A stretch of 64,000 nucleotides of DNA from IMG/VR virus record IMGVR_UViG_3300011113_000415; one strand, given 5' to 3'. Of the stretch, positions 1 through 64,000 are shown piece by piece (position 1 is the first letter of the stretch; the number at the start of each line of letters is the position of its first letter). The notes below the pieces were generated by a model. That model made no database searches, was not told the origin of the DNA, and was given only the letters and a program-made list of their open reading frames with translations. This DNA is from a virus (lineage: Duplodnaviria > Caudoviricetes). The position numbers and the translations under genes are program-made.

Positions 1-1
1 G

Positions 2-523
2 GATCCAGGCATTCCAGGTATCACCCGTCCTGATGTGGTGGCAGCATTAAATCTAGACTCTAGCAATCTACCCAACACTGTGCAGGTAGGAAGCATCACA
101 GTGGACGAAGACTATCGTGGTCGCGGCCTGGCCAAGGCCTTGTACGGCATTGTGTTGACCATCATGCGAAAGAATCTTGTGAGTGGTTCCGGTCAAACAC
201 CAGGTGGTCGTAAGAACTGGATGAGCCTGGCCACCATACCCGGAGTCGAAGTTCATGGACTGGTAAGAATTCCCAACCAAATCTTTGACCTAGAACGAAC
301 CGCCACAGTCTCTCCACAATGGAAGAAATACGCTGACCGAACCATGGATCAGATCATGCAACTGGGTGGGCAGTTCTACAGCAAAGATAATAATAGCACG
401 TATTGGTTGTTTGATGTTGTGCCCGGCAAAGGTCAACTACAACCTGCGGTGCGGAATTCACTCAGCCGGTTGTATGGCTATGATGCAGACAACCTGCTGT
501 TGGCCCGTTGGAGTGGAGCATGA
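2..523 (+). CDS. GNAT-like acetyltransferase domain protein (5'-truncated by window edge)
   Basis: Frame open to the window start; GNAT motif A-like VDEDYRGRGLAKALY; TGA overlaps next ATG (ATGA). Confidence 0.6.
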   Translation, partial: DPGIPGITRPDVVAALNLDSSNLPNTVQVGSITVDEDYRGRGLAKALYGIVLTIMRKNLVSGSGQTPGGRKNWMSLATIPGVEVHGLVRIPNQIFDLERTATVSPQWKKYADRTMDQIMQLGGQFYSKDNNSTYWLFDVVPGKGQLQPAVRNSLSRLYGYDADNLLLARWSGA

Positions 524-2475
524 GAGCACGAGAGTTTGTTAGAGAAACTGCTGTGGGGCATATTCTAACCCCACGATTTGAAATTGTAGTGGATGATCAT
601 GCCTTGGAACGTGCCCGAGAACGTGGTGTGGACCCTCAAGCAGTGGATTACATCATCAGGACTCAATTGCCCAAAGTATCACGCAAACTTGATCAAATTG
701 AAGTTAATCAAAAGTTTTGGGTATACGATTGGAGTCGCGAACTGGCCCTGGGCCTGCGTAGACTCAGTAGCACAGAGCCAAGATTTTTATTAAAAACTGT
801 GTGGCCTGGACGACCAGCCCGCACACCCGAAGCAGAACAGATCGTAAGCATCAATGAGTCAGTTGGTGCTGACCAAGTAATTATTTACGCCAATCACAAG
901 GGTGCCACAATAGATGACAGCATCAAGAACAGTCTGCCGGTGACCAACGTACCTGTAGATAAATTACAACTGTGGGAAAAGCATAAATCAATGCAGGACC
1001 CCAAAGTGGCTGACTGGGTCAATGACAAACTTTTACCAGAACTCAAACAAAATGGAAAGTTAAAGCCTTTGCTGGTGTGGAACAACCATGGCAAACTTTT
1101 TGTCATAGATGGCAATCATAGGCTGATAGCATATCAAGAGGCAGGATTCCAAGGCCGTGTGCCCGTACAAATAGTTCCAGACAATATGATTGCTGTTTCC
1201 CAAAAGGTGGCGGAAGGCAAAGAAAACAATGGGATTAGTTTTCAAGTACAAAAAGGAAAAAACAAATTTGCTACTACTTTAAGTATTGGTAGCGACCCAG
1301 TTGGAGTATACCAATATGATGCTGATACTGGTCGTAGCATCGCCGAGGTTTATCCAGAATTCAAAGGCAAAGGATTAGGTAAATTATTAGTTTTACATGC
1401 TATCTATACCGCGGCCAAATTGGGATTAGATTTCCAAGAAGATGAATCAAGAACCTCAGAGTATGACAATGTATTAGATAGCCTGAGTAGTAATGGTTAT
1501 ATTGTAGATGATGAAGGATATTGGTATGTCACAGGCGAAGGTGAACAGTTTCTAAAACAATCATTAAAGCAAGGTGTGGCGGAAAACATGAGTCATGACA
1601 AAGATGGTCGTGCTGTGGAGGAATTAAAATCAGCATTGCTGGCCAAACGTGATCAATTGCAATCAGCCACAGATGATCAAGTGTATGATATCATTGACAA
1701 GATAATGACACGTATTGCTCGTAGCCACAGTATCAGCGGACAAAAACTGCATGACATGTGGGTAGACAAGTATCGGCAAATTCCTGACACCTGGATCATG
1801 AATGAAAAGCAAGGTGTGGCAGCAGCCGTAAAAAATATACCTGTGTCTAAGACTATAAATGAAATAGCAATATCTGGAAGTCAATTGCCTGGCAAATGGA
1901 TATCAAATACAGATTACAATAAAGTGTATGAGTTCGGCACAGGAAAAAATAATTATCGTGCTCAATTCCAGATCGACAATGCTTACAATTATGACGATGA
2001 CGACGATGATGAAGTTGCAGACGGAAAAAGTATGTTTGCTTTTTTCCAGGCACAACTTCCTAACGGCACCTGGACTGATAATATTACAAATATCAATGAG
2101 CCAGACACTTTAAAGATTTATTCTACCATGGCTGGGCTAATACAACAAATTTTAAAATCTCATCCTGAAATTTCCAGTGTCTCTCTGTTTGGTCGTGAGC
2201 GAGTCAACAACATTTATCAGAAATTATTGCAACGTAATATTACCAAAGTTCTTCCAGGTTGGCAAGTTACCAGTCAGGGCATTGAGAGACTTGAACCCAC
2301 AATGGCCGAAAACTTTGCTGATGGCAAGGGCCCGGGTCGTCCAGGTGACAGCCAACGACATGGAATACCTAAAAAAGCCACCATGGCTGAACTGGAAAAA
2401 GCCGCACATGCCAAGGGCCGTAAAGGACAACTGGCCCGGTGGCAACTGAACATGCGACGGGGTAAAAAGAAATGA
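520..2475 (+). CDS. Multidomain putative virion internal polyprotein (ParB/Srx-like, GNAT-like and basic C-terminal modules)
   Basis: Start MRAREFVRE; ParB-like VIDGNHRL; GNAT-like PEFKGKGLGK; modules separated by KVAEG/QGVAE/TMAEN linkers. Confidence 0.6.
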   Translation: MRAREFVRETAVGHILTPRFEIVVDDHALERARERGVDPQAVDYIIRTQLPKVSRKLDQIEVNQKFWVYDWSRELALGLRRLSSTEPRFLLKTVWPGRPARTPEAEQIVSINESVGADQVIIYANHKGATIDDSIKNSLPVTNVPVDKLQLWEKHKSMQDPKVADWVNDKLLPELKQNGKLKPLLVWNNHGKLFVIDGNHRLIAYQEAGFQGRVPVQIVPDNMIAVSQKVAEGKENNGISFQVQKGKNKFATTLSIGSDPVGVYQYDADTGRSIAEVYPEFKGKGLGKLLVLHAIYTAAKLGLDFQEDESRTSEYDNVLDSLSSNGYIVDDEGYWYVTGEGEQFLKQSLKQGVAENMSHDKDGRAVEELKSALLAKRDQLQSATDDQVYDIIDKIMTRIARSHSISGQKLHDMWVDKYRQIPDTWIMNEKQGVAAAVKNIPVSKTINEIAISGSQLPGKWISNTDYNKVYEFGTGKNNYRAQFQIDNAYNYDDDDDDEVADGKSMFAFFQAQLPNGTWTDNITNINEPDTLKIYSTMAGLIQQILKSHPEISSVSLFGRERVNNIYQKLLQRNITKVLPGWQVTSQGIERLEPTMAENFADGKGPGRPGDSQRHGIPKKATMAELEKAAHAKGRKGQLARWQLNMRRGKKK

Positions 2476-2939
2476 AAGTTACAGACGTCATCTTAGAAGC
2501 CTTTGACCAACCCTATGCTTTCAGGTGGGAGAATAATGACGACCTTGACCCTGATCTTGATCCTAGATATGATGCTTTGGCAAGACTACCAGATGGTAGC
2601 AATCTAACAATCAATTTCTACACCGATCCTGGTGTCGACGGCAATGAAGATTGGGTTGTGGAATTTTGGCGCGGGAACCGTCTGGACATTTCCGGAGCCG
2701 GTGATGCTCAGCGTGTGTTTGCCACAGTGCTCACAGCCATTGGCCAATTCATAGAAATGGCCGAACCTGAAACTCTGCGTTTCACAGCCGACAAAGATGT
2801 TGAGCCCGGGCAAAAACCCATGAGCCGAAGCAATCTCTACGACCGACTGGTGCAACGCTATGCTCAGGCCTGGGGTTATAGACTGGATCGCAGTGACATG
2901 GCTGACACCACAGTGTATCTACTGCACAGAATAAGATGA
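2472..2939 (+). CDS. Hypothetical protein, putative head internal protein
   Basis: 155 aa, overlaps neighbour; leader MKVTDVILE; SGAGDAQRVFATV module. Confidence 0.55.
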   Translation: MKVTDVILEAFDQPYAFRWENNDDLDPDLDPRYDALARLPDGSNLTINFYTDPGVDGNEDWVVEFWRGNRLDISGAGDAQRVFATVLTAIGQFIEMAEPETLRFTADKDVEPGQKPMSRSNLYDRLVQRYAQAWGYRLDRSDMADTTVYLLHRIR

Positions 2940-2963
2940 GCGTGGGCAGGGCTAAGTAAGCAT

Positions 2964-3230
2964 ATGAGAGCAGAAGAATTCATCAACGAGAACCTGCGCA
3001 AGTGGTTCAAAGAAAAATGGGTGCGCTTTGGTCCTGACGGTAAAATCCGTGGCGATTGTGCCCGCGGTTCAGATTCAGAAGGCAAACCCAAGTGCCTGCC
3101 ACAAAGCAAGGCACATGCTCTGGGCAAGAAAGGTCGTGCATCAGCCGCCAGTCGCAAACGTCGTCAAGATCCCAACCCTGAACGCAGAGGACCGGCCAAG
3201 AATGTGCCCACCGGAAAGGCCAAATCATGA
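2964..3230 (+). CDS. Small basic hypothetical protein, putative head internal protein
   Basis: Leader MRAEEFINE; K/R-rich; two Cys. Confidence 0.55.
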   Translation: MRAEEFINENLRKWFKEKWVRFGPDGKIRGDCARGSDSEGKPKCLPQSKAHALGKKGRASAASRKRRQDPNPERRGPAKNVPTGKAKS

Positions 3231-3850
3231 TCCTACGTGATTTCTTCACAGAAGCAGCCAACCCTGCTCAGCAGGCTGCCATTGCCATTGCCATGAAAAA
3301 GGCTCACAAGAAGCCCAAGACAGAAGATCAAATGGATGAAGCCTGTTGGAAAGGTGATCATAAAGATGGTATGAAAACCATGTTTGGCAAAAGATATCCC
3401 AACTCTGTGAAGAACAAAAAAACTTCAGAAAATACCATACAAGAGTTTGTTGAAGAAATACTGGGTAAAAAGAATTCAGATGAGATTCGTAGAATTCAAC
3501 AAATGCTCAACAAGAAATTTGGTGCCAATCTGGACGTAGATGGTGTGTTGGGTCCGCTGACCAAACAGTCAATCCAAAAGTTTTTGCCTGACGCTGATAC
3601 TGCACCGGCACCCAGGCCCGAGCGCACCACAGCCGTTCAAGGTCTTAAGAAAAAATCAGTAGCAGAACAACAGTGCCCTGAATGTGGCGGCCCTATGTTC
3701 AGTGAGTTGATGATAAATGAAAAGCAAGATGCTTGCTACTACAAAGTAAAATCGAGATACAAAGTATGGCCTTCGGCCTATGCATCAGGAGCACTAGTTC
3801 AGTGTCGTAAAAAAGGTGCTGCCAACTGGGGCAACAAGAGCAAAAAATGA
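3227..3850 (+). CDS. Modular hypothetical protein with a peptidoglycan-binding-like segment
   Basis: Leader MILRDFFTE; IRRIQQMLN...LDVDGVLGPLT resembles PG-binding repeats; C-terminal DACYYKVKSRYKVWPSAYASG module. Confidence 0.5.
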   Translation: MILRDFFTEAANPAQQAAIAIAMKKAHKKPKTEDQMDEACWKGDHKDGMKTMFGKRYPNSVKNKKTSENTIQEFVEEILGKKNSDEIRRIQQMLNKKFGANLDVDGVLGPLTKQSIQKFLPDADTAPAPRPERTTAVQGLKKKSVAEQQCPECGGPMFSELMINEKQDACYYKVKSRYKVWPSAYASGALVQCRKKGAANWGNKSKK

Positions 3851-4149
3851 CTGCAGAGCATGTGCTGGTCAAAGCCGATGTCTACTGTGACTGGCAGGAT
3901 CAACCGCCTGTTTATAGACTGTGGGTAGGTGATGAGTTGTTCACTGAACGAACATACATTTGGCAAGAGCAATATCTAGAAGAGTTAATTCCTGTGTATG
4001 CCCGTCCAGGCAAATACGAAATACGCTATGAATTGGTGCCACCCAGCGAGGGTACTATAACTGTAAAAAACATGCGTGTGGATCAGGGGCCGCCTGGCAC
4101 AAGAATAAAGAATACAACGCTAAGGATATATCCCCATGAGAGCACGTGA
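3847..4149 (+). CDS. Hypothetical protein
   Basis: 100-aa ORF translationally coupled to neighbours. Confidence 0.55.
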   Translation: MTAEHVLVKADVYCDWQDQPPVYRLWVGDELFTERTYIWQEQYLEELIPVYARPGKYEIRYELVPPSEGTITVKNMRVDQGPPGTRIKNTTLRIYPHEST

Positions 4150-4348
4150 AATCTTAGAAAATGCGTCTGCTACCACCTCAAGTGCAGGCAGTATAGCCAC
4201 TATATCCCAGCCCTTGGGCATGGTCTCAAGATCAGGCGGAAGTATGTTAAGTGGTAAATATACTACAGACCCTACGCCTAACACGCCCCGGGAATACAAA
4301 AGGAATCGAAATGCTCGCGGACAGTTTAAAAACTCTATTAGCAACTAA
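4136..4348 (+). CDS. Small hypothetical protein with head-targeting-like leader
   Basis: Leader MRAREILE; S/T/G-rich. Confidence 0.45.
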   Translation: MRAREILENASATTSSAGSIATISQPLGMVSRSGGSMLSGKYTTDPTPNTPREYKRNRNARGQFKNSISN

Positions 4349-4751
4349 TTTTGCTTACTATTTGAAAGCCCATGGCTTCCACTGGAATGTAGAAGGACCA
4401 GACTTCAGCGAACTGCATGGTTTCTTTCAAGAGATATATGAAGATGCTTACTCAGCAATTGATCCCACAGCAGAATACATCCGCTACCTAGGTGAATACT
4501 CGCCTGCAAGTTTTGAACGTTTTGGCGAACTCACTGAGATCTCAGGACGAACAAATATTCCCCGTGCTCGACTCATGTTGGAAGAACTCAAGGCCAACAA
4601 TGATCAGATGATAGACGTGTTGAATCGTTGTTTTGCAGAAGCCAATGACACCAACGAACAAGGCATCGCTAACTTCGTTGCAGAACGACTCAGTGCTCAC
4701 GGCAAATATCGTTGGCAATTGACCAGTTATTTGAAAGTTGAACGAGCATGA
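4311..4751 (+). CDS. dps: Dps-family ferritin-like DNA protection protein
   Basis: YYLKAHGFHWNVEGPDFSELHGFFQEIYE and HGKYRWQL motifs; ATG at 4311 after AGGA. Confidence 0.85.
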   Translation: MLADSLKTLLATNFAYYLKAHGFHWNVEGPDFSELHGFFQEIYEDAYSAIDPTAEYIRYLGEYSPASFERFGELTEISGRTNIPRARLMLEELKANNDQMIDVLNRCFAEANDTNEQGIANFVAERLSAHGKYRWQLTSYLKVERA

Positions 4752-5425
4752 GTGACGATATCTACAGCATCCTCCACCGCCTGGACTTGATTGAGGGAAA
4801 AATTACTCCCGCCACAGTCAAAAAAGGCCTGAACGCACAACAGAAGTCAGTGCCACAGATGCCGGCACTGTTCAAAATGCCCAAGCAAGGTGCTGTGCTG
4901 GGTGGCGATCCCAACAAGAAAGCAAGTTCGGCTGGTTACATGTTTGGTGATGATGTAGAAGTGGGCCAAATGCCCTTGGCAGAGACCATGGCCGAGATTG
5001 AAGAAGACATGATCAGCAAGGTCAAGAAAGACCTCACACACTATCTAGATCAACTGGCAGACAAAGTCAAAATAGATCAAGACCTCAAAGACAAAGCAGT
5101 CCGAGACATCGAAGATGACGATCCCACAGATCCTGACCGCCAAGAAGAAGATGCGGAAGTAGATGAGATGCATGGCACACAAGGCCAAATCTCCACCATA
5201 CCAGAACCTGCAACATCACCTGTAAAAACTATTCCGTTAGAAGATGGCACAGTGCTGGAAATACACGGTGACCAACGGCGTGGGTTTACCATTCACGCAG
5301 GCGGCCGTAGCATGCCTTCACGGTTTCGAGAACTAGATGAAGCCGAAATGGCAGTGAATCTATACCGTGCTAGACGTCCGGCTGCTCGGCCAGACTCTAA
5401 TCCGGACTACGTGGAAGAAGCATAA
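4748..5425 (+). CDS. Hypothetical acidic protein
   Basis: 225-aa ORF, coupled overlaps. Confidence 0.55.
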   Translation: MSDDIYSILHRLDLIEGKITPATVKKGLNAQQKSVPQMPALFKMPKQGAVLGGDPNKKASSAGYMFGDDVEVGQMPLAETMAEIEEDMISKVKKDLTHYLDQLADKVKIDQDLKDKAVRDIEDDDPTDPDRQEEDAEVDEMHGTQGQISTIPEPATSPVKTIPLEDGTVLEIHGDQRRGFTIHAGGRSMPSRFRELDEAEMAVNLYRARRPAARPDSNPDYVEEA

Positions 5426-6402
5426 TGATACTGAACGAATTTTTTAATTTACCCCAAGTGTTTGAAAAGGACATGACCGAAGTTCAAAGTCAGCATACTG
5501 ACATGACTGTGGCACAACAAGTATTCAAAGACAATCCCAACATTGACCACGAAGATGACATATTGAATGCGGCATTTCCCTATGTGGTCGAACTAGTCGG
5601 CAGTCGCAAACGTGCCAACTACATGTTCAACTACGATGAAGACTTCCCCAGTGATTTGATCGGTGCCTATAGATATCTACAAAGAGACCAACATGATGTG
5701 GGCTTGGAGGAAGGCGAACCTGGCGACCTAGAACACGAATTAGAAAAGCAAGATTATCAGCGCAGACAACAGCGTGATAGTGATGCAGAAAAAGAATTAA
5801 ACAAACAGCAAGGTGTGGCGGAAGGCACGGATGAACTAGCAAAACAATATGGTTGGGCATACAATCAAGGCGAGTACGGAGCATCAATGACGCATCCAAA
5901 ACACGGTCGCATTTCGCTTAGTTCTCCAATTACCAGTAGAAGCGGAGATACCGCAGTTGAACGTGAGTGGACACATAATAATGCCAGTGGTGTTGGTGAT
6001 AGATCATTAGCACAGCATTTGCAAAGTTTGAAAGAGCAAGATGTGGCAGAAGGCATCTTTGGCTCTAAGCCAAATCCGGTGCTTCCCTTAGTTGACAAAA
6101 TTGCCAAGTTGGCCGGAGGACTCACTCCACAAAACGTTGAAGTTGGTAAACAAATTATTCAGGCCAATGTTAGAAATATCCAACGCATGTTGAGCCCACA
6201 AATCAAACCCGGTGTTGAGATTATCGAAGCCAAAGGCGACTATGTGCCACCTAAAGAAGCCGACTATGGTCCAGAATATCAGGCCATGGTAAAACGTGTG
6301 GGTCAAAAGGCCCGAGCACAAGAAAAAGCCAAACAACAACCGCCAAAAGCACCTGTGCGTGAAAGCCGTCTAGCATTGTTGAAACACATCATCCAATCAT
6401 AA
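5425..6402 (+). CDS. Modular putative head internal polyprotein
   Basis: Leader MILNEFF; QGVAEG and QDVAEG linkers separating modules. Confidence 0.55.
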   Translation: MILNEFFNLPQVFEKDMTEVQSQHTDMTVAQQVFKDNPNIDHEDDILNAAFPYVVELVGSRKRANYMFNYDEDFPSDLIGAYRYLQRDQHDVGLEEGEPGDLEHELEKQDYQRRQQRDSDAEKELNKQQGVAEGTDELAKQYGWAYNQGEYGASMTHPKHGRISLSSPITSRSGDTAVEREWTHNNASGVGDRSLAQHLQSLKEQDVAEGIFGSKPNPVLPLVDKIAKLAGGLTPQNVEVGKQIIQANVRNIQRMLSPQIKPGVEIIEAKGDYVPPKEADYGPEYQAMVKRVGQKARAQEKAKQQPPKAPVRESRLALLKHIIQS

Positions 6403-6480
6403 GAACACACCTACCTTAGGACCGTGTGGCCCGGCTGCTGGGCGTGGAAAGCAATTCGCTACTGTGATCCGCAAGTGAGC
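6403..6480 (+). ncRNA. Candidate small structured RNA (unassigned)
   Basis: Intergenic; CACAC/GTGTG, GCCC/GGGC, GTGG/CTAC hairpins, then T-rich tract. Confidence 0.3.
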
Positions 6481-6500
6481 ATTTTTCTTTTCCAAACCCA

Positions 6501-6529
6501 TTGCTTTCGTCAACACATCAGTATATAAT
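6501..6529 (+). promoter_or_regulatory. Sigma70-type promoter
   Basis: TTGCTT-17-TATAAT. Confidence 0.55.
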
Positions 6530-6548
6530 ACATGATCAAGGAGAACAC

Positions 6549-6815
6549 ATGAGCGATTACACCAGAACATTCAATGGGGAGGCCAAGGCCAAACTCACAC
6601 AATTATTCAACGAAGGCACCCAAGTACTTCACGAGATCGAAACACTCAGTGAAGGCCTCAATGACACCATCAAGGCCATTGCTGAAGAATTGGAAATCAA
6701 ACCTGCCACGCTGAAGAAAGCAATCAAGATTGCTCACAAGGCCAAACTGGGCGAGACCAATCGAGATCATGACGAGTTAAACACTATCTTGGAAACTGTA
6801 GGCAAGACACTTTGA
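6549..6815 (+). CDS. Small dsDNA-binding protein (T4 DsbA/GapR-like)
   Basis: Helical 88-aa protein with IKAIAEELEIKPATLKKAIK; next to replication genes. Confidence 0.5.
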   Translation: MSDYTRTFNGEAKAKLTQLFNEGTQVLHEIETLSEGLNDTIKAIAEELEIKPATLKKAIKIAHKAKLGETNRDHDELNTILETVGKTL

Positions 6816-7120
6816 GTCAAACCTTTCGAGAATGGCGCAGTTCGGTTGCGGACTATGTTCGAGCCGACTACCGCGAATATCCCTTGCGCTTCTGCTTGGA
6901 GATGTTGGGGTGGGTCATAAGCATTGGTTGTAGTTTAACCTATGCCATTACAGTGCCCAACTTGCCATTCATACCCTTGTATGCGGCATTTATCACAGGA
7001 TGCTTAATCATGGCCTGGTGCGCTTACACACGGGGCAGTTTTGGTATCCTGGGCAACTATTTGATACTAAGTATTATTGACAGCACAGGGCTGATAAAAT
7101 TGCTGATACAAGGCAATTGA
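6812..7120 (+). CDS. Small membrane protein
   Basis: Three hydrophobic segments. Confidence 0.55.
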   Translation: MSQTFREWRSSVADYVRADYREYPLRFCLEMLGWVISIGCSLTYAITVPNLPFIPLYAAFITGCLIMAWCAYTRGSFGILGNYLILSIIDSTGLIKLLIQGN

Positions 7121-7175
7121 GAGTCGTTCACTTTAAGAACATGAATCATGGCCAACCAGCCACAAATGGAGACAG

Positions 7176-9836
7176 ATGAGTTATATTGACGCTTTATTTG
7201 ATCGTGAGCACGATCGTATTCACATTGTAGAACGCCGCAATGGCGAACGAGTATATAGAGAGTATCCTGCTAACTATATTTTTTACTATGATGATCCTAG
7301 AGGCAAGTTCCAAAGTATCTATGGCACACCCGTATCAAGATTTTCTACACGCAACAACAAAGAGTTCCGCAAGGAAGTCCGCGTTCACAGCCACAAGCCG
7401 CTTTATGAAAGCGATATCAACCCAATCTTTAGGTGCCTTGAAGAAAACTACAAAGACCAAGATGCGCCTGAACTTCACACAGCGTTTTTTGACATTGAGG
7501 TGGCGTTTGATCAAGATCGCGGCTTCTCACCGGTATCAGACCCTTTTAATCCCATTACTGCGATTTCAGTCTATCTCGACTGGTTAGATCAACTGGTAAC
7601 ACTTGCTGTGCCGCCCAAGAGCATGACCTGGGCCACAGCACAGGATCTTGTGGCTGACTTTGAGAACACCATCTTGTTTGAGCAAGAGTCAGAAATGATC
7701 AAGACCTTCTTGGACTTGATTGAAGACGCAGACATTTTGACAGGTTGGAACTCAGAAGGCTATGATATTCCCTACACCATCAACAGAGCCACACGAGTGT
7801 TATCAAAAGATGACACACGACGTTTTTGTTTGTGGAACCAACTGCCCAAGAAGCGCATGTTCGAACGCTTTGGCGCCGAAAACGAAACCTATGACTTGAT
7901 TGGTCGTGTGCATATGGACTATATGCAACTGTATCGCAAATACACTTATGAAGAACGTCACAGTTATAGTTTAGATGCTATCTCAGAATATGAACTGGGT
8001 GAACGCAAGACACAGTTCGAAGGCACACTAGACAGTTTATACAACCAACACTTCCGGACGTTTATTGAATACAATCGTCAAGATACTATGCTTATTGCCA
8101 AGATGGACAAGAAGTTGCGCTTCTTGGAATTGGCCAATGAATTGGCTCACGCCAATACCGTGCTACTGCAAACCACAATGGGAGCGGTGGCTGTAACTGA
8201 ACAGGCAATTATCAATGAAGCACATGAACGTGGAATGGTTGTGCCCAACCGCAAACAAAGACTCACAGACGAAGACACACAGGCGGCAGGTGCCTATGTT
8301 GCTTATCCCAAAAAAGGTGTCCACGAATGGATTGGATCAGTTGACATCAACAGTCTCTATCCCTCGGCTATTCGTGCGCTCAACATGGGGCCAGAAACCA
8401 TTGTAGGACAACTGCGTCCTGTGATGACTGATCGACTGATCAAAGACAACATGGCCAAGGGTCAGAGTTTTGCGGCTGCATGGGAAGGCGTGTTTGCCAG
8501 TTTAGAATATACCTCAGTGTTGAATCAAGAGCGTGGCACAGAGATCACCATAGACTGGCAGTCGGGTGAGGAGACTGTGCATTCAGGTGCTGAAATATGG
8601 CACATGATGTTTGATTCAAATCAACCCTGGATACTCAGTGCCAACGGAACTATCTTTACCTATGAAAAGAAAGGTATCATTCCTGGCTTGCTGGAACGTT
8701 GGTATAGTGAACGCAAAGAACTACAGGCCAAGAAGAAGGATGCAAAAGATGCCAAAGAAATTGCTTTCTGGGACAAACGCCAGTTGGTTAAAAAGATTAA
8801 CCTCAACAGTCTCTACGGGGCTATTCTTAACCCGGGCTGTAGGTTCTTTGACAAACGTATTGGACAGTCAACAACACTTACTGGTCGTTCAATTGCCCGG
8901 CACATGGACGCTCATCTTAATGAGTGTATCACAGGCGAATACGACCATGTGGGCCAAGCAGTTATATATGGTGACACAGACTCGTGTTATTTCAGTGCGT
9001 GGCCGGTCCTCAAGAAAGAAGTCGAAGAAGGCAGGATGGCGTGGTCGAAAGAAGCGTGTATTCAACTGTATGACAGCCTTGCTGAACAAGTCAACGAAAG
9101 TTTCCCAGCCTTCATGGAACAGGCATTCCATTGTCCCCGAGACATGGGTTCACTGATCAAGTGCGGTCGTGAAACTGTTGCGGATCGTGGATTGTTCATT
9201 ACCAAGAAGCGTTATGCTGTGAATGCCATCGACATTGAAGGCAAACGACTGGACGTGAATGGCTCAATCGGCAAGACCAAGGCCACAGGGCTTGACCTTA
9301 AACGCTCAGATACGCCCAAAGTTATTCAAGAGTTCCTGTTAGAAATTCTAAATAAACTACTATCTGGTGCAGGTCGAGATGAGATTGTGGAACGTATTCG
9401 TGCGTTCAAGTATGAGTTTATGGAGCGTCCAGGTTGGGAGAAAGGATCACCCAAGCGTGTGAACAATTTGACCAAGTATGGTGCTGAAGAAGCCAGACTG
9501 GGCAAAGCCAACATGCCAGGACATGTGCGAGCCGCACTGAACTGGAATCAGATGAAAAAAATGAATGGGGACAACTACTCAATGCAGATTGTGGATGGTA
9601 TGAAAACTATTGTGTGCAAACTCAAAAGCAATGCACTTGGGTGGACCAGCATTGGCTATCCCACAGATGAGCAACGTCTGCCCACTTGGTTCACTGAACT
9701 ACCATTTGATGATGGCCTTATGGAAGCAACCGTAGTAGATCAAAAGGTTGACAACTTGTTGGGCGTGTTGGATTGGGATCTTGCAAGTGCAACCAACACA
9801 GAAAACACATTTACTAATTTGTTTGAATTCGAATGA
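7176..9836 (+). CDS. polB: Family B DNA polymerase (T4 gp43-like)
   Basis: Exonuclease DIEV, WNSEGYD; polymerase DINSLYPS, KINLNSLYG, YGDTDS, KKRY. Confidence 0.97.
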   Translation: MSYIDALFDREHDRIHIVERRNGERVYREYPANYIFYYDDPRGKFQSIYGTPVSRFSTRNNKEFRKEVRVHSHKPLYESDINPIFRCLEENYKDQDAPELHTAFFDIEVAFDQDRGFSPVSDPFNPITAISVYLDWLDQLVTLAVPPKSMTWATAQDLVADFENTILFEQESEMIKTFLDLIEDADILTGWNSEGYDIPYTINRATRVLSKDDTRRFCLWNQLPKKRMFERFGAENETYDLIGRVHMDYMQLYRKYTYEERHSYSLDAISEYELGERKTQFEGTLDSLYNQHFRTFIEYNRQDTMLIAKMDKKLRFLELANELAHANTVLLQTTMGAVAVTEQAIINEAHERGMVVPNRKQRLTDEDTQAAGAYVAYPKKGVHEWIGSVDINSLYPSAIRALNMGPETIVGQLRPVMTDRLIKDNMAKGQSFAAAWEGVFASLEYTSVLNQERGTEITIDWQSGEETVHSGAEIWHMMFDSNQPWILSANGTIFTYEKKGIIPGLLERWYSERKELQAKKKDAKDAKEIAFWDKRQLVKKINLNSLYGAILNPGCRFFDKRIGQSTTLTGRSIARHMDAHLNECITGEYDHVGQAVIYGDTDSCYFSAWPVLKKEVEEGRMAWSKEACIQLYDSLAEQVNESFPAFMEQAFHCPRDMGSLIKCGRETVADRGLFITKKRYAVNAIDIEGKRLDVNGSIGKTKATGLDLKRSDTPKVIQEFLLEILNKLLSGAGRDEIVERIRAFKYEFMERPGWEKGSPKRVNNLTKYGAEEARLGKANMPGHVRAALNWNQMKKMNGDNYSMQIVDGMKTIVCKLKSNALGWTSIGYPTDEQRLPTWFTELPFDDGLMEATVVDQKVDNLLGVLDWDLASATNTENTFTNLFEFE

Positions 9837-11002
9837 AACTCAGTAGCATAGTCAAGTATAAAAATTTACTAGATACTCTCAGCAGTAGGCCTGCGGCTGC
9901 GGAGTTTCTAAAAGAAATTCAAAGCATGACAAACATAGTTGAGGCCAGCACTGTGTGTATTCCGGGTGCAGTAGAACAATTGATTCGGGCACATGATCAA
10001 ATATCACACGCCATAGACCAATTTCAAAATCAGTTTGAGCAGTTGAAACGGTCAGTGCAAGTTCTAATAGAACAACAAGAACCTGAATATTTTCAAAACA
10101 GCCTGGCTCTATACAACACTGGTTATCGCAATGATACACCCGAACACATTAGAAATCGACGTATTGGTATAGATCCTGTTACCACCGTAATAATTCAACA
10201 GCGACTCAAACTTTACACCAGTTGGCAGCATCCTGGCATGGTCATAAGACCTGCCCATGCTCGCTATGTAGAAGATCTTGTGGCTTGTGATCCTATGTAT
10301 TTTGTAGACACTAGCAATCAACTGTTGGAACTAACTGAATCATGGTTCACTCCTGAATATCAACGTCGACTACGTCGCTATGTGATTGAAGAGTATGGTG
10401 ATCAACCTGCATTTATCAATTTGCCCGGTGGACAATTTGGATTAATTTATGCTTTTCATTTTTTTGAGTACAGACCTTGGCCAGTGCTACAACAGTATCT
10501 TAGGGAATGTTTTGATCTACTAAGGCCAGGTGGGGTATTGGCGTTTACCTACAACAATTGTGATCTTGCTCGACGAGTGGGCATGGTTGAACATTACTCC
10601 GGCTGCTATACACCCGGACGATTGATTCGGGCCCACGCACAAGAATTAGGATATGAAACTGTATTTGATCTGGACGATGATTCCAACACCAGTTGGTTGG
10701 AACTGCGCCGTCCAGGGGAATATTCCAGCATAAGAGGAGCACAGGTTTTGGCAGCCATACATCAAAGACCGGCCGAATCAAGTGTTGCCAATGCTGTTGA
10801 CAAACTGCCAGACTCTATGTACAATGAAGTGAACGTATTGTTGAATATTGCTCAACGGTTGGGCGTTGATCTAAAACAATGTATTGCCAAAGGCAAATAT
10901 TCAACCAAAAAACTCAGACGCAGTATTGAACAAAGTATACATCCTCAACCCTTAACTGAGCAGATGATAACGGAACTATTTAACCAAAGGAAAAACACAT
11001 GA
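9833..11002 (+). CDS. Class I SAM-dependent methyltransferase-like protein
   Basis: LIYAFHFFEY...LRECFDLLRPGGVLAFTY. Confidence 0.55.
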   Translation: MKLSSIVKYKNLLDTLSSRPAAAEFLKEIQSMTNIVEASTVCIPGAVEQLIRAHDQISHAIDQFQNQFEQLKRSVQVLIEQQEPEYFQNSLALYNTGYRNDTPEHIRNRRIGIDPVTTVIIQQRLKLYTSWQHPGMVIRPAHARYVEDLVACDPMYFVDTSNQLLELTESWFTPEYQRRLRRYVIEEYGDQPAFINLPGGQFGLIYAFHFFEYRPWPVLQQYLRECFDLLRPGGVLAFTYNNCDLARRVGMVEHYSGCYTPGRLIRAHAQELGYETVFDLDDDSNTSWLELRRPGEYSSIRGAQVLAAIHQRPAESSVANAVDKLPDSMYNEVNVLLNIAQRLGVDLKQCIAKGKYSTKKLRRSIEQSIHPQPLTEQMITELFNQRKNT

Positions 11003-11721
11003 GAGACCATCTATTAGACCTAGTGCAACACACACACGATCTTGGCTGTATTGACTTGATCAAAATTGTAGGCGATGATGCCGCAACTGCAATCAACGGC
11101 TTAGCAGAAGACAAAAGTGTGGTAGTAGAAGCCAGATTCCACAATCCTGTGGCAGACTTCGCAGGCACTTTTGGCATGCCAAACTTGGCCAAACTCAAGA
11201 TCTTGTTGAACCTGCAAGAATATCGAGAAAATGCCAAAATAACATTGACTAAAAAATCTACTGGTGCTCCTGATGGCCTGAACTTTGAAAATGCCGACGG
11301 CGATTTCAAGAACAACTATAGATTTATGGCAGCCGAGATTGTGAATGAAAAACTCAAGACACTCAAGTTCAAAACACCCACATGGCATATTGAACTAGAA
11401 CCCACGGTGGCTGCCATTCAGCGCCTACGCATGCAGGCACAGGCCAATGCTGAAGAAATCAATTTCACCGCCAAGACTGAAAACGGAGACTTAAAGTTTT
11501 TCTTTGGAGATCATTCTACCCATGCTGGTAACTTTGTGTTCCAGGCCGGTGTAGCAGGTCAACTCAAACGTGCTTGGGCATGGCCAGTAGCACAGGTATT
11601 GAGCATCATGGGACTGGTCGGAGACAAGACCATGCGTATTTCGGATGACGGTGCCATGCAAATCACAGTAGATTCCGGCCTGGCTGTGTACAATTATATC
11701 CTTCCAGCACAAAGCAAGTGA
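10999..11721 (+). CDS. Putative sliding clamp (gp45/PCNA-like)
   Basis: 240 aa, near polymerase, C-terminal YILPA typical of clamp folds. Confidence 0.6.
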   Translation: MRDHLLDLVQHTHDLGCIDLIKIVGDDAATAINGLAEDKSVVVEARFHNPVADFAGTFGMPNLAKLKILLNLQEYRENAKITLTKKSTGAPDGLNFENADGDFKNNYRFMAAEIVNEKLKTLKFKTPTWHIELEPTVAAIQRLRMQAQANAEEINFTAKTENGDLKFFFGDHSTHAGNFVFQAGVAGQLKRAWAWPVAQVLSIMGLVGDKTMRISDDGAMQITVDSGLAVYNYILPAQSK

Positions 11722-12380
11722 TTGAACAACTGGCATCAAGAGGATACGGATATGGTTCAGGCTGCCTGAGTCCTGACCATACTCAATTCTTGGTGAATAT
11801 ACCAAAGAATGCCAGCAGTTACATGCTGGATTGGGCCAATCGCCACGGCTGGACCAGTGCTATGATTGTTCAGAGCAATGATATCAAAGAGATGATTGTT
11901 TGTATCAGAGATCCTGTTCAACGTTGGGTATCTGGTGTGGGACAGTATCTGACCAGTTATGTGCTGAACGTGACAGGTGCTTACAGTTGGGAAACAGGAC
12001 CAGGTGCTGACGATCAACAGATATCTGCTGATGATTTTATAACAGATTACAATCAAGTAGTAGAGCGATTGTTATTCGATAATCTTTCAAGACTGGATGA
12101 TCATGTTTGGCCTCAGATAGAATTTTTTGAAAATCTCTTGCCTGCAGTTCCAAGAAAGTTTTTCTACATAGATCATGACTTCGATCAGAGTATTGGCGAA
12201 TATCTTGGTTTCTCGCCAGCACACAATCTAGATCGTAATCGCGCAGAATCCAATCCCGACACACACAAAATTCAAACATTTATTCGTCATCGTCTAAATA
12301 CCAGACCCGAACTAGAGCAAAGAGTACGCAAGGCCTATGCTCATGACTATGAACTAATCAAACAAGTATTCAACCAATGA
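11718..12380 (+). CDS. Sulfotransferase-family protein
   Basis: PAPS-binding-like IPKNASS and RDPVQRWVS; HVWPQ. Confidence 0.65.
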   Translation: MIEQLASRGYGYGSGCLSPDHTQFLVNIPKNASSYMLDWANRHGWTSAMIVQSNDIKEMIVCIRDPVQRWVSGVGQYLTSYVLNVTGAYSWETGPGADDQQISADDFITDYNQVVERLLFDNLSRLDDHVWPQIEFFENLLPAVPRKFFYIDHDFDQSIGEYLGFSPAHNLDRNRAESNPDTHKIQTFIRHRLNTRPELEQRVRKAYAHDYELIKQVFNQ

Positions 12381-13954
12381 CCGAACAAGACAACCTAACT
12401 GCCAAACAACTAGACTATGCTGTGTTCTTACCAGCCATTTCTGGTTTCTATGCTACCTTTGTGGGCAAGCAACGTGACCCGGTCAATGGTCCTTATGTGG
12501 ATCCTGCACGTATGCCTGCTGGTATACAAGACATGGAGATGATGAACTGGTTAAACAGTCAGCAGGGTCTGTTTCCTTACCGATGGAGCCTGTATTCAGG
12601 TGGACATGCCAACCTAGACTTGATCAAACAAGACTGGTCGGAGGACATGGTTCGTAATCGCGAGCCTGGCACTGTGATGTTGGGCGACTCGGGCGGATTC
12701 CAGATTGCCAAAGGCCTGTGGGAAGGTGACTGGAAAGCCAATTCAGGTTGTGCCAAGGCACAAAAGAAACGTGAAGCAGTACTCACTTGGTTGGATTCAA
12801 TCAGCACATACGGCATGGGTCTTGATATTCCAACCTGGGTGATTCATGACAAGAAAGCATCAGATGCTTGTCAAATCAAAACACTAGACCAAGCAGTTGC
12901 AGCCACCAAATACAACAACGAATACTTTATCAAGCATCGTCGAGGCAAAGACAACGGTGGTGCCCGGTTCTTAAATGTGCTACAAGGTGACAATCATCCC
13001 AATGCAGATGCATGGTATGAACTAATGAAAGAATACTGTGACCCTGTGAAGTATCCCGGACGTCATTTCGATGGCTGGGGCATGGGTGGACAGAACATGT
13101 GCGATGTGCATTTGGTGCTTCGACGCTTGGTAGCACTACGTCATGACGGCTTGCTACAAGAAGGTCTACACGATTGGATGCACTTCTTGGGCACATCAAA
13201 GTTGGAATGGGCGGTGCTACTTACCGTGATCCAAAGGGCAGTTAGGAAATACGTTAATCCGAGTTTTACTATTTCCTTTGATTGTGCCAGCCCATTCCTC
13301 GCCACCGCCAACGGACAGGTGTATCATCACATTGACTTGCCACACAACGACAAATGGTGCTATCGTATGAGTCCCATTGTGGACGACAAGAAGTATGCCG
13401 CAGACACCCGCCCATATGGTCAGGCCGTGGTAGCAGATGGACTAATCAATCACTTTGATGAGTCACCAATCAGTCGGCACCTACAGATGAAAGATATCTG
13501 TATTTACAAACCAGGTGATCTAAACAAAATCGGCAAAGAAGGCAAGACTTCATGGGACAGTTTCAGTTATGCGCTACTGATGGGCCATAATGTTTGGACA
13601 CACTTGGAAGCGGTACAACGTGCCAACCGCACATATGATTCGGGCTCATGGCCGGCCATGATGTGGAATCAAGGCACCAAAGGTCGCACTGGAGATCATG
13701 CACACTTCCGGGACATTGTGGATGCCATCTTTGCCACACCCAATCGAGCAGAATCGGAAGCCATCATTGAACACTACAGTCGATATTGGATGGACATTGT
13801 AGGCACTCGTGGGTTCAAAGGCGACAAAACCATCAGTGCCAGACCACAGTTCAGTATGTTTTTCGAAGAAGTTGAGGTTGCAGAAACCACCGATGATAGT
13901 GTAGAATTAGACACATCAGCATTGGATCAACTGGAACAGGATCAAGAAAAATGA
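12377..13954 (+). CDS. dpdA: TGT-fold 7-deazaguanine transglycosylase (DpdA-like)
   Basis: TGT motifs GDSGGFQ, MGLDIP, NVLQG, GMGG, HFLG, SFDCAS; clustered with folE/queD/queE. Confidence 0.75.
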   Translation: MTEQDNLTAKQLDYAVFLPAISGFYATFVGKQRDPVNGPYVDPARMPAGIQDMEMMNWLNSQQGLFPYRWSLYSGGHANLDLIKQDWSEDMVRNREPGTVMLGDSGGFQIAKGLWEGDWKANSGCAKAQKKREAVLTWLDSISTYGMGLDIPTWVIHDKKASDACQIKTLDQAVAATKYNNEYFIKHRRGKDNGGARFLNVLQGDNHPNADAWYELMKEYCDPVKYPGRHFDGWGMGGQNMCDVHLVLRRLVALRHDGLLQEGLHDWMHFLGTSKLEWAVLLTVIQRAVRKYVNPSFTISFDCASPFLATANGQVYHHIDLPHNDKWCYRMSPIVDDKKYAADTRPYGQAVVADGLINHFDESPISRHLQMKDICIYKPGDLNKIGKEGKTSWDSFSYALLMGHNVWTHLEAVQRANRTYDSGSWPAMMWNQGTKGRTGDHAHFRDIVDAIFATPNRAESEAIIEHYSRYWMDIVGTRGFKGDKTISARPQFSMFFEEVEVAETTDDSVELDTSALDQLEQDQEK

Positions 13955-14478
13955 ATCGAGACGGACACAAGGATGCCAACTTTTTTGTTGGCACCGAAGT
14001 AGAACGCACACCTGCGTTTGGCAAGAAAACTTTGTTTGTTGTGGGATGGCAACCCATAGTTGAAATTGTTCGACTGCTGGCCGAAAACAATGCCTATATC
14101 GACAAGTCCAAACATATCCGACACATCTTCTTTGGTGCCAATCACAGTTTCCATCCCAACAATAGATTGGAATGGCAACGTTGGGAAAGCATGATAGAAC
14201 CGTTCCTGCAGGATGGATACTTGTGTAGTTTGGATATTCCCATCACGCATGTGGAAGAATTCAACGAAGGCCCACTTTGTGACTACAGAAACTTCGTTCC
14301 ACAGATTCGGGTAAGTATCCCGTATACAAAGTTGTGGAATTATAATACCATGTTGAAAATAGACGACAAAGACTTTGACGCTACCAATCCCGGCGTTTGG
14401 TGTCATAATCTACATGACTTGATGAGTCGTAATACATTTACATCTTGGGATGACTACCGAGAGGACTCTGTGATCTAA
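13951..14478 (+). CDS. Hypothetical protein coupled to dpdA
   Basis: 175 aa, ATGA overlap. Confidence 0.6.
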   Translation: MNRDGHKDANFFVGTEVERTPAFGKKTLFVVGWQPIVEIVRLLAENNAYIDKSKHIRHIFFGANHSFHPNNRLEWQRWESMIEPFLQDGYLCSLDIPITHVEEFNEGPLCDYRNFVPQIRVSIPYTKLWNYNTMLKIDDKDFDATNPGVWCHNLHDLMSRNTFTSWDDYREDSVI

Positions 14479-14888
14479 TGGCAACTTATCCTGCAATCAT
14501 GGGTGCCAAGGCCAGTTCCCAACGGCATAAGATGAACCAAATCTATGGCACTGTCAGTACGGCCACCACAGTTAAACCAGTAAGAAAACTCCCATATCAA
14601 TCACAAGGACTCAATATGTTTAAACGAATGATCAGAGGCTTGGTCACCTGGAGCATGAACGATCGTCATCAAGAAGATATCCAAATATCAGATCGTGAAG
14701 AAGTCAGACTCAGTGGCTCGGGCATTAGATTTGAAGTGTATCGTGCCAATGGCGGCACAGTGATCGAAACTCGTCGCAATGATCGCCGTACAGGTGACAG
14801 TGTGTATGAATTGCATGTGGTTGCTGGAGATCAAGACATTGGCGAAGAGATTGGCAAAATCATAACCATGGAGTCATTAAAAGCATGA
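14478..14888 (+). CDS. Hypothetical protein
   Basis: 136-aa ORF; true start uncertain. Confidence 0.5.
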   Translation: MATYPAIMGAKASSQRHKMNQIYGTVSTATTVKPVRKLPYQSQGLNMFKRMIRGLVTWSMNDRHQEDIQISDREEVRLSGSGIRFEVYRANGGTVIETRRNDRRTGDSVYELHVVAGDQDIGEEIGKIITMESLKA

Positions 14889-15337
14889 ACCAAAGAGCAC
14901 AAGCACTAACAGAACAGCGTGAACGAATCATGAGTCACGCAGAACGTAAAATCTGGGTCACATTCCGCAAAGAAGGAATACATTGCTATCCTGCTGCCGC
15001 AACTGATCCTGCCCTGGCCACAGGTGATGAATATGACGTGAGTTTTCTTGGAACCCCACATCGTCACATATTCCATTTCCGTGTTTGGATTGATGTGTTG
15101 CACAACGATCGTGACATTGAGTTTATTCAATTCAAACGCTGGTTAGAAAACTTGTACAAAGACGGCATCCTGCAACTGGATTACAAGAGTTGTGAAATGA
15201 TGGCCGATGACTTGTATGCAGAAATTTCAGCACGTTATCCAGATCGTGCTGTATGGATTGAGGTTGCCGAAGATGGTGAGAACGGTGCCTTGATCAAATA
15301 TGAACTTGCTCGCCCTAGTCTTTCAATCAAAATTTGA
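14885..15337 (+). CDS. dpdL: QueD-like T-fold protein, DpdL-like (putative CDG decarboxylase)
   Basis: LGTPHRHIF fits LxxxHRHxF; DRDIEFIQFKRWL and SCE motifs; distinct from the canonical queD at 21019. Confidence 0.6.
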   Translation: MNQRAQALTEQRERIMSHAERKIWVTFRKEGIHCYPAAATDPALATGDEYDVSFLGTPHRHIFHFRVWIDVLHNDRDIEFIQFKRWLENLYKDGILQLDYKSCEMMADDLYAEISARYPDRAVWIEVAEDGENGALIKYELARPSLSIKI

Positions 15338-15936
15338 TGCAGATCACTATTATTGCCTATCCGCCAAGCGGTGGGGGCAATCATCTCAAAAATTTATTGT
15401 GTCTTAGTGGTACATTTGCCAACAGCAATGATCTCAATTTGGAACCATATGAAACTGGCAATAGAGAAGTTCATAGTACCGGTGGACGAAACATGAACCA
15501 ATATCGAATTGCTGATGCATTGTCTAGTGCTGGAGATTTTATCTTGCATGGTCATTTTGGTGAACTTGCTCCTTATAGAGAAACAATCAACAACGTTCAG
15601 AACAAAAAATTTGTAATCATCAGTATAGATTCTTCTCATGACCAATATCTATTGCAAAGACGCCAGTCTAGACTAGGTCAACAAAGTCATCCTTATTACT
15701 TGCATGAAGAACAATATTTTTTGTACCAACCACAAATGTTCAGCACTTATTTTACTGGGCAAGAGTCCAAAATATTCTCTTTTCCGTTGACAGAATTATG
15801 GCATCCTGTTATAAATCATAGTACTACATGGGATAGTCTAAATAGTTTCCTTGGCATCACTATTGATCTAGCACAGGCACAACACCTGCACGATCAATGG
15901 CGTGCCAATAATCAAATGTCTACTTACTATTTTTAA
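15334..15936 (+). CDS. Sulfotransferase/P-loop-like hypothetical protein
   Basis: N-terminal AYPPSGGGNHLKNLL. Confidence 0.4.
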   Translation: MMQITIIAYPPSGGGNHLKNLLCLSGTFANSNDLNLEPYETGNREVHSTGGRNMNQYRIADALSSAGDFILHGHFGELAPYRETINNVQNKKFVIISIDSSHDQYLLQRRQSRLGQQSHPYYLHEEQYFLYQPQMFSTYFTGQESKIFSFPLTELWHPVINHSTTWDSLNSFLGITIDLAQAQHLHDQWRANNQMSTYYF

Positions 15937-15947
15937 AGGAAAATCCA

Positions 15948-16169
15948 ATGGCCAAGCCACAAATCAAACACAATCCTCGTACTCAACAAGTTTGGGAGGA
16001 TCTGGATCGCTATCGTGAGTTTGTACAAGACTATGGATATCGCTTCAACGAAGCGGACTTGTATAACTTCCGCAGTTATGCGTTCCAACAGTTCAACAAG
16101 TATGCTCAAGGCAAGACTGCCAAAAACATGTGGGACGAAGACGCCCGCCGTTTTGCATCGAGGTTCTAA
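15948..16169 (+). CDS. Hypothetical protein
   Basis: 73 aa, AAGGA RBS. Confidence 0.6.
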   Translation: MAKPQIKHNPRTQQVWEDLDRYREFVQDYGYRFNEADLYNFRSYAFQQFNKYAQGKTAKNMWDEDARRFASRF

Positions 16170-16172
16170 TCT

Positions 16173-16763
16173 ATGACCAAATGGCCACTGGTAAACCGCG
16201 CTAAAGATAATACCAGTTGGGTTGCTTTGGATAACATTTTTACAGATCAGGAACTTGATGACATTGTGGCTCAAGCCGATCAAGTGGAAAAAAAAATATC
16301 AAGTACTACTGGCAATAGATCAATTTCAGATTATCGTGTGTGTGATATTGCCTGGTTGGAATCTGATGAGATAGAATCAGATTTTGATTGGATATATGCC
16401 ACGCTGACAGATGTAATAAGCCGAGTCAATAATGAGTATTTTAGATTTGACTTGACGCATTTGAATGCGTTACAATACACAATATATGATGGAAACAATC
16501 ACAGCAACTATCAAAAACACATGGACCTAGGACGACAATTTCCCAATAGAAAATTGAGTTTTAGTGTGCAATTGTCTGACGATACTGAGTACACAGGAGG
16601 AGATTTGAGATTCCATTACGTCAAAAATCATCCTGAAGTCGCTCCAAGGCAAAAAGGTCAAGTGATCTTTTTTCCCAGTTGGCTAGTTCATGATGTCACT
16701 CCAGTCACACAAGGAACACGCCGCAGTTTGGTGGGTTGGGTTAATGGTCCAAATTTTAAGTAA
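16173..16763 (+). CDS. 2OG-Fe(II) oxygenase (PKHD/prolyl-hydroxylase-like)
   Basis: HMD...RKLSFSVQL...GGDL...HDVTPV...RRSLVGW. Confidence 0.9.
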   Translation: MTKWPLVNRAKDNTSWVALDNIFTDQELDDIVAQADQVEKKISSTTGNRSISDYRVCDIAWLESDEIESDFDWIYATLTDVISRVNNEYFRFDLTHLNALQYTIYDGNNHSNYQKHMDLGRQFPNRKLSFSVQLSDDTEYTGGDLRFHYVKNHPEVAPRQKGQVIFFPSWLVHDVTPVTQGTRRSLVGWVNGPNFK

Positions 16764-16775
16764 ACAAGGAAAGCA

Positions 16776-17957
16776 ATGAGAAAACTTTACTACATGGGTC
16801 TTGAAAGTTATCAAGGCCGATACACGCTACAACTAACAGAGTGGAACCGGCGAGTGTTTGACCGCAGAGGTCTTGACGTTGTGTATGTTCCTGGCACAAC
16901 TATTGACAACACACAGGCCATATCAGTTGGTCAAGTGTTGGACGCACATGGTCGCAGTTACTTTGGCATGAGCCAGATGATGAACTTGGTTCAACTTATG
17001 AAGAATGGAGAAGTTACCAATGAAGATGTTATCTACTTTGAAGACATGTTTCAACCTGGAATCGAGAGTCTACCCTATATTCTTGATCAAGTTCCTGGCG
17101 ATCAGCGTCCCCGCGTATATGTTAGGTGTCTTGCTCAGTCCATTGATCCTGATGATTTCGTACATGTATGGGGTATGGCGCGATGGATGGGACTCTACGA
17201 ACAAATGGTCAATGAGTTTGTGGACGGAGTTCTTGCCACAAACGAAGAGATGGTTGCTCATATGCGCATTGCTGGATGGCGTGCTCCTATATACAATATT
17301 AGTGGCCTAGCATTTGGCAAGGCAGAAGTGTTAGAACGCATTGGTGGTGCCGACAACATTCGACCATTCCATGAACGCCAATTGCGTGTGGGCTTTGCCG
17401 CCCGCTTTGATCAAGAGAAACAACCTGGCTTCTTTATGGACCTGGCTGAACAGTATCAGAAGACAGACCCTAGTGTGAAGTTTGCTATCTTTCAAGGTGG
17501 CCCATTGAGATCAAACAATGCTGAGTATGTTGCTCGTGCTAGACAATTGGCCAGTGCTGGCCTGTTGGAAATACATGAGAACTTGAACAAGAATGACTAC
17601 TATGCTCTCGTTAACGATACTCGTGTGTTGTTTAATTGTGCCCTTCAAGATTGGGTCAGCAACACAGTTTCCGAGGCTGACACTCTGGGCTGTAATGTAC
17701 TTTACCCTGCTTATCGTAGTTTCCCTGAAACCTTTGCCAATGATCCTGAGCGTCTTTATGTTCCTTGGAGCATGGAAGATGCAATGAACAAACTGGATCC
17801 ACTGTTGGTCACGCCACACACCCGCATGGGACGTATCAGCGACTGGAACAATGGTACTGTAGATAGAATCATTGACATTATCGAGGGCTCTGGCGAGCGG
17901 TGGAATCGTTCGGGCACGAGATATCGTGATCATGTGGCAGGAGCCAAATACCTATGA
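16776..17957 (+). CDS. Glycosyltransferase (GT-B/GT4-like)
   Basis: FAARFDQEKQP; WVSNTVSEADTLGCNVLYP. Confidence 0.75.
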   Translation: MRKLYYMGLESYQGRYTLQLTEWNRRVFDRRGLDVVYVPGTTIDNTQAISVGQVLDAHGRSYFGMSQMMNLVQLMKNGEVTNEDVIYFEDMFQPGIESLPYILDQVPGDQRPRVYVRCLAQSIDPDDFVHVWGMARWMGLYEQMVNEFVDGVLATNEEMVAHMRIAGWRAPIYNISGLAFGKAEVLERIGGADNIRPFHERQLRVGFAARFDQEKQPGFFMDLAEQYQKTDPSVKFAIFQGGPLRSNNAEYVARARQLASAGLLEIHENLNKNDYYALVNDTRVLFNCALQDWVSNTVSEADTLGCNVLYPAYRSFPETFANDPERLYVPWSMEDAMNKLDPLLVTPHTRMGRISDWNNGTVDRIIDIIEGSGERWNRSGTRYRDHVAGAKYL

Positions 17958-18901
17958 ACATCATAGTAACTGGATCAGCAGGCTACATTGGTGGCCAAAC
18001 TGCCTTGCTGTTGAAAGACGCAGGGCATACTGTGTATGGCATTGACCGTAGAGAGCCACCTCGACACTTGTTGGGAGTGGTTGACAAATTTTTGTTGCAA
18101 GACTTTGCATCTGACATTGCCTTGAGTTGGATCATTGCTAAACAACCAGATGCCATTGTCCACTGTGCCGGTACAAGTCTTGTGGGGCCTTCAATGCAAG
18201 ACCCAGCCGAGTACTACAACAACAATGTGGTCAAAACCCTAAAGTTGCTGGACATTGTACGCCGGAGTTTGCCTCGAACCAGAGTTGTATTCAGTTCCTC
18301 AGCGGCCACATATGGTGAGCCTGTGATGATTCCTTGCAGTGAAGTAGATCCCTGTGAGCCTGTATCACCATATGGTGAGAGCAAACTCATGATCGATCGG
18401 ATACTAGAATCATATCACCGAGCATATAGACTCGACTACGTGAGTTTCCGCTACTTCAATGCCTGCGGTGCAGATCCCCAAGGACGCCATGGACAAGAAC
18501 CAGGTGCCACACACATCATTGCTCGTGTGTTAGAAAGCATAAGAGATATAAAAGATTTTGTGTTAAACGGTAATGATTTTCCTACTATAGATGGAACATG
18601 CGTTCGTGATTATGTACACGTAGAGGACATTGCTCGGGCGCATGCCCTGGCCTTGTATCACAAGATTCCAGCAGGCATTTACAATCTTGGCAGTAACATG
18701 GGCACAACCAATCAACAAATTATTGAAGCCGCATTAGATGAAACACAACTACCGTTGAATGTTGTAGTAGGTGCTCGTCGTGTGGGAGATCCGCCTGTGC
18801 TGACTGCCAGCGCAGACAAGTTTAACATGGTGGCCGGTGCTTGGCGTCACTATGATTTGGATGCCATGATACAACACGCATGGTCTTGGTATGTTCGATA
18901 A
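17954..18901 (+). CDS. galE: UDP-glucose 4-epimerase-like NAD-dependent epimerase
   Basis: TGSAGYIG, FSSSAATYG, YGESK, RYFNACG, GTCVRDYVHV. Confidence 0.88.
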   Translation: MNIIVTGSAGYIGGQTALLLKDAGHTVYGIDRREPPRHLLGVVDKFLLQDFASDIALSWIIAKQPDAIVHCAGTSLVGPSMQDPAEYYNNNVVKTLKLLDIVRRSLPRTRVVFSSSAATYGEPVMIPCSEVDPCEPVSPYGESKLMIDRILESYHRAYRLDYVSFRYFNACGADPQGRHGQEPGATHIIARVLESIRDIKDFVLNGNDFPTIDGTCVRDYVHVEDIARAHALALYHKIPAGIYNLGSNMGTTNQQIIEAALDETQLPLNVVVGARRVGDPPVLTASADKFNMVAGAWRHYDLDAMIQHAWSWYVR

Positions 18902-19487
18902 AATTTTGAAATTTGAACATGCGCTGGCCGAGTTTACAGGAGCGCCTTATGCTGTGATGACTGATTGCTGTACACATGCCATTGAGTTGTGCCTGCGACA
19001 CGAGCGTGTGAGAGAATGCCAATTTACACCTTACACCTATTTGAGTATACCCATGCTCATGCTCAAATTGGGCATTGAGTTTCAGTATTTGGACCATGCT
19101 TGGCAACGCTGGGTAGGAGAATACCAATTTATCAATACCAGAATTTGGGACAGTGCAAGACGGTTAGAAAAGAACATGTATCGGCCCGGTGCCATGCAAT
19201 GCGTAAGTTTTGGACATGACAAGCCTTTACATATAGGCCGTGGTGGTGCTATAATACTAGATGACAAAACCGCCTATGATGCACTAATTTGTATGAGGTA
19301 TGATGGTCGTGATCTAAATATCCAACCTTGGCAAGAACAGCGAGAGTTTAGAGTTGGTTATCACTACAAGCCCACACCCGAAGAAGCAATTCAAGGGTTG
19401 GCATTGTTGGAAGGCCTTAAAGAACATTATGCTCCGCCCCGCGAAGTTTTGTATCCAGATTTAAGAACTATTACCATTAGGGAATAA
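18891..19487 (+). CDS. Short DegT/DnrJ/EryC1/StrS aminotransferase-like protein
   Basis: AVMTDCCTHAIEL; DSA; SFGHDKPLHIGRGG. Confidence 0.7.
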   Translation: MFDKILKFEHALAEFTGAPYAVMTDCCTHAIELCLRHERVRECQFTPYTYLSIPMLMLKLGIEFQYLDHAWQRWVGEYQFINTRIWDSARRLEKNMYRPGAMQCVSFGHDKPLHIGRGGAIILDDKTAYDALICMRYDGRDLNIQPWQEQREFRVGYHYKPTPEEAIQGLALLEGLKEHYAPPREVLYPDLRTITIRE

Positions 19488-19488
19488 C

Positions 19489-20235
19489 ATGACAGACAAA
19501 AAGCAAACAGCATTAGACGCCATGGCAGGAGATGGCGGGTATTCAGAAGGCTACCTAGGAGGTTACATTCGTGCTAGAATGAGACGAGAAGGTAAGCGTT
19601 TCTGGGCAGGAGACAACATCAGTGAATACATCAACGATCTTGAAAAAGAAGTGTTAATCGATGAAGCAACTGAAGCATTTGAACTGGTTCTAGATCGTTT
19701 GCTTATAGATCGTGAAACCGATCCTAACAGTAAAGGCACAGCCCGTCGCCTTGCTAAAATGTATTTTAACGAAATAATGGCAGGACGTTATGAAACACCA
19801 CCAGATGCAACATGTTTTCCAAATGATTCGGCGGACCGTTACGAAGGTATGCTGGTTGTTCGCAGTGAGTTGCGGAGTATGTGCAGTCATCATCACCAAC
19901 CCGTTACTGGTGTTGCTTATATTGGTATTTTGGCTGCTGGTAAACTCATTGGACTATCAAAGTACACAAGAATTGCACAATGGTGTGCCCGACGTGGCAC
20001 TCTCCAGGAGGAACTTTGTATTGACATTGCTCGGGAAATACAACGAGCCACCGACTCAGAAAACGTAGGCGTGTACATTCAGGCCACACATGGTTGCTGT
20101 GAGAATCGTGGCATCATGGCACACTCCAGTTTGACACAGACCACTGTGTTGCGAGGCTTGTTCAAAACCGATGCAGGTGTCAAAAAAGAGTTCATGGACA
20201 ATATCAAACTGCAACAAGACTTTGCTCCGAGATAA
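19489..20235 (+). CDS. folE: GTP cyclohydrolase I
   Basis: SMCSHHHQP, GLSKYTR, HGCCENRG. Confidence 0.95.
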   Translation: MTDKKQTALDAMAGDGGYSEGYLGGYIRARMRREGKRFWAGDNISEYINDLEKEVLIDEATEAFELVLDRLLIDRETDPNSKGTARRLAKMYFNEIMAGRYETPPDATCFPNDSADRYEGMLVVRSELRSMCSHHHQPVTGVAYIGILAAGKLIGLSKYTRIAQWCARRGTLQEELCIDIAREIQRATDSENVGVYIQATHGCCENRGIMAHSSLTQTTVLRGLFKTDAGVKKEFMDNIKLQQDFAPR

Positions 20236-20237
20236 CA

Positions 20238-20429
20238 ATGTTATTAGAAATTGCATGTATCGTAGCAGGATTTTTGGCAGGCATGACCTATGCTCAAGAA
20301 CGAGACTGGCAACGCTACTGCAGGACTCGTGAAGAAGTCAAAGACGAAGTCAGTAAGGAGTTTGACTATTACAAAAACCTTTCAGTCAGCCTAAAACAAG
20401 ATTTACATCAACTCAAAAATAAAAAATGA
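20238..20429 (+). CDS. Small hypothetical protein with N-terminal TM segment
   Basis: 63 aa. Confidence 0.5.
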   Translation: MLLEIACIVAGFLAGMTYAQERDWQRYCRTREEVKDEVSKEFDYYKNLSVSLKQDLHQLKNKK

Positions 20430-20535
20430 CTTGCATATCTAACCATGACGGCTCCATTCAACTGCCTGCGGAACCGGGTTTGTTGGAATGGTTGCAACAG
20501 CACTATCCTTATTCACAATATCATTTGATTGAATT

Positions 20536-20937
20536 ATGAAATACCAAACACTAGAATCAGCACAGACAGCAGGTGCGGCACCCTGGGATCTCAAAGTAGA
20601 TGAACTGTCAGACTTTCATGTTACAGTATTCCAAGATCGCTTTCCAGTCACTACAGGGCACTTGTTGTTTGTGCCCAACTACAATACCGCTGAACTTATC
20701 CGAGATGCATTTTACAGTGCTCAACTGGCTGGAGAAAGCATGGTACAACTGGGAGAATGCGATGCCTACAACATTGGTATCAATCAGGGTCGAGCCGCTG
20801 GTCAAACCATAATGTACCCACATATCCATCTAATTCCTCGTAGAACCGGGGACTGTGCGGATCCAGTAGGTGGTGTGCGGGGCGTAATTCCCCAACAACA
20901 GAACTATAAAACCCATCACTATCAACAGCCAGCATAA
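20536..20937 (+). CDS. HIT-family nucleotide hydrolase
   Basis: GHLLFVP; AGQTIMYPHIHLIPR. Confidence 0.88.
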   Translation: MKYQTLESAQTAGAAPWDLKVDELSDFHVTVFQDRFPVTTGHLLFVPNYNTAELIRDAFYSAQLAGESMVQLGECDAYNIGINQGRAAGQTIMYPHIHLIPRRTGDCADPVGGVRGVIPQQQNYKTHHYQQPA

Positions 20938-21018
20938 ATATTCTTTTAAGCGGTCTTGGCGTCATTCCCGCTCGACAAACTCTGCCGCCTATGCTACAAT
21001 TTAACATAGGAGAACAGC
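20935..21018 (+). promoter_or_regulatory. Late-promoter-like ATAAATA followed by structured leader of queD that masks the RBS
   Basis: AGCGG/CCGCT stem, possible GGCG/CGCC pseudoknot, CCTATG/CATAGG hairpin over AGGAG. Confidence 0.45.
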
Positions 21019-21534
21019 ATGAATTCAATACAAATACCCGTTCCTCGCCAGTACAAATACACAAGTACCAAAGAGTATCACGACGCATTTCCTTGTGCCT
21101 ATCGACAGTGGCGGGCTGACAGCCATTGCAATCTCATACATGGGTATTCATTCTCAATGAAGTTCTACTTTGGCACAGATCACTTGGATGTACGCAACTG
21201 GGCCGCCGACTACGGTGGACTTAAAGAACTCAAATCAGTGCTGGAAGATCAGTTTGATCATACCTTGTTGGTTGCTGAAGACGATCCTGAAATCGAATTC
21301 TATCATGAAATGCAACGCAGGAACATTGCCAAACTAACTATATTACCCAAGTTGGGATGCGAAGGTCTTGCTGACCAACTATACAAGTATGTTAACGGTG
21401 TTTACATTCCGGACCTTTGGGGCCAGGGTGAAGCAGAGCGTCTCTGGTGTTATCGTGTGGAAGTACGTGAAACTCAGAGCAACATGGCTTTTAGAGAAGG
21501 CCATCGCGAATGGAATGAAGATCTGTTCGCATAA
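21019..21534 (+). CDS. queD: 6-carboxy-5,6,7,8-tetrahydropterin synthase
   Basis: CNLIHGYSF, DYGGLKELK, FDHTLL, GCE. Confidence 0.9.
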   Translation: MNSIQIPVPRQYKYTSTKEYHDAFPCAYRQWRADSHCNLIHGYSFSMKFYFGTDHLDVRNWAADYGGLKELKSVLEDQFDHTLLVAEDDPEIEFYHEMQRRNIAKLTILPKLGCEGLADQLYKYVNGVYIPDLWGQGEAERLWCYRVEVRETQSNMAFREGHREWNEDLFA

Positions 21535-21549
21535 TCTAAAGGAGAAATT

Positions 21550-22173
21550 ATGTTAGGCAAACTATTTGAAGGCGTAGATAAGAAGATGATGGCCAAACTT
21601 GCATTTTTGCATTTGGTTATTATTGTTATCTCAAACGCACTTGTTTCAATTCCAGTTGAAATCTTGGGTGTGAAATTGACCTGGGCGGCTTTTGTTTACC
21701 CAATGGTTATCTTGGCCAGTGACTTGACCGTGAGATTGATTGGTAAAGGCATTGCCAGAGCCACCATTGCGGCCGCATATCCCCTGGCCATTGTTGGTAG
21801 TATAGCAGTTGTATTGCTAGAAGGTGCACCTACCAGTGTTGCTTTACGCATTGGCTTTGGTAGTGCCACAGCATACTTGATTGGTTGCTTACTTGATGTA
21901 TACGTATTCCAATATGTGCGTGAAAAGTTCACACAACAATGGTGGGCCGCACCTGCACTCAGCATGGTTGTTGCTAACTTCATTGACAGTTATGTGTTCT
22001 TTAGTATTGCTTTCTCGGGTGGTGCAGATGAATACATGGCCGCTAACTGGCCTGAAATTGCTCTCAGCCAAAGCATCTTGAAGATTGTGGTTGGTTTCAT
22101 CTTGTTCTTACCAGCGTATGGCGTGTTATTAAACTACTTGAAGAAGCGTCTAGGCAACACCGATCAAGGTTGA
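21550..22173 (+). CDS. yhhQ: YhhQ/VUT-family 7-deazaguanine precursor transporter
   Basis: About 6 TM segments; ISN, TWAAFVYP, SDLTVR, LDVYVF, IDSYVFFSIAF. Confidence 0.85.
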   Translation: MLGKLFEGVDKKMMAKLAFLHLVIIVISNALVSIPVEILGVKLTWAAFVYPMVILASDLTVRLIGKGIARATIAAAYPLAIVGSIAVVLLEGAPTSVALRIGFGSATAYLIGCLLDVYVFQYVREKFTQQWWAAPALSMVVANFIDSYVFFSIAFSGGADEYMAANWPEIALSQSILKIVVGFILFLPAYGVLLNYLKKRLGNTDQG

Positions 22174-22183
22174 TAATGACCCT

Positions 22184-23011
22184 ATGAGCACAGATATTTC
22201 AATTCTGTTGCCCACACGTGGTAGGTCAGACATGCTGATGCGTAGTCTGACCAGCCTACATGATCTAGCCACTGATTTCACCCGTATCGAAATCTTGTTT
22301 GGCATGGACAACAATGATGCAGTAGGTCTCGAAAACATGTTGCATCATGTGATACCCTGGATTGAACGGCACAAAGTTGCACACAAGATTGTGATCTTTG
22401 AACCCATGGGCTACCACAATCTGCACAAGTACTTGAACGGCCTGGCAGAGTCAAGTGCAAGCCCCTGGTTGTTCTTCTGGAACGACGATGCTGTTATGAA
22501 AACACAGGGTTGGGACACATACATACGTGCCCGGACCGGCGAATTCAAATTGCTCAGTGTGATAACACACAACGAACATCCTTATTCTATCTTTCCTATA
22601 ATACCACGCGAATGGTTTGAAGTTTTGGGGCATATCAGTCAACACAGTCTCAACGATGCCTGGGTCAGTTGTATTGCCTATGGCCTAGACATATTTGAAC
22701 GACTGCCTGTGTATTGTGACCATGAACGCCATGATCTAACAGGCACCAACAATGATGCCACGTATCAACAGAGAACAGTGCTGGAAGGTGATCGTAGCAA
22801 CCCTTTGGATTTCAACTATCCCAGCGTGGTTGAACTCAGGATGCAAGATGCTGCCAAATTGGCACAATGGCTTCAGGATGTGAAAAATCAAGACATGACA
22901 TTTTTTGCAGAATGTTGCGAGGGCATACGAGATCCCTGGGTCAAAATGCGAGCCAACGATCCCAACCGACAAGTAGTGACCATGACTGTAGAACGATTAA
23001 ATAAAGAATGA
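22184..23011 (+). CDS. GT-A (GT2-like) glycosyltransferase, paralog 1
   Basis: ISILLPTRGR, FFWNDDA, HPYSIFP, NDAWVS. Confidence 0.75.
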   Translation: MSTDISILLPTRGRSDMLMRSLTSLHDLATDFTRIEILFGMDNNDAVGLENMLHHVIPWIERHKVAHKIVIFEPMGYHNLHKYLNGLAESSASPWLFFWNDDAVMKTQGWDTYIRARTGEFKLLSVITHNEHPYSIFPIIPREWFEVLGHISQHSLNDAWVSCIAYGLDIFERLPVYCDHERHDLTGTNNDATYQQRTVLEGDRSNPLDFNYPSVVELRMQDAAKLAQWLQDVKNQDMTFFAECCEGIRDPWVKMRANDPNRQVVTMTVERLNKE

Positions 23012-24951
23012 CCAAAAGAACAATCAGTTTTGTCCAGCCCAACTTTCAACAAGGCCCCAAAGAGTTCAATGCCTATTATTTGCCTTATTCTGCAGGCGTA
23101 ATATTGAGTTATGCCTTTAGTTTTGAACACATAAGCCGGGCCTGGGCTGTGGATCAAATGATTTGGCGTAGAGAACCAATTGATGATCTTGCACCACAGT
23201 TGGCCAAGAATGACATCGTGGCATTCAGCACCTATGTTTGGAATCACAGATACAACTACAAACTGGCAGAAAAAATAAAACAAATCAATCCCGCGGTCAA
23301 GATAATATTTGGTGGTCCAGAACCTGCCATTGAAGATACTGAACTGTTTGTGAAAGAGCCATTCATGGATTTGGTCAGCAAAATGGAAGGTGAGATCACA
23401 TTCAAACGCATACTAGAAGACTTTGATACTGACTTTACTCACATACCCGGCCTATTAATCAACACGCCCAACGGTCTAGTCAACACAGGTGACTGTGCCA
23501 GAATCGATGATCTAGATCAAATACCCAGCCCTTATCTTACAGGCATCTTTGATCAAATCATTGAAGAGAACCCTGACGTGATCTGGAACGCTACACTAGA
23601 GACCAATCGCGGTTGTCCTTATCAGTGTACATTCTGCGACTGGGGCAGTCTAACCTACAACAAGGTCAAGAAGTTTGAACTCACACGAGTGTTTCACGAA
23701 ATGGACTGGATCGGAGCCAACTGTGGCTTTGTTACCATCACAGACGCCAACTTTGGCATGTTTGTGGAACGTGACAACATGATTGTGGACAAGTTGATTG
23801 AAGTACAAAAACGCTGGGGACGATTATCTTCGTTCTCCATGACCTGGGCCAAGAATCAAAAGAACGAAGTTGTGGACATTGTGAAGAAGTTGATACGTGA
23901 AAGTCCAAACTTTGGTCAAGGTCTTACTGTGAGTGTACAGAGCATGGACCACGATGTGTTAGAAAACATCAAACGTAGAAACCTAGATCAGCACAAGATT
24001 GATGAAATTTTTGCCTTGTGTGATCGCAACAACATTCCTGTGTACACAGAGTTAATTCTTGGTCTGCCAGGCGAAACAGTGCAGTCATGGAAAGATGCAT
24101 TCTGGAAAATTTTCCGTGCAGGCAATCACACAGGCATAAACATTCTGCAAGCACAGTTGCTGGAGAATGCTGAAATGAATCTGCTACAAAAACGAATGTG
24201 GAAAATTAAATCAGTTCCTGTATTTGACTACATGAGTGGCAGTTATGGCGATGCTGACCTTAACGAGTGTGTGGATGTGGTAGTGAGCACCAAAGATATT
24301 CCCAAAGAAGAAATGTTAGACACCTTGGTCTGGAACAGTTTTATTCAAACATTCCATATCAACGGCTTGACCACATACATTGCTAGATACTTAGACAAAG
24401 CACATGGCATCGAATACAGCAAGTTCTATGATGATCTGTATCAGTGGGTGCAACAGGACACATGGTTTAGTGAACAGTTTACTGAAACACGCGATTATTT
24501 TGCTAACTGGACACGACACGGATCTATCAATCATCCACCCATCGGCAACATTCAAGTGTTTGGATGGAACCTAGTGCACCGTACCACCTTGTATATGCAA
24601 CAGCAAGATCGAGTGGCCTATGTATTCGATAGTGTTGACAGATTCGTAAAAAGTCATTATAATATTGACAAGCACATATTAGATCAACTCATGCGGTTCC
24701 AGCGGAACTATGTGATTGACTATCGTGATCTTAAATCTTTACCAATAAAACAAGAATTTGATTATGATTTTCTTGGTTACATCTTGGATGACGAGCCAAT
24801 TAAACAGTCATGCACATACACATTTGACACCCCAGAGGATCAAGATATGAGTATGGACCGTTTTCTTGAAAACATGTACTTTGCTAGAAAGAGAAACTTT
24901 GGAAAAACAACTATCATCCGAGACCGCGTCCACGACGCCCAACTTGCCTGA
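23008..24951 (+). CDS. Cobalamin-binding radical SAM enzyme (class B-like)
   Basis: B12-domain AFSTYVWN...IIFGGPE; CxxxCxxC in RGCPYQCTFC; ILGLPGET. Confidence 0.9.
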   Translation: MTKRTISFVQPNFQQGPKEFNAYYLPYSAGVILSYAFSFEHISRAWAVDQMIWRREPIDDLAPQLAKNDIVAFSTYVWNHRYNYKLAEKIKQINPAVKIIFGGPEPAIEDTELFVKEPFMDLVSKMEGEITFKRILEDFDTDFTHIPGLLINTPNGLVNTGDCARIDDLDQIPSPYLTGIFDQIIEENPDVIWNATLETNRGCPYQCTFCDWGSLTYNKVKKFELTRVFHEMDWIGANCGFVTITDANFGMFVERDNMIVDKLIEVQKRWGRLSSFSMTWAKNQKNEVVDIVKKLIRESPNFGQGLTVSVQSMDHDVLENIKRRNLDQHKIDEIFALCDRNNIPVYTELILGLPGETVQSWKDAFWKIFRAGNHTGINILQAQLLENAEMNLLQKRMWKIKSVPVFDYMSGSYGDADLNECVDVVVSTKDIPKEEMLDTLVWNSFIQTFHINGLTTYIARYLDKAHGIEYSKFYDDLYQWVQQDTWFSEQFTETRDYFANWTRHGSINHPPIGNIQVFGWNLVHRTTLYMQQQDRVAYVFDSVDRFVKSHYNIDKHILDQLMRFQRNYVIDYRDLKSLPIKQEFDYDFLGYILDDEPIKQSCTYTFDTPEDQDMSMDRFLENMYFARKRNFGKTTIIRDRVHDAQLA

Positions 24952-25783
24952 ACGTGATCCCTCTGTAGATATCAGTATCTTGTTGCCTGTGCGTGGCAGG
25001 CCCGAACCCATGAAAAAATGTTTGCACACTTTGATCGATCATGCAAAAAATCCTGAACGTATCGAAGTGTTGATTGCATTTGATGACGATGACACAGATA
25101 CTATCAACTACTTTGTTGAAAATATTGCGCCTTATCTTGATGACATGGATGTGCGTTACAGTGCCATGCAGTTCCAGCGGCTAGGCTATATCAGGCTTAA
25201 TGAATACTTAAATGAACTGGCTCGACACAGTGCCGGTGCTTGGATGTTCTTTTGGAATGACGATGCTGTGATGACCACACAGGATTGGGATCAAGCAATC
25301 ATGGCTCACGATGGTGAGTTTGCGTTGTTACGTGCAGAAACCAATCACGCACATCCTTATGCAATCTTTCCTATTGTGCCACGCAAGTGGGTAGAGATAA
25401 CTGGACACCTGAGTCCACATCAGATCAATGATGCCTGGGTCAGCCAGGTGGCTTGGATGTTGGATATTGTTAAAAATATTCCAGTCATGGTCGATCATGA
25501 ACGCTATGATCTAACAGGCAAAAACGGAGATGATGTTTATAAAAATCGCCCTATGCTGGAAGGTAATCCTGCCAACCCACGAGACTTCAATCACATTACC
25601 TGGCGGAAGACCCGCATTGATGAATGTATGAAATTGGCTCAGCATCTTGTACCGCTTGGGCACAACATGAATCATTTCAAATGGGGTGTTGAAGGCAAGG
25701 ATGATCAAGGTCGTGACTATGATATTTGGTGCAAGATGAATGCGGCAGACCCACACAAACGCTTGAAACAATGGAAAGACTAA
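24866..25783 (+). CDS. GT-A (GT2-like) glycosyltransferase, paralog 2
   Basis: ISILLPVRGR, FFWNDDA, HPYAIFP, NDAWVS; true start uncertain. Confidence 0.75.
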   Translation: MKTCTLLERETLEKQLSSETASTTPNLPERDPSVDISILLPVRGRPEPMKKCLHTLIDHAKNPERIEVLIAFDDDDTDTINYFVENIAPYLDDMDVRYSAMQFQRLGYIRLNEYLNELARHSAGAWMFFWNDDAVMTTQDWDQAIMAHDGEFALLRAETNHAHPYAIFPIVPRKWVEITGHLSPHQINDAWVSQVAWMLDIVKNIPVMVDHERYDLTGKNGDDVYKNRPMLEGNPANPRDFNHITWRKTRIDECMKLAQHLVPLGHNMNHFKWGVEGKDDQGRDYDIWCKMNAADPHKRLKQWKD

Positions 25784-25784
25784 C

Positions 25785-26567
25785 GTGAACAATGATCAAC
25801 TGATTGACCGCATAAAGCAATATTGGAACGCACAACCCTGTAATGTAAAACACAGCCTGAGCGAACCCGGAACAGAACAATACTGGAACGAAATATCAGA
25901 ACGCAGATATTTTGTAGAACCACATCTACGTGATTTGGCCGGCTTTCACCAATGGCGCGGCAAACGTGTGTTAGAAGTGGGCTCAGGTATTGGATCTGAT
26001 GCAGTAGAGTTTGTGCGTCACGGTGCTGAGTATGTGGGCATTGATCTTTCAGCAGAATCAGTGGCCATGAGTCGTCAACGATTTAAGTTGTTTGGTCTTG
26101 ATGGCGAGTTTCATAATATAGATGCTGCCGACACCAAAAGCGTGGCCGCACTAGGCCGCTTTGATTTGGTTTACTCATGCGGTGTGCTACATCACTATCC
26201 AGACATGTCCACGTGTCTTGACAACATTCACAATGCATTAGAACCCGATGGTGAATTTAGAATGTTGGTTTATGCAAAGAATTCCTGGAAGTATGCCATG
26301 ATCCGAAAAGGTCTGGACCAGTTCGAAGCACAAGCCGGATGTCCTTATGCCCAGGCCTATTCGCACGAAGACATCTACAATCTCCTAAATGGAAAATTTG
26401 AAGTCCTAAGGATTAGACAAGCACATTGTTTCATGTATAATATACCCAAGTACCGTCAAGGTATCTACGAACTCGAACCTTGGTTTGCGGCCATGTCAGA
26501 AGAAATGCGTGAGGCCGTGAAAGAATATCTAGGTTGGCATTTATTAGTTAAAGCACGGAAAATATGA
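25785..26567 (+). CDS. Class I SAM-dependent methyltransferase
   Basis: VLEVGSGIG, GIDLS, FDLVYSCGVLHH. Confidence 0.9.
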   Translation: MNNDQLIDRIKQYWNAQPCNVKHSLSEPGTEQYWNEISERRYFVEPHLRDLAGFHQWRGKRVLEVGSGIGSDAVEFVRHGAEYVGIDLSAESVAMSRQRFKLFGLDGEFHNIDAADTKSVAALGRFDLVYSCGVLHHYPDMSTCLDNIHNALEPDGEFRMLVYAKNSWKYAMIRKGLDQFEAQAGCPYAQAYSHEDIYNLLNGKFEVLRIRQAHCFMYNIPKYRQGIYELEPWFAAMSEEMREAVKEYLGWHLLVKARKI

Positions 26568-27421
26568 GTAAACTTAAAGTAGCAGAATTGTTTTATAGTG
26601 TGCAAGGCGAAGGCAGGTACATGGGTGTGCCGTCAGTGTTCTTGCGTGTGTTTGGATGCAACTTCAAGTGTGCCGGCTTTGGCATGCCGCGTGGTGAACT
26701 CAGCACAGAAGTCAACGATATTGCATCAAGAGTACACTACTACAAAACCTACAACGAACTACCATTGGTATCTACAGGCTGTGACAGTTATGCGTCATGG
26801 GATCCAAGATTCAAGGATTTGAGTCCTGTGGTAGAAAGCAATGGCATTGTGCATCGCATCATGGAGATCTTGCCACATCGCCGTTGGGAAAGTGAGCATT
26901 TGGTAATCACAGGTGGCGAACCTTTGCTGGGTTGGCAACGTGCTTACCCAGACTTGCTAGATCACCCCAGCATGGACAGACTTCGAGAGATCACGTTTGA
27001 AACCAATGGCACCCAAGCATTAGATGATCGCTTCAAAGAATACTTGCATACATGGACATATCATCATGATCACAACTTTCGCCGAGAAGTCACGTTCTCA
27101 GTTAGTGCCAAACTACCCGGTTCGGGTGAATCATGGTCGGATGCCATTCGACCCGACGTGGTTTGTGAATACGAAGAGTATGGTTATACATACTTGAAAC
27201 TGGTGATTGCCACAGAACAGGATCTAGCAGATGCAGAACAAGCAGTCTTGGAATATCGCACAGCAGGGTTTGAAGGTCCTGTGTATGTTATGCCTGTTGG
27301 CGGTGTTGAACGGGTGTACAATCTTAATAATCGAGCAGTGGCAGAAATGGCCATGCGAAAAGGGTGGCGCTATTCAGACCGACTCCAAGTACCACTCTTT
27401 AAAAACGAATGGGGAACTTGA
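26564..27421 (+). CDS. queE: 7-carboxy-7-deazaguanine synthase (radical SAM)
   Basis: ELFYSVQGEG, FLRVFGCNFKC...GCDS, ITGGEP, FETNGT. Confidence 0.92.
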   Translation: MSKLKVAELFYSVQGEGRYMGVPSVFLRVFGCNFKCAGFGMPRGELSTEVNDIASRVHYYKTYNELPLVSTGCDSYASWDPRFKDLSPVVESNGIVHRIMEILPHRRWESEHLVITGGEPLLGWQRAYPDLLDHPSMDRLREITFETNGTQALDDRFKEYLHTWTYHHDHNFRREVTFSVSAKLPGSGESWSDAIRPDVVCEYEEYGYTYLKLVIATEQDLADAEQAVLEYRTAGFEGPVYVMPVGGVERVYNLNNRAVAEMAMRKGWRYSDRLQVPLFKNEWGT

Positions 27422-27813
27422 TGGGCATACGTGATTGGTTCCGCAAAAAACCCAAACCTGCTCCTAAGACCCGAGCAGAAACAAAACCCCCAGAGCCGGT
27501 CAAGAGCGAAAAACAGTTGGCCACTGAACGTGGCGAGCCTTGGGTGGCCATACTCAGCATGGATATTGACCCCAACAACCTGCATCAAGGTGCATTCGAA
27601 CTAGACTGGAACGACAAGTTCATATTCAATCTCATACGTGCAGGCTATCAACTCAAGAAAGAAGACACTGATGCAGAGATTGTGGATCGCTGGTTTCAAA
27701 ATGTTTGCCGCCATGTGGTAATGGAAACCTATGAGCAAGAAGAAGCCATGAAGAAGTCAGGCATTTATGTTCGCACCACCGATCTTGGTGACGGGCGCAC
27801 GGAAGTGTCTTGA
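27409..27813 (+). CDS. Hypothetical protein
   Basis: 134-aa ORF. Confidence 0.6.
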   Translation: MGNLMGIRDWFRKKPKPAPKTRAETKPPEPVKSEKQLATERGEPWVAILSMDIDPNNLHQGAFELDWNDKFIFNLIRAGYQLKKEDTDAEIVDRWFQNVCRHVVMETYEQEEAMKKSGIYVRTTDLGDGRTEVS

Positions 27814-28511
27814 TCTTATACGTCAACGGTGACAGCCATACTGCGGCAGCCGAAGCAGTAAATTCTTATGCATTTGCTGAAGATGATGGCTTGTATTATG
27901 GACTAGGTCGTAGACCACATCCAGACAACGAGCGTGTGAGTTGGGGTTGTGAACTGGCCAACCATCTCAGAGCCATATTGCATTGTGATGCAGAAAGTGC
28001 TTCTAGCAATGCTCGTATCATGCGTACCACACGAGCCTGGCTACAACAACAAGACAGCCTTGATGATACCTTGATTGTCATACAATGGTCAACTTGGGAA
28101 CGACAAGAGTGGTTGCATGACAACACATGGTATCAGGTCAATGCTAGTGGCATAGATGATGTGCCTGATTCCCTACAAGATCGATATAAAAGATTTATAT
28201 CTGACGTAAATTGGTCCAAAGCAAAACAATATGCACATAGCGAAATCTGGCAGTTTCATCGCGAACTGCACCTCAATGGTGTCCGGCATGTGTTCTTTAA
28301 TGGTAATTCGGATTTCTCAGGTGTGACAAATCGTCACGATTGGGGCGTGAACTATATGGCACCTTATGATCCGGACAATACCTACGATCGAGTACTAAGA
28401 AACGGTGGTTTCTCCACGGTACGCCCAGATTCCTGGCATTTTGGTGAGGCTGCCCATTGCTTTTGGGCACAACATGTGCTAAACTACATCAAACACAACA
28501 ACTTGGTTTAA
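27810..28511 (+). CDS. SGNH hydrolase-like protein
   Basis: LYVNGDSHT; late HFG. Confidence 0.55.
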   Translation: MILYVNGDSHTAAAEAVNSYAFAEDDGLYYGLGRRPHPDNERVSWGCELANHLRAILHCDAESASSNARIMRTTRAWLQQQDSLDDTLIVIQWSTWERQEWLHDNTWYQVNASGIDDVPDSLQDRYKRFISDVNWSKAKQYAHSEIWQFHRELHLNGVRHVFFNGNSDFSGVTNRHDWGVNYMAPYDPDNTYDRVLRNGGFSTVRPDSWHFGEAAHCFWAQHVLNYIKHNNLV

Positions 28512-28513
28512 AC

Positions 28514-29536
28514 ATGCGATACTTGCTGATTGATACTGCTAACACATTTTTTCGTGCCCGTCATTCGGCTTTTCGTGCCGCAGATCCTTGGGAAAAGGTA
28601 GGCTATGCTCTGCATATTGTGATGAGCAGTATCAACAAGGTACATCGCAAATTTGAAGCAGACCATGTGGTATTCGCACTAGAAGGACGCTCATGGCGCA
28701 AGGACTACTATGAGCCTTACAAGAAAAATCGTGCTGTGGCCCGTGCGGCACTAACAGAAACTGAAAAAGAAGAAGATCAGTTGTTCTGGGAGACGTTCGA
28801 TAGCCTGACTAAATACTTGAGTGACAACACAAACTGTAGCGTGATACGTCACCCAGAGGCTGAAGCAGATGATGTGATTGCTCGCTGGATTGCATTGCAT
28901 CCACTGGACGAACACTACATCATCAGTTCAGACACAGATTTCATACAATTGCTTGCTCCTAATGTCAGCCAATACAATGGTATAACTGACGAACTTCACA
29001 CCTTGGAAGGAATCTTTGATGCCAAAGGTCGACAGGTCATTGATAAAAAAACTAAACAGCCAAAAACGGTACCAGATCCAGCCTGGCTGTTATTTGAGAA
29101 GTGTATGCGTGGGGACTCCTCCGACAATGTGTTTAGTGCATATCCGGGAGTACGTGAGAAAGGCACAAAGAATAAAGTTGGTCTCCGTGAGGCCTACGCG
29201 GATCGCAATGATAAAGGCTATGCGTGGAACAACCTAATGTTGCAACGTTGGTCCGATCACAATGGACAAGAACATCGTGTGAAAGACGATTACGAACGCA
29301 ACTGTACCTTGGTGGATCTCACAGCACAACCTGCAGAGATCAAGCACAAGGTAGACACAGCCATACACGAACAAATCAGTCACAAGGACGTGGGACAGGT
29401 AGGAGTTAGATTTATGAAATTTTGTGGCAAGTACGAGTTGAACAAACTTTCAGAGTCAGCAGAACAATACGCTCGCTGGCTCAACGAAACTTATAAAGGA
29501 CACTTAAATGAACATCATAGCCAAGCCAGTAGTTGA
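28514..29536 (+). CDS. rnh: T4 RNase H-like 5'-3' exonuclease (FEN family)
   Basis: LLIDTAN, EADDVIA, SSDTDFIQL, GDSSDNV. Confidence 0.9.
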   Translation: MRYLLIDTANTFFRARHSAFRAADPWEKVGYALHIVMSSINKVHRKFEADHVVFALEGRSWRKDYYEPYKKNRAVARAALTETEKEEDQLFWETFDSLTKYLSDNTNCSVIRHPEAEADDVIARWIALHPLDEHYIISSDTDFIQLLAPNVSQYNGITDELHTLEGIFDAKGRQVIDKKTKQPKTVPDPAWLLFEKCMRGDSSDNVFSAYPGVREKGTKNKVGLREAYADRNDKGYAWNNLMLQRWSDHNGQEHRVKDDYERNCTLVDLTAQPAEIKHKVDTAIHEQISHKDVGQVGVRFMKFCGKYELNKLSESAEQYARWLNETYKGHLNEHHSQASS

Positions 29537-29966
29537 TAATCAATTCTGGATACTAAAACAAGACGATCGCAAAGTCGGCAACATAGAAGCCACTGACGAT
29601 GGCTATGCTGTGAAAATTGACAACAAGGTCACTAGTTTCAAAACTATCAACATGATTCGGCAACGAGCAAACATTGAGTTTGAAGCCATTGGCAACAAGC
29701 CCAACAAAGAGCCAGCCAGTTATCAAGTGCAAGGCTATCCATCGGGCAGTCGAGTATACAATCCTGTTTGGGACGTACAGCAAGGCTTGCCATTGTTTAC
29801 TAAGAAACGCAAAAGCAAATCTTGGTTCGCGGCCGGCTGGTATCAAGTGCGTCAACGCAAGACCTGGGCAGTGACACAGAGTCCCAAACTTATTACCCTG
29901 GAGCGTTATGCTTACCAAGGTCCTTTTCATACCGAAGACGAGGCACGTAATGAACCCCTTCCGTGA
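29508..29966 (+). CDS. Hypothetical protein
   Basis: 152 aa, AAAGGA RBS. Confidence 0.6.
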   Translation: MNIIAKPVVDNQFWILKQDDRKVGNIEATDDGYAVKIDNKVTSFKTINMIRQRANIEFEAIGNKPNKEPASYQVQGYPSGSRVYNPVWDVQQGLPLFTKKRKSKSWFAAGWYQVRQRKTWAVTQSPKLITLERYAYQGPFHTEDEARNEPLP

Positions 29967-30318
29967 TCAAGAAAAATTCATGCGAGCCTGTGACCAGTCA
30001 GTCGACGGGCCAATGGGTGCTCAATTTGACATGTACTGTGGCCTCATTGAAGAAGAGCACAAAGAACTTGTGGCCGCTTTGGCCGCCGACAATGATGTAG
30101 AGGCACTGGATGCCTTGATAGATATTCTTGTTGTCACAATTGGTGCCATACACTCAGCAGGCTTTGATGCCGAAGGTGCTTGGAAAGAAGTCATGCGTAC
30201 CAACTTTGCCAAGATTGATCACGAAACAGGCAAGGTTCGCAAGCGTGAAGATGGTAAAGTACTCAAACCGTTAGGTTGGGAACCACCCAACTTGAAACCT
30301 TTCTTGAAGAGACAATGA
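29950..30318 (+). CDS. MazG-like NTP pyrophosphohydrolase
   Basis: LIEEEHKEL...DALIDILVVTIG...EVMRTNFAK. Confidence 0.8.
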   Translation: MNPFRDQEKFMRACDQSVDGPMGAQFDMYCGLIEEEHKELVAALAADNDVEALDALIDILVVTIGAIHSAGFDAEGAWKEVMRTNFAKIDHETGKVRKREDGKVLKPLGWEPPNLKPFLKRQ

Positions 30319-30524
30319 GTCTACACATAAACCGATTCATTGACAACATCAAAGCACATGAAAGTCGCAATGCAAAGGACTTCATGTGCCCCATGCGAGA
30401 TGCCAAAGATCTCCATGCCGACATAACCAAATTGTTGTTGGTTGTCACTGACTTGCAGTCACGAGTTCAGGCTCTACAACAAGAGTCAGTAATCACCGTG
30501 GAAGTGGCTGGCCGGGACTTCTAA
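30315..30524 (+). CDS. Hypothetical protein
   Basis: 69 aa, coupled overlap. Confidence 0.55.
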   Translation: MSLHINRFIDNIKAHESRNAKDFMCPMRDAKDLHADITKLLLVVTDLQSRVQALQQESVITVEVAGRDF

Positions 30525-30567
30525 AACTACGTATATTTTGGGATAAATAAATGTAGGAGTTTAATGA

Positions 30568-30864
30568 ATGAGCAGACCCAAGCCACAAGTGCTGATTGAG
30601 CACACAAACAAGCAAACCTACAAGACGGAACAGGTACTTGCGGCCGAAGGCATCTGGGCGGTATTCTTTGACAACCAGCCTATCAATCTCAAAACTGCCA
30701 ACCTGTTGACACAGTATCCTGGCCCCAAGTACAAAAAGGTCAGTTTCTCAAACAGTGGTCATGCCATTAACTTGGCTCGCAAACTCAACCTACAGTTCAA
30801 GACCGACAAGTTCACTGTGGTGTTGTTAAAGAGTGGGGATAAGATCTATCCCAATGCGAGATAA
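30568..30864 (+). CDS. Hypothetical protein
   Basis: GATAAATA late-like motif and AGGAG RBS upstream. Confidence 0.6.
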   Translation: MSRPKPQVLIEHTNKQTYKTEQVLAAEGIWAVFFDNQPINLKTANLLTQYPGPKYKKVSFSNSGHAINLARKLNLQFKTDKFTVVLLKSGDKIYPNAR

Positions 30865-31213
30865 ACTTGCTATCACTCAAGCATTAATTGCACAACTCAA
30901 ACCTGATGACCGTCCTGGCATCAACACAGCCATGCGTGACTGGTGGCAGAACATTAGATCAGGTTCGGGACTGCGATTGACTGCAGAGGGTTATGCAACC
31001 ATGAAACAGTTGAGTGTAGAAAGTTATCACTTTGACATCCGTCCAGACAAACTCACACCCCGATTGTTGGTCATGTTGGATCAACGACTACAAGATCCAT
31101 ATTTTCTCAAAGCCGATCGACGCCGACCATGGATTGAATTCTACGGCAGTCGCGAGGCCTTGCTGGCCAACTTGTACGGGGACTTGAGCAAGTTTCTGGA
31201 AAATTACAGTTAA
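30854..31213 (+). CDS. Hypothetical protein
   Basis: 119 aa. Confidence 0.55.
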   Translation: MRDKLAITQALIAQLKPDDRPGINTAMRDWWQNIRSGSGLRLTAEGYATMKQLSVESYHFDIRPDKLTPRLLVMLDQRLQDPYFLKADRRRPWIEFYGSREALLANLYGDLSKFLENYS

Positions 31214-31217
31214 ACCC

Positions 31218-31302
31218 AAAGTATTACTTTTGTAACCCGCAAAAAGTAGTACTTTTATAGTACTACTTTTCGGTTGACCAAAAAAGCAATTTCGGTTATA
31301 AT
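31218..31302 (+). promoter_or_regulatory. Sigma70 promoter with three upstream GTAnTAC palindromes
   Basis: TTGACC(31274)-17-TATAAT(31297); AAAGTATTACTTTT, AAAAGTAGTACTTTT, TAGTACTACTTTT. Confidence 0.8.
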
Positions 31303-31308
31303 ACATGT

Positions 31309-31653
31309 ATGGAAATTAAAAAGCAATCACGCAAAAAACGAGTGGACCGTACACACATTGTTTACTTCATCCAAATTGGTTTGGAGTACTACATTGGTGT
31401 TACAGCAAAGACTCAACGCACAATCAACATGAGCCTGCGCTCACGCATCAACAAGCACATCTATCGCTCACGCACAGAAGACAAATCATGGCGCCTGTAC
31501 GAAGCAATTCGTGGCGCTGGTGAGTCGGCTGTTAATTTTGCGATCATAGACATTGTGCGTGGCAAGACCCAAGCACACACTCTAGAGCGTGAACTAATAC
31601 GAAAGTATACACCTGCTCTTAACACAGATGTGCGTGTGAAAACGGTTGACTAA
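31309..31653 (+). CDS. GIY-YIG nuclease-domain protein
   Basis: IVY...YYIG...R...H and LERELI. Confidence 0.7.
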
Positions 31654-31674
31654 TAATTACCGATTTGCTATAAT
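31646..31674 (+). promoter_or_regulatory. Sigma70 promoter
   Basis: TTGACT-17-TATAAT. Confidence 0.8.
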
Positions 31675-31704
31675 ATGTACATAGTAAGAAATAAGGAGCC
31701 CGAA

Positions 31705-32076
31705 ATGGAACAGTTCAAAAGTTGGGAAGAAATGTCTGCGCTAGAGCAAGCCCAGGCAACTTACTGGGACATGTACAAGGATGCCTATGGCGTTCGCCCT
31801 CGCGGTATTGATACGTCCGCATGGACCCTTGATGATTTTACATCTGAATTTGTTGCTCTCGGCAACGCCATTGAGGCTTCAGAAATCCAACGCCGTGACG
31901 CCGAAGCCAAAGCCATTGTCAAGTTCGAAGACCGTGTTGCAAATCTCATGCACCTCGGTACCAACCGCGAGCGTGTGATTGCCTGGCTCATGGACGCCGA
32001 AGGCGCCAATGGCGACTCGGAGTATTTTTGTTTCACCCAGGGCTTGCCCTATGGTTATTTTAGAAAGGTAGCATAA
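31705..32076 (+). CDS. Early hypothetical protein
   Basis: TAAGGAG RBS. Confidence 0.65.
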   Translation: MEQFKSWEEMSALEQAQATYWDMYKDAYGVRPRGIDTSAWTLDDFTSEFVALGNAIEASEIQRRDAEAKAIVKFEDRVANLMHLGTNRERVIAWLMDAEGANGDSEYFCFTQGLPYGYFRKVA

Positions 32077-32339
32077 TGAAAGCACTCACAGCATACATTG
32101 AACAAAAGAACCAGTGGACTGCAATCTTCAAAGGCAAGCAATTTGAAATTAAAACTGCTGAAGGTCGCCGGCGTGTGGCCGAGAGCATTGACTGTGAACT
32201 GAGCCCAGAGAACTTGACCTGCGATGGTGAATTGCCTCGTAGCCAAGTGCAGGCTCGCTACCGAGCACTGACCAGTGCCGCACAGGATCTGATCCAATTG
32301 GATCCTAGTGTTGCTCAATACATGTACGAATTCAACTAA
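32076..32339 (+). CDS. Early hypothetical protein
   Basis: TAATG coupling. Confidence 0.65.
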   Translation: MKALTAYIEQKNQWTAIFKGKQFEIKTAEGRRRVAESIDCELSPENLTCDGELPRSQVQARYRALTSAAQDLIQLDPSVAQYMYEFN

Positions 32340-32349
32340 GGAGCCCTCC

Positions 32350-32697
32350 ATGACAGTAACAGTAAACGGTGTCAAAGTAGACACAATCATAGCCGAAGCC
32401 AAGTCAGCCGCTAGACAGGCCGCTGAAAAGTTTTTCCAAGAAAAACTAAACGGACGAGATCAGTTTGCCTGTGGCTTTGCCTGGGTTGACATCTTTGGTG
32501 TTCGAGGCAATACCAAACTGGGCCGGGCTCTAAAAGAAGCAGGCGTGAGCAAGAGCCACACAGGTGCTTTCCAAATCTGGAATCCATCCAACATGTACGT
32601 GCAAAACGTAGACACCCTGGAAGCCGGTGCCCAAGCGGCGGCTGATGTGTTCAACAAATACGGCTTCAAGGCCTACGCTGGTAGCCGTTTGGATTAA
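32350..32697 (+). CDS. Early hypothetical protein
   Basis: TAAGGAG RBS; ACGFAWV motif. Confidence 0.65.
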   Translation: MTVTVNGVKVDTIIAEAKSAARQAAEKFFQEKLNGRDQFACGFAWVDIFGVRGNTKLGRALKEAGVSKSHTGAFQIWNPSNMYVQNVDTLEAGAQAAADVFNKYGFKAYAGSRLD

Positions 32698-32789
32698 GGA
32701 AACGTCATGATTGAAATGTTCTTATTCCTGGCCATTACCTTTGTGATCAAAGTTTGGTTCATCAACCGATACATGTAAAGAGAAAACAT

Positions 32790-32972
32790 ATGAGACTATC
32801 ACCACTTGACGAGCGCATGAATGCAGACATTGATGCGCTGATTGCCAAATTAGAAGCGGCAAAAACAAGTAGAACCTATCTACAACGTGCCAGCCTTGTG
32901 GGCAAAGTTGCCGAACAATGCCAAAGTTATGAATTTTATTGGGAAGATAGACTTTACAGTCTAATGGATTGA
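32790..32972 (+). CDS. Early hypothetical protein
   Basis: 60 aa. Confidence 0.5.
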   Translation: MRLSPLDERMNADIDALIAKLEAAKTSRTYLQRASLVGKVAEQCQSYEFYWEDRLYSLMD

Positions 32973-33176
32973 ATGTATAATGTAGCAAGCCCAACTCAAC
33001 AACAAGATTTTGAATCTTTAGATCTAGCCATGGCGCATGCCCGGGCGTTGGGTGAGTTTGTTACTATCACAGGTAATGGCATGGAGATTGTGGGTGTGTT
33101 TGGCGCTGACAGCATTCGAGATGGTCGGTGCCCTGACGGTGAGGCATACACATGGATGAAGCGGAGATCGCAGTGA
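32973..33176 (+). CDS. Early hypothetical protein
   Basis: 67 aa, abuts previous ORF. Confidence 0.55.
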   Translation: MYNVASPTQQQDFESLDLAMAHARALGEFVTITGNGMEIVGVFGADSIRDGRCPDGEAYTWMKRRSQ

Positions 33177-33397
33177 ACAGGCGTATCAAACAACTAATGG
33201 GGCAGACTCTAGACGAGCGGTTCAAGGAAACTTGGAGCACCATGACGCCTGAGGACTTGGAACGGTTTGTGAAACACTTTGCCGAACTGCTGATTTGTGA
33301 CTGTGCTGACGTTGCCTATCGCTTTGATGGTGTCACACTGGGACAAGGCTACACCATTGCCAAGCATATCAAAAAGAACTATGAGATTGAACTATGA
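33173..33397 (+). CDS. Early hypothetical protein
   Basis: GTGA overlap; FAELLICDCA motif. Confidence 0.55.
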   Translation: MNRRIKQLMGQTLDERFKETWSTMTPEDLERFVKHFAELLICDCADVAYRFDGVTLGQGYTIAKHIKKNYEIEL

Positions 33398-33651
33398 CGC
33401 ATTATTCGAACACAAATAATCCCATTGACTTTCCAAAAAAGAAAGAGATACCAATGTTGGAACGGTTCGCCGCACAGAGTCTTGTGGACCATGGCGGTGA
33501 ATTAATCTTCAGTAAAGAAAAGTTCGCCGAGTTGATTGTGCAGGAATGTGCTCGGGTAGCGGACCAATGGGTCGATGATGAAGACAATGGCCACAACTTG
33601 GTCAGTGAACGATTGCGACAACATTTTGGAGTTGAAGAATGTACGAACTAA
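33394..33651 (+). CDS. Early hypothetical protein (FAELIVQEC family, similar to 33173 and 61653)
   Basis: EKFAELIVQECA...QHFGVE. Confidence 0.6.
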   Translation: MTHYSNTNNPIDFPKKKEIPMLERFAAQSLVDHGGELIFSKEKFAELIVQECARVADQWVDDEDNGHNLVSERLRQHFGVEECTN

Positions 33652-33836
33652 TATTTACATTTTTGGTTGTGACCAAAGCCGGGCTTCCGGGCTTTCACAT
33701 GGAACGCATGAGTCAGTTTCGTGAAATAGAAGACTGTGAAAAGACCAAGACCGCCATGGTTGCATACATGGATCGGTTAGTGCGAGAGAACAAGATGTTC
33801 CCTGGTGTGTTTGAATGTCAAAAGGTACAACGATGA
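33639..33836 (+). CDS. Early hypothetical protein
   Basis: 65 aa, hydrophobic N-terminus, two Cys. Confidence 0.5.
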   Translation: MYELIFTFLVVTKAGLPGFHMERMSQFREIEDCEKTKTAMVAYMDRLVRENKMFPGVFECQKVQR

Positions 33837-34102
33837 ACCGAGAAATTACACTCACACCCGAAGGTGGTCGATTCTATCGTGCCATGACATTCCACTGGGT
33901 CACGGTGGCCATATGTTTGCCGCCCTTGATGGCACTCATGATTGTGGCCATATTGAATCCCTTGTGGTTCCGTGACTCAATGTTTAACTGGGTTGAACGA
34001 CAAGTCAACGCATTCACACGTTGGCGCAACAATGTCAAATACCGCATCTATCTCAACTGTGACCCTGTAGTTTGGCACACCCTCAAAGGAGACTTGAAAT
34101 GA
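33833..34102 (+). CDS. Small membrane protein
   Basis: One long TM segment; ATGA overlaps. Confidence 0.55.
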   Translation: MNREITLTPEGGRFYRAMTFHWVTVAICLPPLMALMIVAILNPLWFRDSMFNWVERQVNAFTRWRNNVKYRIYLNCDPVVWHTLKGDLK

Positions 34103-34497
34103 CCATGCCCGCTGGAAAATATTACATTGGTGACTTGTGCTATGTTATGCACCCTGAATGGGACGAGGCTGTGAGCCTCATGTTCCCTGACAATCATTCG
34201 GGACGTGGTGTAGATGGCGAGTTTGTTCTACGAGATGGCCGCAGATTTGCAAATTTTGGAACTCGCTGGGGCGACGGTACTTACACAAGTAACATTAGAA
34301 CACGTCACCTAGTGGACTCTGGGTCAATTGGTTGCATACGTGTAGAAGACATTCGAGACAACACCTATGACAACATTGAAACCCTGGGTGCTGTGGTAGA
34401 GTTTGCACAGCCTTTTGAAGTGTCAGAAGATTCAGGCTTGATTTGCTTTGGTGCAGTGGAAATTGAAACCAACCCCGAATACGAATTTGATGAATAA
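34099..34497 (+). CDS. Hypothetical protein
   Basis: GKYYIGDLCYV...VDSGSIGCI. Confidence 0.65.
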   Translation: MTMPAGKYYIGDLCYVMHPEWDEAVSLMFPDNHSGRGVDGEFVLRDGRRFANFGTRWGDGTYTSNIRTRHLVDSGSIGCIRVEDIRDNTYDNIETLGAVVEFAQPFEVSEDSGLICFGAVEIETNPEYEFDE

Positions 34498-34798
34498 ACT
34501 AATCCGTGATGGCCGTGTAGCAGTACTGTATTCGCCTAAGTATGGAGGCGGATGGTATTCGTGGAATCCAAATCACCCTGAAATCTTGTTTGATCCTGCC
34601 ATAGTGGACTTTTTGGAAAAGAAACAACTTGAAGAATTGCAGGTATATGTTACACTGAAATATCCCGATGTTAGTCAATGGGGCTTGGAGGGATTAGCAA
34701 TTGAGTGGATTCCCCAAGGTGTTCATTTCCGGGTGAAGGAATACGATGGCAGCGAAAGCATTGAATTAAGAGACGGAGTAAACTGGATACAGGCTTGA
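34490..34798 (+). CDS. Hypothetical protein
   Basis: VAVLYSPKYGGGWYSWN...EYDGSESI. Confidence 0.65.
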   Translation: MNKLIRDGRVAVLYSPKYGGGWYSWNPNHPEILFDPAIVDFLEKKQLEELQVYVTLKYPDVSQWGLEGLAIEWIPQGVHFRVKEYDGSESIELRDGVNWIQA

Positions 34799-34823
34799 CA
34801 CTAAATAGATTTCCTAGTATAGT
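34795..34823 (+). promoter_or_regulatory. Sigma70 promoter of the tRNA(CAU) gene
   Basis: TTGACA-17-TATAGT. Confidence 0.7.
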
Positions 34824-34832
34824 ATTTGATAC

Positions 34833-34918
34833 ACAACGGACGCCGTATTGGTCGCAGGCCCTAGACTCATAATCTAGTTCGAAAGACACTGTGGGTTCGA
34901 ATCCCACCCGTTGTACCA
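34833..34918 (+). tRNA. tRNA with CAT anticodon and long variable arm (Ile2/Met identity unclear)
   Basis: ACAACGG/CCGTTGT, loop CTCATAA, TC-GAAA-GA variable arm, TTCGAAT T-loop, CCA. Confidence 0.85.
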
Positions 34919-34926
34919 CAATAACC

Positions 34927-35406
34927 ATGACCAAAGTAAATTCCAGTCCCCAACGTCACACATTCCAACACAGCAAAATTGAGTTGGAAGCAGTGCTGGA
35001 AGATATCCGCAATCAGGATCGCCTGAAATTGGCCGACCCAGAGTGGCAAAAAGACAATCTAGAGTACGACTTGCGTAGTACCAAATGGATCTGCGACCGA
35101 GTCAAAAGCACCAAGACCTATGCTCAAAACTTGTATGCGGCCCTGTGCAACAATGACTTTCAAAAGAACGCGGTATGGACCAGACTTGAAGACAAAGTAT
35201 GGGGTTGTAGTTGGCGACATGCTGGAGGTATCGTAGCCGACATGCGTGAAGAAGGTGACTACATTGATTGGTACTGTTCGGGCATACAAGGCGAGCCTGA
35301 TGAGTCCTGGATAGATCTAGGGCATGTTCCTGAAGGCACTGTTACAGACCAAATCCGTGAAGACTTGTTTCGCCTGGGATGGCTTGTGCTAGAGTCCCGA
35401 GACTAA
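34927..35406 (+). CDS. Hypothetical protein
   Basis: YAQNLYAALCNN...CSWRHAGGIVA. Confidence 0.65.
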   Translation: MTKVNSSPQRHTFQHSKIELEAVLEDIRNQDRLKLADPEWQKDNLEYDLRSTKWICDRVKSTKTYAQNLYAALCNNDFQKNAVWTRLEDKVWGCSWRHAGGIVADMREEGDYIDWYCSGIQGEPDESWIDLGHVPEGTVTDQIREDLFRLGWLVLESRD

Positions 35407-35459
35407 ATTTTTTCTATTGCCAACATAGATAATCTCAATAGCAAAAACCTATTTTTTGC

Positions 35460-35488
35460 TTGACTTCATTGATATATACTATTATAAT
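35460..35488 (+). promoter_or_regulatory. Sigma70 promoter
   Basis: TTGACT-17-TATAAT. Confidence 0.75.
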
Positions 35489-35535
35489 AAACACTCAGTA
35501 CAAACACTGAGTTTCATTTCAACAAGGAGAAAAAT

Positions 35536-36075
35536 ATGAAAACTGTAGGCGATAAGTTAACCCCGTTTGCTGTCACTGGCGTCCGTCCTGGACAACCCGA
35601 AGACGCTTTTTATACCATTACCGACGAATCATTTGAAGGCAAGTGGAAAGTGATTGTGTACTATCCCAAAGACTTCACATTCGTTTGCCCCACCGAGATT
35701 GTGGCCTATGACAAGTTGGCTGATGACTTTGCTGACCGTGATGCAGTATTGCTAACAGGATCAACAGACAACGAGTTCTGCAAAGTGGCATGGCAAAAAT
35801 CGCATGATGACCTGCGCAAGATCACACATCATCAGTTTGCTGATACACAGCGTGGCGAGTTATCATTGATTGAACAACTGGGCGTGTTCTATGCGCCAGC
35901 AGGTGCCGCACTTCGTGCAACATTCATTGTTGATCCCAACAACGAAATCCAACACGTTACTGTCAACAACTTGAATGTTGGTCGCTCACCAGAAGAAACA
36001 CTCCGTGTGTTAGACGCTCTACAAACAGGCGAACTGTGTGCATGTAACCGTACAGTTGGTGGCGAAACCCTGTGA
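35536..36075 (+). CDS. ahpC: Peroxiredoxin AhpC
   Basis: YYPKDFTFVCPTEI; GELCACN. Confidence 0.93.
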   Translation: MKTVGDKLTPFAVTGVRPGQPEDAFYTITDESFEGKWKVIVYYPKDFTFVCPTEIVAYDKLADDFADRDAVLLTGSTDNEFCKVAWQKSHDDLRKITHHQFADTQRGELSLIEQLGVFYAPAGAALRATFIVDPNNEIQHVTVNNLNVGRSPEETLRVLDALQTGELCACNRTVGGETL

Positions 36076-36254
36076 AGATAAACTTCTTTAGTCGCGGCGT
36101 AGAAACTCTACGCCAACCTGATCGCAAACCTAGATGTTATGAACTAACCGAGCAAGAACGTCTGGACAAGATTCGTGAATGGAACAATCGTAATGTTTGG
36201 AACACTCCTGAGTTGGCTGAACAAGACCTTGAGTCCACTTATTACGGAGCATAA
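36072..36254 (+). CDS. Hypothetical protein
   Basis: 60 aa, GTGA overlap. Confidence 0.45.
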   Translation: MKINFFSRGVETLRQPDRKPRCYELTEQERLDKIREWNNRNVWNTPELAEQDLESTYYGA

Positions 36255-36256
36255 TC

Positions 36257-36910
36257 ATGTTAGAAACCATTTGCGAAACATTGGTAGAAGCCTATCGTAG
36301 AAACTGGATTACCAGTCGTGATGGCAATGTCAGTATCCGTCATCACGACCGTGATCACTTTTATATCACCCCGTCGGGTGTGCGCAAGCAGACCATGCAA
36401 CCAGATCAGTTTAAGAAGATACGATTGGTCAACAGCATCAGTGCCACACCTCCGTTCTTGACACAGTCATGGCAAGAAGATGACTATACTGACATCAGTA
36501 GCAATCTAAAGCCTAGTGGTGAGATACCCTTGCACTTTGGTTTACAGCGAGCCATGGGCCAACATGCCAATGATGTGCGTGTGGTAGTACACTTGCATCC
36601 TACCTATTGTGTGGCGGCCATGCATGCTGGTATTGATTTGTCAACTATTGTGAATGACTTTCCTGAACTGAGTCGTTACACAAGGGTGGCGCCCAATGTG
36701 GGCGATGTGCCGCCTATCAGTCAAGAACTTGCAGATCGTTGTCACCAAAATCTACAACTGGATTCCGCGGGTAACATTGCCTACGATATTGTGGGCATCA
36801 AAGGTCACGGGGTGGTGGCCATTGATACCAGTCCCTGGCGTGCATTTGAGCATATAGAGAGGTTGGAACATATTTCAAAAATTGTATTATCATCAAGGAG
36901 ATTTCAATGA
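36257..36910 (+). CDS. Class II aldolase/adducin-family protein
   Basis: DGNVSIR, PSGEIPLH, HLHP, GHGVVA. Confidence 0.85.
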   Translation: MLETICETLVEAYRRNWITSRDGNVSIRHHDRDHFYITPSGVRKQTMQPDQFKKIRLVNSISATPPFLTQSWQEDDYTDISSNLKPSGEIPLHFGLQRAMGQHANDVRVVVHLHPTYCVAAMHAGIDLSTIVNDFPELSRYTRVAPNVGDVPPISQELADRCHQNLQLDSAGNIAYDIVGIKGHGVVAIDTSPWRAFEHIERLEHISKIVLSSRRFQ

Positions 36911-37422
36911 CAGCATGGGTTGATCAACTCAAAGAAGGCCTGCCCGAGTATGCCAAAGATACAAAGTTAAACTTGGACGCTGTGATCAAGCGTGGCACCA
37001 TTGATCCAGAACAAGCAGAAGCCATTGCCTTGGCGGCGGCTTTTGCTACAGGCAATGGTAAATTGGTCTCATTCATTCAAAGCAACGTTGCCAATGGGGT
37101 AGAGCGTGATGCGGCACTCACAGCCGGTTCAATCATGTCAATGAACAATACTTGGTATCCTTACGTTGAAATGGCGGAAGATCCTGCACTCAAAGGCTTG
37201 CCAGCACAACTTAGAATGAATGCCATTGCCACACACGGTGGTACTACAAAGGCTCGTTTTGAAGCCTACAGTCTAGCCGCTTCAATAATAGGCAAGTGCC
37301 ATTTCTGTGTCAAAGCACATTATGATACCTTGAAAAAGGAAGGCTACTCAGTTGAACAACTGAGAGACATTGGTCGTATTGCGTCTGTGATTGCCAGCGT
37401 TGCTCGTGTGCTGAACAGTTGA
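36907..37422 (+). CDS. ahpD: Alkylhydroperoxidase AhpD
   Basis: MNNTWYP; CHFCVKAH. Confidence 0.9.
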   Translation: MTAWVDQLKEGLPEYAKDTKLNLDAVIKRGTIDPEQAEAIALAAAFATGNGKLVSFIQSNVANGVERDAALTAGSIMSMNNTWYPYVEMAEDPALKGLPAQLRMNAIATHGGTTKARFEAYSLAASIIGKCHFCVKAHYDTLKKEGYSVEQLRDIGRIASVIASVARVLNS

Positions 37423-37661
37423 GCAAGCGGCAAAACCAGTTGACCGGTGTTGGTTATTGAAACTGTTGCGAAGCACTTCACACTGAATCAAGGTCTCAAC
37501 GGGTCTTGATTCTTTGATCAAGGCATGATCGGCAGTGAAAATAAACAAAGTCAATATGTATTCCATATGATTATATATCCTACTAAACGTTGGAAATTGT
37601 GTTGTTTGTTATACAGAGTTCTTGGATTAATATAACCTGCAAAACTAATACTTTTGTGTTA

Positions 37662-37690
37662 TTGACCCAAATTGGATCCTGTGTTATAAT
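37662..37690 (+). promoter_or_regulatory. Sigma70 promoter
   Basis: TTGACC-17-TATAAT. Confidence 0.75.
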
Positions 37691-37707
37691 TACAAACTAA
37701 GGAGAAT

Positions 37708-38178
37708 GTGATGCCATGGATCGAAAATGTAGCCGCCGCAGATGTGCCCCAAAGGCATCATCACGAGGCTGGCGACAATGCCATGCTGATCCAGATCATG
37801 GATCCGTGTCCCACCTGGTGGCCCGCTCCTGCACACAACTTTCGAGAAACACATCGTTTTGAATTTTTGGATGCAGAAGATGGTGATCGTTTTCCTGAAG
37901 AATGTTTGATCAGCGATGCCCAGGCTGAAAAAATTGTAGGCCTGTTGCAACATGCCTTGGCCAATCGCATGAACGTGGTTGTGCATTGTGTGGCAGGATT
38001 GTGTCGCTCAGGTGCAGTGGCTGAAGTTGGCGTGATGATGGGCTTTGATGAGTGTGAACGCACTCGCATACCCAACATTAGAGTCAAGCATAGGTTGATG
38101 AAGGCCTTGGGCTGGACCTATGATGCGAATGAACAGCCAGATGCAGAAGCCTGGCGTAAGATGAACCTAGATTATTAA
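37708..38178 (+). CDS. Dual-specificity/tyrosine phosphatase-like protein
   Basis: HCxxGxxRS: VHCVAGLCRSG. Confidence 0.8.
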   Translation: MMPWIENVAAADVPQRHHHEAGDNAMLIQIMDPCPTWWPAPAHNFRETHRFEFLDAEDGDRFPEECLISDAQAEKIVGLLQHALANRMNVVVHCVAGLCRSGAVAEVGVMMGFDECERTRIPNIRVKHRLMKALGWTYDANEQPDAEAWRKMNLDY

Positions 38179-38188
38179 GGAGGCAATA

Positions 38189-38794
38189 ATGCCCGCAGTA
38201 TTTTTGACAAGCGACACGCACTTTGGACACGCAGGTGTCTGTCGCTTCACGCACCCAGATGATCCTGAAGTGAAATTGCGTCCCTGGACTGATCCAGACG
38301 AGATGGATGAGGCAATGATCAAGAAATGGAACGAACGTGTTCGTCCCAACGACAAGGTCTATCACTTGGGCGATGTTGTGATCAATCGCAAGGCTTTGAA
38401 GACCTTGGCACGTTTGAACGGCGACAAGGTGTTGATCCGTGGCAACCACGACATCTTTAGAGATGACGAGTATCGTGAATACTTTCGTGAATTGCGAGCC
38501 TACCATGTGATGAACGGCATGATCTTGAGTCACATTCCTGTGCATGAGGCTTCGTTGGGTCGCTTTGGAGTTAACATTCACGGACACTTGCATGCCACTC
38601 GTGTGAAAAAAGCACGTGGGGTTGACGCCAAGACCGGAACTGTTTTGTACAGCACTGAAATTGACCCACGCTACCATTGCGTGTGTGTGGAGCAAACTGA
38701 CTTTGCACCCATCTTGTTTGAAGATGTTATCAAACGGATTGAAGCAGAAGGTGGTAAAGTTGGCTTTCAAAATGGCAATGGACCCACAATGTAG
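38189..38794 (+). CDS. Calcineurin-like metallophosphoesterase
   Basis: SDTHFGH, HLGDV, GNHD, HGHLH. Confidence 0.88.
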   Translation: MPAVFLTSDTHFGHAGVCRFTHPDDPEVKLRPWTDPDEMDEAMIKKWNERVRPNDKVYHLGDVVINRKALKTLARLNGDKVLIRGNHDIFRDDEYREYFRELRAYHVMNGMILSHIPVHEASLGRFGVNIHGHLHATRVKKARGVDAKTGTVLYSTEIDPRYHCVCVEQTDFAPILFEDVIKRIEAEGGKVGFQNGNGPTM

Positions 38795-38797
38795 GGG

Positions 38798-38826
38798 TTG
38801 ACAAGGTATAAATAAACCTGTATAAT
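38798..38826 (+). promoter_or_regulatory. Consensus sigma70 promoter, with TATAAATA in the spacer, heading the tRNA array
   Basis: TTGACA-17-TATAAT. Confidence 0.85.
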
Positions 38827-38835
38827 TAGCACATT

Positions 38836-38973
38836 ATGAAAACATTTGGACCTTATTCGTTATCAGTCCGTCCACAGAGTCTGGGCACATGCCCCGCCTT
38901 GTGGTCCACGATTGAGAACATGCATAATGGTCGTGAACTAGATCACAACAGGGTCCAAGGAGATCGGGAGTAG
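38836..38973 (+). CDS. Putative attenuator leader peptide (45 aa, near-leaderless)
   Basis: MKTFGPYSLSVRPQSLGTCPALWSTIENMHNGRELDHNRVQGDRE*; ends just before terminator and contains the antiterminator arm. Confidence 0.5.
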   Translation: MKTFGPYSLSVRPQSLGTCPALWSTIENMHNGRELDHNRVQGDRE

Positions 38974-38998
38974 GTCAATACATACTCCAACTTCGAAG

Positions 38999-39028
38999 AC
39001 CCTGGAACTCGAAACTCCAGGGTTTTTT
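38999..39028 (+). terminator. Intrinsic terminator (attenuator)
   Basis: ACCCTGGA/TCCAGGGT 8-bp stem followed by TTTTT; 5' arm can instead pair with CAGGGTC at 38949-38955. Confidence 0.8.
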
Positions 39029-39047
39029 ATTTTTAAAAAAGGAAAAA

Positions 39048-39203
39048 ATGACAGATACAAAATGTAAACGTCAGGCAGAGTACACGCGACAACACACACT
39101 AACTGAAGCAGATCTTCGCAGAATGATGGCAGAAAAATTAGAACGTGCTCGAGCGTGGCATAATGCCATGATCAAGCGACGAGTTCTTCAAGAGAACCGT
39201 TGA
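39048..39203 (+). CDS. Small basic hypothetical protein (51 aa)
   Basis: AAAGGA RBS; MTDTKCKRQ...RVLQENR. Confidence 0.5.
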   Translation: MTDTKCKRQAEYTRQHTLTEADLRRMMAEKLERARAWHNAMIKRRVLQENR

Positions 39204-39408
39204 TTCATGTAGTGGCGACAGGAAACGAGATCCTGCAACACACTTTAAACAGTTGCAAATGGGCGGCCTCGGGGATGGATTATCTTCTTGTAGACAAAAA
39301 AATCCGAGCGTATCGAAGCACTTTATCCTTCGGCTCTCTAGCACAAGGGCTAGAGCAAGGTAACCATAGAGTGCTTCGATACACGCATTCACAAGAGTGT
39401 GTTTATAT

Positions 39409-39486
39409 GCCCCTATGGACAAATTGGTAAAGTCATCTCTCTCAAAAGGAGAAGTCGTCTCTGTTCGAATCAGAGTAGGGGTACCA
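39409..39486 (+). tRNA. tRNA-Leu(CAA), short variable loop
   Basis: Loop CTCAAAA; CCA encoded. Confidence 0.85.
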
Positions 39487-39490
39487 TCAT

Positions 39491-39582
39491 GGAAGATGAT
39501 GCAGGTGGGATGGTCCGCCGACGAGCCTTGAAAACTCGGTTCCGAGAAATCGGATGGGGTTCGACTCCTCCGTCTTCCGCCA
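39491..39582 (+). tRNA. tRNA-Ser(TGA)
   Basis: Loop CTTGAAA, long variable arm, G73, CCA. Confidence 0.9.
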
Positions 39583-39587
39583 ATTGT

Positions 39588-39664
39588 TGGGGATTCGCCA
39601 AGTTGGTTAAGGCATCGGATTTTGATTCCGACATGCATAGGTTCGAATCCTATATCCCCTACCA
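39588..39664 (+). tRNA. tRNA-Gln(TTG)
   Basis: Loop TTTTGAT; CCA. Confidence 0.9.
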
Positions 39665-39669
39665 AATTT

Positions 39670-40860
39670 TCAAACGTAAGGTTTGATCAATTCGTAAAAC
39701 TCAGGAAACGTAGATTCAAAAGACTGGTCGCGCATGCGATCTAAATCTTTTGTCATGTGCCAAAACCATTCCCAAGCATTTACATCATAGGATATGTATT
39801 CAGGTATACTTTGCATCATGAAATTAACTGTGGCAGTATCTTGAAGTATTTTTTCAGCGACTATTTTTTTCAATGACATTGGCATGTGTCGTATATCATA
39901 CTCAGGTGGACTGTAGACAAAATTACAGCCTACTATTATTCCAAATTTTGCTAAATTTTTTTTGATTTCATCAATATAAAATACATTTAGTGGTGTGACT
40001 GTGACACAGATGTTAATTTCTGTGTTGGGATGATTTGCGGTCCAGTCTTTGTAGCGTTGCAGATTTTCAAATACCACGTTAGCGTCAACTGGATATCTAA
40101 TATATTCAAGATGTTTGTGGACATGACTGTCTATGCTAATTCCAATTTTTACATATTTGTATTTGACCAGTGTGTCTAGATATGCTGGGTTCCATATTGT
40201 AGCATTGGTATGAAGTCTTAAACTAACTTTGGAACTCTTGCCAGCATCGGCCACTGTTTTTAATACACGAAACAACCCAGGTGTTAGGAATGGCTCACCA
40301 CCGTATATATCAAAAAACTCCAAGTTTGGTAACCATTGCTCCGTAGTCTCCCATATGGGATTATCTCTATCAAATGCAGATCTTATGCTTTCAAATCGTT
40401 TGGTATACTCTTGTTGTGTGCCTTTAAATCCATCGTGTTCTATCGCAAATTGATAGGCATTGTTATACCAACCTGTACTAGTGGCCGGATTGCACATTCT
40501 ACAGGCAAGATTACAAACGTTGCCAGGTTTCATAATCAGCACACGAGGCTGATCAGGCAATGACTCAAGATGACCAAACATGTGGTTGAATCGCTGTCTA
40601 CTACTGATTTTTCCACTGGCTTCTAGGTCCTGGCAAGGTCTGCAACTTTCAATGGTTTTTCCGTGGTCTAATCCAGCAGCCAACATTTTTCTAGTGGGAC
40701 TAGACCAGGCTTCAGCCAAGGTATTTTTGTCAGCAAACAGCACCTGTTGTTGACGATTGGTAAAACTCCAATTGTTTATGTTGCAGGCACAGAAGTCACC
40801 ATCGTTTTGAATGGCCAGGCCCATATGTGGCATCACACAAAAAGTGTCAGATTTAAGCAT
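39670..40860 (-). CDS. Radical SAM protein (SPASM/twitch-associated type), antisense inside the tRNA array
   Basis: CNLACRMC; N-terminal FCVMP...C...C motif; YGGEPF; HTNAT. Confidence 0.85.
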   Translation of the reverse strand: MLKSDTFCVMPHMGLAIQNDGDFCACNINNWSFTNRQQQVLFADKNTLAEAWSSPTRKMLAAGLDHGKTIESCRPCQDLEASGKISSRQRFNHMFGHLESLPDQPRVLIMKPGNVCNLACRMCNPATSTGWYNNAYQFAIEHDGFKGTQQEYTKRFESIRSAFDRDNPIWETTEQWLPNLEFFDIYGGEPFLTPGLFRVLKTVADAGKSSKVSLRLHTNATIWNPAYLDTLVKYKYVKIGISIDSHVHKHLEYIRYPVDANVVFENLQRYKDWTANHPNTEINICVTVTPLNVFYIDEIKKNLAKFGIIVGCNFVYSPPEYDIRHMPMSLKKIVAEKILQDTATVNFMMQSIPEYISYDVNAWEWFWHMTKDLDRMRDQSFESTFPEFYELIKPYV

Positions 40861-40909
40861 CCTTTATTTAACTGCTAGATATTGTGTTGTAAAAATACAA
40901 CAATCAGCA

Positions 40910-40938
40910 TTGACCAATAATTGGTAAACTGCTACAAT
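40910..40938 (+). promoter_or_regulatory. Sigma70 promoter
   Basis: TTGACC-17-TACAAT. Confidence 0.7.
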
Positions 40939-40982
40939 AGAACTTAACAAAGCAACAAAGTCGATCGAGACTGGTTGCACTA

Positions 40983-41183
40983 GATCTTTAAAATACTCAA
41001 AGAGGTTACCAGACCCGTTAGAGGCATTGGTAGAAGTGAACAAGGCATCGGCGGGTGCCCACTTGCTATCAGTCATGAAATAGGCTCTCACTCCCCCTCG
41101 GGAGGTGATCCGGTAGAAGCGGCGGACCGTCTGGCAGTAATGACCGTGGTGACTTGGCCTCGCAAGCCAAGCAGAATAAGATC
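40983..41183 (+). ncRNA. Candidate structured ncRNA (~200 nt, unassigned)
   Basis: GATCTT/AAGATC closing stem; TACCA/TGGTA and CTTGGC/GCCAAG hairpins; directly after a promoter. Confidence 0.4.
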
Positions 41184-41212
41184 CACAATGGTTCCTCAAT
41201 GTACAAAAACAT

Positions 41213-41288
41213 GCTCCGTTCGTCTATCGGTTAGGACACCGGCCTTTCACGTCGGTAAGGAGGGGTTCGATTCCCCCACGGAGTACCA
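41213..41288 (+). tRNA. tRNA-Glu(TTC)
   Basis: Loop CTTTCAC; CCA. Confidence 0.93.
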
Positions 41289-41296
41289 TTGTTTTT

Positions 41297-41440
41297 ATAG
41301 TCAAGCATCGATAAGGTACCGTGTTGGGACGCCAACACTATTCGGGTCAAAGCGGCCGGCGACTGATCCTGACATAACTGCCTCGGCTTTGGAACTGTTA
41401 GCGCAGGACTCCTAAATTGGCATTCTCGGTGCTTGACTAT
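41297..41440 (+). ncRNA. Candidate structured ncRNA (~144 nt, unassigned)
   Basis: 15-bp closing stem ATAGTCAAGCATCGA/TCGGTGCTTGACTAT; inner GTGTTGG/CCAACAC hairpin. Confidence 0.5.
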
Positions 41441-41448
41441 AAAAATTT

Positions 41449-41526
41449 GGTCTGTTAGTATAGTTGGCCTAATACGCCTGCCTGTCACGCAGGAGATCAG
41501 GGATTCGAATTCCCTACAGACCGCCA
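41449..41526 (+). tRNA. tRNA-Asp(GTC)
   Basis: Loop CTGTCAC; CCA. Confidence 0.93.
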
Positions 41527-41614
41527 AGTTTTGAAGCCACATCGCCTGGGCACTTCTCTCAGCAATGAGACACTAGGTCCTGCAACCGTGGCTTCTCCCT
41601 TTATGGAGTTGACT

Positions 41615-41857
41615 ATGACACTACACAATTTGACAGCCGGTGGTGTTGCTATCATTGAAACTGTCGACGGCAACTACAGTGCAAGGTTGAAATCAATGGG
41701 ATTTCGATCAGGACAAATGGTTCAAGTTCTTAGAAGAACCGCTCATGTCATGCATGTTCGTGTTGGTAGCACCGAGTGGGCCATACGTGATCGCGATGCT
41801 GAGTCAGTAAAAATTATTCCGGAAAACCCGAGCAAGGTGCATGGGCGTGACTGTTAA
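41615..41857 (+). CDS. feoA: FeoA-domain protein (reads into tRNA-Asn)
   Basis: RLKSMGFRSGQMVQVLR...VRVGSTEWAIR; GGAG RBS. Confidence 0.7.
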   Translation: MTLHNLTAGGVAIIETVDGNYSARLKSMGFRSGQMVQVLRRTAHVMHVRVGSTEWAIRDRDAESVKIIPENPSKVHGRDC

Positions 41858-41896
41858 TCACTGGTTAGAAGGGTTCGATTCCCTTATCCGGAGCCA
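41818..41896 (+). tRNA. tRNA-Asn(GTT)
   Basis: Loop CTGTTAA; G73; CCA. Confidence 0.88.
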
Positions 41897-41900
41897 AATT

Positions 41901-41974
41901 GCCTCTGTAGTATAATGGATAATACACTGGCCTACGAAGCCGGCGATTGTGGTTCAATTCCCCACAGAGGCTCC
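41901..41974 (+). tRNA. tRNA-Arg(ACG)
   Basis: Loop CTACGAA; imperfect T-stem; CCA. Confidence 0.82.
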
Positions 41975-41975
41975 A

Positions 41976-42050
41976 TGCCCCTTTAGTTTAAAAGTAAAAC
42001 AGACGCTTGATAAGCGTCAGTCGGAGGAGCGTTACCTCCCGGGGGTACCA
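41976..42050 (+). tRNA. tRNA-Ile(GAT), non-canonical T-loop
   Basis: Loop TTGATAA; T-loop AGCGTTA; CCA. Confidence 0.82.
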
Positions 42051-42071
42051 TGTTTTTAAAAGGAGAATGCG

Positions 42072-42212
42072 ATGAAACGCAAGATAACCGTCCGGCAACG
42101 TAACCCCTTCGTTGCATTGGCCATGAAACGTAAAGCGGGTAGCCATCGAAAGACTAACAAAGCAGTTCGTCGATGGGACAAAGTAAGGGATCGTAATTCA
42201 AAGGTAGAATAG
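42072..42212 (+). CDS. 46-aa K/R-rich peptide (stop codon lies inside tRNA-Lys)
   Basis: AAGGAG RBS; MKRKITVRQRNPFVALAMKRKAGSHRKTNKAVRRWDKVRDRNSKVE. Confidence 0.6.
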   Translation: MKRKITVRQRNPFVALAMKRKAGSHRKTNKAVRRWDKVRDRNSKVE

Positions 42213-42260
42213 TGGGCTTTTAACTCATCTATCCCAGTTCGAGTCTGGGCGGTCCTACCA
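42187..42260 (+). tRNA. tRNA-Lys(TTT)
   Basis: Loop CTTTTAA; CCA. Confidence 0.9.
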
Positions 42261-42289
42261 TATAAAAATATATTGTTTCAGTGTATTTC

Positions 42290-42333
42290 TATATGGTGTC
42301 AATAGTCTAGTGGCAAAACCGCGGGTTGTGATT
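42290..42333 (+). pseudogene. 5' half of tRNA-His (duplicate of 44257-44300)
   Basis: 44-bp direct repeat with 2 mismatches, ending just past the GTG anticodon loop. Confidence 0.85.
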
Positions 42334-42348
42334 TAGATATGCTCGAAA

Positions 42349-42933
42349 CTATGCGATTATTTGTTGACTTAGTTCTTTTAATTTAGCCACTGTAGGAGCA
42401 TCATCTTTGAAACCGATTTGTAAGGCAGTTCTTGATCCGTCAACCATGTTTTCAACACTGTGCAAACATTGTGTGCTGAAAAATACCCACTGCCCAACTT
42501 GAAAGCGATGACGACATATTTCAATTAAATTACTGTAGTCTGTGCCAAAGGTAAAAGGTACCCTAATGTAAGGTTGGTTTTTTTCACGCCAGTGTACAGT
42601 ATCAACTTCGGAACCGCCGGTTTCGAATAACCACATTAACGCCCAATAACGCGACTGATCGGTATGCGGAGGTGATATTCCTTTGCCCATAACACTGATG
42701 CCAATATCTTGATTATGATCACTGCCTACATTTTCATCTACCCAGTCTTGGATTCTTTTACTAACTTTATATTTTGTATAATCCATTGGTAAAATTTCTT
42801 TACCATCTCTTATGGTTATCCTAGGTGTACACTTTATGTCATAAGTGTCATTTCCTAAAAAAAGTTGTTCAGGAAATGGGGGCAAGTCAGGGAAAAAAAC
42901 TAATTCATCTTTGGTCATAAAAGCCTCTCTCAA
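42349..42933 (-). CDS. 2OG-Fe(II) oxygenase-like protein
   Basis: PHTD...LHSVEN...RTALQI. Confidence 0.55.
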   Translation of the reverse strand: MREAFMTKDELVFFPDLPPFPEQLFLGNDTYDIKCTPRITIRDGKEILPMDYTKYKVSKRIQDWVDENVGSDHNQDIGISVMGKGISPPHTDQSRYWALMWLFETGGSEVDTVHWREKNQPYIRVPFTFGTDYSNLIEICRHRFQVGQWVFFSTQCLHSVENMVDGSRTALQIGFKDDAPTVAKLKELSQQIIA

Positions 42934-42987
42934 CTATTTATCCTGCAAAATCTGCATCTTCAAAATCGCGTATATTAAATATAAATT

Positions 42988-44223
42988 ATGCTTACAAAAA
43001 ACATCTATTTACTGTATCCAGCAGGTTATTCAGGCAACTTCATCAAATGGGCCATTAGTGCCAGTGACATAGATTTGCAAAAAATCACAGTCAATGACCC
43101 TATAAACAAAACGTTTAGTCACAAATACGGTGGGCCCGGGACAACACATTTAGAGGACAGAGTACCCACACATCAAGACATTTATAGGCATCTTATTTGG
43201 ATGGCATACAATCGTCCGGTAGCCAATCAAATCTATATACTTTTTACAACTTCACAATCAATGAGTCAAACCTTAGACGGAATTTTGAGCACAGATCCTG
43301 ATCCATTGATTATTATCATACATGACAACAGAGATAGAGACACAAGAACCTACGGAAATTTAAATGCTATAACCAAATGGCCTACCTACATGCACACTAG
43401 ACAAACTCTTTGGAACTTTGAAAAACAATCAAGATTAGAATACAGTTTGATGACAAATCATGACTTTTTCAATTGTGAAAATGATATGAATTTGAGAAAT
43501 ATGATTGCTCTGAAGAGTTTTGCATGGCTAGTAGAACTTGATCCGTTTGACGATCAGTCAAAAAATCAATACCTTGAGGATTTGTTAAAAAATAAACTTT
43601 GGTTTGATACGAGACAGCAATATCAACCACATGAATTGCTGCCGCACATGTATGCGGTACATGAAGCACTGCCAAATAATGCAGTTCATCAACTGAGTTG
43701 TAAAGATGTGGTCAGTGAAAATTTTCCAAATATTTTATATGATATTTTAAAGACCAGTGGTTGTTGTAGTGAATTTGATATATCACCAGTCAAACAGATA
43801 CATGAAAAGTATATCTCTGCTCAGAAAAATTTAGATTGGTTCTCTTCAATTGCGCATTGGAGAAAAACTGGTTATCTTGATCAATACCTAGTAAGTCATG
43901 CAGTCATTCAAGGCTTTGTAATTCAAGAAATTTTAGAAAAGTTGAAATTCATTGATTACATCAAGTTTGATCCACATTACAAATGGTACGATTTTTATCA
44001 GGCTGTTCGTGACCAGGGTTGGCCGGATTGTGATCAAGAAAAAGATTTTTTGACATTGCCTTTACATATTAGAGAAGAATTAATTACAAAATTTAATTAC
44101 AAATTTGAACCTATACAGGTACAAAATAATCAAATTTTAAAAGCATTAGAAAATTGGGAATCAATGTCTATACAAGAAATCAATGATTTGTATCTACAAA
44201 GTGATGTTTGGTCTATTTATTAA
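42988..44223 (+). CDS. AT-rich hypothetical protein (sulfotransferase-like N-terminus)
   Basis: YPAGYSGNFIKW; YQAVRDQGWPDC motif. Confidence 0.55.
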   Translation: MLTKNIYLLYPAGYSGNFIKWAISASDIDLQKITVNDPINKTFSHKYGGPGTTHLEDRVPTHQDIYRHLIWMAYNRPVANQIYILFTTSQSMSQTLDGILSTDPDPLIIIIHDNRDRDTRTYGNLNAITKWPTYMHTRQTLWNFEKQSRLEYSLMTNHDFFNCENDMNLRNMIALKSFAWLVELDPFDDQSKNQYLEDLLKNKLWFDTRQQYQPHELLPHMYAVHEALPNNAVHQLSCKDVVSENFPNILYDILKTSGCCSEFDISPVKQIHEKYISAQKNLDWFSSIAHWRKTGYLDQYLVSHAVIQGFVIQEILEKLKFIDYIKFDPHYKWYDFYQAVRDQGWPDCDQEKDFLTLPLHIREELITKFNYKFEPIQVQNNQILKALENWESMSIQEINDLYLQSDVWSIY

Positions 44224-44261
44224 ACAAAAAACATCGTAATTCCTTAATTTATCAATTATAT

Positions 44262-44336
44262 GGTGTCCATAGTTTAGTGGCAAAACCGCGGGTTGTGATT
44301 CCGCTATCATGAGTTCGATTCTCATTGGATACCCCA
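44262..44336 (+). tRNA. tRNA-His(GTG)
   Basis: G-1:C73; loop TTGTGAT; CCA. Confidence 0.92.
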
Positions 44337-44337
44337 G

Positions 44338-44412
44338 GGATGAGTAGCATAATGGTAGTGCGCCTCCTTCATACGGAGTCAGGTGGTAGTTCGATTCTAC
44401 CTTCATCCACCA
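44338..44412 (+). tRNA. tRNA-Met(CAT), probably elongator
   Basis: Loop TTCATAC; paired 1-72; CCA. Confidence 0.85.
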
Positions 44413-44415
44413 TGA

Positions 44416-44613
44416 TTATTCGCCGGAGCGGTTGGCCACTTCTTGTGCGTCACCCATGACTTCAGGCGGGGCACCTGGCACATTGTTTGTGGTTGGGTCC
44501 AGCAACATTTCATTTGCCGCAAGTGCCGCAATTAGGTAATGTACTTTTTTCTCAAGATCCCGAAGTGCGCTGTTGGGATCAATACGTGTGTCTCTAGCAA
44601 AAAAATTGTCCAT
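44416..44613 (-). CDS. Hypothetical protein
   Basis: 65 aa; AAGGAAA RBS on minus strand. Confidence 0.5.
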   Translation of the reverse strand: MDNFFARDTRIDPNSALRDLEKKVHYLIAALAANEMLLDPTTNNVPGAPPEVMGDAQEVANRSGE

Positions 44614-44646
44614 AATAGTTTCCTTTGTAGAGTATTCAACACGTTT

Positions 44647-44730
44647 GCCCCGGTGGTGTAATGGCAGCCACGATGGTCTTAGAAACCATTGCTTAACAGC
44701 GTGTCGGTTCGAGTCCGACCTGGGGCACCA
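44647..44730 (+). tRNA. tRNA-Leu(TAG)
   Basis: Loop CTTAGAA; long variable arm; CCA. Confidence 0.92.
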
Positions 44731-44736
44731 TGATAT

Positions 44737-44810
44737 GGCTCGTTAGTATAGTGGCAGTGCGGAAGTCTCCAAAACTTCTAGCGGTGGTTCGATTCCATCA
44801 CGAGTCGCCA
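44737..44810 (+). tRNA. tRNA-Trp(CCA)
   Basis: Loop CTCCAAA; CCA. Confidence 0.92.
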
Positions 44811-44817
44811 AAAATTT

Positions 44818-44892
44818 GGGCTGTTGGTATAGTTGGGAACACAGTGGCTTTGCAAGCCTCAGTCCCCGGTTCGAACCCGGGACGGTCCACCA
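44818..44892 (+). tRNA. tRNA-Ala(TGC)
   Basis: Loop TTTGCAA; G3:U70; CCA. Confidence 0.92.
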
Positions 44893-44900
44893 TAAAATTC

Positions 44901-44988
44901 GGAGGTATCGCATAGCGGTCGATTGCACGGGACTGTAAATCCTGCGCCCTTAGGGGCCTCGGTGGTTCAAATCCATCTACCTCCACCA
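44901..44988 (+). tRNA. tRNA-Tyr(GTA)
   Basis: Loop CTGTAAA; long variable arm; CCA. Confidence 0.92.
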
Positions 44989-44991
44989 CTT

Positions 44992-45065
44992 GCCTCGTTA
45001 GTTTAATGGTAGAACTCCGTCTTTACACGGCGGTTACGGCAGTTCGATTCTGTCACGAGGTACCA
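44992..45065 (+). tRNA. tRNA-Val(TAC)
   Basis: Loop TTTACAC; CCA. Confidence 0.92.
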
Positions 45066-45094
45066 TTGACACATAATTAAATATTGTATATAAT
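45066..45094 (+). promoter_or_regulatory. Consensus sigma70 promoter
   Basis: TTGACA-17-TATAAT. Confidence 0.8.
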
Positions 45095-45109
45095 ACAACA
45101 AGAAACAAT

Positions 45110-45187
45110 GCAACGGTGGCAGAGTGGTCCAATGCATGGGATTGCAAATCCCAAAAACCGCTGGTTCAAATCCAGCCCGTTGCTCCA
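45110..45187 (+). tRNA. tRNA-Cys(GCA)
   Basis: Loop TTGCAAA; U73; CCA. Confidence 0.92.
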
Positions 45188-45190
45188 TAC

Positions 45191-45430
45191 GTTCCAGCGT
45201 CACTGGATAGTCCGACCCAGACGATGAGAAGTGCAATGACATGCACGGGTGGTTCTGAAGAGGCGAATCTTCACAGTAGAGATACTGCGGTCCAACCAAA
45301 CCGGCGTTAGCAACACGAGAGCGGTCCCTGTCGGGAAGCGGGTGGAGGGTGTAAGTGATGAATAGACTAGTTGGGGCAACTTGACGAAATTTCTGATACA
45401 CTATAATTACCGCCGGGGGACGTCAGAGCA
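45191..45430 (+). ncRNA. Candidate multi-branched ncRNA (~240 nt, unassigned)
   Basis: Hairpins TCCAG/CTGGA, GTGCA/TGCAC, TGAAG/CTTCA, CAGTA/TACTG; long-range CCGAC/GTCGG and GTGTA/TACAC. Confidence 0.5.
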
Positions 45431-45439
45431 ATCAAATAC

Positions 45440-45514
45440 CGCGGGATGGAGAAGCGGTAACTCGTCAGGCTCATAACCTGAAGATCGGCGGTTCGATTCC
45501 GCCTCCCGCAACCA
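45440..45514 (+). tRNA. Initiator tRNA-fMet(CAT)
   Basis: C1:A72 mismatch; loop CTCATAA; CCA. Confidence 0.9.
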
Positions 45515-45517
45515 ACT

Positions 45518-45591
45518 GCCCTTTTAGTTAAATGGTATAACAGTTGATTTGTAATCATCAATTGGCAGTTCGATTCTGTCAAGGGGCACCA
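45518..45591 (+). tRNA. tRNA-Thr(TGT)
   Basis: Loop TTTGTAA; CCA. Confidence 0.9.
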
Positions 45592-45596
45592 CAATT

Positions 45597-45845
45597 ATGC
45601 TAGATTATATCATTACTTTTGTTGCTGTGTTTGCTACTGATTTGATTTACATTCTTTTTGTAAAGTCAATTCAGGACAACCAGCCTTGGCGTGCCGCATG
45701 GTGGTCAATGGTTTGTACACTCACAGCCTCAGTGGCCGTGATCAACTACATTGAAAATCATTGGGCCTTGATTCCGGCCCTGGCAGGTGCATTCTTCGGT
45801 GCCTATGTAGGCATGAAGTACAAGAAAAAAATCATCTCCGATTAG
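45597..45845 (+). CDS. Small membrane protein (stop codon inside tRNA-Pro)
   Basis: Three TM segments; ends KKKIISD*. Confidence 0.6.
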   Translation: MLDYIITFVAVFATDLIYILFVKSIQDNQPWRAAWWSMVCTLTASVAVINYIENHWALIPALAGAFFGAYVGMKYKKKIISD

Positions 45846-45911
45846 TATAGCCTGGTAGTACCCGTGGTTTGGGACCATGAAGCGGGAGTTCAAATCTCTC
45901 ATCGGAGACCA
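45836..45911 (+). tRNA. tRNA-Pro(TGG)
   Basis: Loop TTTGGGA; CCA. Confidence 0.9.
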
Positions 45912-46081
45912 TAAGTGTGGTATCAGGCACAAACTCACGTGGAGGATTTATCAGCATGGGATCTGGCACAAAGTCTCTACGCACAGTAGAGTAACCATGC
46001 TCTTGATAAACAACTTCAGCGGCCACACAATACAAGGCTTCAATGCCCAATTCATTGTCATATTTCATAGCCCTATTTATT

Positions 46082-46157
46082 CTGGCGTTAGTATAATGGA
46101 TCAATACAGCGGGCTTCTACCCCGCGAATGTGGGTTCGATTCCTGCACGCCGGACCA
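46082..46157 (+). tRNA. tRNA-Arg(TCT)
   Basis: Loop CTTCTAC; CCA. Confidence 0.9.
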
Positions 46158-46181
46158 CTCTATAAATAAAAGAAAGACCAT

Positions 46182-46649
46182 ATGAAAAAACTTGACCTAG
46201 ACCAAGTGAAAAATTATATACGGGCACAAACGCCCCAAACTGCTGTGTATCTTGGTTGCGACAGTGAACGTGTGAAAGTTCGCGGACGCTGGTATGCTGA
46301 CTATGCTTTGGCCATTGTGGTTCACATTGACAGTTGCCATGGTTGCAAAATCTTTGGCGAAGTTCAAAGAGAACTGGACTGGGATCAACGAAGTGATCGT
46401 CCCAGCATGAGACTCATGAACGAAGTATACAAAGTGGGTGACCTTTTTCAGAGTCTGGCAGATGTGTTGGAAGATAGATTGGTTGAAGTACACCTTGACA
46501 TCAATCCTGATCAAATGTACAAGTCAAGCATGGTGATCAATCAGGCCATTGGCTATATCAAAGGCACCTGCAATGTTACTCCCATGGTCAAGCCACTCTC
46601 TTTCGCGGCAAGTTACGCGGCGGACCGTTTACTTGTAGTTAACGGTTAG
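46182..46649 (+). CDS. RNase H-like YkuK/DUF458-family protein
   Basis: YLGCDS, RLMNEV, EVHLDIN, SFAASYAADR; TATAAATA upstream. Confidence 0.7.
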   Translation: MKKLDLDQVKNYIRAQTPQTAVYLGCDSERVKVRGRWYADYALAIVVHIDSCHGCKIFGEVQRELDWDQRSDRPSMRLMNEVYKVGDLFQSLADVLEDRLVEVHLDINPDQMYKSSMVINQAIGYIKGTCNVTPMVKPLSFAASYAADRLLVVNG

Positions 46650-46717
46650 AGACTGCTACCTATGCCGCAGATGATTAGATTTAATATAAAAGTTCAATTA
46701 AAAATTCCGCTCCAGAA

Positions 46718-46746
46718 TTGACAACACACACAGTTTGTTGTATAAT
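46718..46746 (+). promoter_or_regulatory. Consensus sigma70 promoter
   Basis: TTGACA-17-TATAAT. Confidence 0.8.
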
Positions 46747-46755
46747 TACATTGAA

Positions 46756-46845
46756 GGAACGGTCCCATAATGGTATTGGAGCAGATTGCTAATCTGTCGG
46801 CTGGTTTAATCCGGCTTCGGGGTTCAAGTCCCCGTCGTTCCGCCA
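46756..46845 (+). tRNA. tRNA-Ser(GCT)
   Basis: Loop TTGCTAA; long variable arm; G73; CCA. Confidence 0.92.
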
Positions 46846-46851
46846 AGTAAA

Positions 46852-46926
46852 GCGGGTATTATTCAGTGGTAGAATATCTCGTTGCCAACGAGACTGTCGT
46901 CGGTTCGAACCCGACTACCCGCTCCA
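46852..46926 (+). tRNA. tRNA-Gly(GCC)
   Basis: Loop TTGCCAA; U73; CCA. Confidence 0.92.
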
Positions 46927-46964
46927 AGTTGAGTAAAGAAAGCGTGTTAAAAACTCATTGACGA

Positions 46965-47110
46965 TGGGCCCAACTATCAGGGACACTATTTAATCCAGAG
47001 CCGCTGACCGGGCGAAAGCCGCAGGAGGACTGCTAGTCACAGTAGAATCATGCTTGTGGAGGGAAGGGAGTGCAGACATGTATTCCGCACCCTTAAACAT
47101 GGGATAGTGC
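46965..47110 (+). ncRNA. Candidate structured ncRNA (~145 nt, unassigned)
   Basis: ACTATC/GATAGT closing pair; GC-GAAA-GC, GCAG/CTGC, GTGC/GCAC hairpins. Confidence 0.4.
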
Positions 47111-47125
47111 TTTCTTTATTTCACT

Positions 47126-47199
47126 GCTCCTATAGTATAAAGGAATTACACCGTCTTGGTAAGGCGGAAACCCAGGATCGTTACCCGGTAGGAGCACCA
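47126..47199 (+). tRNA. tRNA-Thr(GGT), non-canonical T-loop
   Basis: Loop TTGGTAA; T-loop ATCGTTA; CCA. Confidence 0.82.
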
Positions 47200-47200
47200 A

Positions 47201-47902
47201 TTACTTGACTGTGGCCAATCCAAGGTTCCGAAGAATACAAATGTACATCCAACCTATGTCAAACTCCCACCAGTTTCTACTGAGGCGAGCACTGGCTGGA
47301 TCCAAGTGGTGGTTGTTGTGTAGTTCTTCGCCACCAATCACGATACCCCAGGGACTGATATTTCTACTGAGATCTCGGGTTTCTCCATTTCTATAGCCCC
47401 ACCAGTGTGCTAGACCGTTGACGACACCAGCGGCCCAGAACGGTATCCATATTATCTGTATGAGCCAAATTATGGCGCCAACCCAACCAAAGAGCCAGAG
47501 GTTGAACACAAGGCAAATGCCAAGCCCAAGTCCGGAGTGAGGAGTGTATATGTTACGCTCCAACCAGTCACTAGGAGTGCCACGACCATATGTATCAACC
47601 ATGTCCGTATCTTTTGCGGCTTCATTGTATAACCATGCTCCTCGAAACAAAACTTGCCAGATTCCATACACATGTGGACTGTGCGGATCACCTGCCCGAT
47701 CACTGTATCTATGATGCTTGCGGTGTATGGCCACCCATTGCTTTGTGACCATGCCTGTTGTGAGCCACAGCCAGGTTCGCATGAAGTGTTCTATTAGGGG
47801 ATGAAATGTCACAGATCGGTGTGCTTGTGATCTATGCAAATACAGTGTGACGCAGGCTATGGTGATGTGTGTGGCGATTAAAGTGTATAGGAGTTCTGTC
47901 AT
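47201..47902 (-). CDS. Membrane fatty-acid (delta-9-type) desaturase
   Basis: Three His boxes HRSQAH, HRKHH, HNNHH. Confidence 0.92.
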   Translation of the reverse strand: MTELLYTLIATHITIACVTLYLHRSQAHRSVTFHPLIEHFMRTWLWLTTGMVTKQWVAIHRKHHRYSDRAGDPHSPHVYGIWQVLFRGAWLYNEAAKDTDMVDTYGRGTPSDWLERNIYTPHSGLGLGICLVFNLWLFGWVGAIIWLIQIIWIPFWAAGVVNGLAHWWGYRNGETRDLSRNISPWGIVIGGEELHNNHHLDPASARLSRNWWEFDIGWMYICILRNLGLATVK

Positions 47903-47913
47903 CTCTTACTTAT

Positions 47914-47988
47914 GGGTCCTTAGTTCAATGGATAGAATGCCTGGCTTCGAACCAGGTGGTGTGGGTTCAATTCCTGCAGGACCTGCCA
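47914..47988 (+). tRNA. tRNA-Arg(TCG)
   Basis: Loop CTTCGAA; CCA. Confidence 0.9.
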
Positions 47989-47991
47989 AAT

Positions 47992-48067
47992 GCCCCTTAA
48001 ACTAATCTAGTGAAAGTGCGGGACTGAAAATCCCGAAAGCCAGGAGCGTAACCTGGAGGGGGCACCA
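47992..48067 (+). tRNA. tRNA-Phe(GAA), non-canonical T-loop
   Basis: Loop CTGAAAA; T-loop AGCGTAA; CCA. Confidence 0.82.
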
Positions 48068-48079
48068 ACTAAATATCAT

Positions 48080-48463
48080 ATGTCTTACAAAACCTACTAC
48101 TGCGAGCACTGTAGATCCCCTTATGGCTGGGTGCAACAAGAACAAACACCGGGCTATTGCAGTACCCGATGCCGCAGTGCAGACTCAAGTCGTCAGGCAA
48201 AGAAATCATTTGATCAGATACAACTGGATCGAATAGCCAGTAGAATTCCAGCAAGTGCAAAAAATTCAGAAACCCTGGCACCGCGTCAAGACCGTGAGCC
48301 AACGCCGTTGCGCGAACAACGCTGTGAGTGCTGTGGTATAACAGAACACAATGGCCTGCCCATCCGGTTTCGTTGGTTCCGCATTGATGGCAACGAGTAC
48401 AATGACAATCCGCCCAATTTAAGACTGTTATGCCCTAACTGCTTGAGTCAACAAACTACCTAG
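48080..48463 (+). CDS. Degenerate HNH-like zinc-binding protein
   Basis: CECCG...RIDGN...NLRLLCPNCLSQ with catalytic His positions replaced. Confidence 0.6.
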   Translation: MSYKTYYCEHCRSPYGWVQQEQTPGYCSTRCRSADSSRQAKKSFDQIQLDRIASRIPASAKNSETLAPRQDREPTPLREQRCECCGITEHNGLPIRFRWFRIDGNEYNDNPPNLRLLCPNCLSQQTT

Positions 48464-48472
48464 GATTTTGCT

Positions 48473-48655
48473 ATGACCCGGACCTTGATTTGGGTGTTAT
48501 CGTTTAGTGTGCTGGGCCCTGTACCCGAAAGCGGAGAACTGGCCAAGTACAAAACTCAAGCAGAATGCGAACAAGCAAAAATTCAAAAACGCGAAGAGTA
48601 TCAGGCTCAGAAAAAACGCATTGTGGCCAGTTGTCATCCCAGCACCAAAGGTTGA
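48473..48655 (+). CDS. Small hypothetical protein
   Basis: Signal-like N-terminus; two Cys. Confidence 0.5.
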   Translation: MTRTLIWVLSFSVLGPVPESGELAKYKTQAECEQAKIQKREEYQAQKKRIVASCHPSTKG

Positions 48656-48680
48656 CAAACAATCAAAATAAATATATAAT
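48652..48680 (+). promoter_or_regulatory. Consensus sigma70 promoter of the permuted tmRNA gene
   Basis: TTGACA-17-TATAAT. Confidence 0.85.
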
Positions 48681-48686
48681 ACTGAG

Positions 48687-48751
48687 AACAGCGTAAACTG
48701 CGATTCAGAAAAGGATTCAAGACGGCGGGGCAGTGCCGCCCAGGTCCACCA
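48687..48751 (+). ncRNA. ssrA: tmRNA acceptor piece (permuted two-piece ssrA, transcribed first)
   Basis: GATTCAA helix-2 strand, GAC, T-arm GGCGG-GGCAGTG-CCGCC, CAGGTCC-A-CCA 3' end; 5' boundary approximate. Confidence 0.88.
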
Positions 48752-48763
48752 TAAGGAAGTTTG

Positions 48764-49132
48764 ATGCGTATTACTGAGATTGCTAATACAAAACTATCAT
48801 TTAAAACAACAAAAGGCAGTAATGCTATTGGTGTTGAAATGAACGTTGACGGGCAATACGCAGGGATGTTTCAATACGATGCAGGTAACGGAAGAAGTTT
48901 AGTAGAGTTAGATCCAGACTTTCAAGGCAAAGGTTTGGGTAAAATTCTAATACTAAAAGAAATCTATACTGCTATCATGTCTGGATTAGACTATGTAGAA
49001 GATGAGTCACGCACCCAAGCATTTGATAATGCTATGAATAGTTTGGCAGACGCTGGTTACATAGTCAATGATGACGAGTATTGGTATGTCACTAGTGAAG
49101 GTGAGCAATATCTCAAACAAGTTTCTTTATGA
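48764..49132 (+). CDS. GNAT-like module encoded in the tmRNA intervening segment
   Basis: AAGGAAG RBS; PDFQGKGLGK; about half of residues identical to the module at 1222-1566; TGA ends 1 nt before the tmRNA 5' end. Confidence 0.8.
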   Translation: MRITEIANTKLSFKTTKGSNAIGVEMNVDGQYAGMFQYDAGNGRSLVELDPDFQGKGLGKILILKEIYTAIMSGLDYVEDESRTQAFDNAMNSLADAGYIVNDDEYWYVTSEGEQYLKQVSL

Positions 49133-49133
49133 T

Positions 49134-49313
49134 GGGCCTGACACAGGATCGATTGGGTCAAGAGTAGGGATAGTGGCGCTCGGTAAGGTAGAAGCCGTTA
49201 GGGTTGGGAGTTCCCAGCCGAAGAAGCAAAAAAAGTAAAGGCAAACGACTCACAGTTCCAATTGGCCGCGTAAAGTAGCCTAGGGTAGGAAATACCTCGT
49301 AACAGAAACCACC
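49134..49313 (+). ncRNA. ssrA: tmRNA coding piece; tag (A)ANDSQFQLAA at 49241-49273
   Basis: 5' GGGCCTG pairs with CAGGTCC (G3:U70); TTGGGTC pairs with GATTCAA; resume codon GCA; 3' boundary approximate. Confidence 0.9.
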
Positions 49314-49314
49314 A

Positions 49315-49338
49315 AGGCCCGCTTCGGTGGGCTTTTTT
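49315..49338 (+). terminator. Intrinsic terminator after tmRNA
   Basis: GCCCGC-TTCG-GTGGGC followed by TTTTT. Confidence 0.85.
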
Positions 49339-49355
49339 CTTGGCTAAATATCGGC

Positions 49356-49940
49356 ATGATAGTTTATATTCACGGTGCCAGTGCCACTGCCGAAAGTTTC
49401 ACACACATAAGAGAATACGTTAGAGAGCATACAGAACTGCCAGACACTGCCTTGGAATACAAGAGCGATGATGGTTTTGATCATAACCTTGGCCGCATGA
49501 TGGGACAACTGGATGACGCTGAACGGCTGTTCTTTGTGAGTCACAGCCTGGGTGGTATCTATGCCTTGTGCTTGGCCAACCACTATCGTGATCGTACCTT
49601 GGGCGGGGTGAGTCTCTCAACACCCTATGGTGGAAGCAAACAAGCAGACTTTGCCAGATACTTTTTGCCATTCAATCAACTGATGAAAGACATTGGTACC
49701 ATGAGTGAGCCCATGGCCGAATCAAGACGACTACCAGCACCCCCACGTTGGACCAATGTTGTGACCACAGTGGGCGACAGTCCTTGGATAACCGAGCCCA
49801 ATGATGGCGTGGTCACACTGGCCAGCATGCGAGCAAGAAAAGACTTTGAACTGGTAGAACTGCCACTGAACCACTATGAAGTGGTACTCAGCAATCAAGT
49901 GGTGCGCTTGATCCTAGACAGAATCAATGGTGCCTTATGA
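49356..49940 (+). CDS. Alpha/beta-hydrolase
   Basis: YIHG, SHSLGG, NDGVV, late NH. Confidence 0.82.
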   Translation: MIVYIHGASATAESFTHIREYVREHTELPDTALEYKSDDGFDHNLGRMMGQLDDAERLFFVSHSLGGIYALCLANHYRDRTLGGVSLSTPYGGSKQADFARYFLPFNQLMKDIGTMSEPMAESRRLPAPPRWTNVVTTVGDSPWITEPNDGVVTLASMRARKDFELVELPLNHYEVVLSNQVVRLILDRINGAL

Positions 49941-50659
49941 AACCTGTACTGATCCTACAACATCAAACACCCGAACGTCCGGCTTATCTTGTGACATGGT
50001 TGACGCAACATAACATTCCTTATGAAACACGCTGTGCTGGCAGTGGTCAAGAGTTTCCCCAAAGCATAGAACCTTACTCGGCCCTGGCTGTGATGGGTGG
50101 TGGCATGAGTGCCAATGATCCGTTGTTGAGCAATCGTCAAGCAGAAATACTAATACTACAGGCCGTGAGGCAAGACCGTCCAGTGATAGGACATTGCTTG
50201 GGCGGACAACTGATGACTCGTGCCCTGGGCGGGCATGTGAGCCTGTCACCACAGCCCGAAATAGGCTGGCAACACATAGACTACGAAGATAATTCCTTGG
50301 TCACTCATTGGTTTGGTGCTGACCCCACACCCCGGGTAATACAGTGGCACTATGAAGCATTCAGCGTACCCCCGGGTGCCACACGATTGGCAGGATCACG
50401 ATCTTGCCCCAACCAAGCCTGGTGCCTGGGCCCGCATTTGGCCATGCAATTTCACATCGAAATTGATGCAGTCAAAGCCCAGGAATGGGCTGGAGACGAA
50501 GATCCCAAATGGGCCGCGGCCCGTGCCCAGTATGTCTCAGTGCAGGACAGCAAGGCCATCCTGGAGGGAATTGAGCCTTATCTTGCGCACCATCAGGCCA
50601 CTGCTGATCATGTTTACCAAACTTGGCTAAAAACCACACACTGGGCCAGAAACTTGTAA
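49937..50659 (+). CDS. Class I glutamine amidotransferase
   Basis: GHCLGGQL, QWHYE, QFHIE. Confidence 0.88.
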   Translation: MKPVLILQHQTPERPAYLVTWLTQHNIPYETRCAGSGQEFPQSIEPYSALAVMGGGMSANDPLLSNRQAEILILQAVRQDRPVIGHCLGGQLMTRALGGHVSLSPQPEIGWQHIDYEDNSLVTHWFGADPTPRVIQWHYEAFSVPPGATRLAGSRSCPNQAWCLGPHLAMQFHIEIDAVKAQEWAGDEDPKWAAARAQYVSVQDSKAILEGIEPYLAHHQATADHVYQTWLKTTHWARNL

Positions 50660-50914
50660 ACCAAATAGTTGGCTGTGGCGTTGTATATGTAAGGAGACAG
50701 CAATGAAACCCATATACAACTGTTTTGCACACAAGCCCGGCAAAAATGAAATACCTCGTCAAACATTTGACTGGAGTAGAGTACAATATCTTCCAGATTG
50801 TGATCGCAAAAGAACTACCATGTGCCGTGTTCCTTCAAATCGTAGTGTTCAAAAAACTTTGATTTGATTTTTCTAGACCAATAAATATCTGCCAAACAAC
50901 TCAGTAAGGCAGCA

Positions 50915-52588
50915 ATGAAAAATAGATTTGAAGAACTTGAAACACTAGTATCAAAATTTACCAAACAACTACCCCCTGGCACACACTACGCCAACAGACT
51001 TGAGCAAGAACTAGAACTCATAGTTCAACTCAACTTTGCCAAACACTTTTTGCGTGTGAGAGAAATACTAGATCTCACCCAAGACATACCACACATCACT
51101 CGAGGTTCAGCAGGTTCCAGCCTGGTGTGCTGGATGATGGGCATAAGTGATGTGGATCCTGTGGCCGAACACATACCACTTTCACGGTTCATGAATCCGC
51201 GTCGTGACGATTTGCCGGACATTGATCTTGACTTCCCACACTGGCAACAGGAAGAAGTCATGAATCGCATATATCGACGCTGGCCCGGACAGAGTGCTAG
51301 AGTATCAAACTATGTGACCTACAAAGAAAAATCAGCACGTCGTGAAGCAGCCAAACGCCTGGGTGCCGAAGGCCGGTTGGATCGCAACTTTCGCTTTGAA
51401 GATGTTGTGCCCGACTATGTGGCAGATGCTGAACGACTCACAAACAAGTTGCTGGGCAAGAAACGTTGTATATCAAAGCACTGTGGTGGCATATTGATTT
51501 TTGATCGACCAGTGCCGCCCAGTTTGATCAATGGTGAAAATCAAATCTTGTTGGACAAGTATGAGATTGAAGATCTAGAACACTTCAAGATCGACATTTT
51601 GGCCAATCGTGGTTTAAGTCAACTGTGGGAAATAGACCAGCGTGACCTGTTGGACTACCCTGAGCAGGACGAAGCCACTGCTCAACTGCTTGGTAGTGGC
51701 AATGTGCTGGGTGTGACACAGGCTGAGTCACCGGCCATGCGACGCCTGTTTCGAGCCATAAGGCCACAAAGTCGTGCTGACTGTGTGTTGGGCACTGCAC
51801 TCATACGCCCGGTGGCCACACAAGGGCGCAGGCGAGCCAGTTTCTTTCAAGACTGGTCAAAAGATCGTTTTGAAGATACCATTGTGTTTGAAGACGATGC
51901 CATAAGACTCATTGCCGACATCTTGAACTGCGATGAGTACACAGCCGACATGTGGCGTCGTGCGTTTGCCAAAAAGAACGAAGAAAAAATGTTTGAGTTC
52001 ATGACCTTGGTGGGTGATCATCCCCGGCGTGATGATGTGTTTGCCGCACTACGAGAACTCAGTCACTTTGGCTTGTGTCGTGCTCATGCCATCAACCTGG
52101 GTAGGTTGATCTGGGCCTTGGCCTATCAAAAAGCACACAACCCTATCAAGTTTTGGCAGGCCGCACTCAAGCACTGTCAAGGTAGTTATGCTAGATGGGT
52201 GTATTGGCAAGAGGCCAAACTGGCCGGTGCGGTGCCTGCCTTGATCGAAGGCAACGAAGTGGCAGACCTGGCTGCCACCGGGCGTTGGCAGTCACCACGA
52301 TTTATTCCGGTATGTCAGGAAATACGCAGGCCCGGAGAAGTGGAATTTTGTGGCTTGGTGGCCAACTATCGTGTGTTCAAGAGTTCGCCCAAAGAGTACA
52401 TTACCTTTGTGACCCTGGGCACAGGCAATGGTCGATATTTGGATGTGGTTGTGCCACGTGCCATGAGTTTTCAAGAACATCCAATCTTGTGGGGAATGGG
52501 CAAATTGGACTACAAAAACAACACAGAATATGTTATACTTAAACGTCATAAAAGACTACGATTACAAGAAGTTGCTCACATACAATGA
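50915..52588 (+). CDS. dnaE: Truncated DNA polymerase III alpha-like protein (no PHP domain)
   Basis: RGSAGSSLV, PDIDLDF, SKHCGG, KIDIL, FGLCRAHA, C-terminal OB-fold-like segment. Confidence 0.85.
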   Translation: MKNRFEELETLVSKFTKQLPPGTHYANRLEQELELIVQLNFAKHFLRVREILDLTQDIPHITRGSAGSSLVCWMMGISDVDPVAEHIPLSRFMNPRRDDLPDIDLDFPHWQQEEVMNRIYRRWPGQSARVSNYVTYKEKSARREAAKRLGAEGRLDRNFRFEDVVPDYVADAERLTNKLLGKKRCISKHCGGILIFDRPVPPSLINGENQILLDKYEIEDLEHFKIDILANRGLSQLWEIDQRDLLDYPEQDEATAQLLGSGNVLGVTQAESPAMRRLFRAIRPQSRADCVLGTALIRPVATQGRRRASFFQDWSKDRFEDTIVFEDDAIRLIADILNCDEYTADMWRRAFAKKNEEKMFEFMTLVGDHPRRDDVFAALRELSHFGLCRAHAINLGRLIWALAYQKAHNPIKFWQAALKHCQGSYARWVYWQEAKLAGAVPALIEGNEVADLAATGRWQSPRFIPVCQEIRRPGEVEFCGLVANYRVFKSSPKEYITFVTLGTGNGRYLDVVVPRAMSFQEHPILWGMGKLDYKNNTEYVILKRHKRLRLQEVAHIQ

Positions 52589-52926
52589 AAACCTACGCTA
52601 GGCTCCATGTTTATCCGCATCAGGAACCCCAGGGTCGTGCCTATATAGTGGCTGACGCTCAAGCCTTGAGGGCTCTTGCAGATCTGTGCAGAACAGCCAG
52701 CCATAGTATGACCGGTATGGAAACAGCCACTTTCTTTGGCAGTGATGGTCATGAGTATGAATTGGCTGTGGTTTCTGATACCACTGAATCAGAATGGCAA
52801 CAGTTGCGTTTGCCTGGACTTGATATTCAAGCACCAAAAAAACTACTTGTGGTCCAGAATTTTGATGAACTTGTTAAACAATCTCAAAAGGAGAAAAACT
52901 CATGTCAACACTCAGTAGTGAACTAG
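52585..52926 (+). CDS. Hypothetical protein
   Basis: ATGA-coupled to dnaE. Confidence 0.55.
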   Translation: MKTYARLHVYPHQEPQGRAYIVADAQALRALADLCRTASHSMTGMETATFFGSDGHEYELAVVSDTTESEWQQLRLPGLDIQAPKKLLVVQNFDELVKQSQKEKNSCQHSVVN

Positions 52927-53135
52927 CAGTAGAACGCATTGGCAATCGTTATGATTTAATTTTGGTTGCCAGTCGCCGTGCCCGCGAACTTGGTCGCGGA
53001 GATAAGCCACGTGTAAACGCAGGAAGTAGCAATATCAGCACCGCCTTGATGGAAATCGAAGCAGGTGCTGTGGACCGTAGTTGGCTGTACAAGCCACAAG
53101 ATTTGTTAACAGCCAGTCACCACAGAAAATATTGA
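52902..53135 (+). CDS. rpoZ: RNA polymerase omega subunit homologue
   Basis: IGNRYDLILVASRRAREL...TALMEIEAG. Confidence 0.85.
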   Translation: MSTLSSELAVERIGNRYDLILVASRRARELGRGDKPRVNAGSSNISTALMEIEAGAVDRSWLYKPQDLLTASHHRKY

Positions 53136-53180
53136 TTTTTTAGATAAATATTTTGATAATTAAAATACAAGGAAATCAAA

Positions 53181-53441
53181 ATGTATACAAAACTTACCAC
53201 AATGACTTGGTCAACTGCTGAAGCCCAACTACTTCAACCCATTATGGATGCCAGGATTACATATTTAAACACTGCTATAACCTTGGGCACTACCGATGGC
53301 ATTCCAATAGTAATTTCTCCAACTGTGACCAAAAGAGTATGGACCACTCAGGCAGCAGCCGACGACTGGGCAACATTTATATCAGGACTGGCCACTGATA
53401 ATGGTGTAACATGTGATGTGGCTATCACTGACAACGTTTAA
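53181..53441 (+). CDS. Hypothetical protein
   Basis: AAGGA RBS; GATAAATA upstream. Confidence 0.55.
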   Translation: MYTKLTTMTWSTAEAQLLQPIMDARITYLNTAITLGTTDGIPIVISPTVTKRVWTTQAAADDWATFISGLATDNGVTCDVAITDNV

Positions 53442-53771
53442 AACTTATGACACTAAAACCAGGATCTTCTTATCGAATGAGCCGTGCCAACAAACGAATG
53501 TTGGCCACTATTGTTGATCGCCATAAACAAGGCGAGATCAAACGCACTGTGATTTCTGCAGATCTTTATGGTCGACAGTTTGTTTCCAAAAGTACCACAA
53601 AAAACAAATAGTAAATCAATAGATTAATAAATAACTCAGCAACGCCGGGTACTTCCGACGTCAGTATCTAAGACGCTTGGAGTATTGACTCCTTTACCAT
53701 TGTGTTACAAATGGAACGCCGACTGTGTGTAGAATTCTTCTACTAGCAATTTTCCAATCAAAATAAGTCTA

Positions 53772-54923
53772 ATGATTTTTTACGATTTGAACGGTATAAA
53801 ATTCCATAGTCCTTTTGCGGCTTTTCTATACGGATCAATACATGATCCTCACACTTTTCCAAGATTTAATTTTTTTGATGCAGAATTTTCTCTCATTGAT
53901 TGGACGTCAGAACCCACGCTTAGTTTTCAAACACTGTGCGATCTACGTGCCCATCAGTTGCGAAACAAATATGACCGATTGATATTGTTATTCAGCGGCG
54001 GCACTGATTCTATCACTGTATACAACACCTTTGTGCGTAATAATATACACATAGATGAAATTGTTGTTGTGTATTCTGGCACGGACGCTGAAATATTTTT
54101 ACCAACTGATTTGGCTCGATGGGTTATAACAAATCATAAAGATAAAACAACAAAAATCACTCTAAGAACTTATCAAACCCATGATGATACTGTTGAATAT
54201 GAAAAAAGATTACTCAACGAAAATTTTCTAATAGAGGATGACGATAATTTTAGACATCAAGATGCTAAATTTTGTATGCCAGTTGTGCATAGCGAACTTA
54301 TCAACCAGTCTTACGATAACTATAGCCATTGTGTGATAACAGGCTTTGAAAAGCCTCGACTGATCGAACTTAATGATGGTTATTATTTTGAATTTTTGGA
54401 TAAAGTTTTTTCTAGTGTAATGATGCGCCAAAATATAGAATTCTTTTTTGTATCTCCTGACATGCCTGAATTACATGCCAAGCAATGCCACATGATGTTG
54501 AACTATTGTTTAAAAACCAACACAACATTTACAGAAATAGAAAAAATAGAAAATTACTATCTCAAGTGTGCTGTTCAGGGCCGCGATCCGGAACCAATGG
54601 TCTTGCGAGGACACAGTATGTTAGAGAAAACGGCTACTAGGCAGCATGCAAATAAAATTAATCAGATTAATTTTTCAAAAGAAATACCCTTGGCCTTTGT
54701 ACAACAAATGTTCCACAATCAGATCAGTTTGCCTTTTGCATCAGCAGTAGAACGTAAATCGCCTGCTTTTAGAAAATATGTCAATGGATGGAATGCAATT
54801 CAGTCCGATAAAACATTGGTATCATACATGGTACGCATGGGATTGCTTTCTTCACAAACACAACCAGTTCAATCATACCACGGCATTCGTTCAAAAGCCC
54901 ACAAAATCAAATGCCTGAACTGA
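53772..54923 (+). CDS. PP-loop (adenine nucleotide alpha-hydrolase-like) protein
   Basis: LLFSGGTDS; ITGFEKP; AT-rich. Confidence 0.55.
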   Translation: MIFYDLNGIKFHSPFAAFLYGSIHDPHTFPRFNFFDAEFSLIDWTSEPTLSFQTLCDLRAHQLRNKYDRLILLFSGGTDSITVYNTFVRNNIHIDEIVVVYSGTDAEIFLPTDLARWVITNHKDKTTKITLRTYQTHDDTVEYEKRLLNENFLIEDDDNFRHQDAKFCMPVVHSELINQSYDNYSHCVITGFEKPRLIELNDGYYFEFLDKVFSSVMMRQNIEFFFVSPDMPELHAKQCHMMLNYCLKTNTTFTEIEKIENYYLKCAVQGRDPEPMVLRGHSMLEKTATRQHANKINQINFSKEIPLAFVQQMFHNQISLPFASAVERKSPAFRKYVNGWNAIQSDKTLVSYMVRMGLLSSQTQPVQSYHGIRSKAHKIKCLN

Positions 54924-56236
54924 TTCAATTACTTCCACCCATACTTCTAGGCCTGTTCATTGGGGTGGTTATAGGTGTGTTTCCTGGGCTAGGTCCTGCA
55001 TCAGGAATTTTGATTTTGTATCCTGTGTTGGCAGGATTACCGGTGATAGATTTATTTGTTTTTTATGCAGTCATGATGTCATCGGTACAATATTACGGAA
55101 GTATACCATCAATTGTTTATGGTGTTGCGGGCGAGATAACCAGCGCACCAGCAGTGCATTATGGTCATGCCGAATTCAAGCAAGGCCGAGGGGCAGAACT
55201 CCTTAGCGGCACAGCCACATCCAGTTTGATAGCATCATTGGTAGGTGTAACAATTTTTACAGTTTCAACCTACTATATTGAATTTTTAAAATATTTTATC
55301 AATAACACTCCACGATTACTGATGTTGGCCATGATCATGACATTGATAAGTGTGGCTAGTCCTAAGAAATTGTTGGCATTGTTGTTTGCTATATTAGGCT
55401 TGCTAATTGGGCATATTGGATATGATCAATTGAGAAACGAACATTTTTTGTCATCATCGAGTTTTTTGGCAAGTGGTATTCCATTTGTACCGGTATTCAT
55501 AGGTTTTTTGATGTTGCCAGAAATATTTCTTTACGCAAAAAATCAACCTTGTGTGACCAGCATTGATTTACGACATTTTGATCTCAAAAGACGTATTTCA
55601 CATCTGTTGAAATTTCCCTCAATCACTGCTTCCATGCGTGGTAGTGTACTGGGTTCTATTTTGGGATTGGTTCCTATGGTAGGGACTTCTATATCATCAA
55701 TGGTAGCGGCTGCTTTGGAAAAAAAGATAAATTCAGACAATCAAAAAATAGTAATTTCTGCAGAAGCCGCAAATAATTCAGCCAGCATCACTGTGCTTAT
55801 TCCTTTGATTTTTTTGGCTCTGCCTGTTATCCCATCTGAGGGTGTTATAATGGCCATGGCAGAACGAAACGGTTTTGGCATGTCTAATAGTTTTGATGTT
55901 TTATCAAAAATATCAACAATGTTGTTAGTAATCTTGTTGCTGATTAACTTTGTCAATTGGATTGTGGCTGGAGTATTTTATCGCGGTATGGTTTCAATTT
56001 ATCTACGATTGTACAAGGTGATTTACCCAATCATGATTGCTTTGAGTGTAATAGTGTGTGTGTATGACGGTGTGATAAACAATCAATTGCTCCTGTATGT
56101 GCTGACAGCACTGATTTCTTTGCTTATAGGTTTTTGGATCAGTGAATTTTCGGTGAGGGTGGCTTTAGTGTTTGGCATGCTGTTGTCTGCATCTGTTTCG
56201 TCGGAACTATTCCGATTTATTTTACTTAATTTTTAA
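54911..56236 (+). CDS. tctA: Tripartite tricarboxylate transporter TctA-like permease
   Basis: GVFPGLGP, YYGSIPSI, LGLVPMVG, EAANNS; many TM segments. Confidence 0.8.
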   Translation: MPELIQLLPPILLGLFIGVVIGVFPGLGPASGILILYPVLAGLPVIDLFVFYAVMMSSVQYYGSIPSIVYGVAGEITSAPAVHYGHAEFKQGRGAELLSGTATSSLIASLVGVTIFTVSTYYIEFLKYFINNTPRLLMLAMIMTLISVASPKKLLALLFAILGLLIGHIGYDQLRNEHFLSSSSFLASGIPFVPVFIGFLMLPEIFLYAKNQPCVTSIDLRHFDLKRRISHLLKFPSITASMRGSVLGSILGLVPMVGTSISSMVAAALEKKINSDNQKIVISAEAANNSASITVLIPLIFLALPVIPSEGVIMAMAERNGFGMSNSFDVLSKISTMLLVILLLINFVNWIVAGVFYRGMVSIYLRLYKVIYPIMIALSVIVCVYDGVINNQLLLYVLTALISLLIGFWISEFSVRVALVFGMLLSASVSSELFRFILLNF

Positions 56237-56246
56237 AGGAGCATTT

Positions 56247-57068
56247 ATGAATAAAATTCTGAAATATTTTTTTGCGGTTGTATTGGTCGCAAGTTCAACT
56301 TTAGCCTGGGCTGATACTTTTTATTTCAACTATTACTATCCTCCTGGCGGAGGAACCGAACAATGGTCTAATCCTTTGATCACTGGTCTGCAAAATAAAG
56401 GACACATTGTTCGACAAGAATTCTTTAAATCTTGTCATGAGGCAATAACAAAAACATCAACACAACCCAATGGATTTATTGTTGCAGGCCCAGATATTTT
56501 GCCAGATGTTTCTGGCAAATGTCCTGCGCAGAAAGATTTCCCGCAATTAAAACTGCTGACCAATTTGGCTGCTTACAACTACTATCTTTGCACCTCACCT
56601 AAAAAAACACATATCACCCTGGCAGATCTGTCAGGATCCCAAATCTACAAAGTTGCGATTTCAGCAAGTCCATCGGCAGTAACAGAATGGACAAATTTTA
56701 TCACGAATAGTACAATAAAAAATAACATTCGCACTATTCCATATGAAGCCCAGGCTGCCGCCAGGGCCGCACTAATAGCAGGAACCGATGTTGATTTAAT
56801 GTATGTTGCTACAGGTGTTGAACATGTTATCAGTGCAGGCGGCAAGTGTTTGGCGGCCTCTAGCATCAAAAACCACTATAATTTGCCAGCACTGTCACAG
56901 TTGTCAACTGGAAAATACACAGAGCAATATGTCACAATAGATTTGTGGACCATGCACCCACAATCCAAAGACAATATTAATCTATTGACTGAAATATTAA
57001 AATCAAGTGTTTTTAAAGATTTCTTGGCTCAAAGAACGTCATCTGTGCATTTGGGCATAGGACGCTAA
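56247..57068 (+). CDS. TctC/Bug-like periplasmic binding protein
   Basis: Signal peptide; YPPGGGT; follows tctA. Confidence 0.6.
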   Translation: MNKILKYFFAVVLVASSTLAWADTFYFNYYYPPGGGTEQWSNPLITGLQNKGHIVRQEFFKSCHEAITKTSTQPNGFIVAGPDILPDVSGKCPAQKDFPQLKLLTNLAAYNYYLCTSPKKTHITLADLSGSQIYKVAISASPSAVTEWTNFITNSTIKNNIRTIPYEAQAAARAALIAGTDVDLMYVATGVEHVISAGGKCLAASSIKNHYNLPALSQLSTGKYTEQYVTIDLWTMHPQSKDNINLLTEILKSSVFKDFLAQRTSSVHLGIGR

Positions 57069-57088
57069 AGGTAATACTCAAGTACTAC

Positions 57089-57114
57089 AAAACCCTACAA
57101 TTCTGTAGGGTTTT
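57089..57114. terminator. Bidirectional intrinsic terminator
   Basis: AAAACCCTAC/GTAGGGTTTT. Confidence 0.75.
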
Positions 57115-57121
57115 ATTTTGG

Positions 57122-57150
57122 TTGACCAAATATGGTGCATTTGCTATAAT
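57122..57150 (+). promoter_or_regulatory. Sigma70 promoter with upstream GTAATAC/GTACTAC
   Basis: TTGACC-17-TATAAT. Confidence 0.8.
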
Positions 57151-57180
57151 ATAGGCATATTGAAACATAAAGGAGTCCAA

Positions 57181-57648
57181 ATGGGTACACGTAGTCGTAT
57201 TGGTGTCATGCATGGTGACAAAGTCAAATCAGTTTATTGTCACTGGGACGGCTATCTTGAGCACAATGGTGCCATCCTACAAGAACACTATGATTCCAGC
57301 AAGGCCAACAACCTTGTGGCACTAGGCGACTTGTCAAGCCTGCGTCCAGAGATCGGCCAAGAGCATCCGTTCAGCCGCTTTGACAGTGATATATCTGATG
57401 CAGAATACGAACGACAGTTTGGCGACATGTGTACCTTTTACGGTCGCGATCGCGGTGAAACTGGCACTGAGTGGAAAGTGGCACACTCATTTAATGAGTT
57501 TTTTGAACAATGCGACAATTGTGGTGCTGAATACTTTTATATCATGCGAGATGGTGTCTGGTACTGTGGCGACACTTATGGATCAACTGGATTAAGTAAT
57601 AAGTTAACACCACTTGCAGAGGCTCTACAAGCCTTAGAAAAAGTTTGA
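57181..57648 (+). CDS. Early hypothetical protein
   Basis: MGTRSRIG...YCHWDGY; AAGGAG RBS. Confidence 0.7.
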   Translation: MGTRSRIGVMHGDKVKSVYCHWDGYLEHNGAILQEHYDSSKANNLVALGDLSSLRPEIGQEHPFSRFDSDISDAEYERQFGDMCTFYGRDRGETGTEWKVAHSFNEFFEQCDNCGAEYFYIMRDGVWYCGDTYGSTGLSNKLTPLAEALQALEKV

Positions 57649-57673
57649 CACAAAATCGCATTTCACTTATAAT
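57645..57673 (+). promoter_or_regulatory. Consensus sigma70 promoter
   Basis: TTGACA-17-TATAAT. Confidence 0.8.
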
Positions 57674-57703
57674 TGACTTATCTTAACCAGCAAAGGAAAC
57701 ACA

Positions 57704-58786
57704 ATGTCAGAAAGTCGTACAGTCACAGCCACGCAGGCTCGCAAAAGTTTGCTTCGTGCATTCCAAGTCAAACGTCCTTTGTTCTTGTGGGGTCCTCCTG
57801 GCATTGGCAAGAGTGAACTGGTAGAAGGTATTGCTCGCGAACTGGGTGGTCTCATGATTGATCTGCGTTTGGGTCAAATGGAGCCCACAGACATTCGTGG
57901 TATTCCGTTTTATAACAAGGACTCAGGCAAGATGGACTGGGCTCCTCCTGTGGAGTTGCCCGATGAGGCCACTGCCAGTCAGTATCCTATCGTTGTGTTG
58001 TTCTTGGACGAACTCAACTCAGCCGCACCCTCGGTGCAAAGTGCCGCATATCAACTTATCTTGAATCGACGCATTGGCAAGTATTACCTGCCTGACAATG
58101 TGGTAATGGTTGCGGCAGGTAATCGTGAGTCGGACAAAGGCGTTACCTATCGCATGCCAACTCCACTAGCCAATCGTTTCATCCACCAAGAGATGAAAGT
58201 GGACTTTCCTTCTTGGCAAGAGTGGGCTGTGAACAACAACATCCACAAAGACGTGGTTGGTTATTTGAGTTTTGCCAAGCAAGACTTGAATGACTTTGAC
58301 GCAAAATCAGCAAGTCGTGCATTTGCTACACCACGCTCATGGACCTTTGTGAGTCAGTTGTTGGATGATGAAAACGACACAGATACCATTACCAACTTGA
58401 TTGCTGGTACAATTGGTGAAGGTCTTGCTGTGAAGTTCATGGCTCACCGCAAGGTTGCATCAAAGATGCCCAACCCAGCAGATATTTTGAGTGGCAAGGT
58501 CAAAGACTTGGCTGTAAAAGAAGTTTCGGCCATGTACAGCCTGGTGATCTCCATGTGCTATGAACTCAAGGCCGCGGTAGAAAACAAAGTGGAAGACAAG
58601 AAGTTCCACGAAATGAGTGACAACTTCTTTGGCTACATGATGAAGAACTTTGAGACAGAGTTGGTTGTGATGGGTGCCAGAATTGCACTTACCACATATA
58701 ACCTGCCGTTCCAGCCCAGCAAGTTGAAGAACTTTGACGAGTTCCATCAACGATACGGTAAGTACATTTTGCAGGCGTCAGCCTAA
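57704..58786 (+). CDS. MoxR-type AAA+ ATPase
   Basis: GPPGIGKS, LFLDE, AGNR, LANRF, TPRSW. Confidence 0.9.
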   Translation: MSESRTVTATQARKSLLRAFQVKRPLFLWGPPGIGKSELVEGIARELGGLMIDLRLGQMEPTDIRGIPFYNKDSGKMDWAPPVELPDEATASQYPIVVLFLDELNSAAPSVQSAAYQLILNRRIGKYYLPDNVVMVAAGNRESDKGVTYRMPTPLANRFIHQEMKVDFPSWQEWAVNNNIHKDVVGYLSFAKQDLNDFDAKSASRAFATPRSWTFVSQLLDDENDTDTITNLIAGTIGEGLAVKFMAHRKVASKMPNPADILSGKVKDLAVKEVSAMYSLVISMCYELKAAVENKVEDKKFHEMSDNFFGYMMKNFETELVVMGARIALTTYNLPFQPSKLKNFDEFHQRYGKYILQASA

Positions 58787-58818
58787 ACTGGACAGGGCCC
58801 TAGGGCCCTATTTTTCTA

Positions 58819-59136
58819 ATGGATCTAGTGAAAGTCAAAGTCACCAAATTGGATGGTAGACACAGCCATACTGGTTTGTTCGGTCACATGTTGCAGTTTG
58901 GATTTTTGGTAGGGTACGAACCTTATCAAAGAGCCATGTGCTACTGCAACCATCAATGGGGACCCAGTGTGGATGTTGAAACCTACAGCAAAATCTACTG
59001 GGATGCCATCAAAAGAAACTACCAATTCAAATTCAACCCCACCTGGAGTTATCTTGCACGATATGGCGATCATCGCATCTACCTAACAGACGATGCCGCC
59101 ACTTGGATCAAACTTGCAGAACCTTGGAAGTCATGA
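58819..59136 (+). CDS. Hypothetical protein
   Basis: 105 aa. Confidence 0.55.
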   Translation: MDLVKVKVTKLDGRHSHTGLFGHMLQFGFLVGYEPYQRAMCYCNHQWGPSVDVETYSKIYWDAIKRNYQFKFNPTWSYLARYGDHRIYLTDDAATWIKLAEPWKS

Positions 59137-59399
59137 GTGCCAAAATTGTTGTCAAAAAGAATCTCATTGTGTTTCGTGATCCAGAGAAAGACTGGACACC
59201 CATTCGCAAGAGGTTGATTGCAGAATACGGGCAAAGCATTGTGTTCACCTATGCCATGCGTGAGCGGCTGGGCTTTAGTTCAAGGTATCACACCGAATGG
59301 ATTCCTACTAGCCTTGGCAACCGATATCCTGAGGAACAAATACACCTGGACTTTTACAACCAAGCCGCACAAACATGGTTTCAATTGAAATACTTATAA
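59103..59399 (+). CDS. Hypothetical protein
   Basis: Likely starts at ATG 59133. Confidence 0.5.
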   Translation: MDQTCRTLEVMSAKIVVKKNLIVFRDPEKDWTPIRKRLIAEYGQSIVFTYAMRERLGFSSRYHTEWIPTSLGNRYPEEQIHLDFYNQAAQTWFQLKYL

Positions 59400-60263
59400 T
59401 AATCGCATAGTTCTAAATGATGCTTTTTTCAGCAATTCCAACTGAGAAAGATCTTTAACTTTACCGACGCGAACATTTCCATAATAACTTAACATTTGTT
59501 CTGAAGAAAACAAAGATTCTAACTGATCACGATTGGCTTGGTACCATTCTAAAAGTCGACTGTGTTGCTGTGATCTTTGTTGGTTGTTGATTTTTTCAAA
59601 TTCTAACTCATTTACACCTTCAAGGAAAATAAAAAAACCTGGAGCACAAGCATCTGCCAATCTACAACTTTGTTGCAATTTTTGATTGTCCCCGTGCAAC
59701 ATGCTGATCCAAGGACTTTTGCCCACATGCGGATAATCCACCGTCACGTCACCTCGACGAAGCACACATTCATGAGTTGGTTCTTCGGGCCAGGCAAGGC
59801 TTGAATCATACCATTTCACCTGAATAAATGTTCTGTTTTTTACAAAACGACCTGGATTGTTTGGTTCTGCTTCATGTAGAGCATTGTGTAAATCAATAAA
59901 AAAATGGTCTTGATCTTGAGTCCAAGATGGCTGTTGACTTGGATCCAAAAGTTCTATATCTCTGTGCCATTTATTAAAGGATTCCTGTGTCAACTGAGAT
60001 AAATCCCAGTCAAAATTTAGAACTTGATTGGCTTTGTTTGCCAATACTAAAAAATTGTGCAAACTTTCTGCAGGAGATTTATTGTATTGAATACTGTCTG
60101 CAGGTCTATGCATACGAGATAAATTATCCCAAAAAAACTTAGCATTCGGTTGAGGTTCGACTATAATGGTAATCAATTCTGAAATACCATCAAATTGTAA
60201 ATATATTTCTTGCACGATATAGATATTTATAAACAAAACCGTCGGTTGACCAATGATTAACAA
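59394..60263 (-). CDS. AT-rich hypothetical protein
   Basis: 289-aa minus-strand ORF; start uncertain. Confidence 0.55.
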   Translation of the reverse strand: MLIIGQPTVLFINIYIVQEIYLQFDGISELITIIVEPQPNAKFFWDNLSRMHRPADSIQYNKSPAESLHNFLVLANKANQVLNFDWDLSQLTQESFNKWHRDIELLDPSQQPSWTQDQDHFFIDLHNALHEAEPNNPGRFVKNRTFIQVKWYDSSLAWPEEPTHECVLRRGDVTVDYPHVGKSPWISMLHGDNQKLQQSCRLADACAPGFFIFLEGVNELEFEKINNQQRSQQHSRLLEWYQANRDQLESLFSSEQMLSYYGNVRVGKVKDLSQLELLKKASFRTMRLL

Positions 60264-60300
60264 TTTGCTGTAATTCTACGAAGATAGAAATGTATAATTT

Positions 60301-60355
60301 GTAATACTTTTGTATTACTTTTGCATTTGACTGATAATTCATGACATGTTATAAT
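60301..60355 (+). promoter_or_regulatory. Sigma70 promoter with two GTAnTAC boxes
   Basis: GTAATACTTTTGTATTACTTTT; TTGACT(60327)-17-TATAAT(60350). Confidence 0.8.
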
Positions 60356-60381
60356 ACATACATAGACAACAGAGGAACACA

Positions 60382-61653
60382 ATGACCACTACTGCCACAA
60401 AAGAAGACGCTAAAAAGTTCGCCAATCTCATTGGTCCAACTGACGCCCGACTAGATCGTGAAGTGCGTGAGACTTTGATCACTGCCCGTGTGGGTTTGTT
60501 GCTCAAGGCTTCATTCTTTGGCAATCTTGCTACTCGACTCCGACTGGTCAATGCAGATGAGTGGTGTGCCACTGCCGCAACTGATGGCAGAAACTTCTAC
60601 TACAATGCTAGATTTATCAAAATGCTCAAGCCTAAAGAAGTTGAATTCTTGTTTGGTCACGAAGTATTGCATTGTGTATATGATCACTTTGGACGTAGAG
60701 GTGATAGGAATCCACAGTTGTGGAACATTGCTGATGACTTCTGTGTCAACGCAGACTTGAAGAAGCACCATGTGGGCGAGTTTATTACTTCAGTTCCTTG
60801 CTTGTATGATCACAAGTATGATGGCATGAGTGCCGAAGAAGTGTATGACATATTGTATGCCAAAGCAGACAAGATCGACATTGATGACTTGCTGGAAAAA
60901 ATGATTGACGAGCACATGGATGGTGACGATGAATCCGGCAGTAGTGGTGGCGATGGAGATGAGCAAGATAACAAAGGTCGTCCACGACTTACCAAAGAAG
61001 AGCGTCAACAGATACGTGACGAAATCAAAGAAGCCATGTTGGCGGCCGCCAATGCCAGTGATGCAGGCAATATTCCAGCCGGTGTTAAACGCATCATACA
61101 GGAGTTGACTGAGCCCAAGATGAACTGGCGTGAACTGTTGCGTATGCAATTGGAGTCAACCATCAAGTCGGACTATACCTGGATGCGAGCCAGCCGCAAA
61201 GGTTGGCACATGGATGCTGTGATGCCTGGTATGAAACTGGATCCCATGATTGATATTGCTGTGGCATTGGATGCTTCGGGCAGTATCAGTGAAAAGATGT
61301 TGAAAGATTTTTTGGGTGAGATTCAAGGCATTATGGATTCATTCTCAGCCTATCGTATTCATGTGTTTACATTTGACACCGACGCATACAATCCTGCACA
61401 ATACAACTCCGACAACCTGGATGACATCTGTGACTACGAAGTGTCAGGTGGTGGCGGCACTGACTTTGATTGTATCTTCAAGTATTTGAAGGACGAAGAG
61501 ATTGAACCCAAACGCCTGGTGGTATTCACAGATGGCTACCCATTTGGTTCGTGGGGTGACGAGAACTATACAGATACAGTTTGGATCTTGCATGGTACCA
61601 CTAGCATTGTACCACCTTGGGGTCAGTTTGCTTACTATGATGAGGCTGAGTAA
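60382..61653 (+). CDS. VWA-domain protein with N-terminal HExxH metallopeptidase-like domain (MoxR partner)
   Basis: HEVLH; LDASGSI; VFTDGY. Confidence 0.85.
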   Translation: MTTTATKEDAKKFANLIGPTDARLDREVRETLITARVGLLLKASFFGNLATRLRLVNADEWCATAATDGRNFYYNARFIKMLKPKEVEFLFGHEVLHCVYDHFGRRGDRNPQLWNIADDFCVNADLKKHHVGEFITSVPCLYDHKYDGMSAEEVYDILYAKADKIDIDDLLEKMIDEHMDGDDESGSSGGDGDEQDNKGRPRLTKEERQQIRDEIKEAMLAAANASDAGNIPAGVKRIIQELTEPKMNWRELLRMQLESTIKSDYTWMRASRKGWHMDAVMPGMKLDPMIDIAVALDASGSISEKMLKDFLGEIQGIMDSFSAYRIHVFTFDTDAYNPAQYNSDNLDDICDYEVSGGGGTDFDCIFKYLKDEEIEPKRLVVFTDGYPFGSWGDENYTDTVWILHGTTSIVPPWGQFAYYDEAE

Positions 61654-61871
61654 TGAACCCGCTTATTGAAAAATTTGCACGTGAGTGCGGTGCTTGGAAT
61701 CAAATGTATGGCAACAAGAACTTCATGATCGACGAGCATTTTGACATTGAGAAATTTGTAGGCTTGATTATCCAAGAATGCCAAATTGCGTTGAATCCTA
61801 TGTTGCGTGATATGATCAGCCGCGGACAAGCATACGATTTAATCAAACAACATTTTGGAGTTGAATCATAA
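61653..61871 (+). CDS. Hypothetical protein (FVGLIIQEC family)
   Basis: EKFVGLIIQEC...KQHFGVE. Confidence 0.6.
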   Translation: MNPLIEKFARECGAWNQMYGNKNFMIDEHFDIEKFVGLIIQECQIALNPMLRDMISRGQAYDLIKQHFGVES

Positions 61872-61947
61872 CAACATCTGGAGTGCCAATTTTGCCAAAA
61901 TCCCCAAGAAAATATAATCTTGGGGATTTTCCTATGTAAATATCAGC

Positions 61948-62175
61948 ATGAACGATTCAACACAATTTACCATCGCTGATCTTGCTGGAATACGCGGGAT
62001 CATTGACCTGGCCTGCCAGCGTGGCGCTTTTCGCGGAGAAGAAATGAAGGACGTGGGGCTAATATACGAACGCCTGACCAACTTCATTGTACAAGCCCAA
62101 CAAGCCGCTGAAGCACAAGCCCAGGCTCCAGATTCTGAATCTGATGAGCCAGCCACACCAACTCAAGGAGAATAA
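61948..62175 (+). CDS. Hypothetical protein
   Basis: TAAATA upstream; ACQRGAFRGEE. Confidence 0.6.
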   Translation: MNDSTQFTIADLAGIRGIIDLACQRGAFRGEEMKDVGLIYERLTNFIVQAQQAAEAQAQAPDSESDEPATPTQGE

Positions 62176-62177
62176 GC

Positions 62178-62909
62178 ATGGCATTTTTAAAACACATAGG
62201 CAAACACGGCGATCGCAAGATTGTTATTATTTTTAGACAACTTCCTGGAGATGAACACATGTGTTTGTGTATCTATCCAGACTTGTTGCCTTCACACTGG
62301 CACGACACCATTATGAAAGTGTTGGAAAGTCCTGTGGGTCAGACCGCAGAAGAATTTGCTGATGCCTTGCACCGCAATCTCTTGCCTGATGGTCGCAACA
62401 TCTTGACTGCTTTACATACTGAAAAGATGATGAAGCGTGTGAATACTGAACAAGTGTTGATAACACCAACTCCTACCAGTAATGTCAAACTCAGCGAACT
62501 TAACAACATCTTGAACGAGATGAAGAAAGGTGAAGATGCTGTGCGCAAGATGGCCGAGATTGATGGTGCGCGAGGCCTGGTCGACCCCAAACAAAAACGT
62601 GCGGCTGAAGCACAATTCAAAGCAGAACAACAGGTTCCCAAAGCACCCGGCACATATTCAGCACCACAAGATGGTGTGTTAGATGACAAAACCCTGGCTG
62701 CCAACATGCTCACACAAGCAGTGAAGATGCACAACGAAGCCACTGGCATGATCAACGAAGCCGCACGTATGCGTAAAGAAGCAGAAAAACTGTTTCCTGG
62801 TGTGAAGATGATGGACCTTCCCAAGATGGCTCCTGAGCCCACAGTAGAAACAGAATCAGCGCCCAAAAAGCGCGGACGTAAACCTGCTGTGGCTCATGCA
62901 ACTCAGTGA
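62178..62909 (+). CDS. Hypothetical protein
   Basis: 243 aa; AAGGAG RBS. Confidence 0.65.
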   Translation: MAFLKHIGKHGDRKIVIIFRQLPGDEHMCLCIYPDLLPSHWHDTIMKVLESPVGQTAEEFADALHRNLLPDGRNILTALHTEKMMKRVNTEQVLITPTPTSNVKLSELNNILNEMKKGEDAVRKMAEIDGARGLVDPKQKRAAEAQFKAEQQVPKAPGTYSAPQDGVLDDKTLAANMLTQAVKMHNEATGMINEAARMRKEAEKLFPGVKMMDLPKMAPEPTVETESAPKKRGRKPAVAHATQ

Positions 62910-63198
62910 TGAATTTATTGCCCAGTGGGATCATATAATTTCCGGTGTAGACAAAACCGAAGTTCCGTTAGAGTGTATCAACAAAATTGTGATTAGATTG
63001 CAAGGTGGTCGTCAAAAGACCATCAACCTTGCTCGACTCCGACGTGATGGTTTTGATCTAGAGGAGATTGAATCCTATCTCACCAGAAATCTAGTTGAAC
63101 TAGGTGACCTTGTGCGTGACATAGACTTCTTGGTAGATGTCAATGCAGTGGCCAAACTGGTTCAACCCGAAACCGATCGACTTTTAAAAGATTTATGA
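62896..63198 (+). CDS. Hypothetical protein
   Basis: 100 aa, overlaps both neighbours. Confidence 0.6.
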   Translation: MQLSDEFIAQWDHIISGVDKTEVPLECINKIVIRLQGGRQKTINLARLRRDGFDLEEIESYLTRNLVELGDLVRDIDFLVDVNAVAKLVQPETDRLLKDL

Positions 63199-63866
63199 AT
63201 GTCCGCCTTGTATCCTATTCACAACCAACACCTGAGTTCGCAAATCTTGGCATATCAGATGCTCAAGAACTCATTGCCTACTGCGCTAGAGTCTCAAACC
63301 CTGCCAACCAATTCAACACCGAAACCAGTGAACGACTCATCCGCTACCTCGTGCGGCACCAACACTGGAGCCCACTTGAAATGGTCTCAGCATGCATGGA
63401 AATTACGACAACACGAGATATTGCACGGCAAATCCTACGTCATCGATCATTTAGTTTCCAAGAATTTAGTCAACGATATGCTGACCCGACAACGGATCTT
63501 GAGTTTGTTACCCGCAGTGGACGACTCCAAGACCCACAAAATCGACAGAATAGTATAGAGCACGACGACCACTTGTTGGAGAACGATTGGTATCGTGCTC
63601 AACAAAGAGTAATCTATGCGGCACGGAGAGAATATGAGTGGGCCATTGCCAATGGTATTGCCAAAGAGCAGGCCAGGGCTGTGTTACCCGAAGGCCTTAT
63701 ACAAAGTCGTATCTACATGAACGGCACCTTGAGATCATGGATTCATTTCATTGAGTTGAGGAGTGCCAATGGTACGCAACAGGAACACCAATCTGTTGCT
63801 CGTGAGTGTGCTCGAGCCATTGCTGAAATCTTTCCAATGGCTCAAGATCTAGTTGCAAAAACTTGA
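63195..63866 (+). CDS. thyX: Flavin-dependent thymidylate synthase
   Basis: HWSPLE; QILRHRSFSFQEFSQRY. Confidence 0.95.
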   Translation: MNVRLVSYSQPTPEFANLGISDAQELIAYCARVSNPANQFNTETSERLIRYLVRHQHWSPLEMVSACMEITTTRDIARQILRHRSFSFQEFSQRYADPTTDLEFVTRSGRLQDPQNRQNSIEHDDHLLENDWYRAQQRVIYAARREYEWAIANGIAKEQARAVLPEGLIQSRIYMNGTLRSWIHFIELRSANGTQQEHQSVARECARAIAEIFPMAQDLVAKT

Positions 63867-64000
63867 TCCTTGTGCTATACTAGAGTATGGCCAAATACCT
63901 GCCCGAACAATCCAATCTTTCCCAACCACGCGAAGTAAAAGTTATAGATGGCATAGCCACAGCCTACAGCGATATAGTTGTGTATGACTTTCCCATGGGC

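Follow-up and report, generated by a model that had tools for sequence, protein, structure and literature searches.

A protein gene in the spacer hairpin of a permuted two-piece tmRNA gene of a giant freshwater phage

That phages encode two-piece tmRNAs is already published. Of 133 unique phage tmRNAs in an ARAGORN-based survey, 53 were of the two-piece form, and such genes have been described from pelagimyophages and from the Methylophilales phage Melnitz, whose ssrA is of the alpha type and has a glutamine riboswitch (PMC9004378). The same paper mentions neither the intervening segment nor a gene within it, and in the literature we found no description of genes in the spacers of phage two-piece tmRNAs. 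For permuted genes in general, the 2025 database of 97,179 tmRNA sequences lists a tRNA-Ala and a repetitive element as unusual spacer contents, with no protein gene among them, and singles out a tRNA gene in one spacer as a unique feature (PMC11915505). Intron-form tmRNA genes represent a different case; in 36 of 883 of them the group I intron carries a LAGLIDADG homing endonuclease gene (PMC11915505). Among ribosomal RNAs, the 23S rRNA intervening sequence of Coxiella burnetii and Leptospira carries the S23p ORF, and the paper on it states that results suggest that S23p is not made (PMC4990558).

The locus considered here lies in a stretch of 64,000 nt of viral DNA (the window) from a giant (jumbo) freshwater phage, with a contig of up to 335 kb, which encodes a circularly permuted two-piece tmRNA. 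We think it quite probable, taking the explanation as a whole, that the tmRNA precursor carries a real GNAT-like gene in an ancestral spacer hairpin, that this hairpin is a generic slot for cargo genes and that translation of the cargo is followed by processing of the RNA.

The permuted tmRNA gene and its class

All features lie on the plus strand. The pre-tmRNA has a sigma70-type promoter with a 12/12 consensus match (TTGACA-17-TATAAT, 48652–48680), and in relatives L001, L004, L009 and L011 a promoter stands in the corresponding place, its spacer differing in sequence. The acceptor piece, that is, the 3′ part of the tRNA-like domain, occupies 48690–48751 (positions 1–63 of the Rfam model RF04321) and ends in ACCA; its 5′ end is approximate, the transcript probably starting near 48687. 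Within it lie the 3′ strand of helix 2 (P2, 48714–48720), which forms 7 covarying base pairs with 49153–49159, and the T arm (48724–48740), for which both the Rfam alignment and the precursor fold give a 5-bp stem and the loop GGCAGUG. The piece closes at 48741–48751 with the 3′ strand of the acceptor stem (CAGGUCC, 48741–48747), the discriminator A and the encoded CCA (ACCA, 48748–48751). The coding piece (49134–49309), supported by Rfam alignment and covariation, begins with the 5′ acceptor strand GGGCCTG (49134–49140) and continues with the helix 2 strand (49153–49159), further P2 strands (49168–49171 and 49176–49180), the PK1 hairpin (49181–49197), the tag frame ANDSQFQLAA, from the GCA resume codon at 49241 to UAA at 49271–49273, and a 3′ tail up to 49309. 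An intrinsic terminator follows (9-bp stem and T run, 49314–49335 or 49314–49338), and at its position the relatives also have a hairpin and a T run, of different sequence.

The match to RF04321 (tmRNA_permuted) at 48690–49273 covers the full model (1–213) and, with 80.2 bits (gathering score 47; E = 9.7e-14 over the whole window), is far above chance. The order is permuted: the 5′ acceptor strand, helix 2, PK1 and the tag frame come after the T arm, the 3′ acceptor strand and the CCA; standard gene order was seen in only 4 of about 120 viral relatives. In the unconstrained fold of the 652-nt precursor, 48741–48747 pair with 49134–49140 with a probability of at least 0.98. More distant ORF-bearing relatives show compensatory changes in this stem, A6:U67 in L254 and C6:G67 in L257, with G3:U70 kept. 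The alanine identity set is present, comprising G3:U70 (G49136 paired with U48745), the 7-bp acceptor stem and the discriminator A48748. Across 102 distinct relatives P2, the T arm and the PK1 hairpin covary: helix 2 is paired in 95–102 of them with up to four Watson–Crick pair types per position, and positions 2 and 3 of the T-arm stem alternate between CG, GC, UA and AU. Canonical tags, such as ANDSQFALAA and ANDEQFALAA, are encoded by 111 relatives. A first-pass annotation, which had seen the letters alone, had read this gene as a phage-borne permuted two-piece tmRNA with a perfect promoter, a 3′ piece ending CAGGTCC-A-CCA at 48751, an alanine G3:U70 pair, a 7-bp helix 2 and the tag followed by a terminator, and on each of these points it was right.

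Its assignment of the gene to the alphaproteobacterial type did not hold. The alpha model (RF01849) gave 47.1 bits, below the cut-off of 50, and the beta model (RF01850) gave still less, so that among these models the window passes the general one only. Relatives L045, L127 and L011 pass the alpha model (54–65 bits) and L071, L028 and L044 the beta model (103–134 bits); those that share the acceptor stem of the window pass the beta model, and chromosomal genes of Cupriavidus have the same acceptor stem, leader and tag style. The annotation had also proposed a check with Infernal and ARAGORN. The general permuted model gave the positive answer reported above, the alpha and beta models remained below cut-off and ARAGORN called no tmRNA in the window. 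This miss is explained by a spacer-length limit of the tool, which on other loci called permuted genes with spacers of up to 211 nt and none with 284, 373 or 382 nt. ARAGORN-based phage surveys may accordingly undercount such genes and label their cargo as ordinary hypothetical proteins, since the tested spacers of 284 nt or more went uncalled.

A search of 48600–49400 by blastn against 50,697 deposited phage genomes returned zero matches, and between the window and L001–L013 no flanking gene is common at the DNA level and hardly any at the protein level. A pattern search for the acceptor stem in 185,579 species retrieved mostly standard tmRNAs of many phyla and is not diagnostic of the host; among these matches only the permuted genes of Cupriavidus resemble the phage type. 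No SmpB gene was found in the records of five relatives, three of them complete genomes, which implies that the SmpB of the host would be needed.

The spacer hairpin and the processing of its transcript

Between the two pieces lies a segment of 382 nt (48752–49133) that the alignment to the Rfam model shows as an insertion and that would be absent from the mature two-piece RNA. It is filled by the cargo gene ORF122 (48764–49132; ATG at 48764, stop codon TGA at 49130–49132), which encodes the 122-aa GNAT-like protein P0001. The annotation's description of a spacer occupied by an ORF with its own ribosome-binding site, whose stop lies 1 nt ahead of the 5′ piece, was accurate, a single base (49133) separating the stop from G1 of GGGCCTG. 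This spacing is not peculiar to ORF122: in 82 of 93 distinct spacers, ORF-less ones included, the leader reads TGAT (67) or TAAT (15). The segment is closed by a stem of 12 bp (−6.5 kcal/mol) in which 48752–48763, with the Shine–Dalgarno sequence AAGGAAG at 48754–48760, pairs with 49118–49129, the last four cargo codons (Q V S L). The stem is part of the unconstrained minimum-free-energy fold of the whole precursor, with pair probabilities of 0.96–1.0 for the first 7 pairs, and in this most stable fold the Shine–Dalgarno is thus paired; the same fold joins A48748 to U49133, C48750 to G49131 and A48751 to U49130, so that the conserved leader UGAU (49130–49133), which provides the stop codon, lies opposite ACCA. 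RNase P is expected to cut after 49133. In the 93 distinct spacers the stem covaries at 10 positions and 92% of pairs form in register, versus 59–64% when shifted; trailer positions +1 to +10 pair with leader positions −5 to −14 in 75–99% of the spacers, with many double changes. Unrelated cargo ORFs of L022, L131, L034 and L139 share the ending VSL. The intervening segment is the ancestral hairpin of permuted tmRNA genes with an ORF placed in its loop, and ORF122 borrows the signals of that hairpin: the 5′ strand of the closing stem serves as Shine–Dalgarno, its 3′ strand as the last four codons and the UGAU leader as UGA stop.

In lake metatranscriptomes, contigs of relatives cover the coding piece with a summed depth of 250–2950, a figure that pools many phages and may include DNA carry-over. 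One contig of 438 nt reaches from the end of the acceptor piece through the ORF to G1–G7. In other contigs adaptor sequence stands directly behind 49306 and 49309, which hints at a mature 3′ end near these positions, the data being assembled contigs that carry no strand or end information.

From this anatomy we infer a single transcript, the order of translation and processing and the enzymes involved. One promoter would most likely yield a precursor of about 650 nt containing the acceptor piece, the 382-nt segment, the coding piece and the intrinsic terminator. Since only 12 nt lie between the CCA and the ATG and a scan of the spacer found no terminator-like site, ORF122 would hardly be transcribed except within the pre-tmRNA. 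Ribosomes may load on the nascent transcript while the Shine–Dalgarno is free, its partner strand being made only about 370 nt further on, or they may melt the weak closing stem. As long as a ribosome occupied the last codons or the stop, neither the closing stem nor the acceptor helix could form. When this stretch is vacated, a stack of about 23 bp could arise from the acceptor helix, the ACCA–UGAU pairs and the closing stem; RNase P would then cut before G49134, and trimming of the 3′ end to the CCA at 48751 would leave two base-paired pieces able to work with AlaRS and SmpB of the host.

The reverse order, in line with the coupling to tmRNA maturation that the first-pass annotation proposed, can also be envisaged. 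The ORF might remain silent in the precursor and be translated mainly after RNase P and 3′ processing have freed the spacer as a monocistronic mRNA, in which case protein output would report tmRNA maturation. Sequestration of the Shine–Dalgarno by the closing stem in the folded precursor would fit such a scheme, as would processing sites that bracket the ORF almost exactly. However, excision alone would not free the Shine–Dalgarno, since both strands of the closing stem lie within the excised RNA; the released RNA would end 1 nt past the stop codon, and in some relatives (L071 type) the cargo ORF lacks an in-frame stop ahead of G1, so that cleavage would turn it into a non-stop frame. We consider this scheme rather unlikely; co-transcriptional ribosome loading is at least as likely as release-coupling.

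It is less probable still, to the point of being distinctly doubtful, that the nesting is mere genome packing, the upstream promoter serving the acceptor piece and the ORF, and an internal one the coding piece, in separate transcripts. A weak promoter-like site (9/12) does exist inside the ORF at 49043–49072, but it falls within coding sequence, and relatives have a degenerate version of it (AACGAT); the spacers of ORF-less relatives, 29–60 nt long, are too small to hold a promoter. Moreover, neither the covariation of the closing stem nor the pairing of ACCA with UGAU across the spacer would make sense unless both sides belonged to one RNA.

Cargo exchange and the nature of the protein

Permuted tmRNA genes were found in at least 115 related viral contigs, with spacers of 29–382 nt. 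The spacers yielded 28 ORF clusters, of which about 17 have a Shine–Dalgarno and a stop at −1 or −12, ORFs that extend into the coding piece from spacers shorter than about 87 nt being counted as spurious. A survey of related phages for cargo ORFs in the same spacer, suggested by the first-pass annotation, thus revealed about 17 unrelated small genes, or none, in this place, and the layout is not unique, recurring with many unrelated kinds of cargo. All 12 cargo-bearing loci tested pass RF04321 (79–135 bits). The cargo of L127 is a DUF2061 protein and that of L047 a CxxCxxCC protein, both above the Pfam cut-offs, and ORF122 is the largest cargo among the related genes examined. Among themselves, ORF122 carriers have tmRNA backbones of 69% identity, but these backbones reach 91–98% identity with genes that have other cargo or none. 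Likewise, complete relatives with an 80% identical DNA polymerase have spacers of 76 and 98 nt and no homologue of the ORF122 protein; no DNA polymerase was found in the ORF122 contigs, which are fragments without that region. The slot is generic, and its cargo changes without regard to the tmRNA backbone.

Over 11 loci, mean pairwise identity is 94% in the spacer versus 55–74% in the flanking tmRNA parts. That the ORF is better conserved than the tmRNA, and that ARAGORN gives no call, would be expected if the tmRNA gene were a decaying relic, disrupted by a gene insertion, of which only the protein gene matters. We regard this as very improbable, because insertion into the spacer loop leaves both mature pieces whole, compensatory changes maintain the pairing of all helices, every carrier has G3:U70 and the tag frame, promoter and terminator are retained and the ARAGORN miss reflects the length of the spacer.

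ORF122 is a true gene under purifying selection (dN/dS 0.17), as the first-pass annotation had supposed in speaking of a full protein gene; variable columns are distributed 17/12/51 over the three codon positions, and there are 58 close homologues and 139 distant representatives. The idea of a chance open frame in a non-coding spacer, which has nothing but the unusual location in its favour, is refuted by this dN/dS value and third-position excess of changes, by the same domain in 139 representative proteins elsewhere and by a confident fold prediction.

The AF2 model of the protein (pLDDT 89, pTM 0.83) suggests a small acetyltransferase-like protein with a GNAT-like fold. GNAT structures head three fold searches (AFDB E = 2.7e-5; VIA Z 6.5–8.2 over 85–115 residues), the matches being middling (TM about 0.5, Z at most 8.2). 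The model has a beta-sheet core and a QxxGxG loop before a long helix, which would be in line with the GNAT superfamily: the motif FQGKGLGK (residues 53–60) lies between strand 4 (44–49) and helix 3 (58–72), and its G57 and G59 are nearly invariant or invariant. Unlike typical GNATs, the protein has 122 aa only and, according to the model, no counterpart of helices alpha1–alpha2. No Pfam GNAT model matches P0001 itself, whose sole Pfam match is a sub-threshold HTH_45; in the distant homologue P0159 the corresponding region does match Acetyltransf_1 (26.4 bits, cut-off 20.7). The C-terminal helix-hairpin-helix resembles a winged helix, with MarR-type matches to residues 56–122. PHROGs contains no family for ORF122, for the upstream 60-aa ORF or for the cargo of L139 and L104. 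An acetyltransferase activity of the protein is putative.

The domain also occurs as a module in many multi-domain proteins of phages, one of them in the window, where residues 240–351 of a 655-aa protein are 53% identical to ORF122. Standalone or fused homologues occur in other phages without a nearby tmRNA, and no tmRNA was found near the distant homologues of 188–208 aa (L016–L020); the domain is therefore not tied to tmRNA. As the slot is generic and its cargo is exchanged independently of the backbone, the ORF122 protein is probably an accessory module, of host-takeover or anti-defence type, that uses the tmRNA promoter, rather than a tmRNA cofactor. A TacT-like action on tmRNA or aminoacyl-tRNA was considered and rejected: its sole support is a fold match of rank 47, and the variety of unrelated cargo speaks against it.

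It is tempting to speculate that the loop of the spacer hairpin is a site for exchangeable gene cassettes, which would pass from phage to phage by recombination at the near-invariant arms of the acceptor and closing stems, and that cargo translation gates tmRNA maturation: while the last codons or the UGA are occupied by a ribosome, the closing stem and the acceptor helix would be held apart and RNase P blocked. The locus would then switch in time from cargo protein to tmRNA. We put this forward tentatively, as a possibility that may well prove wrong.

Comparison with known systems

What is new in the phage locus is that the spacer is an ancestral hairpin with an ORF in its loop, that ribosome-binding site and stop derive from the hairpin and its leader, that the cargo varies and that it moves independently of the backbone. 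The intervening segment of permuted tmRNAs is usually treated as a discarded linker; here it would be a working messenger for a selected protein, and across related phages it is a hot spot of gain and loss of unrelated small genes. Hairpin strands that provide a ribosome-binding site and a stop offer a simple route from a structured RNA spacer to a gene slot, and the locus may represent a natural case in which translation competes with the folding or processing of a stable RNA on one transcript. ORF122 encodes a minimal GNAT-like domain, found as a module in large multi-domain proteins of phages as well, and is a candidate for a role in host takeover or anti-defence.

Among chromosomal genes, the permuted tmRNA of Cupriavidus (Betaproteobacteria, RF01850) has the same order of acceptor piece, spacer and coding piece, an identical acceptor stem (GGGCCUG/CAGGUCC) with G3:U70, an encoded ACCA, the leader CUUCUGAU, a stem-closed spacer and tags of the ANDxxFALAA type. 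Its spacer is a 32-nt hairpin without ORF, whereas that of the phage has 382 nt and a 122-codon gene in the loop; furthermore, the window gene is phage-borne, with no SmpB gene found in relatives. Melnitz and the pelagimyophages likewise carry a permuted ssrA downstream of a promoter on an aquatic phage genome (PMC9004378).

Intron-form tmRNA genes resemble the locus in that a protein gene sits within a tmRNA gene but is not part of the mature RNA. In that case, however, the insert is a self-splicing intron of the T loop, after whose removal the exons are joined again, and its ORF encodes a selfish endonuclease (PMC11915505). The window tmRNA has an uninterrupted T loop, no Rfam intron family matches 48600–49400 even at E up to 10, Pfam finds no endonuclease domain in ORF122 and the RNA would stay in two pieces. 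The S23p intervening sequence is likewise stem-closed and excised from the precursor of a stable RNA, with an ORF inside and a mature RNA in pieces (PMC4990558). There the RNA is an rRNA and the ORFs belong to a single family, whereas the cargo of the phage tmRNAs is under clear purifying selection and of many kinds.

The tmRNA gene and its relatives

Inspection of 48500–49500 recovered every element of the two-piece permuted tmRNA gene described by the first-pass annotation. The promoter it had called perfect matches the sigma70 consensus at 12/12 positions (TTGACA-17-TATAAT, 48652–48680), and the promoter/terminator scan placed the terminator, a 9-bp hairpin, at 49314–49335. The Rfam model RF04321 (tmRNA_permuted; gathering score 47) matches end to end at 48690–49273 with 80.2 bits (E = 9.7e-14); in this alignment an insertion of ~360 nt separates ACCA from GGGCCUG. 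As had been read from the sequence, CAGGUCC (48741–48747) pairs with GGGCCUG (49134–49140) in an acceptor stem with the alanine G3:U70, the discriminator A48748 is followed by an encoded CCA, and the tag ANDSQFQLAA runs from GCA at 49241 to UAA at 49273. The ORF said to fill the spacer with its own ribosome-binding site is likewise present, from ATG 48764 to TGA 49130–49132 with AAGGAAG upstream; its product has 122 aa (P0001; hereafter ORF122). ARAGORN reported 24 tRNAs and no tmRNA in the window. This is a limit of the tool, since at other loci it called permuted genes with spacers of at most 211 nt and none with spacers of 284, 373 or 382 nt. Two Rfam tRNA matches without ARAGORN calls (43.9 and 43.6 bits; plus strand, 41977–42047 and 47992–48064) both lie immediately 3′ of tRNA-Arg genes.

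Relatives were found with a pattern combining the T arm with CCAGGTCCACCA, which returned at least 120 viral contigs; the acceptor stem is held constant by this pattern. Among the matches listed, 115 contigs have the permuted form (GGGCCTG..TCGA downstream) and four the standard form (GGGCCTG..TCGA ~385–495 nt upstream). The 102 distinct genes among the matches listed pair the 7-bp helix 2 in 93–100% of cells, with up to four Watson–Crick pair types per position, and covary also at T-arm positions 2 and 3 and in the PK1 hairpin; canonical tags, e.g. ANDSQFALAA and ANDEQFALAA, occur in 111 genes among the matches listed. Distant ORF-bearing relatives reached via the protein have A6:U67 (L254) or C6:G67 (L257) and keep G3:U70, and RF04321 is passed by 12/12 cargo-bearing loci tested (79–135 bits).

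Lake metatranscriptome contigs derive from relatives, with depth summed over many phages, and show presence in RNA libraries, nothing more; in them the coding piece (49216–49311) has a summed depth of 250–2950 and ORF122 of ~10–20, and one 438-nt contig covers 48739–49140. In such contigs (X18, X20) an Illumina adaptor directly follows 49306 and 49309, hinting that the coding piece has its mature 3′ end shortly before the terminator hairpin. No SmpB gene was found in three complete relatives, and host SmpB would therefore be needed.

The closing stem and expression of the spacer ORF

With or without an ORF, spacers end alike: in 93 distinct spacer ends among the matches listed, the last four bases are UGAU in 67 and UAAU in 15. 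Trailer positions +1 to +10, counted after CCA, pair with leader positions −5 to −14, counted back from G1 of GGGCCTG, in 75–99% of these ends, pairing being 92% in register versus 59–64% when shifted by one. Double changes are abundant (e.g. +5/−9: GC 30, CG 28, AU 16, GU 8, UA 7). This covariation, together with the conserved UGAU, indicates that the spacer is a hairpin that continues the acceptor helix by way of ACCA/UGAU. The window's closing stem has 12 bp (48752–48763 with 49118–49129, plus strand; −6.5 kcal/mol). In an unconstrained fold of the 652-nt precursor the T arm forms, the acceptor stem bridges 393 nt with P of at least 0.98, and the first seven pairs of the closing stem have P 0.96–1.0. 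ORF122 lies in the hairpin loop; the 5′ strand of the closing stem doubles as its Shine–Dalgarno sequence and the 3′ strand as its final four codons (QVSL). Its stop lies 1 nt from G1 because it is the conserved UGA of the leader and, the last codons being the 3′ strand, unrelated cargo ORFs in L022, L131, L034 and L139 likewise end in ...VSL.

The locus has a single strong promoter, one terminator after the coding piece and 12 nt between CCA and ATG; a scan of the window found no terminator-like site inside the spacer. The pre-tmRNA itself would serve as the messenger for ORF122; ribosomes would load most easily on the nascent transcript, before the partner of the Shine–Dalgarno sequence has been made. 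A ribosome occupying the final codons or the UGA would cover the 3′ strand of the closing stem and G1–G7, so that the acceptor helix could not form. Once this stretch is clear, the helix stack would form, RNase P would cut before G49134 and the 3′ end would be trimmed to CCA. Alternatively, ORF122 could be translated only after release of the spacer. The excised spacer would, however, be a panhandle RNA with the Shine–Dalgarno sequence still paired, and for this reason we rank this possibility below co-transcriptional loading.

Another arrangement is seen in a 101-nt spacer (L071, L091, L096, also L024 and L038), where a conserved ORF for a CxxC peptide (31 codons, good Shine–Dalgarno sequence) has no in-frame stop before G1, the first one being 27 nt inside the coding piece. 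Cleavage by RNase P would turn this ORF into a non-stop mRNA, a substrate of tmRNA itself.

The cargo protein and its exchange

ORF122 occupies the same position in 13 IMG/VR loci (86–90% amino-acid identity); a dN/dS of 0.17 over 14 copies, with 17, 12 and 51 variable columns at the first, second and third codon positions, shows that the protein is under purifying selection. Homologues of 188–208 aa (63–66% identity) are ordinary genes on other phage contigs, adjoining a giant DUF5661 protein and a LysM/GH19 protein, and no tmRNA was found near them on the contigs checked. An exhaustive profile search gave 139 representative proteins with the ORF122 domain, mostly multi-domain proteins of 200–1000+ aa in which it is one module; partners include deaminase, nucleotidyltransferase, DUF6934 and DUF6321 domains. 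The window's own 655-aa ParB-like protein (508–2475, plus strand; PHROG 1033 in the N-terminal part) carries a GNAT-like module at residues 240–351, 53% identical to ORF122, and seems to belong to the multi-domain, polyvalent-type phage proteins that usually house it.

With an AlphaFold2 model of ORF122 (51-sequence alignment; pLDDT 89.3, pTM 0.83), GNAT acetyltransferases came top in all three fold searches: Foldseek against the PDB (E ~1e-2, TM ~0.5), AFDB clusters (E = 2.7e-5) and VIA-align (Z 6.5–8.2 over 85–115 residues). Residues 56–122 also resemble winged-helix proteins. FQGKGLGK (residues 53–60) occupies what we take to be the position of acetyl-CoA pyrophosphate binding in GNATs, and Pfam Acetyltransf_1 matches the same region of a distant homologue, P0159. 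We call the product a minimal GNAT-like protein, with acetyltransferase activity predicted.

Permuted genes among the matches listed have spacers of 29–382 nt; those above ~87 nt usually start UAAGGA... and contain an ORF. Spacer ORFs among the matches listed cluster into 28 groups, ~17 of which have a Shine–Dalgarno sequence and a stop whose last base is precisely at −1 or −12 relative to G1. The cargo includes membrane-like peptides of 23–42 aa, unrelated proteins of 101 and 119 aa and, with Pfam families, a DUF2061 protein (72.6 bits) and a CxxCxxCC protein (29.4 bits). Immediately ahead of the window's tmRNA promoter lies a 60-aa ORF (48473–48655, plus strand) with 54% identity to the spacer cargo of L134 (436–612) and 78% to an ORF upstream of the L011 tmRNA, suggesting that one small gene can be found either within the slot or beside it. 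Two short contigs (L255, 1–638; L256, 1–515) encode a 126-aa ORF122 homologue (75% identity), then TGAT and a coding piece starting GGGGGTG; the homologue overlaps an upstream 73-aa ORF in place of the acceptor piece, and the spacer may hold two genes.

Among ORF122 carriers the spacer is 94% identical, as against 74% for the acceptor piece, 55% for the P2/PK1 part and 69% for the tag; their backbones, the tmRNA outside the spacer, are 69% identical among themselves (minimum 51%). Backbone identity is 98% between L002 and L139 (119-aa cargo), 97% between L003 and L111 (86-aa cargo) and between L012 and L108 (37-aa cargo), and 94% between L009 and L041 (67-nt spacer). No shared neighbouring genes were found among the carriers, and complete relatives with an 80%-identical polymerase have spacers of 76 and 98 nt and no ORF122 homologue. 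From these contrasts we infer that gain, loss and exchange of cargo are uncoupled from the tmRNA backbone and happen over short times. Since the cargo varies and ORF122 homologues occur elsewhere, the protein is probably an accessory module that makes use of the tmRNA promoter, not a tmRNA cofactor.

Besides the ParB-like protein and an array of 26 tRNAs, the window encodes an exonuclease and a family B DNA polymerase (PHROG 262); most of the window's proteins have no PHROG match. Accessory genes around the tRNA/tmRNA region encode a 557-aa DnaE-like polymerase fragment (50915–52588, plus strand; PF07733, PF17657), a fatty-acid desaturase (47201–47902, minus), a radical SAM/SPASM protein (39670–40860, minus) and a YkuK-type RNase H-like protein (46182–46649, plus). 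The stretch occurs in lake, river and freshwater metagenomes and viromes, and the longest contig with the exact ORF122 sequence has 334,901 bp. Identity to the window's DNA polymerase is 80% in complete IMG/VR relatives of 342 and 353 kb, one of which has terminal repeats, and 63% in one of 383 kb. Given the sample types, the relatives' sizes and the polymerase identity, the window belongs to an uncultured freshwater jumbo phage; deposited phages gave no DNA-level match to the tmRNA region. A related phage contig has an ARAGORN tRNA call labelled Pyl (L034, 5061–5137; anticodon CUA), which may be an amber-suppressor tRNA.

Lineage of the tmRNA and known systems

All that the first-pass annotation observed held, and its interpretation stood in part. 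Its alphaproteobacterial type is not supported: alpha is the best older Rfam model for the window, at 47.1 bits, below the cut-off of 50. Some relatives that share the acceptor stem exceed the beta_tmRNA threshold (L071 134, L028 113, L044 104 bits), and others that of the alpha model (L045 65, L127 64, L011 54 bits). Across 185,579 bacterial species the same 3′ end belongs mostly to standard tmRNAs from many phyla; 6 of the 10 permuted genes with it are from Cupriavidus. These have a 32-nt spacer with trailer GAAGCAC and leader CUUCUGAU, score 281 bits with the beta model and encode ANDEKFALAA, a tag also present in the phage set. The phage family looks derived from the betaproteobacterial two-piece type. 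Two Bacteroidota-binned MAG contigs, L145 (Crocinitomicaceae) and L160 (Haliscomenobacter), carry beta-type permuted genes (beta_tmRNA 152 and 110 bits) with trailer and leader resembling the phage kind, L160 also having several tRNA genes; both are probably phage sequences that were binned with bacterial genomes.

Phage two-piece tmRNAs are themselves published: by ARAGORN they make up 53 of 133 unique phage tmRNAs, mostly aquatic (PMC9004378), in a paper from which the word 'intervening' is absent. A 2025 database with 11,946 permuted and 79 phage sequences (PMC11915505) calls a tRNA-Ala in one spacer a 'unique feature', notes a repetitive element in the longest gene and reports homing-endonuclease genes only in group I introns of intron-form tmRNA; PMC4131195 mentions neither unusual spacer contents nor intron homing-endonuclease genes. 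No paper on protein genes in tmRNA spacers was found in the open-access literature. At the window locus, the spacer hairpin of a permuted phage tmRNA serves as a gene slot. New here are the largest cargo among the related genes examined (122 aa, GNAT-like), its paralogue within a multi-domain protein of the same phage, a closing stem that accounts for both ribosome-binding site and stop, numerical evidence of cassette-like exchange and the reason why annotation tools miss such genes. The nearest analogue in another stable RNA is the Coxiella 23S rRNA intervening sequence with its ORF (PMC4990558).

Follow-up and report, generated by a model that had tools for sequence, protein, structure and literature searches.

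A predicted GNAT-fold cassette of phage mosaic proteins as probable cargo of a permuted tmRNA gene

Introduction

Two-piece tmRNAs, which are encoded by circularly permuted genes, were reportedly described by Keiler in 2000 and by Sharkady and Williams in 2004. They occur in marine phages as well (PMC9004378), and one tRNA gene located in an intervening sequence was singled out as unique in a 2025 tmRNA database paper (PMC11915505). We found no report of protein-coding intervening segments in the tmRNA literature searched, that paper included. Phages also encode polyvalent proteins, fusions of many domains of which GNAT and ParB domains are known parts and which are thought to be delivered with the DNA (PMC5512222). 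In T4, entry of proteins into the head is directed by an N-terminal sequence of 10 aa (PMC9026906, PMC3012670), and the protease gp21 cuts after L/I-x-E (PMC9026906).

Here we describe a 122-aa open reading frame (ORF) that lies between the two pieces of a permuted tmRNA gene in a 64,000-nt stretch of phage DNA (IMG/VR record IMGVR_UViG_3300011113_000415; hereafter, the window). The gene resembles the two-piece tmRNAs of Alpha- and Betaproteobacteria, cyanobacteria and marine phages in having an acceptor piece with an encoded CCA, an intervening segment, a coding piece that contributes to a G3:U70 pair and a tag that ends in ...LAA. Unlike those tmRNAs, whose intervening segments are short and non-coding, it has a hypervariable slot for protein genes.

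The tmRNA gene unit

The window belongs to a phage contig of approximately 335 kb and contains around 26 tRNA genes. It encodes a T4-type family B DNA polymerase that, among cultured phages, is closest to those of jumbo phages (51% identity to Sinorhizobium phage Phosso, 47% to Atu_ph07 and 43% to 121Q-like phages). Among 50,697 records of cultured phage genomes, neither the locus (blastn) nor the ORF (tblastn) had a match.

The permuted tmRNA was recognized by a match of positions 48690–49273 to Rfam family RF04321 (80.2 bits compared with a gathering score of 47), in which one insertion, holding the entire 122-aa ORF, separates the CCA end from the 5' GGGCCUG (Table 1). The acceptor piece ends in ...CAGGUCCACCA at 48751, and the acceptor stem pairs GGGCCUG with CAGGUCC, followed by ACCA, G3:U70 included. 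The tag frame, at 49241–49273, encodes ANDSQFQLAA. The Shine-Dalgarno leader of the ORF occupies 48752–48763, and the TGA stop codon (49130–49132) is followed by a single T before the coding piece begins. We consider ATG 48764 rather than TTG 48761 the likely start codon, because AAGGAAG is located 4 nt upstream of it and the junction is invariant in relatives. No second promoter-like site was found between the sigma-70-type promoter and the ORF. The tmRNA promoter and terminator enclose the unit, so that a ribosome-binding site is the only expression signal that the ORF has of its own.

Table 1 Features of the tmRNA gene unit and of the mosaic-protein gene in the window
Feature	Coordinates	Strand	Basis or remark
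Mosaic ('polyvalent') protein, 651 aa	520..2475	+	ORF list; ORF spans 508–2475
Upstream linker QKVAE, CAAAAGGTGGCGGAA (CAA AAG GTG GCG GAA)	1201..1215	+	
Fused GNAT-like cassette in mosaic protein	1216..1569	+	BLASTP match to free copy
Downstream linker QGVAE, exact 15-mer CAAGGTGTGGCGGAA (CAA GGT GTG GCG GAA)	1570..1584	+	
Sigma-70-type promoter of the tmRNA/ORF unit, TTGACA-17 nt-TATAAT	48652..48680	+	12/12 consensus matches
tmRNA acceptor piece (3' half of tRNA-like domain), encoded CCA at end	48690..48751	+	RF04321 alignment
Intervening segment, 382 nt: 12-nt leader TAAGGAAGTTTG with Shine-Dalgarno sequence, ORF, one base	48752..49133	+	Read from sequence
122-aa ORF: short MRITE leader and predicted minimal GNAT-fold cassette	48764..49132	+	Free-standing copy
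tmRNA coding piece, 5' GGGCCUG, G3:U70 with acceptor piece	49134..49313	+	RF04321 and RF01849 alignments
Intrinsic terminator of the unit	49314..49335	+	9-bp stem then T run

The arrangement is conserved in at least 15 relatives from IMG/VR and metagenomes, with encoded proteins that are 75–93% identical. Both spacer flanks are invariant in the 10 relatives that were aligned, and the T arm and acceptor stem of relatives carry compensatory substitutions while the junctions stay unchanged; in one relative (L039), for example, GGGCCUG/CAGGUCC has become GGGCCCG/CGGGUCC. ARAGORN, which called the tmRNAs of many relatives, including one with a 342-nt spacer (L189), gave no call for the window tmRNA (48690–49273), and standard annotation can therefore miss cargo-bearing tmRNA genes of this kind. 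The tmRNAs of two relatives, L165 and L166, pass the threshold of the betaproteobacterial two-piece model (beta_tmRNA; 115 and 95 bits compared with a gathering score of 84), and that of L038 stays under it (64.6 bits); these matches hint at betaproteobacterial hosts or a betaproteobacterial origin.

Two neighbours flank the unit on the same strand. Upstream, 48080–48463 (+) encodes a 127-aa zinc-ribbon protein with a weak YacG-like match, and downstream, 49356–49940 (+) encodes a 194-aa alpha/beta-hydrolase-like protein whose Abhydrolase_6 match (24.4 bits) is just below the cut-off. A variant arrangement was seen in two short sequences (L020, 1–638; L021, 1–515), in which the place of the acceptor piece, upstream of a GNAT-like gene with a fuller leader, MKILEVIAE, is taken by a protein gene whose stop codon overlaps the start of the GNAT-like gene; downstream comes the usual TGA-T junction, here onto GGGGGUG. 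This arrangement is either a standard tmRNA or a permuted one with a two-gene cargo. A search for longer contigs that carry it, using a degenerate leader pattern, yielded no match among viral or metagenome contigs, and its junction pattern gave 4 chance matches, which lacked both tmRNA and module.

The tmRNA spacer as a cargo slot

Permuted tmRNAs were present in 5/5 other giant-phage records that had been chosen solely because they contain the 15-mer of the downstream linker (Table 1). Their spacers measure 67–220 nt and share the flanks CCA-TAAGGA(A/G)... upstream and ...(G)TTTCTTTATGA-T-GGGCC downstream, and they contain no ORF, a 26-aa hydrophobic ORF, or unrelated ORFs of 54 and 68 aa. 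When IMG/VR was scanned with GGTCCACCATAAGGA, 118 loci were retrieved, 89 of them with a recognizable coding piece; these 89 hold at least 41 unrelated families of cargo ORFs, 21–151 aa in length. Slot cargos start 9–13 nt past the CCA and terminate either at the conserved TGA, a single base short of the coding piece, or at a stop codon of their own 12–13 nt ahead of it, and in most cases the slot supplies the last two codons and the stop (..TCT TTA TGA T|GGG). As an independent call, ARAGORN found permuted tmRNAs with ...ALAA tags in 63 of the 118 loci. Five loci with an apparent spacer of 1155 nt seem to be false regex matches and were excluded.

The cargos are diverse. Among loci L172–L289, many are hydrophobic peptides of 22–26 aa that end in the slot's own ..FL or ..SL codons, and one is an 84-aa ORF resembling thioredoxin, with a CGPC motif. 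A 120-aa slot ORF with a VLYHATY motif may be, we presume, ADP-ribosyltransferase- or Tpt1-like. All of the six largest cargo families begin with an M[RK]IxE[IL] leader. Two leader-bearing cargos other than the window ORF match internal cassettes of mosaic proteins at 57–62% identity (E ~1e-39), a 101-aa cargo resembling residues 144–247 of P0102 and a 120-aa cargo residues 283–391 of P0086. Judged from these sequence matches, the occurrence of a free mosaic-protein module in the tmRNA slot is a recurrent event rather than a one-off. The 54-aa cargo has a homologue encoded by an ordinary gene away from any tmRNA, and no fused forms were found for the 68-aa cargo (record G003), which is weak evidence.

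Mosaic proteins and their linker

A sequence-only reading of the window had proposed, from a manual ungapped alignment, that about 58 of 112 residues of the embedded ORF are identical to a segment encoded at about 1222–1566. BLASTP (query 48764–49129) reproduced this almost exactly, aligning residues 8–119 of the 122-aa ORF with residues 240–351 of the 508–2475 ORF at 59/112 identical and 80/112 positive residues with 0 gaps (E 1e-40). The QGVAE-type repeats that had been placed on either side of the segment could likewise be read in the DNA, as QKVAE on the 5' side and QGVAE on the 3' side. The mosaic protein, whose likely start is ATG 520 with the leader MRAREFVRE, comprises around five cassettes, one of them ParB-like, and a basic tail, ENFADGK...GKKK (2311–2472), for which no family match was found. 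Its first cassette (residues ~10–110) had no Pfam match; this cassette contains an H-A-L-E-R-A-R-E-R-G-V motif that we take to recall DUF4258-type toxin domains. The second, ParB-like cassette (residues ~180–225) has a weak ParBc_2 match (E 0.11) and a DGNHR motif of the ParB/Srx-like type. Only the GNAT-like cassette and the tail are common to many other mosaic proteins.

The mosaic gene is itself preceded by an ORF at 2–523 (+), the C-terminal end of a protein running off the window, whose stop codon overlaps the mosaic-gene start (ATGA). It carries a different GNAT domain that passes the Pfam cut-off (Acetyltransf_1, 23.4 bits compared with 20.7) and resembles the cassette studied here at motif A only (hhalign probability 12%).

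At the nucleotide level the two module copies of the window are 60% identical (40% of positions differ) and dS between them is saturated, which marks them as old paralogues. A quick tree of the module with SH-aLRT supports assigns them to separate subclades and nests the clade of embedded copies within the fused cassettes, this nesting being moderately supported (81–92). Embedded copies show a median pairwise dN/dS of 0.15 and a maximum of 0.28 (51 pairs), values that indicate purifying selection on an ORF that evolves as a protein-coding gene. Its length is shared by 58 homologues of 122 aa, 75–100% identical, and its frame, length and Shine-Dalgarno sequence are kept in at least 50 clusters. 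The window ORF ends in ...KQVSL and fused copies run on as ...KQSLKQGVAE; by this comparison, the terminal VSL-stop of the ORF is the tmRNA slot's own conserved flank.

The linker is conserved as DNA. All QGVAE instances that were read, from the window and three unrelated contigs, use the codons CAA GGT GT(G/A) GCG GAA, with silent sites kept. Within the window, the 15-mer occurs exactly beside the fused cassette and at 5809–5823 and in degenerate form at 1810–1824 and 6037–6051 (4 matches compared with 0.16 expected). An IMG/VR scan with it returned at least 120 loci, a count of a size that could arise by chance alone. Among the IMG/VR matches listed, 157 of 167 exact 15-mers are read as QGVAE within open frames of at least 100 aa, and 42/47 spacings are divisible by 3. 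The GNAT-like module is present in only 5/118 such frames among the matches listed, so that the linker joins many different cassettes, the GNAT-like one among them.

Of 1.84 billion cluster representatives, 163 matched a profile of the module at E ≤0.001 and 73 did so at E ≤1e-30. In nearly all of the 163, the module is one segment of a 200–1200-aa protein and can be N-terminal, central or C-terminal. The motif G[VLIM][ATSM]E is found at 45/77 upstream and 46/89 downstream module boundaries, compared with 74/2759 background windows. The basic tail, about 55 aa long, is present on 54 of 148 related proteins and is the second most widely shared piece. Neighbours change: of around 140 proteins that share the module, only 15–20 share the ParB-like neighbour seen in the window and 2–10 the other cassettes of the window's mosaic protein, and identical module sequences sit at different offsets in proteins of 253, 440, 597 and 698 aa. 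Further contexts include a 'leader-module-tail' protein of ~190–208 aa and a 961-aa protein (L033) with QGVAEG on both sides of the module. The proposal that the module is mobile is thus borne out by 163 clusters, with every position and changing neighbours represented; the accompanying idea that it exists in two contexts proved too narrow, as there are far more than two and the module is not confined to two fixed positions. By sequence comparison, the module is a widely shuffled cassette of mosaic proteins.

Fold of the module

An AlphaFold model built from an 11-sequence alignment (pLDDT 85, pTM 0.82) starts with four antiparallel strands, followed by a helix, a short strand, a second helix, a hairpin and, at the C-terminus, a further helix, an order in which the GNAT core (beta2–4, alpha3, beta5, alpha4, beta6–7) can be followed. 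The top 50 Foldseek matches in the PDB are all GNAT or MYST acetyltransferases, albeit weak ones (E 4e-3 to 4e-2). VIA-align gave Z scores of 7–8.2 over 90–109 residues to GNAT structures, which are only middling values, and in a PDB search independent of Foldseek, around 42 of the top 50 chains were GNATs that cover residues 5–120. Minimal GNATs aligned nearly end to end (YjdJ over 84/89 and At1g77540 over 85/95 residues), and every named neighbour in the ESM Atlas is a GNAT cluster (TM 0.55–0.68), several of them viral and of 105–130 aa. Motif A (Q/R/K-x-x-G-x-G) reads Q54-G-K-G57-L-G59 in the window ORF, with R or K at the first position in some relatives; G57, L58 and G59 do not vary, and the loop is located at the expected beta4–alpha3 junction.

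Other results are less straightforward. Five Pfam GNAT families match the module, none at its gathering score (E 0.012–0.2), and the N-terminal alpha1–alpha2 arm of full GNATs is missing. The best single Pfam match is HTH_45 (E 0.005, residues 86–120), residues 57–122 superpose on MarR-type winged helices with an rmsd of 2.1 Å over 63 residues, and residues 89–119 match the winged helix of eS10 (E 0.01), whose chains are the best PDB sequence matches. The GNAT-like character suggested by the sequence-only reading therefore stands at medium strength, carried by the fold and motif A and tempered by sub-threshold Pfam scores and by a C-terminal half that is also winged-helix-like. We regard a GNAT fold as likely. 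Catalytic competence, itself a prediction, we rate lower, because the Pfam GNAT matches are sub-threshold, the Z scores middling, the arm absent and winged-helix matches present. The module is probably acyl-CoA dependent.

Leaders and promoters

The start of the embedded ORF, MRITEI, had been likened to the leaders of putative head proteins, and it does resemble the M[RK]xx[ED][FILV] leaders carried by 74 of 148 related mosaic proteins. With 5 residues up to its first I-x-E, MRITE is half as long as the sequence that targets T4 proteins, so capsid targeting may or may not hold; a fuller leader, MKILEVIAE, is found in the P0045 variant. By analogy, the I-x-E of the leaders and the V-A-E of the linker fit the hydrophobic-x-Glu rule of T4 gp21, and one relative with the embedded ORF (G004, 124 kb) has a gene for a gp21-type protease (PF03420, 85.9 bits). 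The T4 late-promoter motif TATAAATA occurs at 3 sites in the 64-kb window, none of them near the mosaic genes or the tmRNA. The perfect sigma-70-type promoter of the unit is more easily read as suited to host-polymerase-driven expression of a free cytoplasmic protein.

Discussion

The account that we favour, and consider probable, is that a leader plus a minimal GNAT-fold cassette, drawn from a pool shuffled through the QGVAE linker, has been captured as cargo of the tmRNA slot. Uncultured giant T4-related phages swap such modules in frame among mosaic proteins, and the slot gives whatever enters it a promoter, a 12-nt Shine-Dalgarno leader after the CCA and, mostly, the last two codons and the stop. 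The ORF could be translated from the pre-tmRNA or from a spacer freed by RNase P and 3' end processing; should exonucleases generate the acceptor piece's 3' end, they would degrade the spacer instead of releasing it. On the favoured account, every round of phage tmRNA synthesis would yield free cytoplasmic protein, which might acylate a target of host or phage origin. Leader-bearing mosaic proteins may carry the fused copies into the head and be cleaved at V/I-x-E by a gp21-type protease, and the slot copy would be a freshly synthesized dose of the same activity.

Other explanations place the protein elsewhere or assign it a different role. Head packaging of the free copy, which the sequence-only reading had raised, and its injection, like those envisaged for the fused copies, with MRITE as a capsid-targeting leader cut by the prohead protease, strike us as rather doubtful. 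Its leader fits the M[RK]IxE[IL] consensus of the six largest slot cargos and resembles those of mosaic proteins, I-T-E obeys the L/I-x-E rule of T4 gp21 (PMC9026906), a gp21 family member is present in a relative, and the P0045 leader is fuller. However, the sole promoter is the perfect sigma-70 site shared with the tmRNA, which would be unexpected for a head-protein gene, no late-promoter motif is nearby, the leader is half as long as the T4 targeting sequence, and most other cargos, such as the tiny hydrophobic peptides and the CGPC thioredoxin-like protein, lack such a leader. Because that promoter can be read by unmodified host polymerase, the protein is probably cytoplasmic, not a head component. 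The location invites the thought that the ORF product works together with the tmRNA, modifying, for example, tmRNA itself, SmpB, aminoacyl-tRNA or a ribosomal protein. The strict co-transcription with tmRNA would suit such a role, as would the facts that RimI-like GNATs acetylate ribosomal proteins and that polyvalent-protein GNATs have been placed in that clade (PMC5512222). We nevertheless judge it improbable: the same slot holds at least 41 unrelated families or none, so the tmRNA needs no such protein, and the module is mostly fused in mosaic proteins far from any tmRNA. With that many unrelated families sharing the slot, location says little about function, and the variety of cargo argues against a dedicated role in trans-translation. 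Nothing that was found supports the translation-related target raised by the sequence-only reading.

The origin and nature of the module can also be read differently. Both copies reside in one genome, and their similarity could in principle reflect a recent within-genome duplication, or the embedded ORF could be a decaying, untranslated remnant. Saturated dS and separate subclades rule out the recent duplication, and with only 60% nucleotide identity between the copies, and a frame, length and Shine-Dalgarno sequence kept in at least 50 clusters at a dN/dS of 0.15, this explanation as a whole is scarcely credible. Far more serious, if still unlikely, is the alternative that the module is a non-enzymatic domain that binds nucleic acid or protein, made of an N-terminal beta-sheet and a winged-helix-like C-terminal half, whose GNAT likeness would be a degenerate, non-catalytic relic or at most a CoA-binding module. 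HTH_45 and the eS10 winged helix lead the Pfam and PDB sequence matches, respectively, MarR, MepR and AF1382 fit residues 57–122 at 2.1–2.5 Å, below the rmsd of any GNAT, and the arm that is absent is the acceptor-binding one. Against this stand the GNAT chains that dominate the PDB search over residues 5–120, the near-full-length alignments to YjdJ and At1g77540, the uniformly GNAT identity of the named ESM Atlas neighbours and the invariant pyrophosphate-loop motif where a GNAT should have it. The alpha3–beta5–alpha4–beta6–beta7 order of GNATs moreover resembles the helix and hairpin order of winged helices, which may explain the double match.

Capture of a shuffled cassette by the tmRNA slot is thus the reading we retain, and a more far-reaching version of it can be put forward tentatively. 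The slot might be a dedicated, hypervariable one in which cargo synthesis is coupled to tmRNA maturation and through which an effector is delivered twice, injected and freshly made. RNase P cutting at G+1 and trimming to the CCA would excise a minimal mRNA consisting of leader, ORF and stop plus one base, and the slot would be filled repeatedly from the leader-bearing cassette pool that also builds the head-delivered QGVAE mosaic proteins.

These observations link two odd traits of uncultured giant lake phages, the in-frame shuffling of cassettes and a protein-gene slot in tmRNA. Polyvalent-protein cassettes and permuted tmRNAs are of kinds already known; what is new is the link between them, an unexpected one in which the same modules move between mosaic proteins and the tmRNA slot, together with the finding of at least 41 small ORF families in a same-flanked tmRNA spacer of related giant phages. 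The 122-aa minimal GNAT is a cloneable candidate effector with more than 160 natural sequence clusters, and its transcript would be a natural example of an mRNA whose ends are both set by tRNA-like processing.

Comparison with known systems

The module is most readily compared with the GNATs of polyvalent proteins from phages and plasmids (Iyer, Burroughs, Anand, de Souza and Aravind, 2017; PMC5512222), with which it shares fused forms, here beside a ParB-like domain, and solo forms. Unlike them, it is smaller (~115 aa), lacks alpha1–alpha2, scores below Pfam thresholds and is unmatched in cultured phages; it also comes with a linker, QGVAE, that is conserved as DNA, and has one solo copy inside a tmRNA gene. 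In size (~90–100 residues) and in the order of strands and helices, it is like the minimal GNATs of the Acetyltransf_CG/NATD1 type (E. coli YjdJ, 5i0c; Arabidopsis At1g77540, 1xmt), to which it aligns with Z scores of 6.9–7.1, alongside weak PF14542 matches. It differs from these in sequence (~11% identity) and in adding a C-terminal helix and a highly conserved EDESRT loop and YWYVT hairpin.

The short hydrophobic-x-Glu leaders on hypervariable, effector-like proteins, and the gp21-family protease in a relative, recall the internal proteins IPI–III and Alt of T4 (PMC3012670, PMC9026906). In contrast to those proteins, the phage proteins described here have many cassettes per polypeptide with V-A-E at each junction, and the free copy is placed under a sigma-70-type promoter inside an RNA gene. 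A protein gene inside a tmRNA gene also has a parallel in the homing-endonuclease genes of tmRNA group I introns, although here the cargo is no homing endonuclease and there is no intron, the slot lying between two mature RNA pieces and holding effector-like cassettes. The embedded gene also recalls the tRNA punctuation of mitochondrial transcripts, in that its coding RNA would be bounded on either side by tRNA-like processing and has its stop codon at the extreme 3' end.
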